From positions 124,001-188,000 of the forward strand of contig JBDOQK010000037.1 of assembly GCA_040437565.1 (NCBI GenBank): a DNA stretch of 64,000 nt. The letters are read 5' to 3'. Positions 1-64,000 of this stretch are shown in pieces (position 1 is the stretch's first letter; every line of letters begins with the position of its first letter). The DNA is from Albugo candida. Taxonomy: Eukaryota. Both the position numbers and the translations under genes were made by a program. Under the pieces are notes generated by a model. That model saw only the letters and a program-made list of their open reading frames with translations, was not told the DNA's origin and searched no databases.

Positions 1-10
1 GGGTTGTTAG

Positions 11-266
11 GTTTGTGGACTCGGCGACGTATCTCAAATTTTTTGCGATGGCGGTGGCATTGTTGAATTCGTCACGGCTAGTAGGATCCGCGGCGTACTT
101 GGTATACAAGTATACAGGGGGGTATCGAGCAATGTTTATCCGCAAGGAGCGAGGAAATAATGCGACGTTGAGTGGAGAAGGGATGCGTGGTTTGTATGAA
201 GAAGAGATCAACTACACAGTTATGGAACCGGATTTGCAGTCGTCCATAGAGTCGTTTAAGCCGTAA
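11..266 (+). CDS. Probable last exon of a membrane protein entering from the left edge
   Basis: AG acceptor at 9-10, open frame to TAA at 264-266, hydrophobic segment YLKFFAMAVALL..LVGSAAYLVY; family not recognised. Confidence 0.45.
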
Positions 267-883
267 ATTGATAGATTAGTAAACGTTGCAATTGTAGGAT
301 CGTACGTGCGATAGTTTACGTCACTCTAACCGTTCGATAGCGTTGTTATGGTTAATATTTAGAACGTCGGTTGTGTTGTTTGGTAGACTGAAAGGAATTG
401 AATACTGACTCTGTGGTTAGGTGCTGCAGACCCCTATCTCAAGGTACAATGTAATTACACAAATAATGGTAATAGACCCTCGATATAGTCATTTCGAACA
501 GATGAGCATTTTGTATTCAGTGCATAGCTTATACCAAGAAAAGGTATCTGTACTCTACGTAGGACCTCATTGTCGCATCGCACCCTCGACACGATAAAAC
601 ACAAGACGACGACGATACAAAGTATTCAGTTCAAACAGGGGATCGCGATTAGGTCATGCATCACACTCTCTCCTCCCTCGCTCCGAATCTCCCGATAACA
701 ATCAAAGAATGTTTCTACTTTTGACCATTGGACTATTCGATAAAGGATTGTGTCTTTGTCAGGTAAATTTACTCTTCCTAAGATTTCTATCCATTTTCTT
801 TGACGACGCGTGTCCTAACTCTTCTTATTCACATATGTTGCAGCTCTTCGACCTTTTTACCATTGTTCATTTCTACATCCGAA

Positions 884-3058
884 ATGATATCGGTATCACA
901 TACCGTTTACAATCTTTTCGATACAAAAAGCTATACAGAGAAATTGCGACATGGAACTTGCCATCAAAACGAAAATGAAATGAGTGGTGCAACCAAATGC
1001 GATGTTCATCCGTCTGAGACCTTGGTTTCTAAGGACACGCAAACGCTTACCAATGAGATGTTTTCTCTGAAAACAAGACGAACAGTGTCACTACGACGTG
1101 TAAACTGTCGATGGCTGTACAACCAAGTTCAAGCTTCTCGCGGAATCATTCTCATCGACACACGGTCACATTCAAAGTACCTGCAGAATTCAATTCCATC
1201 CGCTCTGTCGCTTCCACCAATGCCGCAATGCTCCTCGTTTGAAGAGATGCTTTCTCACATGACTCCAGAGACCAAAGAATCACTCTCACGAAAGAGACGC
1301 CATCTACGCGATGTCGTCTTATTTGGAAACGTCGCGCGAAGGTCGCTCGTATCCTCCGGTGATGTCACCGTATTAGCGTCTGAGGCTGCTATGGACACAA
1401 CGTACGACCAAATTAGTGAAGACCAAACTCTCGAAGATGAATGGAATCTTCGGCTAGCACAGGCACTCGTGGCTGACGGTCTGGCTACAAGTGTGAAGAT
1501 TTTGATAGATGGCTTTCAGACGTTTCATTATCGATACCCGTTTTGCACATGTTCATTCGAAACGAACTTAACGAATCGACCAGCGCGAACAGGTAGCGGA
1601 ACACATTGTGTAAATTACCCGAATGAAGTACTGGAAGGGTTTTTATTTCTTGGTAATATGTGGCATGCCCAATCAGAAGACGTGATTCGTAACCTTGGCA
1701 TCACACACGTTGTAAACGCGAGTCTAGATATTGAGAATGTATTCGAGCACGAAAACGTGTCGTATCATTCTGTCAAAGTTAAAGATCGACCAGAATCCGA
1801 TATCAGTCAGTTCTTTGACTCCACTTTTGCGTTTATCGAAGAAGCCAAACGCACCAGCCACGGACGCGTTTTGGTTCATTGCACGCAAGGAATTTCACGC
1901 TCGGCAACTCTGATCATTATGTATTTGATGAGAGCGCATCATTGGTCACTGGTTACCGCGGCAAACTTTGCAATAGCCAGTCGGGGTGTCGTCTATCCCA
2001 ATGATGGGTTTCTTCGTGCGTTGATGCAAGAAGAATTTAGATTATACAATGGAAACAGTATCACTGAAGAAGAATTAGACGTGTTGGTGCAAAATCAATT
2101 ACCCGATCGCCCGCTACCATTAGAAGTTATAGAACGACGGGTTTCAGATAAGTGTTCGTTCTGCTTCAAAATCTTTACGTTATTAGAGTGGAGACACCAA
2201 TGCAGTTTCTGCAAGAAAGATATATGCAGCAAATGCTCCAGTCTTCGGATTGCAAACCAACCGTTAGAAAAGAACGCTATGGTTGGAGAAGACGCACGAC
2301 GATCACGACGAGTATGCGATAATTGTGTGAGTCGACTTGAACGCATACAGTTGCCGAGACCGAGAAAAGGATTGCATGTTCGGTATGGACGCTGCAAACG
2401 TTTGCATGTCAGTGGATTGTCGGCATTTGCCCATCCCGTCCAACTATTTTATTTCGAGGGGACCGAGTCACATGTTTTGATGGAAATTTTGAAAAAGCGA
2501 TTCCGGATCAAAGGCAATGAGATAATAGAAATAGAGAATAAGGAAGGACATCCAATCACACATCTGAGTGAGCTCCCGGACGACGCATCGATTTTTATCT
2601 CGAAAGGCACGACCGGTACAATTCATGACAATTTATCGCCGCAACTGGACAAACCGTCAGTCGCCGCTAAATTCGCAGAGACCCAGTCGTATAGTGAGCA
2701 AGATGGGTCAAGTATACAAATCATACAACAAAAATCGGAAGAATGCACAACCTTGATTGATTCAGAATCAAAATCTTCATTCGATAAGCCGATCTCTGCA
2801 GATTATGTGGCACAAAAATTCACAGAGCTTTGGAAATTGTCATTTCCAAACGTAAACATCATCTCGCAAGAGCAAGTAGCTAGTATGTGTAATAGCATTA
2901 TGGTGGCGGATCTCATGCTCGCGATGAGTAGCCTTTCGTGTGGGACGATCACGCAGGAAGGGTTTTTACAGCGATTGGCCAAACTAGGGTACTCTCAAGA
3001 GGAAAAGGACGTGGTCATACCCGTCTTACAGCAAGCTTGCGGTCGCACCATTCTTTAG
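884..3058 (+). CDS. MAP kinase phosphatase-like dual-specificity phosphatase (rhodanese + DSP + degenerate FYVE)
   Basis: Rhodanese-like IILIDTR..ILIDGF; DSP signature VHCTQGISRSAT and VVYPNDGF; Cys-rich CSFC..WRHQCSFCKKDICSKCS..RVCDNC; intronless; ATG at 884 or 980. Confidence 0.9.
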   Translation: MISVSHTVYNLFDTKSYTEKLRHGTCHQNENEMSGATKCDVHPSETLVSKDTQTLTNEMFSLKTRRTVSLRRVNCRWLYNQVQASRGIILIDTRSHSKYLQNSIPSALSLPPMPQCSSFEEMLSHMTPETKESLSRKRRHLRDVVLFGNVARRSLVSSGDVTVLASEAAMDTTYDQISEDQTLEDEWNLRLAQALVADGLATSVKILIDGFQTFHYRYPFCTCSFETNLTNRPARTGSGTHCVNYPNEVLEGFLFLGNMWHAQSEDVIRNLGITHVVNASLDIENVFEHENVSYHSVKVKDRPESDISQFFDSTFAFIEEAKRTSHGRVLVHCTQGISRSATLIIMYLMRAHHWSLVTAANFAIASRGVVYPNDGFLRALMQEEFRLYNGNSITEEELDVLVQNQLPDRPLPLEVIERRVSDKCSFCFKIFTLLEWRHQCSFCKKDICSKCSSLRIANQPLEKNAMVGEDARRSRRVCDNCVSRLERIQLPRPRKGLHVRYGRCKRLHVSGLSAFAHPVQLFYFEGTESHVLMEILKKRFRIKGNEIIEIENKEGHPITHLSELPDDASIFISKGTTGTIHDNLSPQLDKPSVAAKFAETQSYSEQDGSSIQIIQQKSEECTTLIDSESKSSFDKPISADYVAQKFTELWKLSFPNVNIISQEQVASMCNSIMVADLMLAMSSLSCGTITQEGFLQRLAKLGYSQEEKDVVIPVLQQACGRTIL

Positions 3059-3143
3059 CAACATCATTTCCAGAGAGCTTTACTACGTGCTAAATCATAT
3101 ACTTTGCGGTGTGGACGAGTCACGCATCAGCAGTATACAATTA

Positions 3144-3977
3144 TCAGACGCATATATATTGAACGATATTCAACGATTGCTTCAAAAGAACGCATCGCAG
3201 CATATAGTGGACGTCTAAGGGACAAGTTTTCGGATGTATACGGGCCTTCTGGTATATTATACCATGCTGTATACTATGCCGCTCGTAAGCAGAAAAAATA
3301 TATCTGATATTCGACAAGCCGCTAAACCTGCTGTAACGGTTATTTTTGAGCCCGCGACTGATGCTGCTCAACACTCTTGCGTCGTTTCTAATTGTCGGTG
3401 CGCTTTGGGGATGCACTAATCCTTTCATGAAAAAAGGTTTGCATAGCAAACACATGCTGGGTTATGATGCACTTTAAACCGTAGGATTTGTATCATGTAG
3501 GCTCAGCATCAAATGTATACATGAGAAAAGATAATTCAATACCTGAATGGTTGCGTTTCATCGTCGCGTTTGCGACAAACTGGAAGGTTAGAAACTCTAA
3601 AACAGTTACAATCCGAATTAACACGTCTCAGTTCACCGTGCCGTTTCTAATCAACCAAAGCGGATCAATTGTGTATGTTTACCTGCTCGGATCTACCGGT
3701 ACAATATCACCACCGGAAATAATATTATCGACCTTGCTAACGCAGTTGTTAGAGCTATCCACTGCGGTCCCGATATGCAATTCACTCAGCTTTGTTTTCA
3801 CGGCCGTTACCGCCAGCTCACTCGGAGAAAGATCCAAAAAGCCAGTCTGTAAGTACACTTAGAAACCTTATGGACCGATTTATAGATATTCCTTTAGGTA
3901 CGTACGCAGGGATGCTTTTTGTTTGCGTTGGAGTACTTATTTGCTATAATAGTAAATAATACATTTAACATGAGCAT
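3144..3977 (-). CDS. Candidate 4-exon hypothetical protein (about 200 aa)
   Basis: Exons 3977-3906, 3846-3683, 3596-3543 and 3456-3144 joined by three GT-AG introns (59, 86, 86 nt) in consistent phase with no stops; no recognised homology. Confidence 0.4.
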
Positions 3978-4009
3978 TCGTGGCATAATTTGCTAGAATT
4001 GATATTTTC

Positions 4010-5813
4010 ATGCAACCACGTTCGGCTGGCTGCAAAAAATTGATCGCAAATTACTCATTTCTCTTACGCACTAGAGCTTCGTTGCTTTCGACTATGAGCG
4101 CGCCAATCACAACGAATCAGAGCCCACTCGTTACCGAAAACGCTGAGAAAATACAAGAGGGAAGAGCGGTGATCATCTCTCCTGAGCACAATAAAGTATT
4201 TTACAACAAGGTCCAGGTTCTAAACCGAGATTTATCGATTTCTATTATTTCTGACTTTGCACGAGAACGCGCTCGAGAAAAAATATTACTGGATCGAAAG
4301 AAAAAGCAAGAAGATAGCGTCCAAATCGATTTGCATGTTGACACATCAGAGATTGACGAATACTTGAATGCGACTGCGGACCATTCAGGCTTGAAAATAC
4401 TGGAAGCTTTAGCAGCGTCAGGACTTCGTTCCATACGCTATTTCCAGCAAATTCCGGGTGTTCGATCCATCCTCGTGAATGATTTGGATTCTGCTGCAGT
4501 CGAATCGATCAAACGGAATATCGAATTTAACAATGTACCTAGTGACCGAGTTGTTGCAAGTCAAGCGGATGCTTCAGACGTTTTGTATTCACATCGAAAA
4601 GAGAGCGACCAATTCGATGTTATTGACTTAGACCCTTATGGATCAGCTGCAATGCTATTGGATGGAGCAGTACAGGTTGGGCATATCCTTTGATAAGATG
4701 TACCACTTCAATCAATTTAATATCTCTTCGATTCCACTCGTAGGCGATCAGTAATGGCGGTTTACTTTGTGTAACTTGCACGGATATGCCGGTTTTGTCT
4801 GGGAAGAATCCTGAAACCTGTTTCTCACGGTACAGCTCAATCCCTGGAAAAGCACACTATGTTCATGAGAACGCCATTCGAATAGGTACGGGTGCTTAAA
4901 AGCTCAACGTGAATCCTAGATTATCTAAACGATTTCCGTAGTGCTACAAGCAATCGAACGATGCGCAATCAAATACCAGCGGCACATTGTGCCGGTCACA
5001 TCATGTAGTATCGATTTTTATGTCCGAGTGTTTGTGCGAGTTTTCAAATCGCCATTTCAAGTGAAGAAGAGCGTAACCAAGCTTTCCCACGTATTCCAGT
5101 GTGTTGGATGTGAGACATTCCATCTACAGCCAGTGGGCGTTGCAACGGGTAACACATTTCATGCGGCGAGAGGACCGGTCTTTGGGACCGAGTGTGGACA
5201 ATGCGGAAGCAAGTTTCGAGTAACCGGACCCATTTGGTCTGACCCTCTGCACGACCGAGATGCTATTGCACGCATACGAGACCAAGTGGCGGATAGTGTG
5301 GGAGCGTACCCGACCAAGGATCGATTGTTTGGACTTCTGACAACGATTTCTGAGGAAGTCATGGAAGCACCGTTACATTACACTATTTCAGGTCTAGCTA
5401 GGACCTTGCATTGTACGAATCCGCGTCTTGATCAATTTCAATTTGCAATACGGTCTCAAGGGTATCTGGTTTCCCAGTTTCATAAGGCTCCCGACGCTAT
5501 TAAGACTACCGCTCCTCCTCAGACGATATGGGATATCATGCGATGCTGGGTCATGAAGCACCCCATCAACAAGAAATGGGAGAATCAAGACACTCCGGGA
5601 AATCGGATTCTTGCCAAAAAATCAAATTTGGAATTTGATTTTAACACGAGGCGTCCAAGCAAATTGCAGAAAGAAAAGGTGATGCGCTTTCCAAAAAATC
5701 CGCAACCTTATTGGGGCCCTAAAGCAAGAGCAAAAGGCAATCGAACGAAAGCGCCAGATTTCGAGTTGGAGTCGATGCAAGAGCAGAAAAAACATAAAGT
5801 AGAACTACCCTAG
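4010..5813 (+). CDS. TRM1: tRNA (guanine26-N2)-dimethyltransferase
   Basis: VFYNKVQVLNRDLS, LEALAASGLRSIRY, FDVIDLDPYGS, GGLLCVTCTD, SIDFYVRVFV, WGPKARA; introns 4676-4743 and 4886-4941; ATG at 4010 or 4094. Confidence 0.95.
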
Positions 5814-5873
5814 TATTTGGTAACCTCTAGTACATGATATTCCAACATCACTTATAAGAACAAACTTAATTTG

Positions 5874-6587
5874 ATGGTCCTGCGGATGCAGTGCGGTTGG
5901 AGTCAAAGGTTGCTGCTTGTTGATATTCGGCGATCCTTACAAAGCAATGCCATTCACTTTGCAAAAATGGGTCCATGCATGGGAGGAAATCGTGCTATGC
6001 CGCGTATGTGTCTACAAAGTACTAGTACGCACCATGGAAAACATCAGTGCAATTACTTTATGCGCTCTTCAGTGAAGATGCGCACGATTTCATCTGAAAA
6101 ACCCGCTGTAACAAAAGAATCCATCAAAGCTCAGTCGCAAACGCACTTAAATCGATTCAAAGATTTGTGGCGAAAGTACGGTCTTGTAGCCATTGGAACG
6201 TATTTTACCATGTACGGAATTGTATTGGGATCTATTTATATATCGATAGAGAACGGCTTCATCAGCAAAAACCGAAACACACGACTAAACAAGGACACAA
6301 CGACCAATTTTGATGTTGTGTCAACCACAAACAAGTAAGGAGAATCATTTGCATTGTCACACTCGATCATTCTTGATATAAATGTTGGTAGAATGATTGC
6401 ACTCGCGGAAGACTATGGACTCGCAAAGTATTTGGATGTGGAACGAGTCAACAGCAAGACAGGCTCGTTCGTGATTGCTTGGGTTGCTACAAAATTTACA
6501 GAGCCTATTCGATTAGCAATAACACTAGCTATTACTCCACGCATTGCCCGATTTCTTGGTCGTGCGCCAAAAAAAATCGTCAAATGA
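5874..6587 (+). CDS. FAM210/DUF1279-family mitochondrial membrane protein
   Basis: FKDLWRKYGLVAIGTY and AWVATKFTEPIRLAITLAITPRIAR; basic presequence-like N-terminus; intron 6335-6391. Confidence 0.8.
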
Positions 6588-6634
6588 AAAGTCTGTATAT
6601 CATCAGATGTAGTCACTAAACACAATTTTGCGCT

Positions 6635-7649
6635 ATGAAGCACTTGCGATTTTGTATATTTTTTGGCTTAGGCCTTAAGTACGCTTTTATGGATTCTAAT
6701 TGTAGTGAGGCGATCCAAACTGCCAGTCAAATTCCGCAGGGAGGAATTTGTTTACTAGTAATTGACCAACAAGTAGACTTTCATCCAGGAGGATCTCTCG
6801 CAATTCAACATGCAGTTGATGACGCAGAAAGAACTGCAGCATTTATAAACTCGAATCAGCAGCTAATCAGCCAGATCATACTAACTATGGATTCGCATCA
6901 GCAATATCACATTGCACACGGCGTATTCTGGAAAAACAGCAGGAATGAATGTCCAGAGCCTTTTACTCGAATCACAGAGGCAGATATCCAAAATGATGTC
7001 TGGGTCCCGCGGCAAATTGAATTGCGAGATTATACGTTGTACTACACGCGTACTCTAGAAACACGTGGGAAATTTGTACTATGTATATGGCCAGAACATT
7101 GCATCATTGGTACACCTGGTCACAATATCGTGTCAGTTATACACAAAGCAGCATTGAATTGGTCGAAAAGTAGCTTGCGACCGATAGAGTACGTGATGAA
7201 AGGCATGAACTCATTCACTGAACACTACTCGGCTCTACGTTCCGAAGTGGAGATCCCATTCGACGCATCAACCAGGTACAATTCACGGAATTTTGAGCCA
7301 ATATCAGCTTCCTGCATGTAGATTAAACGAAAAGCTGGTGATAAATTTGAAGCGCGCAGACAGAATTGTGATATGCGGTGAAGCCTCGTCTCATTGTGTA
7401 GCGCATACTGTTCGAGATTTGCTCGATTGCTGGCCCTGCGACCGCGTAAAGGATTTATATCTCTTCTCTGACTGCGTTTCTCCTGTTTGTGGATATGAGG
7501 CAATAGCAGAGGTACATCAAGACCTTTTAGTCGATACTATCGCTTAAATAATTCCGTATCATTAGGAATTCCTCTCACAATTTCAAAAGGAAGGAGTCAA
7601 CGTCATCACATCCAAAAATTACAATCATCACAGCATTTCTTCATCATGA
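6635..7649 (+). CDS. Nicotinamidase/isochorismatase-family cysteine hydrolase
   Basis: LLVIDQQVDF, TMDSH, WPEHC, VMKG and CGEASSHCV give the D-K-C triad and metal ligands; introns 7276-7321 and 7512-7565; ATG at 6635 or 6689. Confidence 0.88.
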
Positions 7650-7983
7650 TTACTATGCGAGTAAATTTGATTAATAATACTGCAAATCTACTACTTCAAT
7701 TACAAAGTTAGCTTATGTACTATTCAAAAATCGTACACGTGTCCCAAAAAACCTTCCTTACCTTTTCCAAAAAAAAACCTCACATAATTATATTCAGCCA
7801 CTCACACGCGCCTTAGAAAAGATCGTTCCCGCACCGAACGATTGAGTTGAAGGGAAACTAACGACCCCCCGCCAAAACGACGCCTCTTATTGCGACTTCC
7901 GCAGAAAGATTTAGAGGCTCAGGCACAAACGTTCAAGTTATTTGCATAGTAAACTTCCCTCTGTGTACTCGTTTTATTCAAAC

Positions 7984-9755
7984 ATGGCGCAAGATCTCCC
8001 CATTACGTTTGGGGAAGTGTTGAACGTAAAGTGATTGTCATTTCTTCTTGAGCATCCCAAAACTGCCTGATTTTAATTCGCTATTTCTCTAGCTGGCTTC
8101 CCTAGGCGTAAATCCCGATTACATCAAATTCGGATCGACGACAATGGAATCTGATAAGTTTATTTGTGTGTGTGAGAAAGTCGACGGCCAAGCGAGTGTG
8201 GTGATTCTCGATATGGCTGCAGGAAACAGTGTTCAGCGTCGACCTATCAATGCGGAAGCAGCTATTATGAATCCTGTGAGTAAAGTGATTGCATTACGAT
8301 CGGAAAACCAACTGCAAATCTTCAATATGGAATTACGAGCAAAAATGAAATCGTTTTTGATGACAGAAGCTGTTGTGTTTTGGCGTTGGATTTCAGTGAA
8401 TAGTATTGCGCTGGTGACTGCGACCGCTGTATTTCACTGGAGTTTGGAAGGAGATTCTCCTCCAGTCAAGATCTTTGACCGGCACGCTAATCTTGGAGCA
8501 GGGACTCAAATTATCAGTTATGAAGCATCACAGGATAATCAGTGGATGTTGCTGGTTGGAATATCGCAAGGAGAAGGTGGTCGTATCGTCGGTAACATGC
8601 AGCTTTACTCGATGGAGAAGAAAGTGAGTCAAGTTTTGCAGGGGCATGCAGGATCATTTACGAAGATGAAGCCACCAGGAAGAGCAGAAGATGGTCATAT
8701 ATTGGTGTTTGCCGGAATCAAAGGAGATGGCCCTCAGCAATTATTTATCATGGAAGTTGGTCGGGATAAGGATGCTCCCGGAGGAGTTTTTCGTTTACCG
8801 CCACAAAATATTCCATTTGCTGCTGACGCACAGAACGACTTTCCTGTTTCTATTGTGGTTGCTATGGATGAGGATATCATTTATATGATCACAAAAATGG
8901 GGTACTTATTCTTGTTTGATGCACATACCGGTAAACCCGTCTATCGTGCTCGCGTCTCGCAAGATACTGTCTTCGTCACGACGTACGACACCAAAGGAAA
9001 AGGCATGCTTGGAATCACACGACGTGGACAGGTGCTGCAGTTCTCTATCAACAAAGCAAAACTGGTCCCATACATTGTCAGCACATTGCGGGATTCTCAA
9101 CTTGCAATCGCTTTAGCAACTCGCTTGGACCTACCCGGAGCAGAAGAGCTCTATTTTACGGAATTCAACCGATTTATGACTATGAACGATGTTCAAGGTG
9201 CAGCGCGTCTTGCTGCGGCATCTCCACAAGGAGCTCTCCGTACACCACAAACCATTCAACGCTTCCAACAAATGCCACCGCAACCGGGACAACCGCAACC
9301 AATTCTTCAATATTTTAGTGTGCTTTTAGAAAAAGGCACTCTCAACAAATTGGAATCGCTAGAGCTTGCTCGACCCGTTTTGATGCAAGGTCGTGGTCAG
9401 CNNNNNNNNNNNNNNNNNNNNNNNNNNNNNNNNNNNNNNNNNNNNNNNNNNNNNNNNNNNNNNNNNNNNNNNNNNNNNNNNNNNNNNNNNNNNNNNNNNN
9501 NCCAGCGTACAACAGGAACAGAGCGTGGATGTGAGTCCGGCTATGGACACTGCGTACGGATTGACAGGAGCGATGCCTCAGATGATGGCCATTGCAGCGA
9601 CTGCATATAATGATCCAAGCACTCCATACGGGGGATACGCCATGCAGCCGAATATGGCGATGGGAATGCAACCGGCAATGGGAATAAATATGGGAGCCTC
9701 TATGAGCAATGGAATGGGAAATAGCAATCCGTATGGCGCCAACTATCAGTACTAG
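7984..9755 (+). CDS. CHC1: Clathrin heavy chain (middle missing in assembly gap 9402-9501)
   Basis: Exon 1 7984-8025 (MAQDLPITFGEVLN), intron 8026-8092; TMESDKFICVCE, RRPINAEAAIMNP, LRTPQTIQRF, ESLELARPV; low-complexity M/G/Y C-terminal tail after the gap. Confidence 0.95.
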
Positions 9756-9890
9756 GCTGTCGTCTCCTCTATCAAGCTCAGACAGCTTGTAGACTGAGAA
9801 ATAGTTGCATTTTCGAGAATACATCATGGTCTTGCTCATTTCTGTAAATAGCTATTTCTTTTTTGTGATTGTTTTTCACGAATCAGTGAA

Positions 9891-10132
9891 ATGAACGGAT
9901 TTCTTGGTAAACGGATGCAAAAGCATTTGCCTCTTTTTGTATGTAGCGCATTGATTGCGGGGAGTTTGTATGCGGTATACTATGCGCATAATCAGCAGAT
10001 TGTCGATAAAAAGGTTGGTGATAGGGATTAAGTGGTGCGGTTTATAAGCGGTTGTGATAGAGAATGCGTCAAGGTGTTATTCGTGATATGGAAAGAGAGC
10101 GAATGCGAATAGACAGAAATGAGACTGACTAG
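9891..10132 (+). CDS. PET117: PET117-like cytochrome c oxidase assembly factor (64 aa, 2 exons)
   Basis: Exons 9891-10013 and 10061-10132, 47-nt GT-AG intron; one hydrophobic helix followed by YAHNQQIVDKKRMRQGVIRDMERE, matching the PET117 H-xx-Q..GVIRD-x-ER pattern. Confidence 0.85.
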
Positions 10133-10198
10133 TCACGTGTATCTGATTGTAATCAAATCGATTTTGGTCGGTCACAAATAACAAAAAACGTTTTTGAG

Positions 10199-11702
10199 AT
10201 GGTGCCGAATCGTGACGCACTTTGTGAGGACAATCAAGAGCGAGTTATCGTTAAGGTTTCTGATAACGCATTCGCATCGGATAATCGTACGCTTTGCGTT
10301 GGTCCTCAAAACTTTAAAAAGATTCTTTTTCTTGGAAAGGGATCTCATGGCCGCGTTTACTCTGTCAAAAGCGTTGTATGTCACTCGCAAGTGCTCTATT
10401 GCGTCTTAAAATTTGATGAAGGGCTTGGGAATCGAAAAATTGTATGCGATGAAAGTCGTTTGCAAAGATGAGGGTAAAGAGCGAGTGAGTATAATTATTT
10501 GATGGATAAAGTCGCTTAGAATTATATTATAGCTGAATCAAATTGCAATGGAACAATCTGTCCTTAATGAAGCAAAACATCCGTGTATCATGAGTTTAAA
10601 TTACGCTTTTCAGACAGACAAGTATCATTACCTCATCATGCCGGTATCATGACCTGTGCGATAGAAACCATTTCTTAGTACAATATCGCTAATGCGTAGT
10701 ACTGTGCTGGAGGCAGCTTTCTCCAACTACTTCGTCATCAAAGGAATCATCGTTTGGAGGAGAGTCAAGCTCGCTTTTATGCGGCTGAAGTCTTTGTCGC
10801 GTTGGAATATTTACATTTGCTGGGGATCTTAGTACGAGACCTCAAACCAGAGAATATTCTTCTGCATGAATCAGGACATTTGATGCTCTCTGATTTTGAT
10901 CTGGCGACTCGAATCCACGCCAATCCGAATGTGATACATAATCAGAAGGTACGATTGCTGTCTATAGACCATACAATCAATATCTCATGCAGTATGATTG
11001 AGTAGCGTCCTTCGTGGTTTGCTACCAGAAAAGGTATGTGATCAAAGTTGTTGCATCAGAATGTGATTCAATATGAGCGATGATGTAGACTACAGACGAG
11101 ATTCTATCAGTCCTGGAGCGAGTGCGGAAAGAAAAAAGAGGCGACCACTCCATCGAAGACGTATGAGCCAATGCGAGTATCCATTCTTAGACACTGAGAC
11201 ACATTTCGAGACGGCCAATTGGCAAGAATACTCGGTTGTTGGCACGCTTGATTATATCGCTCCAGAAGTTATATCGGATGAAACGTATACCAGCTCAATT
11301 GATTGGTGGGCTTTCGGTATACTTCTGTATGAGATGTTGTACAGCACGACACCGTTTAAAGGCTCTACCAAAGCTGAAACGATTGAAAACTTGCTGGATT
11401 TGAGTAAGGAACTTACGTTTCCCGAGGAGATTCCGGTGAGCGCAGAGGCCAAAGATTTACTCCAGCGCTTGTTGACCAAGAATTCGGATATACGACTAAA
11501 GAGCCCACAGCACATTCGTCAACATTCGTTTTTTTCAACTATTCAATGGCCACGTATGTCGAGTCTACATGATGATGATGATTTACTAAGAGTTTTATTT
11601 GCAGTCATACGTCATACAAAGCCACCCCTGAAGCCTATTTTTGAGCAAGCTGGCGATGCGAAACTGGATGAACTTACAAAATACGATCATGAGGTTTTGT
11701 GA
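10199..11702 (+). CDS. AGC-family Ser/Thr kinase, DFD type (AGCVIII/Fpk1-Kin82-like); multi-exon, 3' end uncertain
   Basis: LGKGSHGRVY, YAMKV (spliced), ARFYAAEV, RDLKPEN, LSDFDL, long activation-loop insert, VGTLDYIAPE, IDWWAFGI. Confidence 0.88.
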
Positions 11703-12104
11703 AGCTCATTATCGGTTTTCAGAACGAGAAAAGTCCTGCTCGCTCATGCGTTGCTGAGCGGTAAATACCGACTCAAGCTTGGTGAGATTGCCCAGTCGTT
11801 GGTTGGTTACTTCAACGTGAAGCTCTCATCTGATAATTGTACATCACCTTAAAACTGTATTACTTAACCACGAAAGACAATGTTACGTGCTTTCAAATAG
11901 CGCGCAATGAAGCTGCATGATTTAATTTATTAGACGTAGTCTCTTCTTTCCTTCATTTGTATCAAATCTTGTATTGGCGCTTGCCTTATCTGAGGATTTC
12001 GAGAGGGCTTTGCACGATGAGTGTGATTGATGCCTTTCACTAAAAGTACAAATTGCAACATAATTCTACGCCTGTTCAAATAACGGTCAACGGACACGAG
12101 CTTG

Positions 12105-13204
12105 ATGGCACATCGCAATCTCACGAGTGAATTTATCAGTCGACGTACGCGATTACGTGAGCAAAGCGTACGATTTAGATTGCAACATGTCACGAAAAGT
12201 CAGCCCGTTTTCTCGCTCTACAAAAATGTATACTTTTGCATGGATATGCAATGCTCTGTATGATCAATAATCTGGTTCCAATTAGAAAAAGCTAAGAGCC
12301 ATGGGTAAAGCGTTATTACAGAAAGCGCGTGAGAGTACGACACGAGTGGACGGTCAAATGGACCATGAGGTTGATGTGTTACCTCTTTGGGTACAATTAA
12401 CGGAAGGTGCGAATGAGGCGATCCGACTGCTCAATCTCAAGCGTAAGATTTGAGACTAGACTCTTTTCTTTGCTAACATTTCGCAGTGGAATACCTGCAG
12501 CTATTGCATACAAGACGCCTAATGATTCGATTCGACGAGAGCGAAAAAGGTCATGAACTTGAAGTTGAAGACGTCACTAATGAAATCGTAAATCTATTTC
12601 ACCGAGCAAATCACTCGCTGCAGAGAATGAGGTCCACGCGAAAGAATTCAGACGTCGACCAGATTGTACAGTGGAATGTGCAACAAGCCATTGCCTTTCG
12701 CATCCAAAATTTATCGGCTTCCTTCCGCAAAGGCCAAACCAAATATTTGGAGAGATTACGGCTTCAAAGCTCAAACTGCCGCGTTTTTTCCATGCTAGAA
12801 ACTTCCACAGACATATCCAATGCTGTCGCTGGTGGGGGTCAGCGTTGTGCGTTACGCCAGCGCCAAGTCGCTTCGCGAGACGCAGAGATTCAGCGAATAT
12901 TTCAGTCGGTCACAGCACTCACTCATCTCTTTCGTGAAGTCGCGAATATCGTTATTGAACAGGGAAGTATGGTAGACAGGATCGACTACAACATGACTCA
13001 GGTTCAGATACTGAGTCTTCTTCTGATACCTTCGTTCTGATTCCACTCCAATACGCTTAGGCTGTGATACGAATGCGTGGTGGATACAAACAGCTCATAA
13101 ACGCGGATACATATCAAGTGTATTCACGCGCTGAGAGATGCATTTTCATATTAGTACTGCTGATTTTCAGCTGCTTCTTGCTTTTGGTCGCAAAACACTC
13201 TTGA
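12105..13204 (+). CDS. Syntaxin-16/Tlg2/SYP4-like Qa-SNARE
   Basis: N-peptide MAHRNLTSEF, LPLWV, SNARE motif IVIEQGSMVDRIDYNM, C-terminal TM CIFILVLLIFSCFLLLV in the exon starting at 13061; several short introns. Confidence 0.88.
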
Positions 13205-13209
13205 GACTT

Positions 13210-15203
13210 TCATCGTCGACTTTGAGGAGAAAGACTTTTTGGATTCAAAAATTGGATACTATTGGATTGTATAGTCGGAATGTTCTGCAGGCGTTGGAAT
13301 TTGCCATGTTTTTCGATGTGTTTGACACTTTTCAACTTCGGAATTAATTTCGCAAAAGTCGGCTTCTCCAAAGTGTTTATCTTGCATTCGCTCATGGAAA
13401 TGTTATTGTGCCCCGTAATCATCAATGACAAAGGATTTGTATTGATCTCTTTCTTGCGTCTGACCATTTTTGGTAATACTTGTGATTTTTTCTTGGTTTG
13501 TATTTCCATCAAACGAAGATTTCGACCACAAGACTCGACAGATATCGGTCTGATAGATGGGAAAACGAGATGACCATTTTCATTAGAATCGCTCAAGTCG
13601 TTGGAGAGGGAGTCAAGTCGTTGTGCTTGAGCCTCAAGTGCCTTCCAGACATTTTTTGAAGGTCCAATGTAGATGGATAAGTCTTGAATCAGATTTTTCG
13701 AGCTGACCGGTTCTAATATCTTTTCGAACTTAGGACGAACCGCAAGTCCCGGGAAGAGTTGTACTCCACACCCGGGTTGTGGACACGCATATTCTTTGAC
13801 CAGAAAGAGCCTTGACATGCACCCTTCGTGAAAAGTGTGCTACCATTAGAGAATGTTGAGGAGCCAATTCAAAGATCTCAAAGATGAAACCTACACCACA
13901 GATTGTCTCTCTTAAAATCGTCGAGGATCGTAAGACCTGCTGACAAATCGAGCAGAATTCGTTCGTGGCCATTAATCTCTTTGCATCTTCTGCTAAAATC
14001 TGCTTTCCGGGTAGAACAGACATTAGGTAATGATGCAAAGGCTCATACTCGTGGCTATCGAGCTGCAGTAAAAGCTCGTAATCGTTGGTTGAAATCTCTC
14101 GACCTTGTAATCGCGAGATAGCTTCTCGATTAGATTTGCGCGGTTGACAATCTCGATAGGCGGGTTCCCAAGGATCAGTGACGTTACTTTTAGTCACAAA
14201 GAAATGCTTCGGATGGACGTTAGTCTCTACGCACAAAAAGAAGTCAAACCCCGCAATTGTGAGGCTCTGAAACGTACTGAAACATCGTTCACATAAGTTC
14301 ACGTTTTTACACCGTAGGCAGCGATACAGCTGTACGCGAATGGGCTTTGTGGCGCATTTCTTGCAGACGATGTTTTTATGAACATTCAACTTCTTATTGG
14401 CTTTGTTTTCCTCCCGTCTGAGATCTGTGAGGGAATGCTGCCCCCAATCTTTCCGGCATAACGGACAGATGATACTCTCTTTAGATTGTTTGCGACTCTC
14501 ACCGAACACTCGCACTTGAGACAACGTCAGATGAGTGGCTTTTGATTTGTAAGATGCATGGGACGTACTGCATTCAATGTGAAAGTTATTTCCGCAGCCT
14601 TTCCGGCAAAATGTGAGTGGCTCAGTCTCAAGCATTTCTTCCTGGCAGATTGCACACACTTCGCCGAGAGCTAATTCGTGACGGGCAACATTTTCAGTGT
14701 CGGGAGAAAGTGTCGATTCTATCCTTTTTTTCTTTCTTAGAAATTCGTGAGAAGTGTAATTTGGATTGGCTTTTTGCTTGTAGTTTCCACCTAACACCAG
14801 GTCAATCTGCACAGAAATTCACATTACGATGGAATACTGCAGGTATGTAGAACCAACTTCAGAGTCAATGAGGGACTTTTGCCAGAGTATTGGCATCTCT
14901 CGAGGCACACGTAAGACTTTGAGCATCACAAATAAGATATGTATGCAGATCTCCGCGTCTCCACACGAACAAGATTGTAAAGTGCCTATATATACTTTGA
15001 ATTTGCGATCATTATTTCGTTCCTGTACCTGCCATAACGAAAAGGTTAGCATATCAGTGTTTGGGTCAAGTAGCTGTGAGATCCACCACGAATGAGGTAG
15101 GACCACTTGTTTGAACTAGATACATCGTTGTGTGAAGTGTTTGCTCGATACGGCTCTCAACGAGTGCTGGAATTCTACTCCGATAGGGAGCCAAGCGACT
15201 CAT
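13210..15203 (-). CDS. ZSWIM2-like E3 ubiquitin ligase (SWIM + RING + ZZ + RING)
   Basis: MYLVQTSGPTSF, SWIM CSC..ICIHILFV, WQKSL, RING CAICQEE..CRKGCGNNFHIEC..CPLCR, ZZ CKKC..YRCLRC..LCERCF, LQGREISTNDYELLLQLD, second RING; multi-intron. Confidence 0.88.
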
Positions 15204-15328
15204 TTTACGTGTGCCTCCATTAATACATTGATTGTAACCAACATCTAGGATGATCCCTATAAAAATGATATCTTCCGATGAATGATTTGTGGGTTCATCT
15301 CAACGTCATTCGATTAAGCAATTACAAA

Positions 15329-16450
15329 CTACTCAATTGTCGTGATTAAGTGACTAGAGAAGAATTCTTTGTAGGAGCTTCCGGAGATCTCTTCTTTAGC
15401 TCCGTAAACACGTCTTTCACCGGTTGTATTAGGTACATTACCTAGAAGCCTATTCACATTTGCCACTCGTTTAATGGCATATCTGTGAAGGATTTTCTTC
15501 CTCCATTGAAAAGGTTTAGCCCTCCTACATTCAGCTTCCCAGAAGTGCGCGCTCTCGAATTGCTGTGACAGAGCACTATCCAAATGCTTTTTTGACATTG
15601 AAACCAACTTTTTTGAAGCAAGAAAGTCCAAATCGGAAGCAGTATGATTTTCTTGCGGAAACGCCAGCATTAAGAGCCTAACACGACAACCTGGAGGTTG
15701 TATTTAATGAGAGGAAAACCGAAGGATTCAGAAAAACATGCTTCAGAAACGCTTTCGATTCAGTTCTGTTCGCTTATTGCAAAGGTATTGTGGCATCACC
15801 TTCGATAATTCAATGCGTGCAAGAGGTTGGTCTTGGAGCGGTTCTGCGGAAGATAGCACTTTATTTATTTTCGACTTTCCCGACGTCAAGCTGAGAGTCT
15901 GTCGTATCGTCTCAGCCTTTTACACATTTAAGTTCGCTGTCTCCGCAGCAGCCAATTTCGCTTTCCTACGTGTTTGTTGTGCTGTGACCAGTTGACTCTT
16001 ACTTGTAATATTAGTTCAATTACAAATCCGTTTCAAAGAGGATTAGCACACGCACAGTTGGTCAACACTTGGAAATCCTTCTATTATGTAGCTCTTTTAG
16101 ATCCTCACTTCGAATGCGAATGGATGCCGTTTTGTATAGCTTAAAGAATGTCAGTCCTGATCCTGTCTGCAAGCACACTATTGCTTTGTTTCCATTACCT
16201 TTAAGCAATTGGAGTGAAGAAAATCTGAGAACTTTGATGTCAGCAGAGACGTTTGAATTTTCTTGTCCTGTACCGAACTAAAATGAGCAAAGCATTGATC
16301 CAAGCAGAATTAGTGATAAAGTCTCAACAGCTGCACTACCTTTCTATTACGTGTGATAAGACATTGCCTACCATGCCGACAAGGTATATGAAAGCCTTCC
16401 ATGCGAGTATAAAATGCAAAAAAAGTAGAATTCAAATATGGAGTTCTATC
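15329..16450 (-). pseudogene. Decayed coding relic, possibly a secreted Cys-motif (CCG/CHxC-like) effector
   Basis: Protein-like minus-strand segments broken by stops and frameshifts; hydrophobic leader ILLFLHFILAWKA followed by a frameshift-restorable C-RQ-CLITRN. Confidence 0.25.
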
Positions 16451-18197
16451 GCACAATGGATGTAGATTAGCAGGGAAGGAGCACATTACAACCCGCTAAA
16501 ATACGACGATCCTGCTGTAGTATAGAAAAAAGGATTACAAAAGTGGACTTTCGCTGTAACGATGTCTTAAGGCCCTGAACTTGACGCTGACCACCTGTTG
16601 TAGCCCAATGCATGCTGGACAGTACAACAACGAAACCAATATCTTCTCTTCCCATGTGTTGTGCTGTTTTGAAGAAGCGGACGAAACCATGATGATGATG
16701 ATTCTTGGCAAAGAGCGCTGATCATTCCCGTATCTAGAGTCAGTCGTGTTGATGGAAGCCTTCGAAGCTACACGTACTATAGCGGCCATTTCCAAGATGC
16801 AAATCGACTACCAATTTAAAGTACTTCATGTCAGTGTCGCAGCTCGATTTTTATATAAAAAGGGATACAATGGCAATTTTGTACGTGCTCCTCGACAGTT
16901 TTGAAGAGTTAGTGGAACTCGTGAAGCACTAAACAGCTATAAAAAGTCGGGTGAGACGTGCAGCGTTGCTTTCAATTTCCAGCGCAGCTGGACAAAGGAA
17001 GCATCACAGACTCTTCCTGAAGGAGAGGGCGATGAAGTAATCAGATAGTAATATGACGCGAGTAAACGAGACGGGGGGGCGAATCGATTACGGTCTTTCG
17101 TATAGTTGGCCGGGCAAGTGCGACATCGAGCACATTATGGGACGATTGGTCGACATCAGCCGCTGCGCCATCGATTTCTTCGTTTCAAGACATATAAGGT
17201 TCAGACGCCATCTGATTCTATCAGACCAAATCAGCCATTCTACGCGCGGAAGCTACCTCAAGCTATCTAGCAGGCGCTAGCAATGCCCACAATTTTGCCC
17301 ATTGACAGCTAAGTATGCTCGATCACCTACAAGGGAGCAAAATGCTGCTGCTGTAGGGAGTCGGTCCTTTATATATAATGGTACTGGCGTGGGCTATGCG
17401 TAATGGAGCACCAGAGTATGAGATCATAAGATTTAGCCATGGTATAAACTGCTTCCGGTGCTATTTGTCAGATGTCAGCTCATCATGCTGGTGGGGAGAT
17501 AGAACCCAAAAACTATTTCATTGGCAGTCACACGAAATCTCTCCCTTTCTGCACATAGACATACGGCGCTAATTGTCTATCGTGAATCGGCCATTAGTTC
17601 CATCAGATTTTTCATCCCATAAAACTTATGGGCTATTTTTTGTAAGAAATTTGGCTAATGGGAAGCGGGACAGTGTTGTATTTGCAAGAAGAACAGCCTT
17701 TATAATGCGCAAGCACACCATTCAGTCAATTACAAAATTTTCAAGTGAAATTGATACATCTTCGGTGCATTTATGTGACTAAAATGAGAAATATGAAATA
17801 CAATGCTGTGCCACCAACATTCTTCGTTTTATACATGTTTATTGTACTCCGAGAGGCTGATTCAATTGTGATGGGATGTGCAAATAAATGTGTATGCAAG
17901 CTATCCACCTAGATAGAAATCAATCGCGATAGCTTGATTCCATGGCTATAATATAATCCAAGATGACATGTTTAGCGGCCGCATTTTGTTACGGATACTT
18001 AATCGAGTCAAACCATCTTGTCATCAATTACTCATCCAATCGGAGCTCATTATTAATAGACGATGGCGTTCCACTGATTATACTAAGTAGGGGAGGTTTG
18101 ATTGTTTCACAATATTACATGTGAGAGGGATCGATATCATCGATTCTGCAACAAAGGTTCGATTTTTGTATGTCTCTTACCTAAAGTATTAACTTTG

Positions 18198-18961
18198 GGA
18201 ACGATGGCAAACGCTGACGAATATTTGACCAAGAAATATGACAAGTGGAAGAATTTTGACGTTTGTACTCTTTGTATCACCGTACGATTCAACTATTCAT
18301 CACGTCAATTCATTAGGAAAATTCTGATTCAGAAGAAGAAATTCCTCGTGTTCCCACACAATTTGATCTCGAAGGAGATGGTATTCATTTCGTGCCTCTG
18401 TTTCCTCATTTTCTCACACCTTATTGTGTAGCGGACATAATTGTGAGCTCCAAACAGTATCTTAAACCGGCCGAAGTCGAAAAAGTGAAGAAATTGAGCC
18501 AAAACAAAAATGAAATCTGGCAAGTTGTCNNNNNNNNNNNNNNNNNNNNNNNNNNNNNNNNNNNNNNNNNNNNNNNNNNNNNNNNNNNNNNNNNNNNNNN
18601 NNNNNNNNNNNNNNNNNNNNNNNNNNNNNGGAACGATGGCAAACGCTGACGAATATTTGACCAAGAAATATGACAAGTGGAAGAATTTTGACGTTTGTAC
18701 TCTTTGTATCACCGTACGATTCAACTATTCATCACGTCAATTCATTAGGAAAATTCTGATTCAGAAGAAGAAATTCCTCGTGTTCCCACACAATTTGATC
18801 TCGAAGGAGATGGTATTCATTTCGTGCCTCTGTTTCCTCATTTTCTCACACCTTATTGTGTAGCGGACATAATTGTGAGCTCCAAACAGTATCTTAAACC
18901 GGCCGAAGTCGAAAAAGTGAAGAAATTGAGCCAAAACAAAAATGAAATCTGGCAAGTTGTC
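18198..18961. repeat. Direct duplication 18198-18529 / 18630-18961 flanking a 100-N gap (likely unmerged contig overlap)
   Basis: Same sequence on both sides of gap 18530-18629, offset 432. Confidence 0.9.
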
Positions 18962-20509
18962 GTTCGCAAACTCCGCGTGTGGTCTGCCACTTCATCCTCC
19001 AATGAGACTTCAACGGTCACTCCATGTCGCCCTTACTGCATAATGATCAATAACTTGTATCCACTTGGTCAAGTCGTACATAAAGTGATCTGTAATCCAC
19101 CCGAAGAATATCCTTCACCATCTAAAATTATACAATGCCTGATCCAAACCATGCTCGATCCACCTTCGAACAACTTTACGCAACATCGTCCGGACAAGAT
19201 CGTCTTTCCTGATAAATATTTTGTCGGTGAGCTGAGGAAATCATGTGGCTTCATCAATATCGAGTGTTCCTACTTGTCCGAGTCGGAAGGCATCGATTCT
19301 TATATCAAACAACTATCCGAACACCTGGTCAAGAAAGAAATGGCATCCGTCAATTCGGTCAATGAGCGTCCTGGATCTCTTCTTGAAGAGAACGGCATCA
19401 CTACAGAGCTATTCCGAGAATTCCATGAGCTGTGTAAACAATTTTATGAGACAAAACCATGGCTCAAGTATGCTGAACGGCAGGCACTTCAAATATCTGC
19501 AAGCCAACAAATTCGGTTGAGCTCGAAGTACAACGTACCTAGTGGAAACGTGTTTGTGTCTGTTATTGCAACGCAAACGCAAGAGGATTTTGTACATGGA
19601 ATGGCTCTTTTCATAACTCGATCTGACATGGAACGACGTGTGGTACCACCGGACGAGCAATTGGCATTGATGGTGGACCCAAGACTTCGACGGTGTGCCT
19701 TGTGTGATTCTCGTGCAGAAGATTTGGAGGAGAAATTGAATGTCAAGAACGTAGAATTGAAACGATGCACACGCTGCAAATGCGTTTTTTACTGCAATCA
19801 AGAATGTCAACGCGCGCACTGGAAAGATCACCGAATGAATTGTGTGGCTGCTGAAGAAACGACAGAGAAGAATGCCGCTGGTGTTCAGTGGGGATCCATC
19901 GAATTGTCAATTTTATTTGGATCTGAAATGCTCTCTTCGTTTGATGATCTAGATGCAATCGAAAGACTCGAGATCGAAGCGTCTGGAGTGTCAGAAAGCG
20001 ATAATATGCCGATGTACCCATCTGTCATTGCTCTCGATCGAGGAACGCTCAGAACTCCGAATGCCACCGATTTGTTTCTACTAATTCGTGGTCTACGGGC
20101 GTTCGTCGGGTTGGAGGATCATCCTCACTTCATGCAGAAATCAACTTTGGATCTGATTGGTCTCAAAGTGCCGGAACAAACACTTGAACTGCATGTGGAC
20201 GGGAGTTCTTTCGGTACTTCCGACCCACTCAAAGTGCGGAATGCAACCGTTTTGACCACAAAAGATGTCGATCGTCTACGCAAAACCGTTCAGAGCGCCA
20301 ACATTACGGAACTGGAGTCAAACGTGAACAAGGAATGCGACAGTCAAGTGGGCCAAACGCTGAGAGATGACTCCATGAAACATGTTGAGGATGTTGACGG
20401 TCTTACTCCGCCTGTTGAAGTGAAGCGCATCAGTGAAGAAGAAGGCACAGAAAATTCAATACAAAGAAGAAAAGGAGACAAGAAATCGGATTCTTGTTGT
20501 GTGATGTGA
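18636..20509 (+). CDS. MYND zinc-finger protein with C-terminal CaaX box
   Basis: CALC..LKRCTRCKCVFYCNQECQRAHWKDHRMNC; ends KKSDSCCVM*; two short 5' introns; the 5' part is also present before the gap (ATG 18204). Confidence 0.85.
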
Positions 20510-20657
20510 CATTCATTTTTGACAATGNNNNNNNNNNNNNNNNNNNNNNNNNNNNNNNNNNNNNNNNNNNNNNNNNNNNNNNNNNNNNNNNNNNNNNNNN
20601 NNNNNNNNNNNNNNNNNNNNNNNNNNNTGTGTGATGTGACATTCATTTTTGACAATG
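20498..20657. repeat. 30-nt direct duplication flanking a 100-N gap
   Basis: tgtgtgatgtgacattcatttttgacaatg at 20498 and 20628. Confidence 0.9.
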
Positions 20658-21084
20658 ACCGCGCTGTGACCAACATTTTTGCACTTTGAAACGTGTGTAT
20701 CCAATTAGTTTTTACCGGTATCAAAAAAGTATTGTTGGTTTATGAGCAAACAGAAAGCGAAACCTCGAGAGAATCCCAGGGCAAGTAATAAATTGTCATT
20801 TGAAAATGCTTTGCACGAGATTGAACAAATAGCGGTATCTGATTCCTTTATCACTTATCCAATACGATGATGACTAAGTACGCTATCTCTTTTAGAACGA
20901 CCTGAAGACTGTTTCGGAGCAGCGTGCGCACCTATTAGAAAAGTGTAATGGATCCATAAAGCTCAAAGTAGTAACAAATCAAAGCATCAAATAGATGCGA
21001 AGACTCGATACCCTCTTAACCGTACTTAAACGCCTTTAATTTCGGTTCTATTCTGGCTCGTCTTTTCGCCTCGTGCTGACGATA

Positions 21085-24000
21085 ATGACGCAATGTCAAG
21101 TCGAGCATGATACATGCAAAAGCGCTGTAGAGATAGCCTTGAACTGTCAATCAACCTCTTCACCTATTGACCTTCCAAGCACCTCGAGTGTGGCAGAATT
21201 ACCAGTAGAAAATTGTGATGCATCCGACTCGTTTATCAATCAAATACAGAGAGAACTATCGAAACGCAGACCTGACCCATTTGTGCTCTCTGTCCTTTGC
21301 CGCTCCATGTTACTGACAGAAGAAGAGCGTATCGATCAATCTCATAATGAAGCATTCATTCCGGACACTGTACGCCCGCACTTGTGGGCTGCGTTGTTGG
21401 GAGTTCGCATCAAAGAACGAATGTATTTAGATCAGTCCATTGCACAGGTCGAAGAGGATCTCGATAATCAAAAGGTGATCGTCGGGGACGCGACACGCAC
21501 ACGGGCTCAAGACTCTAAATTTCGAGATCCTGGATGCTCCGACACCCTCACTCGAATATTGACTTATTACTGTAAAGCAAAAAGTATCCGATACAAACAA
21601 GGAATGAACGAAGTGCTGGCTCCCTTTATTATGATACAACAACAGTTGAGCCAAATGCAAGCGGATGGTCTTATAAAAGAGTCAGTAGAGAATTCGGAAA
21701 TTTCAATGTCAATTGACGCACAAATGGTTTTTAGTGAGAGTGTGCTGTATCAGTGCTTTTATGCGATGATTGATAAATTCCTACCACACACATTCCAAGA
21801 TGAGGAGTTTTATTCGTTGCAGTGCTCACTCCAGCTGTATCGCCTGTTGTTATTGTACCATGACCCAGAACTCTGCCAGTTCCTGGATCAACATGATATG
21901 AGCCCGGAGATATATCTAACGCCTTGGTTCATGACACTTTTCGCCAGGAATTTGGAACGTCAAATGCTGTTTATATTGTGGGACTTTTTATTGATTCAGA
22001 GTGATCCAGCTCTTCTCCATTTTATAGCAGTCATTTTGGTTTGTGATGCTCGAGAAGACTTGATAAAGACTGATCTTGCGTCATTGCCACAGACACTCAG
22101 TAGCATCAAATTTCGATCGATTCAACATGTGAATTCGGTTTGCTTGCGAGCTAAAGTCTGTATGGACGAAAGAACTCCAATATCATTCAAGACTGAGCTC
22201 AGGAAAGCGTGTTTCAGCCAATCTCAAACACAACCAAGTCTGGGAAGCTACTCATGCGCCACATGTCTTCATGTATCAAGCGACGAGCTTTTGTCGAACT
22301 GGAGCCGTCGATCTTCAAAATCGGGCAGTAAGCTTGAACTCGGGCACATTCTCTCAAGCTCACCGCCAACACAGCTCAATTACGTCGTGTTTGATTGTCG
22401 AAGGTCCGAGCAGTATGAAAAATGTCATTTGTATCTCTCTCACCATATCGACCCCGAAATCGTGTCTGAGCCTGAGCAATTGTCGGCACTTTTGAAAGGA
22501 TTCGATTCCATGAAAGGATGTCATTTTTGCTTTATCGGCCCAATGAAATCAAATACATTCAATGCGAACCCGGAATCCGCTTCCTTTTTCATTCGATCCA
22601 CTGCCGCAAGCATTTCTTCTCGCGTGACATCGTCGATCGCCCGTCTTCGTCCATTACGTCGCGCTTCTCACATTGAGGCCGCGGAATCTTTTCCAGAATT
22701 AGAGGATTTCTCGACTTTCGATGAGGAAGGAAGAAACATCACAGAGATAAACCCAGTTACAAACAATTTCGATTCTGTTCAGCCATCCGACCGCGATTCT
22801 TCCGATAGCCATTCGCTCCACAAAAGTATTGATGCGCCATACTCGGAGCATATCATTGTGATCCGAATCGCACTTATGTTCCTCCAAAAAGGCTTCAAAC
22901 ATGTGAGCATCCTGGAAGGAGGATTCGACGCTTTGAAAACCCGAATTTCATCAATGAACGAGTCTGTTCTCGACCAACTGTTTGTGCATTCGCGGCAGAG
23001 AAATCTCTCAGAGATTTCAAACCTCACGCATATACCTTTGAGCCAAAACGCAATATCTTTTAATAAAGGAAGATCTCAATCGGAAGAATGTCTTGCTCGT
23101 CCTGCTGGAACAAGTGATCAGACAACATCTCCTATGCAACAAAGAGCAGGCCGCAGCCTCCAAAAGCTCACACAAGGCCGTCGTCATGTATCACACGCAT
23201 TAACGCAAGGTTTTCAGCAGTTTACAGCTGCAGCTAAAGATGCCGTTGGAGGGAATCAGAATTTAAAGACACGTCGACACTCAAGCTGGATGCTTTCTAC
23301 CGATTCAACGCTTTTAGGTGGCCTTGAAGCGGCTAAAGGAAGCTTTCGAACGGAAGAGGTTGTATTCCATTCTGGTCCATTGGGCATACTTTTTCAGGCA
23401 TCTCCCGACTCGTGCCAATATCAAGCGATGGTCGACTCTCTCGTGCCTGAAAGTCAGGCGTACGTATCTCAGCAAATTCAAAGCGGGGATGTGCTCATTG
23501 CGGTGAATGGAAAGGATCTGGCTCGACTCACATTTTTTCAGAATGTTGAGAGACTCCGAGAAGCCACACGCCCAATGGTTTTACGATTTCATCGTCCAGT
23601 GAGTAGAGATAACGAACGCCTTAAAACGGAAGGGACGGCAATTCCTTCAATGCTTCCACCGATACTCGTTCGTGCGTCCATGCATTCCTTATCGATCATG
23701 TGGCCCAAAGTGAGTCTTTCTGGCATCCGTTATCAGCTACAATACGCATTCTTCATCGAAGGTGAAGCAATTCCATGGGATTTCGTCAAAGTGAGAGAAA
23801 ATGGAGCTGCGTGTTTGGAAGAGCCCATCACGAGTTTTCTCGCAGAAGCAAGACATCAAGGACTGACTGATAAGAGTTTTGGCACCATAGCTGGTCTACG
23901 ACCTGATCGAAGACTAATTTTCCGCGTTCGTTGTGGTAACTCAAGTTGGGGGTCTTATAGTGCTCCAAGTAATGTAATGCAGACTTTGCTTGGATGCTCT

Positions 24001-26039
24001 GATGAAGGTGTACATGAATCTTTGGACGATCCCACCATAGACATTGGGGAAGACACTCTTGACCCACCAGTAGCCATCTTTATCGCTGGAGAGAATCCCG
24101 ATCTGATCGAGTCGGGTGTATTCTATTTCCGCGTCCTCCGCAGTGTACGAACGCGTACAGCCCCATCACCAACTGCGACCAAATTGGAGCTCGTACTGAA
24201 AGAAGGAAGCATTATCAAGTGCTCGGAACGGTATGTCGCACCTGACACGAGCCAAATATTTGTCAAATTATGGCAAGAAGATCGTTCGTCCGAAGAGCTT
24301 TGTCGATATTCAGAGGACGATACGGGTGCTTGGGCTTTCGAAAATGCTCCTGACGGCACAGTTGTACTCGAAAGACTTGCTGNNNNNNNNNNNNNNNNNN
24401 NNNNNNNNNNNNNNNNNNNNNNNNNNNNNNNNNNNNNNNNNNNNNNNNNNNNNNNNNNNNNNNNNNNNNNNNNNNNNNNNNNGGTCCATTGGGCATACTT
24501 TTTCAGGCATCTCCCGACTCGTGCCAATATCAAGCGATGGTCGACTCTCTCGTGCCTGAAAGTCAGGCGTACGTATCTCAGCAAATTCAAAGCGGGGATG
24601 TGCTCATTGCGGTGAATGGAAAGGATCTGGCTCGACTCACATTTTTTCAGAATGTTGAGAGACTCCGAGAAGCCACACGCCCAATGGTTTTACGATTTCA
24701 TCGTCCAGTGAGTAGAGATAACGAACGCCTTAAAACGGAAGGGACGGCAATTCCTTCAATGCTTCCACCGATACTCGTTCGTGCGTCCATGCATTCCTTA
24801 TCGATCATGTGGCCCAAAGTGAGTCTTTCTGGCATCCGTTATCAGCTACAATACGCATTCTTCATCGAAGGTGAAGCAATTCCATGGGATTTCGTCAAAG
24901 TGAGAGAAAATGGAGCTGCGTGTTTGGAAGAGCCCATCACGAGTTTTCTCGCAGAAGCAAGACATCAAGGACTGACTGATAAGAGTTTTGGCACCATAGC
25001 TGGTCTACGACCTGATCGAAGACTAATTTTCCGCGTTCGTTGTGGTAACTCAAGTTGGGGGTCTTATAGTGCTCCAAGTAATGTAATGCAGACTTTGCTT
25101 GGATGCTCTGATGAAGGTGTACATGAATCTTTGGACGATCCCACCATAGACATTGGGGAAGACACTCTTGACCCACCAGTAGCCATCTTTATCGCTGGAG
25201 AGAATCCCGATCTGATCGAGTCGGGTGTATTCTATTTCCGCGTCCTCCGCAGTGTACGAACGCGTACAGCCCCATCACCAACTGCGACCAAATTGGAGCT
25301 CGTACTGAAAGAAGGAAGCATTATCAAGTGCTCGGAACGGTATGTCGCACCTGACACGAGCCAAATATTTGTCAAATTATGGCAAGAAGATCGTTCGTCC
25401 GAAGAGCTTTGTCGATATTCAGAGGACGATACGGGTGCTTGGGCTTTCGAAAATGCTCCTGACGGCACAGTTGTACTCGAAAGACTTGCTGAGGAAGCAG
25501 CACTAACCAGTGCTTGTGAATTGGAATTCTCCGCCACTATAGGAAATGCAAACTCACAGGCATTTCAGCATCAAGCAAAAGCTCTGGTGACTTCTCTATT
25601 GACCGCCAGTGGATTGAGATCTCCTGCTCGAAAACCGTCCAATGGCTCAGGATCCGATTGCGAGGAATATACGGATCATTCCGAGTCGGAAAAACTGGGA
25701 AGACTGGCTCCACCACGAATACTACAGGTCTTCCCAGTGTCGTCGAGTAGTTTGATTGTGACTTGGGAGCCTACGAACGACATTGGGATCACAATGTATC
25801 AGATTCAGTATGCGAAGAATCGATTGACAGCTTTATGGCGTACAGTGAGAGAAATCATTCCGGCAGACACACTTAAATATCAGATCTCAAATCTGCAGGC
25901 GGGGACTCAGTATACGATTCGTATTCGTGGCGGGAATCGAAATGATTGGGGAATGTATAGCGAGGTGTTTGATGGATGTCGTACAATGTCTTTGGGGGAA
26001 GAGAAGGAGCAAATACATGACGATACATGTGGAGAGTAG
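21085..26039 (+). CDS. Rab-GAP TBC + rhodanese + PDZ + FN3 + SH3-like + FN3 protein (about 1281 aa after collapsing the duplicate)
   Basis: IVGDATRTR, YKQGMNE, LLLYHDPEL, WFMTLF (TBC); VVFDCR..VSILEGGF (rhodanese); GPLGI..IQSGDVLIAVNG (PDZ); two FN3 repeats. Confidence 0.88.
23374..25491. repeat. Direct duplication 23374-24382 / 24483-25491 flanking a 100-N gap
   Basis: Identical translated ORFs, offset 1109. Confidence 0.9.
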
Positions 26040-26408
26040 CGAAAGGAGGTGGAAGGAAGATTTTGACTCGTTAGATGACAGTTTAGCTAGGTTATTTTTA
26101 CAAGCGAATTACACGCTTTGGGGAGCATTTTGAGATTTGTGGTTGGCGTGGCTTATACAGGTGATACGAAGTATTATGTGTGATACGACGTTGTAGCTCT
26201 TCTAGTTGAATCATAGAGATTGTTGCTTCTGAACGAGAAAGCAGAATTGCATGAAGGCATTCTTTACCCTGATTGGTTGATCTGTGTTCTATATCATCCA
26301 ATCGCGTACACATTCTTCAGAAGATTTTCGAAGGAGCGTAAGTAGCGAGGGATACGGTACTATACTCTTATTCCCCTCGGAGCTGTTCATTTATCGAAAG
26401 ACCAAAAG

Positions 26409-27878
26409 ATGGTCGAATTATCAGATGTCGGGCTGTATGGACTTGCTGTGATGGGCCAGAATTTTGCATTGAATATGGCCTCACACGGATTCCGTGTGTC
26501 TGTGTGCAATCGTTCGCCTAATAAAGTGGACACTACGGTCGAACGCGCCAAATTGGAGGGAGATCTTCCTCTCGTTGGCTATAAAGATGTCGGAGAATTT
26601 GTTCGCTCACTATCTGTTCCCCGCAAAGTCATAATCCTCGTGATGGCTGGAAAACCTGTTGATATGACAATTTCAATCATTGCAGAGCACATGGAAGCAG
26701 GCGATATCATTGTCGATGGTGGTAACGAATGGTTCCCCAATAGCATTCGTCGAGCTGAAGAATTAAAAACTCGTGGTATAATGTTCGTTGGAATGGGGAT
26801 CTCTGGAGGGGAGGAAGGGGCACGTAATGGTCCGTCACTGATGCCTGGTGGACCACGAGAAGCTTTTGATGCATTGGAACCGATTTTGGTAAAGTGTGCG
26901 GCTCAAGTTGATGACGGAGCTTGTACGACATACTTGGGAGAAGTTGGAAGTGGGAATTATGTGAAGATGGTCCACAATGGAATTGAGTATGGAGACATGC
27001 AGCTGATCGCCGAGACGTATGATATTTTGAAGATTGCTGGTGGACTCAGCAATTCCGAGCTGGCTCAGGTATTCGCTGATTGGAACAAAAGCGAATTAGA
27101 GTCATTTTTGATTGAAATTACTGCGAACATATTTACAAAAAAAGACGATATGGGCGGAGATGCGTATCTTGTCGATCAAGTTCTAGACAAGACTGGAATG
27201 AAAGGAACTGGACGCTGGACAGTGCAAGAGGCTGCTGAGCGTTCCATTGCCGCTCCAACGATGGCAGCTGCTTTGGATTCTCGCTATCTTAGTGCACGTA
27301 AAGAGGAACGGGTCATTGCATCAAGGACATTGAATGGTCCTACCTCGATTCCTGCTGTAGACAAACAACAACTCATTGACGACGTCCGTCAAGCTCTATA
27401 TGCATCAAAAATATGCAGTTATGCTCAGGGGTTGAATCTTATTCGAGAAGCTGGAAAGCAAATGGGATGGGATATCGACTTGGGTGAATGCGCTCGCATA
27501 TGGAAAGGAGGCTGTATCATCCGCGCTGCCTTTTTGGATCGAATCAAAGCTGCTTACACGAGGAATGCATCACTCTTCAGCTTGCTTATAGACCCGGACT
27601 TTGCGCTAGAGCTAAATGCGCGTCAATGCTCTTGGCGTCGTGTGGTTTCGTTGGCGGTGGCAAGCGGTATTCCATCTCCAAGCTTATCTGCTTCTCTGAA
27701 CTATTACGACCAATTTCGAAGAGATCGGCTGCCAGCGAATCTAACGCAAGCACAACGTGACTTCTTTGGCGGACATACGTACGAGCGTATCGATCGCGAA
27801 GGCAACTTTCACTGCGAATGGACCGAAGCGCACCACAACATTGGCAACATTTCCGAGCGTGTGCGGGGTGAACTCTAA
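26409..27878 (+). CDS. gnd: 6-phosphogluconate dehydrogenase, decarboxylating
   Basis: GLAVMGQN, DGGNE, GISGGEEGARNGPSLMPGG, YVKMVHNGIEYGDMQLI, KGTGRWT, QAQRDFFGGHTY; intronless. Confidence 0.98.
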   Translation: MVELSDVGLYGLAVMGQNFALNMASHGFRVSVCNRSPNKVDTTVERAKLEGDLPLVGYKDVGEFVRSLSVPRKVIILVMAGKPVDMTISIIAEHMEAGDIIVDGGNEWFPNSIRRAEELKTRGIMFVGMGISGGEEGARNGPSLMPGGPREAFDALEPILVKCAAQVDDGACTTYLGEVGSGNYVKMVHNGIEYGDMQLIAETYDILKIAGGLSNSELAQVFADWNKSELESFLIEITANIFTKKDDMGGDAYLVDQVLDKTGMKGTGRWTVQEAAERSIAAPTMAAALDSRYLSARKEERVIASRTLNGPTSIPAVDKQQLIDDVRQALYASKICSYAQGLNLIREAGKQMGWDIDLGECARIWKGGCIIRAAFLDRIKAAYTRNASLFSLLIDPDFALELNARQCSWRRVVSLAVASGIPSPSLSASLNYYDQFRRDRLPANLTQAQRDFFGGHTYERIDREGNFHCEWTEAHHNIGNISERVRGEL

Positions 27879-28226
27879 GCGTCAACAGTCATTTGCGTCG
27901 AGAATAATAATCAATTTTGCAAGTAATATCGCATTTTGACGGAAAACTTACATGTCGCTTGCACGCAGAGGGTCAATGTGTACCCAGAAATCAGAGTATA
28001 GAGAGTAGCGACCATACTTTTTGAGAACACATTCAGACGACTTAAGGCAAATTTCGACCGAAATTTGTGCGCAAGAGTGACGTCAGTCACCAATTTCTAC
28101 CATTTGCTAAGATCATTTGTATTGCGCTGTGCGGACTGGGTAAGATCGAGCGAATTTGGAAAGAAAAATAGGGTATAAAATCATGTGAAATACTTGTCTC
28201 TGCCTCATTATAGAAACCAGCCAGCA

Positions 28227-29575
28227 ATGCCGCTCCTTCTTCGTCGGGAAGCTCCGAGTCCTTCCATCGAGCAACTCGCACAGGCTTGGGGAGGCAATGG
28301 GAATAATAGCGTTACCTGTCAGTCGAAGCCCAAATGTTTGGACGATTTGGGGGATGAAAGATCTTTCCGTAAGCAGGAATGTACTCCACCACCTAGAAAG
28401 GAAGCACGGGCGACGACGAAAGATTCAGAAAGAGAAGCGGGAGATAATAATGGAAAAAGTTTCAGAAGAAGTCGGACAGTTTTATGTCTCTCAGACGGAG
28501 AATCCGATGGAGAAAATGGCAGTCCAGAGCTTACCTTATCGGATTCACCAATTAATTCAGACAAGACTGATCCAAAGCAGGACAGTCGACCCACCCTGCT
28601 CGATCGATCTTCAATAAATAAGGCTCTAGCACGCTTAAAAATCTCAGAGGCTCACGTGGCGGCCGTAGAAAAGGAACTTCAGCGATTACGTATGGGTGTA
28701 TGTGCGCGTTTCCAATCGCATATCAAGTCGTTCTCCACTCGTATTTTCCGTTCCAATAATCGCAATTAGAGAACGTCTTTTTCGCTTTTGTTGGCAAATG
28801 TTTGTAGATTATGTCAATTTTTTTATTTCGACTGATTATGTGTTAAGTCCTACATTATCGTATCCCTATGACATCAATTGATCGAAAACAAACTTTTCGC
28901 GACTTGTTAATCGCACAGGAAGAAAGCTTCCGTGCACTAACGAAAGAATTTCATCAACAAGTGGAATGCTTCATCAAACGAACAAATCAGAATCCGCTCA
29001 CGAAAAAGGTGAGCAATGCAGCTAAGAAAGAACCAATCAATCTGCGCAATGTATCGCCAGCAACACAGCAGAACTTGCTCCAATCAAAATGTCTATTGAT
29101 TTCACAAATTTGCATGGAACTGACCCGGTCTTTCTGCAATGAGCAAGGAAGCTTACTATCTGCGGAAGTCATGCAGCAGTTTCTTCAAACTGTCAAAAAT
29201 AAAGTCAGTTTGATCCAAGATAAAGTACAGGTTCTATTCATTCTTGACTCGAGCATTATACATCGAAGATCAAAGGATCTCAATGGATCGAGTAGGAACG
29301 TCAGAATGGAAGATGGCCATACTATGTTACAGGCATTTGAATTGGCGGAAGGATTTGATCAGATTCTCGAGTGGTTGGCGTTAAGTTGCTCGTACCGCGA
29401 TCCAATCAGTCTTGAATTCACCTCGTTAGTCTTGCGCTTTCTATTGAAACATCAAGTGCAAGCGAATTCTACTCGTAAGACTCTACTTGCGCGATTACAG
29501 CAACTCGTAGCATTTGTTGAAGAAGACAACAAATCGCTTCTGAAGGAGATTATCGAAATGTATCGGAATTTCTGA
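28227..29575 (+). CDS. Hypothetical protein: disordered N-terminus, coiled coil, helical C-terminal domain (possibly TFIIS-N/Med26-like)
   Basis: Two long ORFs joinable by an intron at about 28696-28847; FELAEGFDQILEWL..LVLRFLLK resembles a TFIIS-N helix bundle (weak). Confidence 0.6.
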
Positions 29576-29936
29576 ACAATCGCATTAGGACGTAAGGCAA
29601 CATTTAATCGAACTAGTACACCTTTTCCGGCAAAAAACATTCCATTTTTCTTCCGTTTTGTGATTAGAGTTGTCGATGTTCCGCGTAAAAGCCGAATCCT
29701 GCTCTCAACATCGACGTTACAGCAGGACTACCATAGCACACATGAGCCTGTTGAAGGGAGATCTGATGTATCAGGCTGGCTAATGCGAACGATCAACAAA
29801 TTCGATCTACGACGCGTCTAAGAAATAAACGACCAGAACGGGGTTGGAAGTCAGGATAGATATGACCAACATGCGGCTAGACGTGACAACATGAAATAAC
29901 AGAGCCAGAGATCGATATTCCATGTAGTCTTATCAG

Positions 29937-30456
29937 CTACAGATTTTTGCGTAAACGAACCGTAATGTATGAGAGAAAACAGGTAAGCCGACGATGCAGC
30001 CGTTCTTTGCACTTTTGACAGTTGAGATCGGCACCAACGTTGATACGGCTCAAAACGAATCATGTCGGGAGTCATGACATGCAAGTGCTGCTGCTGCATG
30101 AGATATTTGAGATATGCAGAGCGTCATCACACACTTCCTTGCGGAGNNNNNNNNNNNNNNNNNNNNNNNNNNNNNNNNNNNNNNNNNNNNNNNNNNNNNN
30201 NNNNNNNNNNNNNNNNNNNNNNNNNNNNNNNNNNNNNNNNNNNNNNCTACAGATTTTTGCGTAAACGAACCGTAATGTATGAGAGAAAACAGGTAAGCCG
30301 ACGATGCAGCCGTTCTTTGCACTTTTGACAGTTGAGATCGGCACCAACGTTGATACGGCTCAAAACGAATCATGTCGGGAGTCATGACATGCAAGTGCTG
30401 CTGCTGCATGAGATATTTGAGATATGCAGAGCGTCATCACACACTTCCTTGCGGAG
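29937..30456. repeat. Direct duplication 29937-30146 / 30247-30456 flanking a 100-N gap
   Basis: Same sequence, offset 310. Confidence 0.9.
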
Positions 30457-30815
30457 ATACTTATTGTATCGATTGTATACGCCGAAGATGTCGCTTAGGC
30501 CTCGAAAACAGCTCAAATCTCCCTGCCGACTGCTGTAAACGAGAAATTCCCATCGATTATGTTCGGGAAGCTTTAACCTCAATCGAATTCGTAAATTATG
30601 AGCGATTCATAAACGAACGACAGGAAAACTGGAAGACCTCCACCTTGATTTCGGATCAAGAATACAAAAGCATGATCAGTTGTAACGGATGGCGTCAATG
30701 TCCGCGATGCGGTATGGGCGTTGAAAGGATCTCTGGATGTAATCATGTTGTTTGTTTCCACGGTCACGCATTTTGCTACGGTTGCGGAGAGATTAGATGT
30801 CGGTGTTACTATTGA
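30372..30815 (+). CDS. Small RBR-related E3 ligase A (RING1 + Rcat)
   Basis: CCCC..LPCGDTYCIDC..PADCCK; CPRCGMGVERISGCNHVVCFHGHAFCYGC. Confidence 0.8.
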   Translation: MSGVMTCKCCCCMRYLRYAERHHTLPCGDTYCIDCIRRRCRLGLENSSNLPADCCKREIPIDYVREALTSIEFVNYERFINERQENWKTSTLISDQEYKSMISCNGWRQCPRCGMGVERISGCNHVVCFHGHAFCYGCGEIRCRCYY

Positions 30816-32685
30816 TCAGTCACATTTAAGCAAATCCTTCATTGACCTTTGGTCTTTGAGATGAATTCGAGCAACGGATTCGCTTACATTCTACTGTTAA
30901 AAAAACACAAAATTAGGCGAAATGAAGGCGTCACACGTTCGAATTATACTATAACTATAACCATACTATTTCGATAGAAATATTGCGCCGATTGCGATCG
31001 ACATCAAGAGTGAAGATACGTTTTGTGTTGGCACACACACGGGATCTGGCCACACTCATAGCAAAACGCATGACCATAGAAACATCTCACAGACGAACAA
31101 CCGCCTGATTTCTGTACACCCACACCACAGCCTGGACATTGACGCCAACCTCTATCCTTAATTAAAGCTCCGTATTCTATATCGGACACTAAATCTGACT
31201 TTGTCCAGTTGCGATAATGGTCACTCATGTATCGCTGATACGTGTCAAAGTCCTCGGCACTCAGCGCCTCACGAACAAACTCGATAGGAATCTCAGTTTT
31301 ACAACAATGAGCCGGGACTAATGATCGATTGCGTACACCCAAACTACAGAGAACTTGGATACATTTCAAGCAAAACACATGATGGCAGGGTAAGATTCGG
31401 TGATTGATTCCCGCAAGATTTTCTGTGCAGCAGCAGCAAGTCGCCGGAGCTTTTTCTTCCTCCAAAAATACATTGCTCGTTGACTCAAGGTCTATGATAT
31501 CTTCCCTGGATGCACCCATATTGTGGATCTCTGCACTTAGCAAACTCCATGCTATTGCTTCATCAATTGCGCGTTGTTCCATTGAACGAATCTCATCNNN
31601 NNNNNNNNNNNNNNNNNNNNNNNNNNNNNNNNNNNNNNNNNNNNNNNNNNNNNNNNNNNNNNNNNNNNNNNNNNNNNNNNNNNNNNNNNNNNNNNNNTAA
31701 ACGAACGACAGGAAAACTGGAAGACCTCCACCTTGATTTCGGATCAAGAATACAAAAGCATGATCAGTTGTAACGGATGGCGTCAATGTCCGCGATGCGG
31801 TATGGGCGTTGAAAGGATCTCTGGATGTAATCATGTTGTTTGTTTCCACGGTCACGCATTTTGCTACGGTTGCGGAGAGATTAGATGTCGGTGTTACTAT
31901 TGATCAGTCACATTTAAGCAAATCCTTCATTGACCTTTGGTCTTTGAGATGAATTCGAGCAACGGATTCGCTTACATTCTACTGTTAAAAAAACACAAAA
32001 TTAGGCGAAATGAAGGCGTCACACGTTCGAATTATACTATAACTATAACCATACTATTTCGATAGAAATATTGCGCCGATTGCGATCGACATCAAGAGTG
32101 AAGATACGTTTTGTGTTGGCACACACACGGGATCTGGCCACACTCATAGCAAAACGCATGACCATAGAAACATCTCACAGACGAACAACCGCCTGATTTC
32201 TGTACACCCACACCACAGCCTGGACATTGACGCCAACCTCTATCCTTAATTAAAGCTCCGTATTCTATATCGGACACTAAATCTGACTTTGTCCAGTTGC
32301 GATAATGGTCACTCATGTATCGCTGATACGTGTCAAAGTCCTCGGCACTCAGCGCCTCACGAACAAACTCGATAGGAATCTCAGTTTTACAACAATGAGC
32401 CGGGACTAATGATCGATTGCGTACACCCAAACTACAGAGAACTTGGATACATTTCAAGCAAAACACATGATGGCAGGGTAAGATTCGGTGATTGATTCCC
32501 GCAAGATTTTCTGTGCAGCAGCAGCAAGTCGCCGGAGCTTTTTCTTCCTCCAAAAATACATTGCTCGTTGACTCAAGGTCTATGATATCTTCCCTGGATG
32601 CACCCATATTGTGGATCTCTGCACTTAGCAAACTCCATGCTATTGCTTCATCAATTGCGCGTTGTTCCATTGAACGAATCTCATC
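30610..32685. repeat. Direct duplication 30610-31597 / 31698-32685 flanking a 100-N gap
   Basis: Same sequence, offset 1088; creates a false extra partial copy of RBR gene B at 31004-31597. Confidence 0.9.
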
Positions 32686-32868
32686 TCTCTGAGCTTCCAG
32701 AGCGTACACCTGTGACAGCGTGATGCAATCTTGGACACGAGCCATCTCTTCCTCCCCATCTTCCACAACATACGTATGATCACTCACATCAGCCAGATAA
32801 GCGCCATCCTTCACTATGGTTTCCAAGCTCATTGCAATTTCGATTATGAGCACAGAATATTCATCCAA
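32092..32868 (-). CDS. Small RBR-related E3 ligase B (acidic N-terminus + RING1 + Rcat)
   Basis: CCCC..LPCHHVFCLKC..PAHCCK; CPGCGVGVQKSGGCSSVRCFYGHAFCYEC; DEAIAWSL resembles a ubiquitin-binding helix. Confidence 0.82.
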   Translation of the reverse strand: MDEYSVLIIEIAMSLETIVKDGAYLADVSDHTYVVEDGEEEMARVQDCITLSQVYALEAQRDEIRSMEQRAIDEAIAWSLLSAEIHNMGASREDIIDLESTSNVFLEEEKAPATCCCCTENLAGINHRILPCHHVFCLKCIQVLCSLGVRNRSLVPAHCCKTEIPIEFVREALSAEDFDTYQRYMSDHYRNWTKSDLVSDIEYGALIKDRGWRQCPGCGVGVQKSGGCSSVRCFYGHAFCYECGQIPCVCQHKTYLHS

Positions 32869-32929
32869 TTCACAACTGTCATGAAATATTCAGCAATGAA
32901 ATTGATATTAATCTGTATACGATTTAATG

Positions 32930-33481
32930 TCACTCATGTAATATATGCGCTACTTCTTCGTCTGGTATGAGAGCACAATTACAACTACGCCAAGTCGTCA
33001 AACACGTGTAGCAAAATTCGTGACCATTTGGACATCTCATGTGCACGCATCCCCAGTCCCGCTGAATGCCAATTCCGCACCCGGGACACTGTTTGCATTG
33101 AAAAGATCGAACAGTTTTTTTATATTCTTGATCACTCACCAAGTCGGAATATCGCCATTCTCGTTCATGAAGTAATCGCTCGTATTTAGACAAAGCTTTT
33201 TCAACGGATTTCTCGTGTCTTTCGTTGTGACGTGACGTGTATTTGACTGATGCTAATGCTTCTTCAATGTAATCAATTGGAAGCTCCATCTTGCAGCACT
33301 GCACAGGTACTAGCGAACGATCATTCAAAGCGAGTAGTGCCATCCGCTTGATGCATGCGCAGCAGTAATAATGGCCACAGGGTGCAGGTCGTACAGACCG
33401 ACTGACTCCGTAAGTTCCACAGCAGCAGCAACTGCTGTATTCATCCGTGGTCATTTGTATGTATGTCAGCAACTGCCCCAT
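32930..33481 (-). CDS. Small RBR-related E3 ligase C, N-myristoylation candidate
   Basis: First ATG gives MGQLLT; CCCC..APCGHYYCCAC..PVQCCK; CPGCGIGIQRDWGCVHMRCPNGHEFCYTC. Confidence 0.82.
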   Translation of the reverse strand: MGQLLTYIQMTTDEYSSCCCCGTYGVSRSVRPAPCGHYYCCACIKRMALLALNDRSLVPVQCCKMELPIDYIEEALASVKYTSRHNERHEKSVEKALSKYERLLHEREWRYSDLVSDQEYKKTVRSFQCKQCPGCGIGIQRDWGCVHMRCPNGHEFCYTCLTTWRSCNCALIPDEEVAHILHE

Positions 33482-33564
33482 GTAATTGTCCTGGCTCACA
33501 AAGTATGTTTACTGTGGAGTACGTCGCATAAGCGCTACTGTACAGTTGTGATGCGAGCTTTTGC

Positions 33565-35511
33565 TTACTTTTTGCCTTTCTCTTGGTTTTCATTGCGTTG
33601 AAGCGATTGCAGCGCGAGCATTCGCTCCTGCTTTTTGTTTTGTACGCAGAGATCGTCATTGATAGCGGTAAGTTCTGCGACTTTCATCTTGCTGTCAATG
33701 AGCTCACGCTGATAATAATCATTTTCGTCTTCCAATGCATTGAGTCTCGCCATAACGTCGGAATTATCGCTACATTTCGCTTCTGTTTCGGTCGATTGTG
33801 ATTTCGATTCCGTTTTTGCGACAAAAGTCTCATGCTCTGACAGTAATTTTGATCGGTCAGCGTTCATTTTTTGTAATTCGCTTGCTTGTTCATCCAGCAA
33901 TCGTCCCAATGATGCATTCCGAGCTCGTAGAGTCCCGCATTTGAATGCTAAATTCTCTAGTTCTTGTTGAGACATTGCGAGACGATTTGAGAGCGCGGTC
34001 TCGATTTTCTTTTTTTTCTTCTCATTTTTCGATAAAGCTTTCTCCAAGTCACTTGCACGGACTCTCAACGCCTCCGCCTCGAGCTTGAGCGCATCATATT
34101 CACACTTGAGATTATAGTAGCGTTCAGTTGCTTGTATCAAGTCCGACTTGCCGGTAGCAAATTCGCCTGAGAATGCTTCAAGCTGTGCCTCAAGTGCTTC
34201 CATATGCTTTTCTGACTGACTGACCTGGGTGTACGCCTCTGCTTTTTCTTGTTGTAGCTGATGGACTCGATACAGCAGATTTTCATTATCTTCTTTCGAT
34301 ACTTTCAGTTCATGATCGAGATCTCTCAGCTGCTGAAGCAGAGTTTCTTTCTCCTTGTCTGTGAGACTCAGACTTTTTCGAAACCGATCGCAGTCCTCTG
34401 ATAATCTCATCTGTTCCGATCGAGACATGTCTTCGATGCTATCCCGGTGCTTCATAAGGCGTTCCACCTCGAGTTCGAGTTGTTTGACTCGAGATCGTAA
34501 TACGACTTTATCCTTTTCGAGCGAAGTAATAACAGCAACGTGTTCTTGAATGATTTTCTGTGTCGACTCTTTTAATTCCTGCAGCTCTTCGTATCCATTC
34601 GGATCTCGTGCATCGATAAATAAATCGGTCACAGAAGAGCGATCATTCTCTCGTTCCCCCATATCGATTTCTACGAATGTGTCATGTACCTGCTCCTGCT
34701 CATAATAGTCGTCGATCCTTCTATCCTCCGTCTCTTCTTTAGCACGGATTCTTCCACATTCTGATTTCATTTGGCTCAACTCGCTCTTTAATTGTTTGAT
34801 GGTTTGGTCCTTTTGGATATTTATCTGCTGCAAGCGTTCATTCTCCATCTCCTTCTCGCGTAAATCCTCCTTCAACGCTTTGGTATGTTCATCCTCAAAC
34901 CCCACCAGTTTGGAGGCTCGCGACGCGTCTTCTTTCGACGCGATCTGATGTAATCCATTGGGACTTTTACTCGGGCTGTCTGACTTGGAAACAGATTGCT
35001 CACTATGATCAAAATGAGCCTCACCGAGTCTTTCTATTCCATCTTTGTGATCTAATGCCCGACGAAGTGAGACACGAGAGCTAAAGATTGTCAGTGAGAG
35101 AGAAGCCCCTTGATCCTGACATTTCGTCACGGGTATCATAAGACTTTCTTTCGTCGAACTTTTACCATTTTGCACCACTTCTGAAAGATTAAATTGAAAG
35201 GAAGCAACTTGTCGATTCGTATGAGCGTCAAAGATCACCAAGTCAAACATTTTTGCTTGGAACAAGCCCGTCTTGGCCAGATACAATGTGGTCGAAAAAG
35301 GGAAGATGTCACCCCATACGACCTCGCGGGTCGTGTTTTGATACAACGACGATTTACTAACAATTTTTTTCTTCTTGCGTACCAGCATTGCCGTCAATTC
35401 GGCGCCCTGACAAGCGGGTAAAGAAGCTGTCAGACGATGTACAATAAGCTGAATTTGAAAGCCAACTGCCGATTTATTTGCTCGGCCGGTCACTTGTATG
35501 AATCGCTCCAT
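33565..35511 (-). CDS. NT-type C2 domain (EEIG1/EHBP1-like) + long coiled-coil protein
   Basis: N-terminal beta-rich VVWGDIFPFSTTLY..FQAKMFDLVI..FNLSEVV; extensive heptad region. Confidence 0.75.
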   Translation of the reverse strand: MERFIQVTGRANKSAVGFQIQLIVHRLTASLPACQGAELTAMLVRKKKKIVSKSSLYQNTTREVVWGDIFPFSTTLYLAKTGLFQAKMFDLVIFDAHTNRQVASFQFNLSEVVQNGKSSTKESLMIPVTKCQDQGASLSLTIFSSRVSLRRALDHKDGIERLGEAHFDHSEQSVSKSDSPSKSPNGLHQIASKEDASRASKLVGFEDEHTKALKEDLREKEMENERLQQINIQKDQTIKQLKSELSQMKSECGRIRAKEETEDRRIDDYYEQEQVHDTFVEIDMGERENDRSSVTDLFIDARDPNGYEELQELKESTQKIIQEHVAVITSLEKDKVVLRSRVKQLELEVERLMKHRDSIEDMSRSEQMRLSEDCDRFRKSLSLTDKEKETLLQQLRDLDHELKVSKEDNENLLYRVHQLQQEKAEAYTQVSQSEKHMEALEAQLEAFSGEFATGKSDLIQATERYYNLKCEYDALKLEAEALRVRASDLEKALSKNEKKKKKIETALSNRLAMSQQELENLAFKCGTLRARNASLGRLLDEQASELQKMNADRSKLLSEHETFVAKTESKSQSTETEAKCSDNSDVMARLNALEDENDYYQRELIDSKMKVAELTAINDDLCVQNKKQERMLALQSLQRNENQEKGKK

Positions 35512-35710
35512 TCTTCCAAATGTATTATCGGGCCTTCCTCACAAAGAAAAAATGTGATTGTACCACTACAATGCGTGCGTCATAAGATCAAAGTGATATA
35601 CGATCAGCTGCAAACTCAGGAGCTATATTGATTGCGTCCTTATTTAGCTTCTATTTTCAGTCTGCTAAATTGTAATGCAAATACAGGAAAAATGAAGCCA
35701 ATTCTCTCCC

Positions 35711-37363
35711 TTATTGATGCCGTTTCTTACGCTCAATAGCGTCGTATGTGTTCGACCACAAATTTCGTATCGTTTCGTAGTCCTCGCTCGCAAATTTGGC
35801 TGCAATAAACCGCAATGAAGGCACCGTCAGCGAAAAGTAGTGTAGATTTCCTAAACACGACACATATTATGACAGATTGACGCAGTTAGAGTCTCTGATA
35901 CGCACCGTAGCCTTTGTAAATTTTACTCTTTATCGGAGATATTTTGTGATCCTGACAGAGCCGAAATGACTGAATCTGAGTATGCACAGGTCGCTTCTCG
36001 TACAGTGAGATCACACATTCATGATAAGCTGCTCGGGAGATGAAGAGCTGAAGTACATCCATTCGGGATCCACCAAAGGCAAAGTACTTCTGATCCCAAG
36101 TCGCGTTACCGGAAGTCAGATTACCGACACTGAACGTTCCATCTACGCATGAGAAATTGTCATTTGAGCAATGTATGACACGTATTAAAGCTCGTTCATA
36201 CTTGAGATTCGCGTCAGCGTGACTCCCTGAGTTGTGTCTTTATTCACGGTGCCTCGCTTGAAGCGCACTGTCATCGGACGAGGAGCAAGTCGGATCATTT
36301 CCAAAACAGTCGCATAGCTTTCTTTCTCTAAATTCTTTCGATTGATCGCCACGACCGAACTTCCGACAGATACACCGAGATGATCAGCAGCTCCGTTTTC
36401 TACCACCAACTTGACCACAGCGATTTCTTGGTGATGCGTGCGGTCGCGGCCATACACATCGACGCGCTCCATCAAGACGCCGAGTTTATAACCAGTCTCA
36501 AAAGTACAATCGTACTCGTTTTGAGCGCATTTTTCGGGTATGCAGTCTTCGGCATTCGTATCTTCAAAATTCGTTTGCTTTGACAACTGACTCCAATCGC
36601 CACTACCACCTGCAAAGTCGTCCAAATTCGCAAACAATTGGCCGGGAAATGCATTTTCAACGACCATAAAATCATCATTTTCCGAACGTGAGCCTAGATC
36701 TTTTTGAGAGCCTTCCTGTGAAATTTCACGCAGGGAGATTCTTGCACTTGTAGCTGGATTAAACGCTTCCGAATTGAGTGCGAGGCTAGCTCGAACTTCT
36801 TCTTGCGTTTGTCGCATTCCGCCACGATCCACGTGAGCTCCACCTGATGCAATTTGTTGTTGTGAATTCCTCTGCGATGTATTGAACGGGAATTGGGGCG
36901 TGGAGTCACGTGGGCTGAATGGGTCAAAATCGACGATGATATCCGAGAGACAAGTTTTCAAAGGTGCGCGTGTGGGCTCTGGATCACGAATCATACCACC
37001 ATACGCTTGAGAGTCTGACCCCAGATAGTTCTTGCAAGTGTCATGGCTTGCGGCTTGGGTGCTGAAAGGATCTGTTGGTTTATTGTTCCATTCTTGTACA
37101 TGAGGACCTTGATTGTACGGATGCGTGTTGTTCACTGGAACAAAACCACCTTGCATCTGGTAGGGGTAGCCCATCGACTGTGCCCCTGAACTATTAGCAT
37201 GAGGGTACAGTTGGGGATTCGAAAGTGGAGATGAAGGACCAAACGGGTTTGAAGCGGCATTTCCCGTACTTGGAGCTGTGCTGAATGTGGGATTTGTCAA
37301 GCGCTTTTCTACATCTGCTCTTTCAGACCTCATGGGGTCAAGTGAGGCAAATGGATCATTCAT
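35711..37363 (-). CDS. PDZ + PH-like domain protein with DPF/NPF-rich N-terminus
   Basis: YKLGVLME..VSVGSSVVAIN..RPMTVRF (PDZ); spliced exons WDQKYFAFGG..LHYFSL..AAKFASED (PH-like); stop at 35711-35713; two short introns. Confidence 0.75.
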
Positions 37364-37930
37364 TATCGAGCTCCAGGTACTGCTATTGCTTTCACGTAGC
37401 GACAATATGACAAATGAGTTGGGGCAGTTTCAGGTGATTCCCGACACGAAGCGATAGACTAAAAAACGACCGAGTGAGTGTGATCGTCTATAAATACTCA
37501 GCGCATCAATCGCGTCGGTCGATGAGATACGGAAGCATACGGAGGAGACGACAGCCTCACCCTTTGGGAGATTCGAGTCAATTCACACGCGCGATATCGC
37601 TGTGACTCCATTACGGCTTATACGATCCGATTTCGTCATAAAAAATGTGGCAAAATAGCCTTAAAAACTCTCCATTTCTGCAACATAAACGAACTCGATA
37701 CCACCACTGAGAGCGTGGGAATGCTCCACCACAAGTACTAAAGTGAACAGAAGAGGAATATTCACATAAACGACCATTTAAATTTCCAAGGATTTTCATT
37801 TTTTAGCATACGACAAAAAAATCAGTGCAGTATTTGTAAGCAAATGTGTTAGACTCATATCCGCACAGCTTTCCAGCCAAGTTGTAAGCATACTGCAGAT
37901 TGCCACAAGAGCGTACAATGCTCGTGCTCT

Positions 37931-39216
37931 GAGCTCCGATACTCCGAGTGTCTTCAAACCATTCACCGACCGCTCTATGCTATTGCGCCATCCTCCGAAA
38001 AGCTCTGATGAACCCACCAAGCAGTACAATTGCTTTATATTAAGCGATTCAGTCGTCTGTACTTTTCCATGCAAAGGTGATCTCTACCAGCATCGAATAA
38101 AGTACACTCTACGAACGCAGACTTTTACCGAGCATCCAAAAGCACCCAATTATCGATGAAAACCCTTATACATTACGTGTAAAATTCATTGCAATAAAGT
38201 CGTCGCCCGTCTTTGCATCCAAAATTTCCATTTTCAGAGAGTTTTTATAGTTTTCAATCAGAAAGTTCGATGTTTTTTTCTATTCTTTTGAAATTCTTAC
38301 ATTTGTACCTCACCGCATCCATTTCGCATTTTCACCGACCTCAATAATGGCATCGGAATCAGACCTTTCCAAATCGCTCGAACACACGAAGCCTCTCATA
38401 GAAGACAGTTCATCGACGGTATCGATGGAAACTCCAGCCAATGCTGAATTCTCACCTTTCCAAGATACGTATCTGGAAGGCTCAGAATCGGTCCAAAGCT
38501 CACATCCGTTAGAAGGAATCCAANNNNNNNNNNNNNNNNNNNNNNNNNNNNNNNNNNNNNNNNNNNNNNNNNNNNNNNNNNNNNNNNNNNNNNNNNNNNN
38601 NNNNNNNNNNNNNNNNNNNNNNNGAGCTCCGATACTCCGAGTGTCTTCAAACCATTCACCGACCGCTCTATGCTATTGCGCCATCCTCCGAAAAGCTCTG
38701 ATGAACCCACCAAGCAGTACAATTGCTTTATATTAAGCGATTCAGTCGTCTGTACTTTTCCATGCAAAGGTGATCTCTACCAGCATCGAATAAAGTACAC
38801 TCTACGAACGCAGACTTTTACCGAGCATCCAAAAGCACCCAATTATCGATGAAAACCCTTATACATTACGTGTAAAATTCATTGCAATAAAGTCGTCGCC
38901 CGTCTTTGCATCCAAAATTTCCATTTTCAGAGAGTTTTTATAGTTTTCAATCAGAAAGTTCGATGTTTTTTTCTATTCTTTTGAAATTCTTACATTTGTA
39001 CCTCACCGCATCCATTTCGCATTTTCACCGACCTCAATAATGGCATCGGAATCAGACCTTTCCAAATCGCTCGAACACACGAAGCCTCTCATAGAAGACA
39101 GTTCATCGACGGTATCGATGGAAACTCCAGCCAATGCTGAATTCTCACCTTTCCAAGATACGTATCTGGAAGGCTCAGAATCGGTCCAAAGCTCACATCC
39201 GTTAGAAGGAATCCAA
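37931..39216. repeat. Direct duplication 37931-38523 / 38624-39216 flanking a 100-N gap
   Basis: Same sequence, offset 693. Confidence 0.9.
39012..39026 (+). promoter_or_regulatory. Oomycete INR+FPR-like core promoter
   Basis: CCATTTCGCATTTTC fits YCAYTYY followed by the WTTT FPR element, 13 nt upstream of ATG 39040. Confidence 0.55.
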
Positions 39217-40368
39217 TACGCCGAAGTTGGAGATTGGGAAACTCTCCTCTCCAAATTGAATCAATGTATCGACATCGCACAACATCGAGATCATCACGGT
39301 ATGCTTCCTTTGCATTGGGCGTGCACAGACCCAAAAATATCAATCCAAGTCATCCAAGCTCTTCTACACGCGTATCCGCAAGGCGCTTTGACACGAAATA
39401 ATGCTCACTATTTCCCCATTCATATCGCTGTAAGAGCAGGCTTGGACGCTTCGATTGTTCGCGTCTTGTATGAGGCAGAACCCAGCACTTTACAGGAGAA
39501 AACTATCGCTGGGAAAACGCCATTAATGCTCGCGAAAGAGGCAAATCATCCGAATCAGAATGTGGCAATCTTACTCCAACAAGCCCAATACGCAAATAGC
39601 GTTCAAGACGTCCAGGAGACATCCCACCATGCTGAATTGCAGGATTCTCTTCGTTGTTCGATTCACGTTGAACACTCCGCAAAGCCGCAAGCGCTTTCAG
39701 TACGAAGATCACAAAGCCATACGAATGCCGCAACTCTGTTTGAACGACCAAATGATCCACTTGATGCAGAGAGAAGCACAATATCAGCACCAGAAGATCA
39801 CCAGGGAGTCAAAGGCGCTGCTTGCCAATTCTGCTACCGGAAATTCACTCTTTTTCGTCGAAAATATATCTGCATTCAATGTTTCTCTCCTCTCTGCCGA
39901 GATCATATCGCCGGAAAGCTGAAAATGAAAGTATTGGATGCGAAACGCGGTGTCATCTGTAAGGAATGCTTTCGTGGGTGGGAAGGACGGCCACTCAGCA
40001 ATGGTTTGGAGTACCACCGGGGCAGTGCTGCAGGTGGATACTGTGTCGGGAAGAATAGCTCGCCAGAAACCCATCATAGTCTCATCAGCAACCCACATGC
40101 GTGGAGGAGATCCAGTGCGTACTCAAAACGAGATAGCTCGTACGAGCTTCCCGGTAGAAGTAGCGATAGTACGGTCATTCAGAATCAGATTGGTGCTCTG
40201 ATAGAACGAAACGAAGCGCTCAGCACTTGTGTGAAATTCCAGCAGGAGCAGTATAACGAAGCGATGCTCCTTTTGAAGCAAACGTTGACACGAGTATCAC
40301 AGCTGGAAGTACGCTTGAATCATTGCGTGAATTCTGGCGCACTCACGCAAGAGACTGCCATCGTATAA
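39040..40368 (+). CDS. Ankyrin repeat + degenerate FYVE + coiled-coil protein
   Basis: HGMLPLHWAC, FPIHIAV, GKTPLMLA; CQFCYRKFTLFRRKYICIQCFSPLCRDH..ICKEC; C-terminal heptads. Confidence 0.85.
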   Translation: MASESDLSKSLEHTKPLIEDSSSTVSMETPANAEFSPFQDTYLEGSESVQSSHPLEGIQYAEVGDWETLLSKLNQCIDIAQHRDHHGMLPLHWACTDPKISIQVIQALLHAYPQGALTRNNAHYFPIHIAVRAGLDASIVRVLYEAEPSTLQEKTIAGKTPLMLAKEANHPNQNVAILLQQAQYANSVQDVQETSHHAELQDSLRCSIHVEHSAKPQALSVRRSQSHTNAATLFERPNDPLDAERSTISAPEDHQGVKGAACQFCYRKFTLFRRKYICIQCFSPLCRDHIAGKLKMKVLDAKRGVICKECFRGWEGRPLSNGLEYHRGSAAGGYCVGKNSSPETHHSLISNPHAWRRSSAYSKRDSSYELPGRSSDSTVIQNQIGALIERNEALSTCVKFQQEQYNEAMLLLKQTLTRVSQLEVRLNHCVNSGALTQETAIV

Positions 40369-40418
40369 GCTCTCTGCTGAAAGGATGAAGGCGTATGACG
40401 AGCAGTAGAATTGAGTCG

Positions 40419-42278
40419 CTAAGAGATTTTCTGGAAGATTATCGCCCAATTGGAATTGTCATAATAGCACGTCTCGACTTGAGCATTTCCAGCCATTTTG
40501 ATCAGCGACGAGAGTTCTCCTTCACGAAACATGTGACAGAAACGCTGGACAACAATATCAGTCGTGTCTTTGTACGGTTCCTTGACATATCGTCGATCAA
40601 GATTCCATGGAACCATAAAATCTTGCTTGTTTGGATCGAATTGGCGTCGAGACGTATCTTGCTGCTCGTGTGCCCAGGCGTAGATTATCCCGTTCCGCCC
40701 AACACGAAGAATACGAATGAGCTCGCGGACTGCCATTATGCGATGCTCTAAAGTGCTGAGATGGTGCAAGACGGCAATCGATAAAGCGGCATCGCAAGAG
40801 TTTGACCGTATTGGAACCGACAAAGCATCCAATACAACAGCATTGAGCCCTTGAGTCGTACAAATACTCACCAATTTCGAGCTTCGATCTCCTCCAAAAA
40901 TCAATCGGCGAGCTCCATCAACTATCTTCATATACTTGCCATTCCCGCAGCCAACATCCGCGATGATAGCGCTCTCAGGGAGACTTTCAAGGAAGGAAGC
41001 AACTTTTGGCCAAGGAGCATATCGTGTGCTGTCAAAGTGATCAGCAATGCGGTCATAGAAATCGTGAACGTAAGTTTTCTCGACTGCGGTGGGTGCTGGA
41101 GACGTGCTGCAAATTTGGATTTTCTTGTCGACATTGGACCCGTTATCTGTCTCATCCAATTTGACTCGGCGTACTTCATCGGCCAGCGTTCGATCACATT
41201 GGTACGGATACTCGCATGTACATGGGGTCGCCTGGATTTTTCGAAAAGTGACGGAAACGCGACGATTTCGATCGACTTTGACATTGTCAATTATATCGAA
41301 ATTTCTTGAAGCGATTCCATGGCTCCATTCATAACGTGAAGCGCCAGATAGAATCAACAATGAGCGTGGCTGCAAAAGTATCATCTCATGTCGACTATCG
41401 GGGTGCGTAAATTCCATCAGAATTTCACTCTGCAGACTCAGCGAGACAATGACGCTTGTGAATGCTGAATGGGTATCGATATGTGGAGCGATTCCCTGTC
41501 CCGGGAGGTACTCATTGGCAGTCACTTGGTCGAATATCACAGCCACAAACTCATCTGAATTTTGTCCTGCTTTCATCATTCCTATCTCGGCAGCCAGATC
41601 CTCGGGTACGGAGAATGGGATTTTCTCTGCCAAAGCGCTCAAAATTGGAGGAAGACACGATCCCAGGGGCGTATTCTCATCACATTTTCTTGTATCATAG
41701 TTGAATTCGTACCCAAAATGTTGCACCTGTCTGGCTCGGATTGTATCCTTCCATCGGTTTTTCTCATCAGCGTCTAAAAAAGCTATCAATTCCTGCTCCT
41801 GTGCTTTGGTGATGAAGTTTGGGATTGAAATGAGACCGGGAATGCGCGATTTGGGATCTTTTAGAGCGAATTCTCGTGTTACATTTTGCACCGAGTTGAT
41901 CCGATGACGCTCTTCTTTTTCTTTGCGATGGATCGAATACGTTGCGTATATAACGCGTTTATGAAGTAAGGTGCACGGTTGGCCGTGAAGGCGCTGTTTC
42001 AGTGCCTTGGCGGAGTCGATATCGTTCAATTCGATCAGAAGCGTCCTTCGTCCGCTTTTCCCGTAATAAATACCGCGGATTGGATCTTTTGAACATTGGT
42101 ACTCGGAGTTCGTTTCGGCGTATGGCGTGAGTTTGGTGTGTAGAAATGGTCGAAGCTTCTCTTCTGCGATCCATTCCATTTTCACACTACGACTCATTGT
42201 GCATCGGAGGAATCGGCTTGGCTCATTGTCCTCCACAAAGTCTGATAGAGAAAATTGAGCATTTGCTGTTGCAGCCAT
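40419..42278 (-). CDS. ALKBH8: ALKBH8-type tRNA wobble-uridine modifying enzyme (RRM-like + AlkB dioxygenase + Zn + Trm9 methyltransferase)
   Basis: RQVQHFGYEF, NEYLPGQGIAPHIDTHS, WSHGI, RVSVTFRK, CTCEYPYQCD, IADHFDSTRYAPWP, DVGCGNGKY, SIAVLHHLST. Confidence 0.93.
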   Translation of the reverse strand: MAATANAQFSLSDFVEDNEPSRFLRCTMSRSVKMEWIAEEKLRPFLHTKLTPYAETNSEYQCSKDPIRGIYYGKSGRRTLLIELNDIDSAKALKQRLHGQPCTLLHKRVIYATYSIHRKEKEERHRINSVQNVTREFALKDPKSRIPGLISIPNFITKAQEQELIAFLDADEKNRWKDTIRARQVQHFGYEFNYDTRKCDENTPLGSCLPPILSALAEKIPFSVPEDLAAEIGMMKAGQNSDEFVAVIFDQVTANEYLPGQGIAPHIDTHSAFTSVIVSLSLQSEILMEFTHPDSRHEMILLQPRSLLILSGASRYEWSHGIASRNFDIIDNVKVDRNRRVSVTFRKIQATPCTCEYPYQCDRTLADEVRRVKLDETDNGSNVDKKIQICSTSPAPTAVEKTYVHDFYDRIADHFDSTRYAPWPKVASFLESLPESAIIADVGCGNGKYMKIVDGARRLIFGGDRSSKLVSICTTQGLNAVVLDALSVPIRSNSCDAALSIAVLHHLSTLEHRIMAVRELIRILRVGRNGIIYAWAHEQQDTSRRQFDPNKQDFMVPWNLDRRYVKEPYKDTTDIVVQRFCHMFREGELSSLIKMAGNAQVETCYYDNSNWAIIFQKIS

Positions 42279-42973
42279 GGGAATGAAGCGATCCTATTGG
42301 TTTGAATGTTTGTATTTTAATCAATCACAGTAAGGCAGTCGGAGTTGGAGCTCATTTTCATGCGAAAGCGTTAAGGATGCATGATTTGGCGTTATACTAT
42401 CGCGTCGTGGCATGTGACGCTTATCAAGGAGATTACATTGAATGAGACGACATCTGACTGCATTTAACGCGTGTGAAGCATCGAATAAGTCATAAATTTG
42501 TGTGCGAACAAGTCGAAATGGTGATGGGGACCGCTATTGTCGCATGTAAGGCAGAGTCGTTATACTAATTCATATCTACACATTCTCCCACTTGATGCCA
42601 AAGATAAAAAGCTTGAATTGATTGACCGCATAGGCGGATGTGTAGCCAACATCGGCGCTTCACGAACCTCAAATTCACGGCTTTCTCGTGTCATAACGGC
42701 TCCCAACACGCATAGTATGTTTAGTGCAGTCAGATACGGACTTGCGAGCCAGGTTTGCAGCGTCGTGATGCTCACGTCCGCGCGTAAACAAAGGAAAAAA
42801 AAATAGCGTCTTCAGTCAATATCACGAATTGCAGCAATTGTCCAACTTGAAGCAAGTCTGGTTGGCTAAAATTCCTTGGTACCTTCAGAAATGTATGATC
42901 CTACAGTTAGCTTCACTGACACAGCAAGGTACCACACGTACAATTGTGAATCCTGCTACCAACATCCATAAAA

Positions 42974-43624
42974 ATGAGTTGGAAAAAGAATCTCGAGCGT
43001 CGAGGTGGCTTTTACGGTGATACTTATTGGTATGATTACAACCTGTCACGTCGGATGCCGCTCGTGAAGCCAATGATAGAAGAATTGGTTGCATCCTTGC
43101 CGCCATGCTCTGAGCAAAAGGTTCTCGATCTTTGTTCCGGAAGTGGAAATTTGGCTGAATGCGTGTTGCATGCATATCCATCCATCAGTAATCTGGTACT
43201 ACTCGACTCCTCAGCAGAAAGACTTCAAATCGCAAAGACGCGAGTGGAAGCCGTGCCGTCGAATGCGTCTATAAACTTACTCGAGTATATAATTGATCTT
43301 AGTAATCAATCAAAGTTGCCCGATGGGCCGTACAATTTGATCGTAGGAAGTCTGGCACTTCATCCACTCATTGAAAAACCAGCGCATTATGCAACGAAAG
43401 GCGTGAAATCAAATGAAAACTCGACGTCAAGTGATTCATACGAATCTCTATTCAAAATTCTATACAACTCATTATCGCCAAAGGGACATTTGATCTTTGG
43501 CGATCACGTTGGACAACTATCGCTTTATGAGCAACTTGTGATGATGACCAAAGTCGGGTTCATCGACGTCGATTGCTCGTGGCGTCAAAGCGACTTTTTC
43601 ATTGCGGGTGGACGCCGACCATGA
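42974..43624 (+). CDS. Class I SAM-dependent methyltransferase, substrate unknown
   Basis: VLDLCSGSG, LLDSS, YNLIVGSLALH, LSPKGHLIFGD, VGFIDVDCSWR; intronless. Confidence 0.85.
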   Translation: MSWKKNLERRGGFYGDTYWYDYNLSRRMPLVKPMIEELVASLPPCSEQKVLDLCSGSGNLAECVLHAYPSISNLVLLDSSAERLQIAKTRVEAVPSNASINLLEYIIDLSNQSKLPDGPYNLIVGSLALHPLIEKPAHYATKGVKSNENSTSSDSYESLFKILYNSLSPKGHLIFGDHVGQLSLYEQLVMMTKVGFIDVDCSWRQSDFFIAGGRRP

Positions 43625-43749
43625 GAATCTACTTTGTATTGGCGTGTTGGCGTGTTGGCGTATTCGAGTATAAAGCGAAATAAATGGTTCTTTGGGTCTT
43701 GCGCGTCAAATTCAAATTTGTAACGAACAGAATATGTCTCAGCGGACCG

Positions 43750-44857
43750 TTAAAAGCTTACATCCGGTGTCTTTTTTCTTGCAAAAAGAGTTCGCTCGTT
43801 TCGAGTATTCGCGTGAAGCCATTTCACCTCAAATGTATCATAATGCTCGGATAATATTTTTCGAGCTGTAGATATCGCTTCTCGTACAGCATTCTCGCTT
43901 GGTTTCTTGCCCAATTTCAGCGTGAGAACAAGATACGCCGATGGAAGCAATACATTCGCTACTTTCAGCATGAGTGATGCCGATTTGTGAACGCGGACAT
44001 TGATGTCACAAACACAGACATGAAATTTTTGCAGTTTCCATAATTGCGGTAAAGCATCTTCAAGCAACATTCGAAAATGCTGTATCCGATACGATTGCGT
44101 CCCAAGACTGAGTACTCCCGGATCGACAGCAGTGACACAGGCTCCACATTCATACAAGCAACGAGTCCATCCACCCTAATAATCAATATGTGCCAGTCAA
44201 CTCTTATAAAATTGTCTTTTTGACATTGCTACGTACTGGAGCAGCACCAATGTCCAGGACGCGATCACCACTATTGATATGAATGAAATCCAAGCATTCT
44301 TGCATTTTATAATATGCGCGACATGGAATGGTCTTTTTCATTGATGCCGACGATATAGGCGAGTGTAAAGGTACCAGAGGAGTTTCTCTGATGCCAAAGA
44401 GAATGTAATTTGTATTTCCCACTTGCAATACTGCATCAAGCATTTGTGTGTGACGTGTAGGACTCAGTGTGAAGCTTTGATCCAAAAGCACGCGTTTTAA
44501 TGCGTCTTGCAGCGTTTGTGGATACGCAGCAATGCGAATTGCATGCAGTTCCCTACGCCTCCTTTCCAGACATTTAACAATCCATTCTGGATCACTACAG
44601 CAGTGATCTAATCGATAGATGCGATGCGCTTTCATTCGACCCGCGCCAAATTGCAAAACGAGTTTTCGATACAAATGCTCGTTGTACGATGAGATTCGTG
44701 ACACACTTTGTATGTACAGTATCGGCGGCACAGACACTATTGTTGTATCCGGGAATAAAGAACGCACCTCTTGCTCGTACCGCTCTACGTGCGTATTCTC
44801 TACATGCAGCGCAACGCACGGAACGTATGGAGCAATCATCGTAAGGTGTGTCCACAT
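43750..44857 (-). CDS. FtsJ/RlmM-like RNA 2'-O-methyltransferase
   Basis: CRAYYKMQE, VLDIGAAP|GGWT across intron 44176-44236, VTAVDP, CVCDIN, LTLKL, NERT; K-D-K-E tetrad present. Confidence 0.85.
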
Positions 44858-45103
44858 AAATTAGCATTCGATGCTCCGTTACACTGAAATCAAATCAAAC
44901 TTGAGCAATCTTACATTGGACGCACCCGTTACAAAATTCAAGTGTGACGGTCCACCCATCCGATGACTTGTCTGTAACGCAAAAATACAACGCATCTATA
45001 AACGGATTAAATCCTGTAAATTCGATAGAAATAATCAGAATCCCATTATCACAATTTACCGTGTACATCATAGGAAGAAATTCCGAGCGTGATCTAAATC
45101 CTG

Positions 45104-47197
45104 ATGATTTCTCGGCCACACGCAACTGGAGCGTTTTCACTACGTTCTGACTTGTTTCCGCTATCGTCGATCTCGGTAGAGCAGCAAGCAACGCTATATT
45201 CACGAGCCGAAGAAACCGCTCGCATTCTCCTTAATCAGACATTTAACGATCAATGGCGATACATTCCTTTTGATAAAGATGGGGCACAATTACGTAAAGA
45301 TACCAGCAATCTATCTGCTTCGTATCGAATAGTTCGTGCAACATCCGCAATTCACTGTCAGGAACACGAGATACACCAAATGTTTGCGAATACGACTTCA
45401 GAGAGCTGGCGAGGGTTTCTCCAATGCTGCTTAGGTAAATACTTTGTGGACGCATTGATTTTGCATCAGGTTCCAGCTCCGCGGGAATCAAATGAGGAGA
45501 ATTATGGAGCAAGATCACTGAGTGTCAAGTGGGGCGTCTATGAAACCAATGTCACCGGTCGACGTGATCTCTGCGTGCTGGATTATAGATGCAAAGCAGT
45601 GACTCAAGCAGATCAAATGATGAACGTGTGGTGCTTCACTTCAATTGAAGGCGAACAAGTGGGATGTTATCCACTTAAAGAGAGCCATCACCTCGAACGA
45701 AGCGAGCTGAATCGATTCGGAATATTTTGGCACTCTATTTCCGCAGATCAAATTCAGATCACATTGTGTGGAAGCTTTCCTGTCAAATTCGCGTCAGTAG
45801 CGAGTTCAGTCATATTACATGTTTTGAGTAGTGTTCAGAGAATGGTTGGAGAACTCCGTGTGAAGAATAATTTAGTGATACATAGCACACACTGGATCCA
45901 AGATGATGAGCGAAAAACTTGCTGGTTGTGTACACGGAACTTCTATGCACTACGGCGTCGACATCATTGTCGAAGATGCGGAGAGATCATTTGTGCAGAG
46001 TGCTCTGTCAAAGAACAAACGATTTTACCGTTTGTTGGGGTCTCGAAACTGCGTCTGTGCAAAGCGTGTTGTATGGAGGCGAAGACAACACCTCTTTCCA
46101 CAATCGATCGATCCAATGTCTTTGAATGTGTTGGACGTGGCAGATCGACTAGTAAGGCGACTACCAGTCCGTTGGCTTACTTGAGGTCCTCGTCGACCGG
46201 AAGTCCCTGCAGCAGTGTATTCGGAATCAGTTGTACGGATCAGCGCTTACAGAAAAGCGAGGAGAAGGCTGTCGGGCAAATCGAAAAAGCCTGTATCTCT
46301 CCGACATGCTGGAAACCATCCTTGGACCGACTATCAACGCTTGAGCATCAATTCACTCCCTACGATAATCGAGAAAAGTTTGTAGATTCTCCTCACGATG
46401 TGATAGAGGTTTCTCTGGGAAGTAAAGAAGATTGCTCGAGTTCAGACAATCAAGAAATACATGACGGAAAGATTGAGAAGCAAGGAAGCATACAAATGCT
46501 CCTAGATCACGTTGATACAACAAACACTGGTAGTGGAAGCATGTTTGATCTGCTTTGTGGCTTGGCAGGACAGACTTTAGATTGTCCGATTGCATCACTA
46601 TGCGTCCTAAATCAGACCAGTAGTGAACGGGAGGAAAATATTCTTCGATCTAGCACGGGTCTGGCACATGATTCCGCATTAGCAGAAGAACTCTCCGTCT
46701 TTATCGACAAAGTGATGGAGCCGCAACCCACAATTGTTCTGGATTCCTCTGTCGACAAACGCGTCCAACAAATATTCGGCGATCGACACAGGTCGATTCG
46801 TATACGATTTTTCGCCGGATGTGCCATCTACTCCAAACATAGTCATAAACAGCTTGGCTATATTTGTGTGGCCGACTTCAAAAAACGAGATGCGGTCGAA
46901 GCAAGTCACGCATTTGCGATGGAACGTCTGGCTTCCCTTGCAGTGACAACCATGGAAAGAAATATTGCGTCTAGCCAGTCTTCTGTCGAGAAAAAGCAAT
47001 TGGATGGTCAATTAAGCGATTCGATAGCCCCATGCGATTTCCTTCCAATGACACAACCTGAAAGCAGTTGGGAGCACAACCAATCATTTCGTTCAAAGAG
47101 AAAAGCCTCTATCGATTACCAAAATGCCGAATCACAATTGCGGCATTTGTTGATAAAAGCCATTGAGACCCAACAACTTACAAAAGCCCATCGGTGA
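45104..47197 (+). CDS. START-like + FYVE + GAF domain protein
   Basis: Canonical FYVE WIQD..CWLC..RRRHHCRRCGEIICAEC..RLCKAC; GAF LDCPIA..IRFFAGCAI..LGYICVAD; START-like RRDLCVLDY region. Confidence 0.88.
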   Translation: MISRPHATGAFSLRSDLFPLSSISVEQQATLYSRAEETARILLNQTFNDQWRYIPFDKDGAQLRKDTSNLSASYRIVRATSAIHCQEHEIHQMFANTTSESWRGFLQCCLGKYFVDALILHQVPAPRESNEENYGARSLSVKWGVYETNVTGRRDLCVLDYRCKAVTQADQMMNVWCFTSIEGEQVGCYPLKESHHLERSELNRFGIFWHSISADQIQITLCGSFPVKFASVASSVILHVLSSVQRMVGELRVKNNLVIHSTHWIQDDERKTCWLCTRNFYALRRRHHCRRCGEIICAECSVKEQTILPFVGVSKLRLCKACCMEAKTTPLSTIDRSNVFECVGRGRSTSKATTSPLAYLRSSSTGSPCSSVFGISCTDQRLQKSEEKAVGQIEKACISPTCWKPSLDRLSTLEHQFTPYDNREKFVDSPHDVIEVSLGSKEDCSSSDNQEIHDGKIEKQGSIQMLLDHVDTTNTGSGSMFDLLCGLAGQTLDCPIASLCVLNQTSSEREENILRSSTGLAHDSALAEELSVFIDKVMEPQPTIVLDSSVDKRVQQIFGDRHRSIRIRFFAGCAIYSKHSHKQLGYICVADFKKRDAVEASHAFAMERLASLAVTTMERNIASSQSSVEKKQLDGQLSDSIAPCDFLPMTQPESSWEHNQSFRSKRKASIDYQNAESQLRHLLIKAIETQQLTKAHR

Positions 47198-47961
47198 AAA
47201 TGACTGTTTGTGCGCCGCAGGCAAATTATTTCGACCATCAGAAAACGTCAATTGGTGCGAATTGCGTGGCGCATCAAAATTGTACATATGCAACCCCGCG
47301 AATTAGCAAATTTCCGGCATTTTGACCGTGTAAATAGCAAGTGCAATGCTTCGCATCGTGCAAAGGTCTGACAGAGCACGGTAAACGACTCGAATAGTAG
47401 CATTTGAAAGTCGACAGTCCAAGTGCTATAATAGGAATCGTCCTAGGAATAGTGCTTGATCCAGTAAGCGTCTCCTGAGAAAAAAAGTCTTTTTTAACCC
47501 GCCTGAAAACTCCTACGGACGATGTATCAAACACTCGTTTGACGTGTGAACCCACCAACCTAAAGCTATGCTGACGAAACACTGTAGAAATCAGACCATG
47601 CTGCCTTTTTAACCTACAGCTGTTTGAATCTCTATAGAGAGCATTGAATAAAACTACGCTAGTTGTGTTACGTGTACACACTAATACTTTCCTATCGAAA
47701 AGCCGCGAGAAAAGGTACGTTACTGTACCACTAAACACGGTTCCCCATGTAAACTCAAATAGTAACGTTAACGAATCTGAATTAAAAAAGCGCATAAACG
47801 GACATACAAAACAATTACGCCTGACACTCCACTGGCCTTATCGCAAGCACCGTAGACTTTGAATTAGTACCCTCTCCGCATTTCTATCTCTATCTGTTCT
47901 CGTTATACAGACTACACATTTATTCACGAACCGACTCAATTGCCGATCCTATCCATCTTCC

Positions 47962-50301
47962 ATGTGTTGGTGGTGTTGTATGCGCGTGCTGGAGAATTGT
48001 CTGCCGCGAAATGATATCGTACGAGAATTAGCACCGTACCTCCAACATGCGCATCAAGAGGAGCAACCAACGACGCAAGATCGAGAGAGACCGCCCCGGG
48101 CCCACGATGACGCATCTCGTCCACCACAACGACAAACGCCGCGTATCGGGCAGTCGACGAGCAGTGGAGAAATCGACGTTGTTATCACTTCTGGAATCGA
48201 TTCTATAACAGTCAATTATCATGACGGTACACAAGCCATTTTAGAATCGAGCAATAATATACCGGTTTCCACCAATGAGGGACAAGAGCGCTCCACAGCT
48301 TTAAGCGGACGGAATGGGTATTTCAATTCGATGCATCTGCCTACACTCACGAATAGCCAGAAACGTATGCCAATTGTGAGGTCTACGCGATCGGAACAGA
48401 CCGAGTACTCGAAATGCTCTTCGCCAGTGAACAATACGTCGGACACACAATCGGGACCCATACGACTCACAACTGGTGGGTATGAGGGCGGTTTAAATCC
48501 TCATCTGACTTTAGCTTCAAATTGTATGAGTGATCCCTCATTACCAACACTTCCATTACGAAGACCTTCTCATCAAAAAGTGAAAACGGAATTGGGTGAT
48601 TTGACTCCAGTGTATTGGGATAAAATTGTGCTAGTCCAGGTCACCGCCGAAGGATTTCGAGAGATATTGAGTCGCTACAACAGCGAGTTGCTCGAAGAAG
48701 CTCGATTATTGTATGAGCACACGGTCTTATCTCGATTATCGTCCGAATATGGAGGCATCGAATTGATCCGACAACGTCAATCGGGTTTGTATGTTGTCGC
48801 GTTCATGTCGGAATTCCATGCTGCCAAGTGGTGTATCTCTCTACAGCTGAGCTTGGTATACGCGGCGTGGAATGTGAAATTACTCAAGCAGATTCGTGCT
48901 CTCGACGAATATTACCAAAAAGTACCGGGGAAGTCAAAGAAGAGTGTATTATTATATCGCGGATTTCGTGTATGTATGGTGATACACAGTGTTCAAATGG
49001 ACGGGAATTTGGAAATCTCACTGGCGAATGCTGTCAAGTGGACAAAAACAGTCTCGGATTTCGCACATGGAGGACAGATTGTATTGAGCGATAATGTTTG
49101 GGATCGACTGAAAGAACAATTGGTACAGATTGGGAACCCTGTCGTGGAAGATCTTGGCGCACATCTGGTTCTAGGCACAGAAGTACAGCTTGTGTTACTT
49201 CTTCCCCGAAATCTCGAATTACGACGATTTCGGCCGCTAAAGTCTCCTCAACAATTGAAATTAGGAATGCGTGATGCTCCATCCGCTATGAACGATGTCA
49301 CAATGGTATTCACGTTTATTGACGGTGCACGGCCTCTGGTACGATCGCATGCTGAAGAACTAGCAAATCGAATCAAAGTATTATGCTCAGTAGCTCGAGA
49401 TTTATTGAAAAAGCACAAAGGATACGAATGTCAGGAGCTCCAAGGAGATTTCATGGTCGCATTTTTTCATCCGTGCAGTGCGATATTATGGTGTGGGGAA
49501 TTACAATTACAGATTCAAGCAAAATTTCGCGAGTGGAGTGCAGCTGCCGGACGGAACCAACAGGAATTGATGTTTCATATGTCTATGGGTATTGAGACCG
49601 GTCGACCGGCCAGCGTCAGTCCTCACAAAACGAGTGGCCGCGCCGACTACTTTGGGAATATCGTGAATCAGACTGCTCGAATTGCCAAAGCCGCGAATGG
49701 AGGTCAAATTCTCATCGGAGGCGATGCATGGCGGATATTCTCGCATGCGTACGCTCGTATCAGTACGAATGTGACCACGCACGATGTGATCAGTGAAGTC
49801 AGAGAGGCGACAATATTCGAGTTCAAGTTTCACGGATACTATGCTTTCAAGGGAATTGCCGCGCCAATTGGACTCATTGAAGCCATTCCAGTCGATCCAA
49901 GACATATGCAGCGAGTCGTTCAGGGTAAAGTGAGCGGTGACGGATTGTCGAGCTTGTTTCGTCCTCCCAAATCCCAGCAGATCGATGAACGATCCGTTGC
50001 GTTGCAGCATCGTATCGATGTGAAAAATGTTCCGGCTGAAATGTGGCGATTGCATCACGCACAAAAGAATGAGAACAATACGATCCGAGAGACAGAATTC
50101 GACGAGAGTTTTGCGATTCGAGATGATGTGTTGATGCTAGAATCAGAGTCCATGGATGAAGCTGAAATGACAATTAGTGGGAGCGAAACATTGGCTATGA
50201 GTGGAGGATTTCGATTCAATCATAATCTCTTGGCTTCCCAGACATCATTTACAGCGAGCGCATTCGAACCGATTCTCGATGAAAGAATGGATCGTATTTG
50301 A
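47962..50301 (+). CDS. Soluble tandem class III nucleotide cyclase-like protein (degenerate)
   Basis: Two cyclase folds: YRGFRVCMVIH..AHGGQIVLS and VTMVFTFIDG..GYECQELQGDFMVAF..ADYFGNIVNQTARI..ANGGQIL..FKGI; N-terminal MCWWCC. Confidence 0.82.
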   Translation: MCWWCCMRVLENCLPRNDIVRELAPYLQHAHQEEQPTTQDRERPPRAHDDASRPPQRQTPRIGQSTSSGEIDVVITSGIDSITVNYHDGTQAILESSNNIPVSTNEGQERSTALSGRNGYFNSMHLPTLTNSQKRMPIVRSTRSEQTEYSKCSSPVNNTSDTQSGPIRLTTGGYEGGLNPHLTLASNCMSDPSLPTLPLRRPSHQKVKTELGDLTPVYWDKIVLVQVTAEGFREILSRYNSELLEEARLLYEHTVLSRLSSEYGGIELIRQRQSGLYVVAFMSEFHAAKWCISLQLSLVYAAWNVKLLKQIRALDEYYQKVPGKSKKSVLLYRGFRVCMVIHSVQMDGNLEISLANAVKWTKTVSDFAHGGQIVLSDNVWDRLKEQLVQIGNPVVEDLGAHLVLGTEVQLVLLLPRNLELRRFRPLKSPQQLKLGMRDAPSAMNDVTMVFTFIDGARPLVRSHAEELANRIKVLCSVARDLLKKHKGYECQELQGDFMVAFFHPCSAILWCGELQLQIQAKFREWSAAAGRNQQELMFHMSMGIETGRPASVSPHKTSGRADYFGNIVNQTARIAKAANGGQILIGGDAWRIFSHAYARISTNVTTHDVISEVREATIFEFKFHGYYAFKGIAAPIGLIEAIPVDPRHMQRVVQGKVSGDGLSSLFRPPKSQQIDERSVALQHRIDVKNVPAEMWRLHHAQKNENNTIRETEFDESFAIRDDVLMLESESMDEAEMTISGSETLAMSGGFRFNHNLLASQTSFTASAFEPILDERMDRI

Positions 50302-50654
50302 TGATCAGCAGGATAGCTGTACTGTTAGATAGAAAGAAGCGAGTTGGCACGATAGAGCGTACACTTTGGTGAAGGGAAAAGATGTTGTGATACTGTTCGT
50401 TCTTTTTGGCTTGAATGAAGCTGGCAAGTGAGGATGCATGGACTGTGTCCTGTACGATGATGTCGCCCGTTGTCTGCTTCCTTTCCATCCACCCATTCGA
50501 CTTGTTAGCCGCGGAGGTGACATGCTGCATCCGAGGCAGAGCTTGTGCGTAAGAACGTGCGCAAGCAGAATGAGCAGCAAAGTAGTGTGTGATTCCTTGC
50601 AGAGTCGTAATAGGTTTCCAGGCGCATTTTGCCAAAATTCACGGAGCTGTATGG

Positions 50655-52658
50655 TTACTTGTTTACATTTTCCCTTTCTTGCAAAATTCTGCGCAATATC
50701 TTGCCAGTGGGACTCCGCGGAATGGAGTCGGTAAACTCGACAGCACGAAGTCTTTTATACGCAGCCACTTTACCCGCCACAAAGTCCAAAATATCGGATT
50801 TTTTGCACGCAATATTTTGGTCTCTCAACACCACATACGCCTTTGGAAACTCCTCTCCATTCTTATCGTATGCGCGAACGCAACACGAGTCCAATATGTC
50901 GGGATGAAGATTCAGGATATCCTCGAGTTCAGCTGGAGCAACTTGATAGCCTCGATACTTGATAAGTTCTTTTGACCGATCGAGAATGAACACAAAGCCA
51001 TCTTCATCAATGTACCCGACATCGCCTGTACGCAGGTAATCTCCGTCGACAAAGGCGGCTTCAGTCAAACGTTTCTCGTTTAGGTATCCTTGCATGACTT
51101 GTGGTCCACGGAATAAAAGCTCTCCTATCCCACCAGCTTCGAGATCGTCGCCGCTGCTCGTACATCGAACACGCAATTGTGTGTTTGCTACCACTCTACC
51201 AGCAGACCCCTTCCTCGAAACTCATAAGCGCGAGATGATTAACGTGTGATAGAGATTCTTCTACCTTTTTACGTGTCTCGTCTTGATTGATAGTCAAAAG
51301 CGGAGACGATTCCGTCAGTCCGTAGCCTTGCTTCACGATCACGGAAAGACGCTTCTCCAGAAGAGATTCCACACGATGACCTAATGGAGCTCCTCCAGAT
51401 ACTATAACCTTCGTCGCCGAGAGGTCGTAACGATCCACCATCGGATGATTTGCTAGGAACAGCGCAATTGGCGGGGCAATATGAATTTTTTCCATCTGCA
51501 TCAACGTGTCGGTGAGCGTGTTTTTCCATTCTGACAGTAGTAACGACCTACCCGGAGGCTGGAAACTGTTCTCAAAAACACTTCAGGATCGAATTTGGGT
51601 AAGATGACGTTTGTACGGCCTTGGTGCAGCGCCATATTCGAGATAAGAGAGCCGTAAATGTGGTAAAATGGCAAGACACCGATACATTGACGACCCAATT
51701 TCTCAAGCTGACTGACTTGCAACACATTCGCTACAATATTCCGATGGGAAAGCATCACTCCCTACATCGACCATAAAAGTCATTCACTCGTTTGTTTAAA
51801 AGCGCCACTACCTTTGGTAAGCCTGTAGTCCCGCTGGAAAATGGCAACATGCTCGTCGACCGCACAGTATCTGAATCAAATATATCGGTCCACTTCCAGT
51901 CACTGTACCCTCTTCCTATAAATTCGCTGCATACTGCTTCTAAGCTTGAGCTCGAATACTTGGAATTCAAGAAAACCTGATGGATTTGTGTTGAGATGCA
52001 GTGGAAGCTTCGCCAAAAGTATAAAACTTTATCGTATTACTCGCTACGAGTTGAGCCGCTTCAAAAGATACGTGTTCCACTGATCTGTTTGTGATGATTG
52101 TGGTGGCCTTTCGTACATCGCGTCAGTGTGTCCATCGCTCCACTTAGAGCACAAGTACCTTGGCACATGTGAGCTGTGTCGCTAGTTCTGCAGGCTTTAG
52201 TAAGGGTGAGGCAGTACTGCAAATGACGCCCAAAGCATTCAGAGCTGGAGATTCAACATATTAGTCAACAGATTTGCTCAGCATTGCTTCCTACCCAGTG
52301 TGATCATCATGTACTCTAAGCAATTGGGAGAATGGAGGAGCACTACATCGCCACGTTGAATTCCATCGGTTTCTAAGCCGCATGCGATACTTTTGGCGTT
52401 TTCATACAACTGTTTAAATGTGACCTTCTCATTCGTGACAGCACATTGTGAAGCTACTTTGTCGGGGATCGCATGCGCTTGTTTCTCAGCAATATGCCAC
52501 AATGTGGTGTCAGGAATCGCAATAGACTCGAACGGAGAATCAAATATCGTCGAGGATGCGTTCCGACAGCTTTGAAATGCATTGCGAAGAAGGCGTTTGT
52601 TCGCATGAGCACTCAGAGTCGGACATAAAGATCGCAATAACAGGCGGCTCTGAAGCAT
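50655..52658 (-). CDS. 4-coumarate-CoA ligase/luciferase-like acyl-CoA synthetase, multi-exon
   Basis: LPFSSGTTGLPK, LPFYHIYG, SGGAPL, QGYGLTE, LRTGD, DRSKELIKYRGYQVAPAELE, IPRSPTGKILRR. Confidence 0.92.
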
Positions 52659-52975
52659 ATCTATAGTTAAGTAAGGTACATTATATTAGTGACAGTATTG
52701 GCAATTATTTGCAATTCTATCCTGTGATTCGATTTGGCTCCGAGACTATGACTACCAGAGAAATTTCTACTACTATATAAGAGCTAAAAGCTATTATTTC
52801 ATCAACCATTCCGTTGCTGTGCTCTATAAAGCAGTGGAAGGCCATCTCCATCCAATAGCAACCAACAAGTCGGATGATTGAAGGCCTTCACTTTACAGAC
52901 AATAAAAAGGAATGTGATTTGACGCTGACGTAAACGCATGATTCTATCTCCTATTATTGCTACCGATCAAGTCGA

Positions 52976-55900
52976 TCACACACCTCCATCGCTCCGTTTT
53001 GATCGCGGATGCTTTGAACAATACGCTCGCAACAGTCCATTTTCGTTCATAAACATATCGAATTCGGTCTTATTTTCCTGGCCGCAGATTGGATGAAAAC
53101 GTGTTGTGCATGCAGGTCGCATGCATTCGATACAGCCATTCGGTCGTTTACAAATGACACACTCTGTACCGCGCATTTGCTCGATCGCTTGGGACGTATT
53201 CATTATGCCGCGCATCCGTGCTGCATCTTCGAATTGAGATCCTGGAGCCCACAACGCGCAAACAACGTGTGCCCAGCCACCTTCTACCGTCTTCTTCAGC
53301 GCACTTACCGGGCGTGTCAGCGGACATAGTACACAACGTTCGGTTTTCTACACAAAGTACGATCTCAGCAAAGGAAACATTCCACTTCTCTGTCGCTGCG
53401 CCTACCGCCTCTTTCGTTTCCGTGGATGCATCCGCGCAATAGTCGCAATACCACGGGATATCGCCTTCGGGAACCGATTCGATGCCGTAGCAAAACTATC
53501 AGAGCGCGTGAGAAGTGTTTAGACAATGTGATAGAGTTCGAGTACCTTATGCACAGCCACTTGACACCTTTCACATTGAACGATTGGATCATCGAGAAAA
53601 CCTTGGTCGCTAAAACACACACGACACCACATTTCCTCGTCTTCCTGAGGATCCACGCGATTCTGAACGTCGGAAATTGACTGTGTTTTTGACTCGACGT
53701 CTTTATCAGCGCTCTCTGTTGGTTTATCGGCGTCATGGGGACTTGAAGCATCATCGACTGCTTCTTTAACAACCACTTCATTCCGATTTGCGTGCGCCAA
53801 CTCTTTTCCAGCCAGCTTTTCGTCCTTCCGAGGATGATTTCGACGATGTTCGTGCTTCTTACCATCAAAAGCGCGTTTGATTCCTTCCTTGTTTTTCGAT
53901 GATTTTCGAGGCTTTTCCTTCTCTGAAGCAGAGCGTTGTGCGCGCTCTATCGAGAGAAGCTCTTTGAGCATTTTGCCGATGCGTTTCTTCTTTGTATGGA
54001 TCCGATACACTCGATAAGAGCCATGTTTCCGTCGAAGCGAAATACGAAGACCAGTTTTATGATTGTGCGGTACCGCGGGCGGACTCGCATTTGGAGTGGC
54101 CGTCCAGGTCGTGTCTGGAGCCGTCGGTCGGGCGCGTTTACGCTTTCTAGCCAATTTATGATCGGCCTCTTCCTCCTCCTCTCCATCACTCGAATCTTCC
54201 TCCGCTTCAAGATCATGGTCAACTTCCTCCTCACTTTTACTTTTTTGGCCTTTGGACCCTTTACCGAGCTTGAGTTTTCTCCGATTTCGATGCCCATCCG
54301 TGTCTGGCCCATTTCCATCCTCTTCCTTTGCACCATCAATGAATTCCAGGTACATCAATTCACTCTCCACATCTTGATTCCGTCGTCGTTTTGGACGTTC
54401 AATGGTCTCAAGCCATTCAGCAGCTACTTGACGGACATTCACAATCCCTTTCCGGACAGGTCCAGTCACTTTGAGCTCAATCAGAATGGACATGATTTGG
54501 TCTGCGTCGGCCAAGGATCCTCCACGCTGACGTTCATGCACAACTGCCCGAGCGCAATCCCGCAACTCGCTGAGAAAGCGTTTGATATCGTCAGTGGAAG
54601 CAGTAGTAAGCCAGCCTTCCTGGACTCGAGTCATCAACACTTGGACAGGTTTCGGTCCCAATACTTTTTCCCAAAATTGCTCATCGTTGAAATCAATCGT
54701 CGAGTCTGACGTCTCTGCAGTAAATGTGGCTTTCGAGAACGATAAAGCGCTATTTCCGTTATTGGAACCTTCAATTTTATTCTTCTCGTCGCCATTCTCA
54801 GTCCCTCCAGCATCGCCGCCTGTGGGATCATAACGGATCGTTCGACTTGCCGAAAGCAATTGATCGATATCGAGCTCATTGATTGCGCGATTCTCGGGAT
54901 CCAGCTCATCTTCCTCGCCCATGATCGCATACGCGCCATATCGGATCATCATTTCAACTTTCTCGCGATCCAACGACATCAGCGACATCATATTCCCACT
55001 CGCATTCTCATCTTCGCCATCAAACTCATTCCTTACGCCTCCGGTCTCAAAGACGGCATGATGCATACCGAGCTTCTTCGATGCGATATCAAACATCTGA
55101 GCTTCGTACGTTTTCTTTGTCACGAGACGATAGATATTCACCGACTTTGTTTGGCCGATCCGATGGCAACGAGCGACAGCCTGAAGATCGTTTTGGGGAT
55201 TCCAGTCGCTATCGTACAAAATGACCACCGAAGCTGCGATCAAATTGATGCCGACACCACCGGCACGAGTGCTCAGCAAAAATGCAAATGTGTCGGACTT
55301 TGGATTATTGAATCGATCAATCGCTGCCTGACGAAGATTCCCACGAACGGAGCCATCCATTCGCTCGATCTGGTAGCCGCGTAGATGACAAAGATCTTCA
55401 ATCACGTCCAGCATCATTTTGAATTGTGAGAAAATAAGAATTTTCTTCTGTTCCGCGCGAAATTTCGCAAGCATTTTGTCAAGCAATACAGTTTTCCCGC
55501 TTGCCTGCACGAGGATTTTGGATCGTTGGATTTCATTCAAACGAAAGCATTCTTTCTCCTCGACACCGCGGATGAGGAAAGGATGATTACAGCATTTTCG
55601 AAGTTCCATTTCAACATTCACCAAATTGGCCACACTTCCTGAAGCTCCTTGATTCAAGAACGTACGATTACGCTCAAAAATCGCTCGATAATATTTCTTC
55701 TGCAGCGTCGTCAGCTCCACATCGATGATCGTTTCTTCCTTTGGAGGAATACTCTTCTCCACATCTTCCTTGACACGACGAAGCATGTATGGGCGCAATT
55801 GCTCATGCAAACGGGCAACCTGGTCTGCTGTAGCCAGATCGCCATAATCATTGTAAAATTGCTGCTGACTCGGGAATTTCTCAGGCTCGATAAAGTTCAA

Positions 55901-58900
55901 AAGACACCACAATTCGAAGACGCCATTTTGAAGCGGAGTTCCGGTCATCAGAAGACATGCGTCCCATGTGAAGTGCATCAGTGATTGTAAAAGCTTTGTT
56001 TCGCGGTTTTTCAGCTTATGTGCCTCATCGATCACCAAATAGCGCCAGTGAATGCATTCAAGAAACTCGGCATCGGCCATAAGCGTCTGATACGAAGTCA
56101 CCAGCACATTGAATTTATAGATACCACGACGACGAAACATATCCGATTGCTTGTAGTAGAATTCTTGCTCTCGGATGAATGAGCGAATCTCACTTCCGCC
56201 TTCGGAATCATGATACACCACGCAATTCATGGTCGTCCACGTCTCAATTTCGCGCTTCCAATTGCCCAATGTCGCCAAAGGCGCAATCACCAAAAAAGGC
56301 CCTCGAATATGCTCTTGCTGGCGTAAATGCTCCATGATCGATGTCGCTTGTACAGTTTTCCCAAGACCCATTTCATCCGCAAGGATACAATTCCGACGAT
56401 TATACCAGCAAAATACCAGCCAATTCAAGCCTTCCAACTGATACGAACGCAATTTGTTTTGATTGTTGTATACGGGCGATTCCTGGTACTTGGCCCATGT
56501 CGTCGGGTCCGGTCGTGTGTCTGAGAACATTGCTGGATTCGCACCATTTACGATCGGCGGATGATTGAAACGATGATACGCGGCAATCTTTCGGTCATCG
56601 GTGAGGTCGTCTTCCCATTCCCACGAGCAATCGACGTAGCTGAGATCCCGCCACTTGACCAGATACTTGACGCCTTTCTTCATTTTGATAGAAGGTTGTA
56701 CATCCGCATCGATATTGGAAGTGCCGTCAAGATCATTCATTGTCTTGGAGACTTCCATCATCAAGCGCCATAGACGGAATGGACTCATTTTCACTGCTTC
56801 TTCGACTTCTTTCGCGTCGAGAATACGATCAATTTCAGTGAACGATTCGCTAAAGTGGATGGTATTGTCTTTCCCGGCAATCACTGGATTCTCTCGAGCT
56901 ATCTCGACTTCACGACCGTGTTTTCGAAGGTGTCGACGCATTCGCATGATTGCATGATGTCCAAAAGCTTCGATATCGGCGACACGAAGCCAATCGACAT
57001 GCATATACGACGTATCCTTCCATTTGATCAGAAACTCCATTACGGCTTCCGGTGAGTCCATTTGATCTTTCACAAATCGAACGCTAACGATTCTGTCCAT
57101 TAGCGGTCCTTTACGATCATCTTCTTCAGCGCTTTCTTTACCAGCTCCATGCATGCGTTTCTTCTTCTTCTCTTCGCCACTCACTTCGATATCGGATTCC
57201 ATCTCTTTCTCCGCGTAATTCATCTTCGCTTTGCCAGCATTCCGACCGGATCGCCGCTTTGGTATCGCGTCTACAGCGAATTTCAGCGAAGAACCTTCCT
57301 CTCGACCTGATTCATCATCATCCGACTCACTCAATCGCTTTTTTCGAGACTTTCCTCGACCTCCAAAACCGCTTTTTCGTCCACGCTTAGCAGCTGCTTT
57401 CGATAAAATCGGTTCAGGTGCGAATTTTCGCTTCCGTTTGCGTTGATCCTCTGTATCCTGAACGAGATGATTATGCTCATTTGAACGCAATGCTTTCGCT
57501 AGCATTCCACTGGGAATCGTTCCGTCGGAAGCTGTGAATTTGAAAAGCATTATCTGAGCCCGAAGCTGATCTTTCTGATCGAGTGTGAAAAGAGCCCGAA
57601 CGCGAGGACGTGGTGCTCTTTGCATTACATTTGGATCAGGTACCACCGCACTGGGTCCCTGACTGGATGGAGGACCATTATCCGCATGCCCCGTCACTGT
57701 GCCTGCGGGATGCATATAATTCATCACATTGGAACCGTAGACGCGATGAATGTACTGATTGTACGCAAGTGCAGCTTCTCTTTCTGAGCGATACATTCCC
57801 AATCGACGGACACCACTTCCATCGACATGGAGTTCTGCCGCCCATTCATTCCGTCCAATATGTCGCACACCCATATGCCAAATGCCGCGAGTGAATAGCT
57901 CAGGATTGTCCAGACCTGCAATCGATGTGTGCTGCCCATACTCATGCATCATATTGTCGCTCACTTGTGAGTGCGCTGACCAATTGAGTCGACGGAATCG
58001 CAGTAATACGGGACGCAATGATTTCAATCTTCCGACAACTTTGGTGAAATCATCGGCTTTCAAGATCTTATACCCATCCACTGCGACCAATTCATCTCCA
58101 ATTTCAATCTTCCCACTGGCTTCAGCCGGTCCGATAATGCCTTCCGCTGGACGGCGAAAGCATGTGACGGTCACACGACTCATACAGATGTTCATGTTCA
58201 TGCACAAGCCTACTGAGCCTTTATGCAGAAGGATCTCATACTCGTTCGGTGTTTCAGGAGAAAACCACGTCAACGATTTCGCTGGTGCTGAAAGCACTCC
58301 ACGAAGCATGTCGACAGCTAATGCAGCTGTCTGAGATGACGTTACGATCTGTTTGCTGATAGACACGAGAGTCGACAACGCTCGGTGATCAGCAAAGTGA
58401 TACACCATTTCATTCACTTTGCGTGGACGTAGCGAATGTGGAGCAAACACGAACGGCTTTACCATTGCTTCTTGATTACCTGAGGATTCCTGCATGAAAG
58501 ATGTGAGTGTATGAATTACGCGAAAATGGAGCTGCGTGTACCTGCGGTTGGCTGTATGGAATGCTTGGAGCGGGCTGAGATGTGTTTTGGTTCGGTATGG
58601 AAGGTAATGGTTCAGCGGTGTTGCGAGATGGATCGTACATTCCATTCGAGACGTTACCTTGATGGTTCATATGCGATTGGATCAATGGAGGCGCGTCTTG
58701 AGAAGGATTGTAGAACGATGGGGCATTCCTTTGATTCTCAAACATGCGACTCGTATCCATATTTCTCATCGGCACTTGTGAGAATTGAACTGTGTTCATA
58801 GGCGCATACGTTGTCGGTGGTTGAGAAGGATGGTAGAATTCTTTGTGGTGATGCAAGGGTGCTTCCTGAGGTGCTGATCGTGCAGTGTAGTGCGAGCCGT

Positions 58901-64000: not shown

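Follow-up and report, generated by a model that had tools for sequence, protein, structure and literature searches.

Can an RBR-type ubiquitin ligase do without its IBR domain? The question is raised by three small genes, here called A, B and C, in the window analysed (64,000 nucleotides of an Albugo candida contig). The RBR signature is given in a passage of PMC2904391 as C3HC4-C6HC-C3HC4, and its C6HC IBR element was not found in the product of any of the three. Taking the evidence below together, we consider it likely that A, B and C represent real genes of Albugo within an uncharacterised RBR clade from which the IBR was cleanly lost, and that their products would pass ubiquitin from an E2 to a Cys and on to a substrate.

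Three intact genes

The ORF listing of the window contained three intact intronless mini-RBR paralogs. In gene A (30372..30815, + strand; ORF and AF2 model), RING1, two helices and an Rcat make up the entire 147 residues. Gene B (32092..32832, – strand; ORF) has an acidic N-terminal extension ahead of RING1, linker and Rcat, and gene C (32930..33481, – strand; ORF) consists of RING1, linker and Rcat in 183 residues. The original prediction had given lengths of 147, 258 and 183 residues; the three intronless paralogs and the lengths of A and C stood, but B has 246 residues, there being no longer ATG-started frame. The three match one another at E values of 1e-31 to 1e-45 (tblastn). Gene A clusters at 90% identity with CCI49171.1 (147 aa, Albugo candida); the exact sequence of B is recorded at NCBI, its cluster also holding CCI49170.1 (A. 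candida, 246 aa, two residues different); and C has relatives at 97% identity (P0001 and P0002) and an A. laibachii record, CCA16377.1. These named database records identify A, B and C as Albugo candida proteins.

No functional link to the neighbouring genes emerged, and none of them encodes an E2 or ubiquitin; they code for, among others, 6-phosphogluconate dehydrogenase, an NT-C2 coiled-coil protein and a protein with a fibronectin type III (fn3) domain. One contig (32039-32894) of X3, one of four public runs whose RNA label is a guess, brackets the ORF of gene B; it is at most a weak hint of expression.

RING1 resembles that of RBR ligases

The RING1 of A (30390..30536, + strand; C7/C9-C12...C27-x-D29...C32, C35...P51-x-x-C54-C55, from sequence and model) is translated as C7/C9-C12...PC27-G-D29..C32..C35...P51..C54-C55-K, with Asp29 at the usual position of a His ligand. 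The corresponding translations are C103-106...PC120-H-H122..C125..C128...P144..C147-C148-K in B (C103-C148; 32389..32526, – strand; sequence and alignment) and C18-21...PC35-G-H37..C40..C43...P59..C62-C63-K in C (C18-C63; 33293..33430, – strand; sequence). Only seven zinc ligands are obvious; the domain ends in a vicinal C-C pair and a conserved eighth Cys or His is absent, which counts against an RBR-ligase reading.

Residues 4-87 of the AF2 model of A (pLDDT 92.2) were superposed on RING1 plus the following helix of RNF216 (Z 10.3, rmsd 2.0, 81 residues aligned) and on the RING1-helix units of RNF144A (Z 10.0), HOIP (9.0), parkin (8.8) and ARIH2 (8.7). In a Foldseek-independent scan of 48,161 representative chains, the best 11 rows were all RBRs, and ordinary RINGs reached Z values of at most 6.2. 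For the model of C (pLDDT 73), RBR ligases accounted for 43/43 of the Foldseek matches listed (RNF216, HHARI, parkin, ARIH2, HOIP and HOIL-1). The pTM values of the C and A models are 0.64 and 0.68, and the mutual placement of the two fingers is a model prediction only. We conclude that, as modelled, the RING1 is of the RBR type and has the RING1-IBR helix behind it. ESM Atlas neighbours were labelled 'RBR/IBR-like', and one unnamed 195-aa eukaryote cluster was also returned.

The second finger is predicted to be an Rcat

The second fingers share the pattern CP.C...GC(NH/SS/VH)..C..GH.FC..C....C.C in translation. The catalytic loops differ just as predicted: G-C-N-H in A (candidate catalytic Cys123, 30738-30740, within the finger C110-C145, 30699..30806, + strand), G-C-S-S in B, where the His at +2 is lost (Cys216, 32185-32187; finger C203-C238, 32119..32226, – strand), and G-C-V-H in C (Cys145, 33047-33049; finger C132-C169, 32975..33088, – strand). 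The tail is W-x-x-C-x-C in C; A and B have C-x-C without the W.

HMMs for the Rcat and for the IBR were trained on 43 IBR-bearing relatives. The Rcat HMM scored 45.6, 40.1 and 31.1 bits in C, A and B, whereas the IBR HMM scored at most 2.1 bits anywhere in the three proteins (at most 1.2 bits in A, negative in B), so that this check, proposed at the outset, came out for an Rcat. In phmmer searches against the PDB, the second finger of C matched parkin RING2, HHARI RING2 and the ARIH1/2 Rcat (residues 283-332 in ARIH2); with PDB 2m48 the RING2 half scored 22.8 bits vs 13.2 for the IBR half. In the structure scan, residues 91-147 of A matched the helix-RING2 units of HOIL-1 (Z 4.8) and RNF216 (Z 3.7). 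Pfam IBR_1 scored 20.8 bits in A and 24.6 in C, under its cut-off of 27; at E<=10 there was no IBR-type Pfam match in B and no Rcat_RNF216-type match in A, B or C. From these sequence comparisons the second finger is an Rcat, not an IBR, and the proposed derivation from RBR ligases is borne out by the structural matches of RING1, the Rcat HMM and the PDB RING2 matches together.

Rcat-HMM domains were found in 146/158 sequences. In parkin, according to a part of PMC3709503, the His at Cys+2 (H433 type) is needed for activity, and the motif is not kept in all RBRs. Among the domains found here that His is kept in 113/148 and lost in 35/148, B being among the His-less proteins; it is absent in 19 of 70 IBR-less modules. 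A non-ligand Cys at the catalytic position was present in 148/148 domains.

The linker holds no IBR

A typical IBR contains ~7 Cys and one His. Between the C-C pair of RING1 and the Cys that opens the second finger, the linker measures 54, 54 and 68 residues in A, B and C and contains 1, 0 and 1 Cys. With just 0-1 Cys in the linker, there is no IBR in these proteins. The linker of A (residues 56-109; 30537..30698, + strand) is made of helices 61-67, 70-89 and 93-104 and has C104 as its one Cys. The linker motif reads WKTSTLISDQEY in A, WTKSDLVSDIEY in B and WRYSDLVSDQEY in C, and the linker of C has a 16-residue Albugo-specific insert (residues 70-85). All three proteins have an RBR-type RING1 and helix, a short turn, and a helix and Rcat; A has nothing more.

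The distance separating the Rcat from the P..CC motif was bimodal among 155 relatives: in 70 modules the linker had 47-65 residues and 0-3 Cys, and in 47 it had 96-176 residues (6-9 Cys in 46/47). Counted per protein, 69 were of the IBR-less form and 46, Dikarya fungi included, of the IBR form, with an IBR of 7-8 Cys precisely in this position. In the family alignment a gap of ~60 columns fell precisely at the IBR, with homologous flanks on either side. Pfam IBR models matched two stretches in 4/4 scanned IBR-bearing relatives and one or none in the scanned IBR-less ones, always the Rcat. The Cys-poor linker, the IBR HMM scores and the alignment gap agree with the predicted absence of an IBR from A, B and C, and by the same comparisons the loss is real and family-wide.

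N-terminal features of B and C

A UIM consists of an acidic run followed by hydrophobic-x-x-Ala-x-x-x-Ser-x-x-acidic. In the alignment, residues 54-72 of B (SMEQRAIDEAIAWSLLSAE; 32617..32673, – strand) form a UIM-like helix (hydrophobic-x-x-A-x-x-x-S) with the core I-D-E-A-I-A-W-S and a weak acidic run before it. The same alignment position carries L-D-E-A-V-A-L-S in Phytophthora ramorum (P0024), L-D-K-A-M-A-M-S in Peronosclerospora sorghi (P0008) and L-D-E-A-I-A-L-S in Pythium brassicae (P0009). The motif was therefore kept in 4/6 B-type sequences examined (absent in P0028 and P0029), consistent with the suggestion that the extension of B includes a possible ubiquitin-binding helix; no Pfam UIM match was obtained in B at E<=10.

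The consensus for N-myristoylation is a start of the form M-G-x-x-x-S/T. The N-terminus of C, MGQLLTY (33461..33481, – strand), fits this consensus in sequence, as had been noted. The MGQLLT start is shared by C, P0001 and P0002, but the N-terminus of A. laibachii P0168, whose internal Met aligns with Met10 of C, is different; the candidate motif is therefore not conserved.

An old and widespread family

At E<=1e-3, a profile built from A, B, C and six relatives retrieved 5776 proteins from 1.84 billion representatives; at E<=1e-10 it retrieved 675. The next-best matches were IBR-bearing P..CC-type members. Among the 155 relatives, the IBR-less architecture occurred in oomycetes, chytrids and Mortierella; it is not local. 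The genes had been described as a local expansion, which holds for the A/B pair only: A and B are sisters (SH-aLRT 84), but for B and C alike, orthologs occur in Phytophthora, Pythium and Peronosclerospora, and C-like and B-like genes adjoin there as well (the P0008 gene model spans both, and the Pythium locus tags 011312 and 011313 are consecutive). We conclude that the A/B/C cluster is old.

The branch dividing IBR-less from IBR forms was not strong (SH-aLRT 85), and two IBR-less rows, P0074 and P0130, were placed among IBR forms. This tree came from a quick search over 140 columns and is unrooted, so it decides neither between one loss and gain nor which way any transfer went; left out of it were P0001, P0002 and P0020 (near-identical to A/B/C), proteins in which no module was defined by the regex, and modules with <35 residues ahead of P..CC. 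Some oomycete relatives have three RING1-like modules followed by a single His-less Rcat. All named records found for family members are 'hypothetical', 'unnamed' or 'RING-type domain-containing'.

Proposed function and alternatives

Functionally, these proteins are most likely minimal ligases that relay ubiquitin from E2 to Cys to substrate and have no IBR allosteric ubiquitin site. RING1 would dock E2~ubiquitin, and the conserved pre-Rcat helix (S-D-x-E-Y..V) together with the Rcat would hold the donor ubiquitin, which would move to the invariant non-ligand Cys (C123 of A, C145 of C) as a thioester and then to the substrate. B, with G-C-S-S and its His lost, probably works slowly or with altered chemistry, or else serves as a regulatory partner. 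The parts of PMC9834252 that deal with the RBR mechanism assign roles to RING1, the RING1-IBR helix, an IBR strand and helix-RING2, and describe the RING1-IBR interface as a conserved allosteric ubiquitin site completed by the IBR strand. Since that strand is missing, A, B and C should lack feed-forward control or be constitutively competent; the UIM-like helix ahead of RING1 in B-type proteins may supply ubiquitin binding instead. In the solved transthiolation complexes the IBR lies within the span that brings RING2 to the E2 active site, which counts against an IBR-less relay.

A bolder extension, tentative at present, would make these proteins a distinct old RING1-helix-helix-Rcat cysteine-relay class spanning oomycetes, chytrids and Mortierella. 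Its oomycete variants would be a form fronted by the UIM, forms in which three RING1 modules precede a lone Rcat, and His-less active sites; they may differ in acceptor chemistry or act in trans as heteromers, A with B for example. If true, the IBR would be dispensable for RBR chemistry and regulatory only.

It is rather unlikely that we are dealing with ordinary E3s of the RING type, or with adaptors, in which RING1 alone activates E2~Ub or merely binds an E2 and the second finger serves as a zinc knuckle for structure or substrate binding, its Cys forming no thioester; His-less members such as B would then be pseudo-ligases or regulators. Loss of the His from B and the other His-less Rcat domains (35/148) would fit such proteins, as would disappearance of the IBR, which takes the allosteric site and some of the spacer with it, the oomycete relatives with three RING1-like modules and one His-less Rcat, and the sub-threshold Pfam scores. 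Invariance of the non-zinc-ligand Cys (148/148), retention of the G-C context and the entire Rcat ligand pattern, and the nearness of the A RING1 to RBR RING1s rather than ordinary RINGs argue against this reading.

That the genes are fragments, pseudogenes or misassembled canonical RBR genes, with IBR absence an assembly or splicing artefact, is highly improbable. The interval does contain two 100-N scaffold gaps with duplicated flanks. Around the first (30147..30246), positions 29937-30146 and 30247-30456 are identical, the extra DNA being an artefactual copy of the 5' end of A; around the second (31598..31697), 30610-31597 and 31698-32685 are identical and duplicate the 3' half of A plus B residues 50-246 (100% identical copies). 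Because identical DNA copies flank the gaps, and this 'X-gap-X' pattern recurs at 7/9 gaps of the window, where it explains 7/7 internal repeats (blastn), the partial ORFs at 30062-30146, 31004-31597 and 31698-31903 are assembly artefacts and the gene count is three. Yet neither gap falls between the two fingers of any full gene copy, and the RING1-to-Rcat frames run without interruption in A, B and C. The window was also colinear, without joints, with contigs from four public runs (stretches uncovered by contigs in runs X3, X4 and X5 carry no meaning), exact or near-exact proteins exist in independent assemblies, and Cys-poor linkers of the same 47-65 residues are seen in 70 modules spread over many organisms and assemblies. 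The artefact explanation is thus largely refuted.

The chance that the second finger is a non-catalytic IBR, in RING1-IBR proteins that lost their Rcat, is close to nil: the Pfam label 'IBR_1 / IBR domain' suggests it, but Pfam IBR models also match RING2, as the two stretches in IBR-bearing relatives show, the HMM scores and best PDB matches (RING2/Rcat domains) refute it at the sequence level, and the G-C-x-H loop and W..C.C tail are Rcat features common to IBR-bearing relatives.

Our literature search, with most subscription journals outside it, found no account of an RBR-type ligase naturally without an IBR, in oomycetes or elsewhere. Proteins of this group escape standard annotation because of the sub-threshold Pfam scores and the names 'RING-type domain-containing' or 'hypothetical', so that RBR censuses of oomycetes and early-diverging fungi are incomplete. 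Returning to the reading we prefer, a conserved natural family with RING1, both linker helices and Rcat but no IBR is a ready test of the need for an IBR, and gene A encodes a scaffold of 147 residues suited to structural and mechanistic studies. The patchy range (oomycetes, chytrids, Mortierella) poses the question of ancient origin vs gene transfer.

Comparison with known systems

The MYCBP2 RCR ligase (PDB 6t7f) is likewise a RING-linked cysteine-relay E3 without an IBR, and gave a weak structural match (Z 4.3, rmsd 8.2). It was ruled out as a relative, since its tandem-cysteine domain is unrelated and has no sequence similarity to the Rcat of A, B and C.

Parkin, HHARI/ARIH1, ARIH2, HOIP and HOIL-1 share the fold of RING1 plus helix (Z 8.2-9.0) and, as canonical RBRs, the Rcat pattern with its catalytic Cys; the His at +2 is found in A and C. 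Unlike A, B and C, they carry an IBR and autoinhibitory or accessory domains, and are 3 to 7 times the length of A. Human RNF216/TRIAD3 (PDB 8eb0, 7m4m, 7m4n) was the best structural match for RING1 plus helix and the top Foldseek match; its helix-RING2 matched residues 91-147 of A with 29% identity. According to PMC9834252, a helix on the N-terminal side of its RING1 (MIU) is predicted to bind ubiquitin, comparable to the UIM-like helix of B. In contrast to A, B and C, RNF216 is a much larger protein with an IBR and a RING1-IBR allosteric K63-diubiquitin site.

A fungal RBR subfamily without a name of its own, with P-x-x-C-C at the end of RING1 and records that read 'RBR-type E3 ubiquitin transferase' or 'hypothetical protein', includes P0187-P0190, P0095, P0113, P0108 and P0146 (species Periconia macrospinosa, Lentithecium fluviatile, Parastagonospora nodorum and Hysterangium stoloniferum). 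These proteins have in common with A, B and C the P..CC end of RING1, the post-RING1 and pre-Rcat helices, the G-C-x-H Rcat and the W..C.C tail (C; A and B without the W), and some members have the same C-terminal extra zinc-finger extension. Between the two helices they keep a C6HC IBR of ~50 residues with 7-8 Cys, exactly the element that the A/B/C clade is without.

Gene models and assembly gaps

Each of the three neighbouring intronless genes is a complete ATG-to-stop frame: A at 30372-30815 (+, 147 aa), B at 32092-32832 (-, 246 aa) and C at 32930-33481 (-, 183 aa). The original prediction miscounted B as 258 aa; no ATG opens a longer frame. The genes are paralogous (tblastn inside the window, E 1e-31 to 1e-45, 39-50% identity), and no further sequences resembling them were found in the remainder of the 64 kb. 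A and B are convergent with 188 bp between them, and C and then B lie on one strand 97 bp apart. C starts 83 bp past the stop of the gene directly upstream (33565-35511, -, 648 aa), whose product carries an NT-C2 domain at its N-terminus (Pfam E 1e-11), followed by a long charged tail, apparently coiled-coil, and has no evident link to the ligase genes. The layout is compact, and the 83 bp leave no room for hidden upstream exons. Contigs of four public runs were colinear with the window and had zero joints. The genes around A-C are ordinary housekeeping genes.

Identical or nearly identical sequences fall in clusters with named records: A with Albugo candida CCI49171.1 (147 aa), B with Albugo candida CCI49170.1 (246 aa), both titled 'RING-type domain-containing protein', and C with Albugo laibachii CCA16377.1 (196 aa), titled 'conserved hypothetical protein'. 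Logan versions of A longer than its 147-aa frame were seen (P0020, P0159 and P0161, 189-201 aa); P0020 reads W at the TGA stop of A in the window and was rejected as a gene-calling artefact.

Two 100-N scaffold gaps lie within the A-C interval (30147-30246 and 31598-31697), with 100% identical DNA on both sides, 210 bp at the first and 988 bp at the second. This pattern occurs at seven of the nine gaps in the window and accounts for every internal repeat detected by blastn. The partial second A start, second A tail and second B body are thus unmerged contig overlaps, not additional genes. The duplicate-flanked gaps start at 18530, 24383, 30147, 31598, 38524, 59085 and 61057, and their matching flanks are identical over 66-1009 bp (23374-24382 = 24483-25491 and 58347-59084 = 59185-59922 are two examples). 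Because their flanks are duplicated, the gap-crossing ORFs 21085-24615 with 24537-26039, 58476-59483 with 59314-61014, and 38347-38736 are partly artefactual duplicates.

Identity of the two fingers

The first finger of all three proteins follows the pattern C-x2-C ... P-C-x-H/D-x2-C-x2-C ... P-x2-C-C-K. It opens with four consecutive cysteines (30396-30407 in A, 32515-32526 in B, 33419-33430 in C) and closes with P-x-x-C-C (30522-30536, 32389-32403 and 33293-33307, respectively). Most relatives start RING1 with C-[VI]-[SA]-C, as opposed to the CCCC of the three Albugo proteins. No conserved eighth Cys/His ligand follows the vicinal C-C, in IBR-less and IBR-bearing relatives alike. From 53 family sequences, AlphaFold2 modelled A (mean pLDDT 92.2) as a RING followed by helices (61-67, 70-89 and 93-104) and a small beta-rich finger. 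Residues 4-87 of this model matched RING1 plus the next helix of RNF216 (Z 10.3, rmsd 2.0, 81 residues) and the corresponding units of RNF144A (Z 10.0), HOIP (9.0), parkin (8.8) and ARIH2 (8.7). When 48,161 representative chains were scanned without Foldseek, the best 11 rows were all RBR ligases, and ordinary RINGs appeared from Z 6.2 down. For the lower-confidence model of C (pLDDT 73), all 43 Foldseek matches listed were RBR ligases. The predicted folds identify the first finger as an RBR RING1.

One alternative for the second finger is that it is the IBR itself, the outcome that the original prediction listed first among its refutations. The Pfam label is indeed IBR_1, at sub-threshold scores of 20.8 and 24.6 bits (cut-off 27), and B has no Pfam IBR-type match; Pfam IBR models also cover RING2, with two stretches in 4/4 scanned IBR-bearing relatives. 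Of separate IBR and Rcat HMMs built from 43 IBR-bearing relatives, the Rcat HMM scored 45.6 bits for C, 40.1 for A and 31.1 for B, and the IBR HMM gave no more than 2.1 bits anywhere in A, B or C. In phmmer searches of PDB sequences, C matched RING2 of parkin, HHARI (1wd2, 2m9y) and ARIH2 (283-332), and in 2m48, a construct of IBR and RING2, it scored 22.8 bits on the RING2 half versus 13.2 on the IBR half. Residues 91-147 of the A model resemble helix-RING2 of HOIL-1 (Z 4.8) and RNF216 (Z 3.7, 29% identity). The IBR reading fails on the HMM and PDB matches, and by sequence the second finger is assigned as Rcat.

Absence of the IBR across the family

The residues between the C-C that ends RING1 and the first Rcat Cys number 54 in A, 54 in B and 68 in C, with 1, 0 and 1 Cys, upholding the claim that there is no room for an IBR. 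A profile made from A, B, C and six relatives was searched against 1.84 billion representatives; it matched 5776 proteins at E<=1e-3, of which 675 reached E<=1e-10 and 47 reached E<=1e-30. The matches listed from this search, together with those of one other search, gave 155 relatives, in which linker length was sharply bimodal: 70 modules had 47-65 residues with 0-3 Cys, and 47 had 96-176 residues, with 6-9 Cys in 46/47. Counted per protein, 69 carry an IBR-less module and 46 an IBR module; the remainder comprise nine with Rcat but no recognisable P..CC, one intermediate and 30 that fit neither pattern, many of these short or without a complete Rcat. In alignment A4, RING1, the post-RING1 helix, the pre-Rcat helix and Rcat are homologous on either side of a gap of ~60 columns at the IBR, and the same C-terminal extra zinc-finger extension occurs in some IBR-less and some IBR-bearing members. 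Absence of the IBR is a family trait.

A C-terminal extension bearing a conserved H..H.W motif and a further Cys-rich finger recurs in several members, both with and without the IBR (P0023, P0037, P0044, P0067, P0108 and P0146 are among the relatives noted). P0056, from the chytrid Gorgonomyces haynaldii (749 aa), is fused to CBS domains.

Taxonomic range and age of the cluster

Named IBR-less members are found in oomycetes (Albugo; Phytophthora kernoviae, capsici and ramorum; Pythium brassicae; Peronosclerospora sorghi), chytrids (Gorgonomyces, Obelidium, Zopfochytrium, Dinochytrium, Chytriomyces), and Mortierella alpina and M. antarctica; the IBR-bearing relatives with names belong to the Dikarya. 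In a quick, unrooted maximum-likelihood tree of 106 rows, restricted to 140 columns from RING1 and Rcat, one branch (SH-aLRT 85, which is not strong) had 61 of the 63 IBR-less modules to the same side; the exceptions were relatives P0074 and P0130. This short unrooted tree suggests that the IBR was lost mainly once. Oomycete-type sequences all fell within one starred 27-row clade (96), with A and B as sisters (84) and C joining the Phytophthora and Pythium proteins P0003-P0010.

It had been suggested that the family may have expanded locally. In Albugo, a local duplication is apparent only for the separation of A from B. Orthologs of the B-type and C-type genes are both present, and adjoining, in Peronosporales and Pythium. 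In the Peronosclerospora gene model P0008 a C-like 3' part runs directly into a B-like gene, and Pythium brassicae has consecutive locus tags 011312 (C-like) and 011313 (B-like part at its end).

C-orthologs outside Albugo have an extra C3HC4 RING in front, which Albugo C lacks; in P0003-P0007 and P0010, from Phytophthora and Pythium, a C3HC4 RING-like domain and a helix precede the P..CC RING1. Ten other oomycete-type relatives (P0011-P0019 and P0021, 445-588 aa) have three RING1-like P..CC modules in tandem, with Rcat only after the last and the His at Cys+2 gone (GCNT, GCNA, GCAS and others). We know of no such multi-RING1, single-Rcat architecture among described RBRs.

Candidate active site

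The Rcat HMM was applied to 158 sequences (A, B, C and the 155 relatives), 146 of which had a domain spanning the catalytic position. The candidate catalytic residue, which is not a zinc ligand, is Cys in 148/148 Rcat domains. His at Cys+2 is present in 113/148; it is missing in 19 of 70 IBR-less modules versus 4 of 46 IBR-bearing ones. The predicted His loss in B was confirmed (G-C-S-S), and its Peronosclerospora ortholog retains G-C-N-H. The equivalent His of parkin, H433, is described as required both for reaction with a probe at neutral pH and for cellular activity, in a source that also describes the motif as not conserved throughout the RBRs (PMC3709503). The chemistry of members without this His is probably altered or reduced.

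Accessory motifs, predicted mechanism and relation to known RBR ligases

The N-terminus of C, MGQLLTY, fits the myristoylation rule M-G-x-x-x-S/T. The A. laibachii record begins otherwise, so the proposed motif carries little weight.

The RBR transthiolation complex is described as defined by four features; RING1 binds the E2, the RING1-IBR interface forms an allosteric ubiquitin site, the IBR-RING2 helix and RING2 bind donor ubiquitin, and the E2 and E3 cysteines are aligned (PMC9834252). A, B and C retain the E2-binding and donor-ubiquitin sets of elements and, of the allosteric set, the helix; the IBR strand is gone. We therefore read them as putative minimal RING1-Rcat cysteine-relay ligases, which would operate without the canonical allosteric switch. 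The finding is solid for sequence and fold; the predicted function is wholly inferred.

By descent, A, B and C belong to the RBR superfamily; nearest to them is an unnamed fungal subfamily whose RING1 is of the P..CC type. The textbook definition of an RBR is C3HC4-C6HC-C3HC4 (PMC2904391); lacking the IBR, one of its defining features, they are not ordinary members. Full-text literature searches, covering mainly non-subscription journals, turned up no account of an RBR that naturally lacks the IBR; an earlier mention may exist in print. Such proteins escape standard annotation, and the family offers the RBR field a useful natural IBR deletion.

B was suggested to have a possible ubiquitin-binding helix in an acidic extension. 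Its N-terminal extension includes SMEQRAIDEAIAWSLLSAE, whose core, hydrophobic-x-x-A-x-x-x-S, fits the UIM consensus. The core is kept at the equivalent alignment position in P0024 (Phytophthora ramorum), P0008 and P0009 (Pythium brassicae), but is missing from relatives P0028 and P0029, and no Pfam UIM match was found in B. B-type proteins may have gained an N-terminal ubiquitin-binding helix. The UIM-like helix of B parallels RNF216 and HOIL-1, which are described as having a ubiquitin-binding helix N-terminal to RING1 (PMC9834252).
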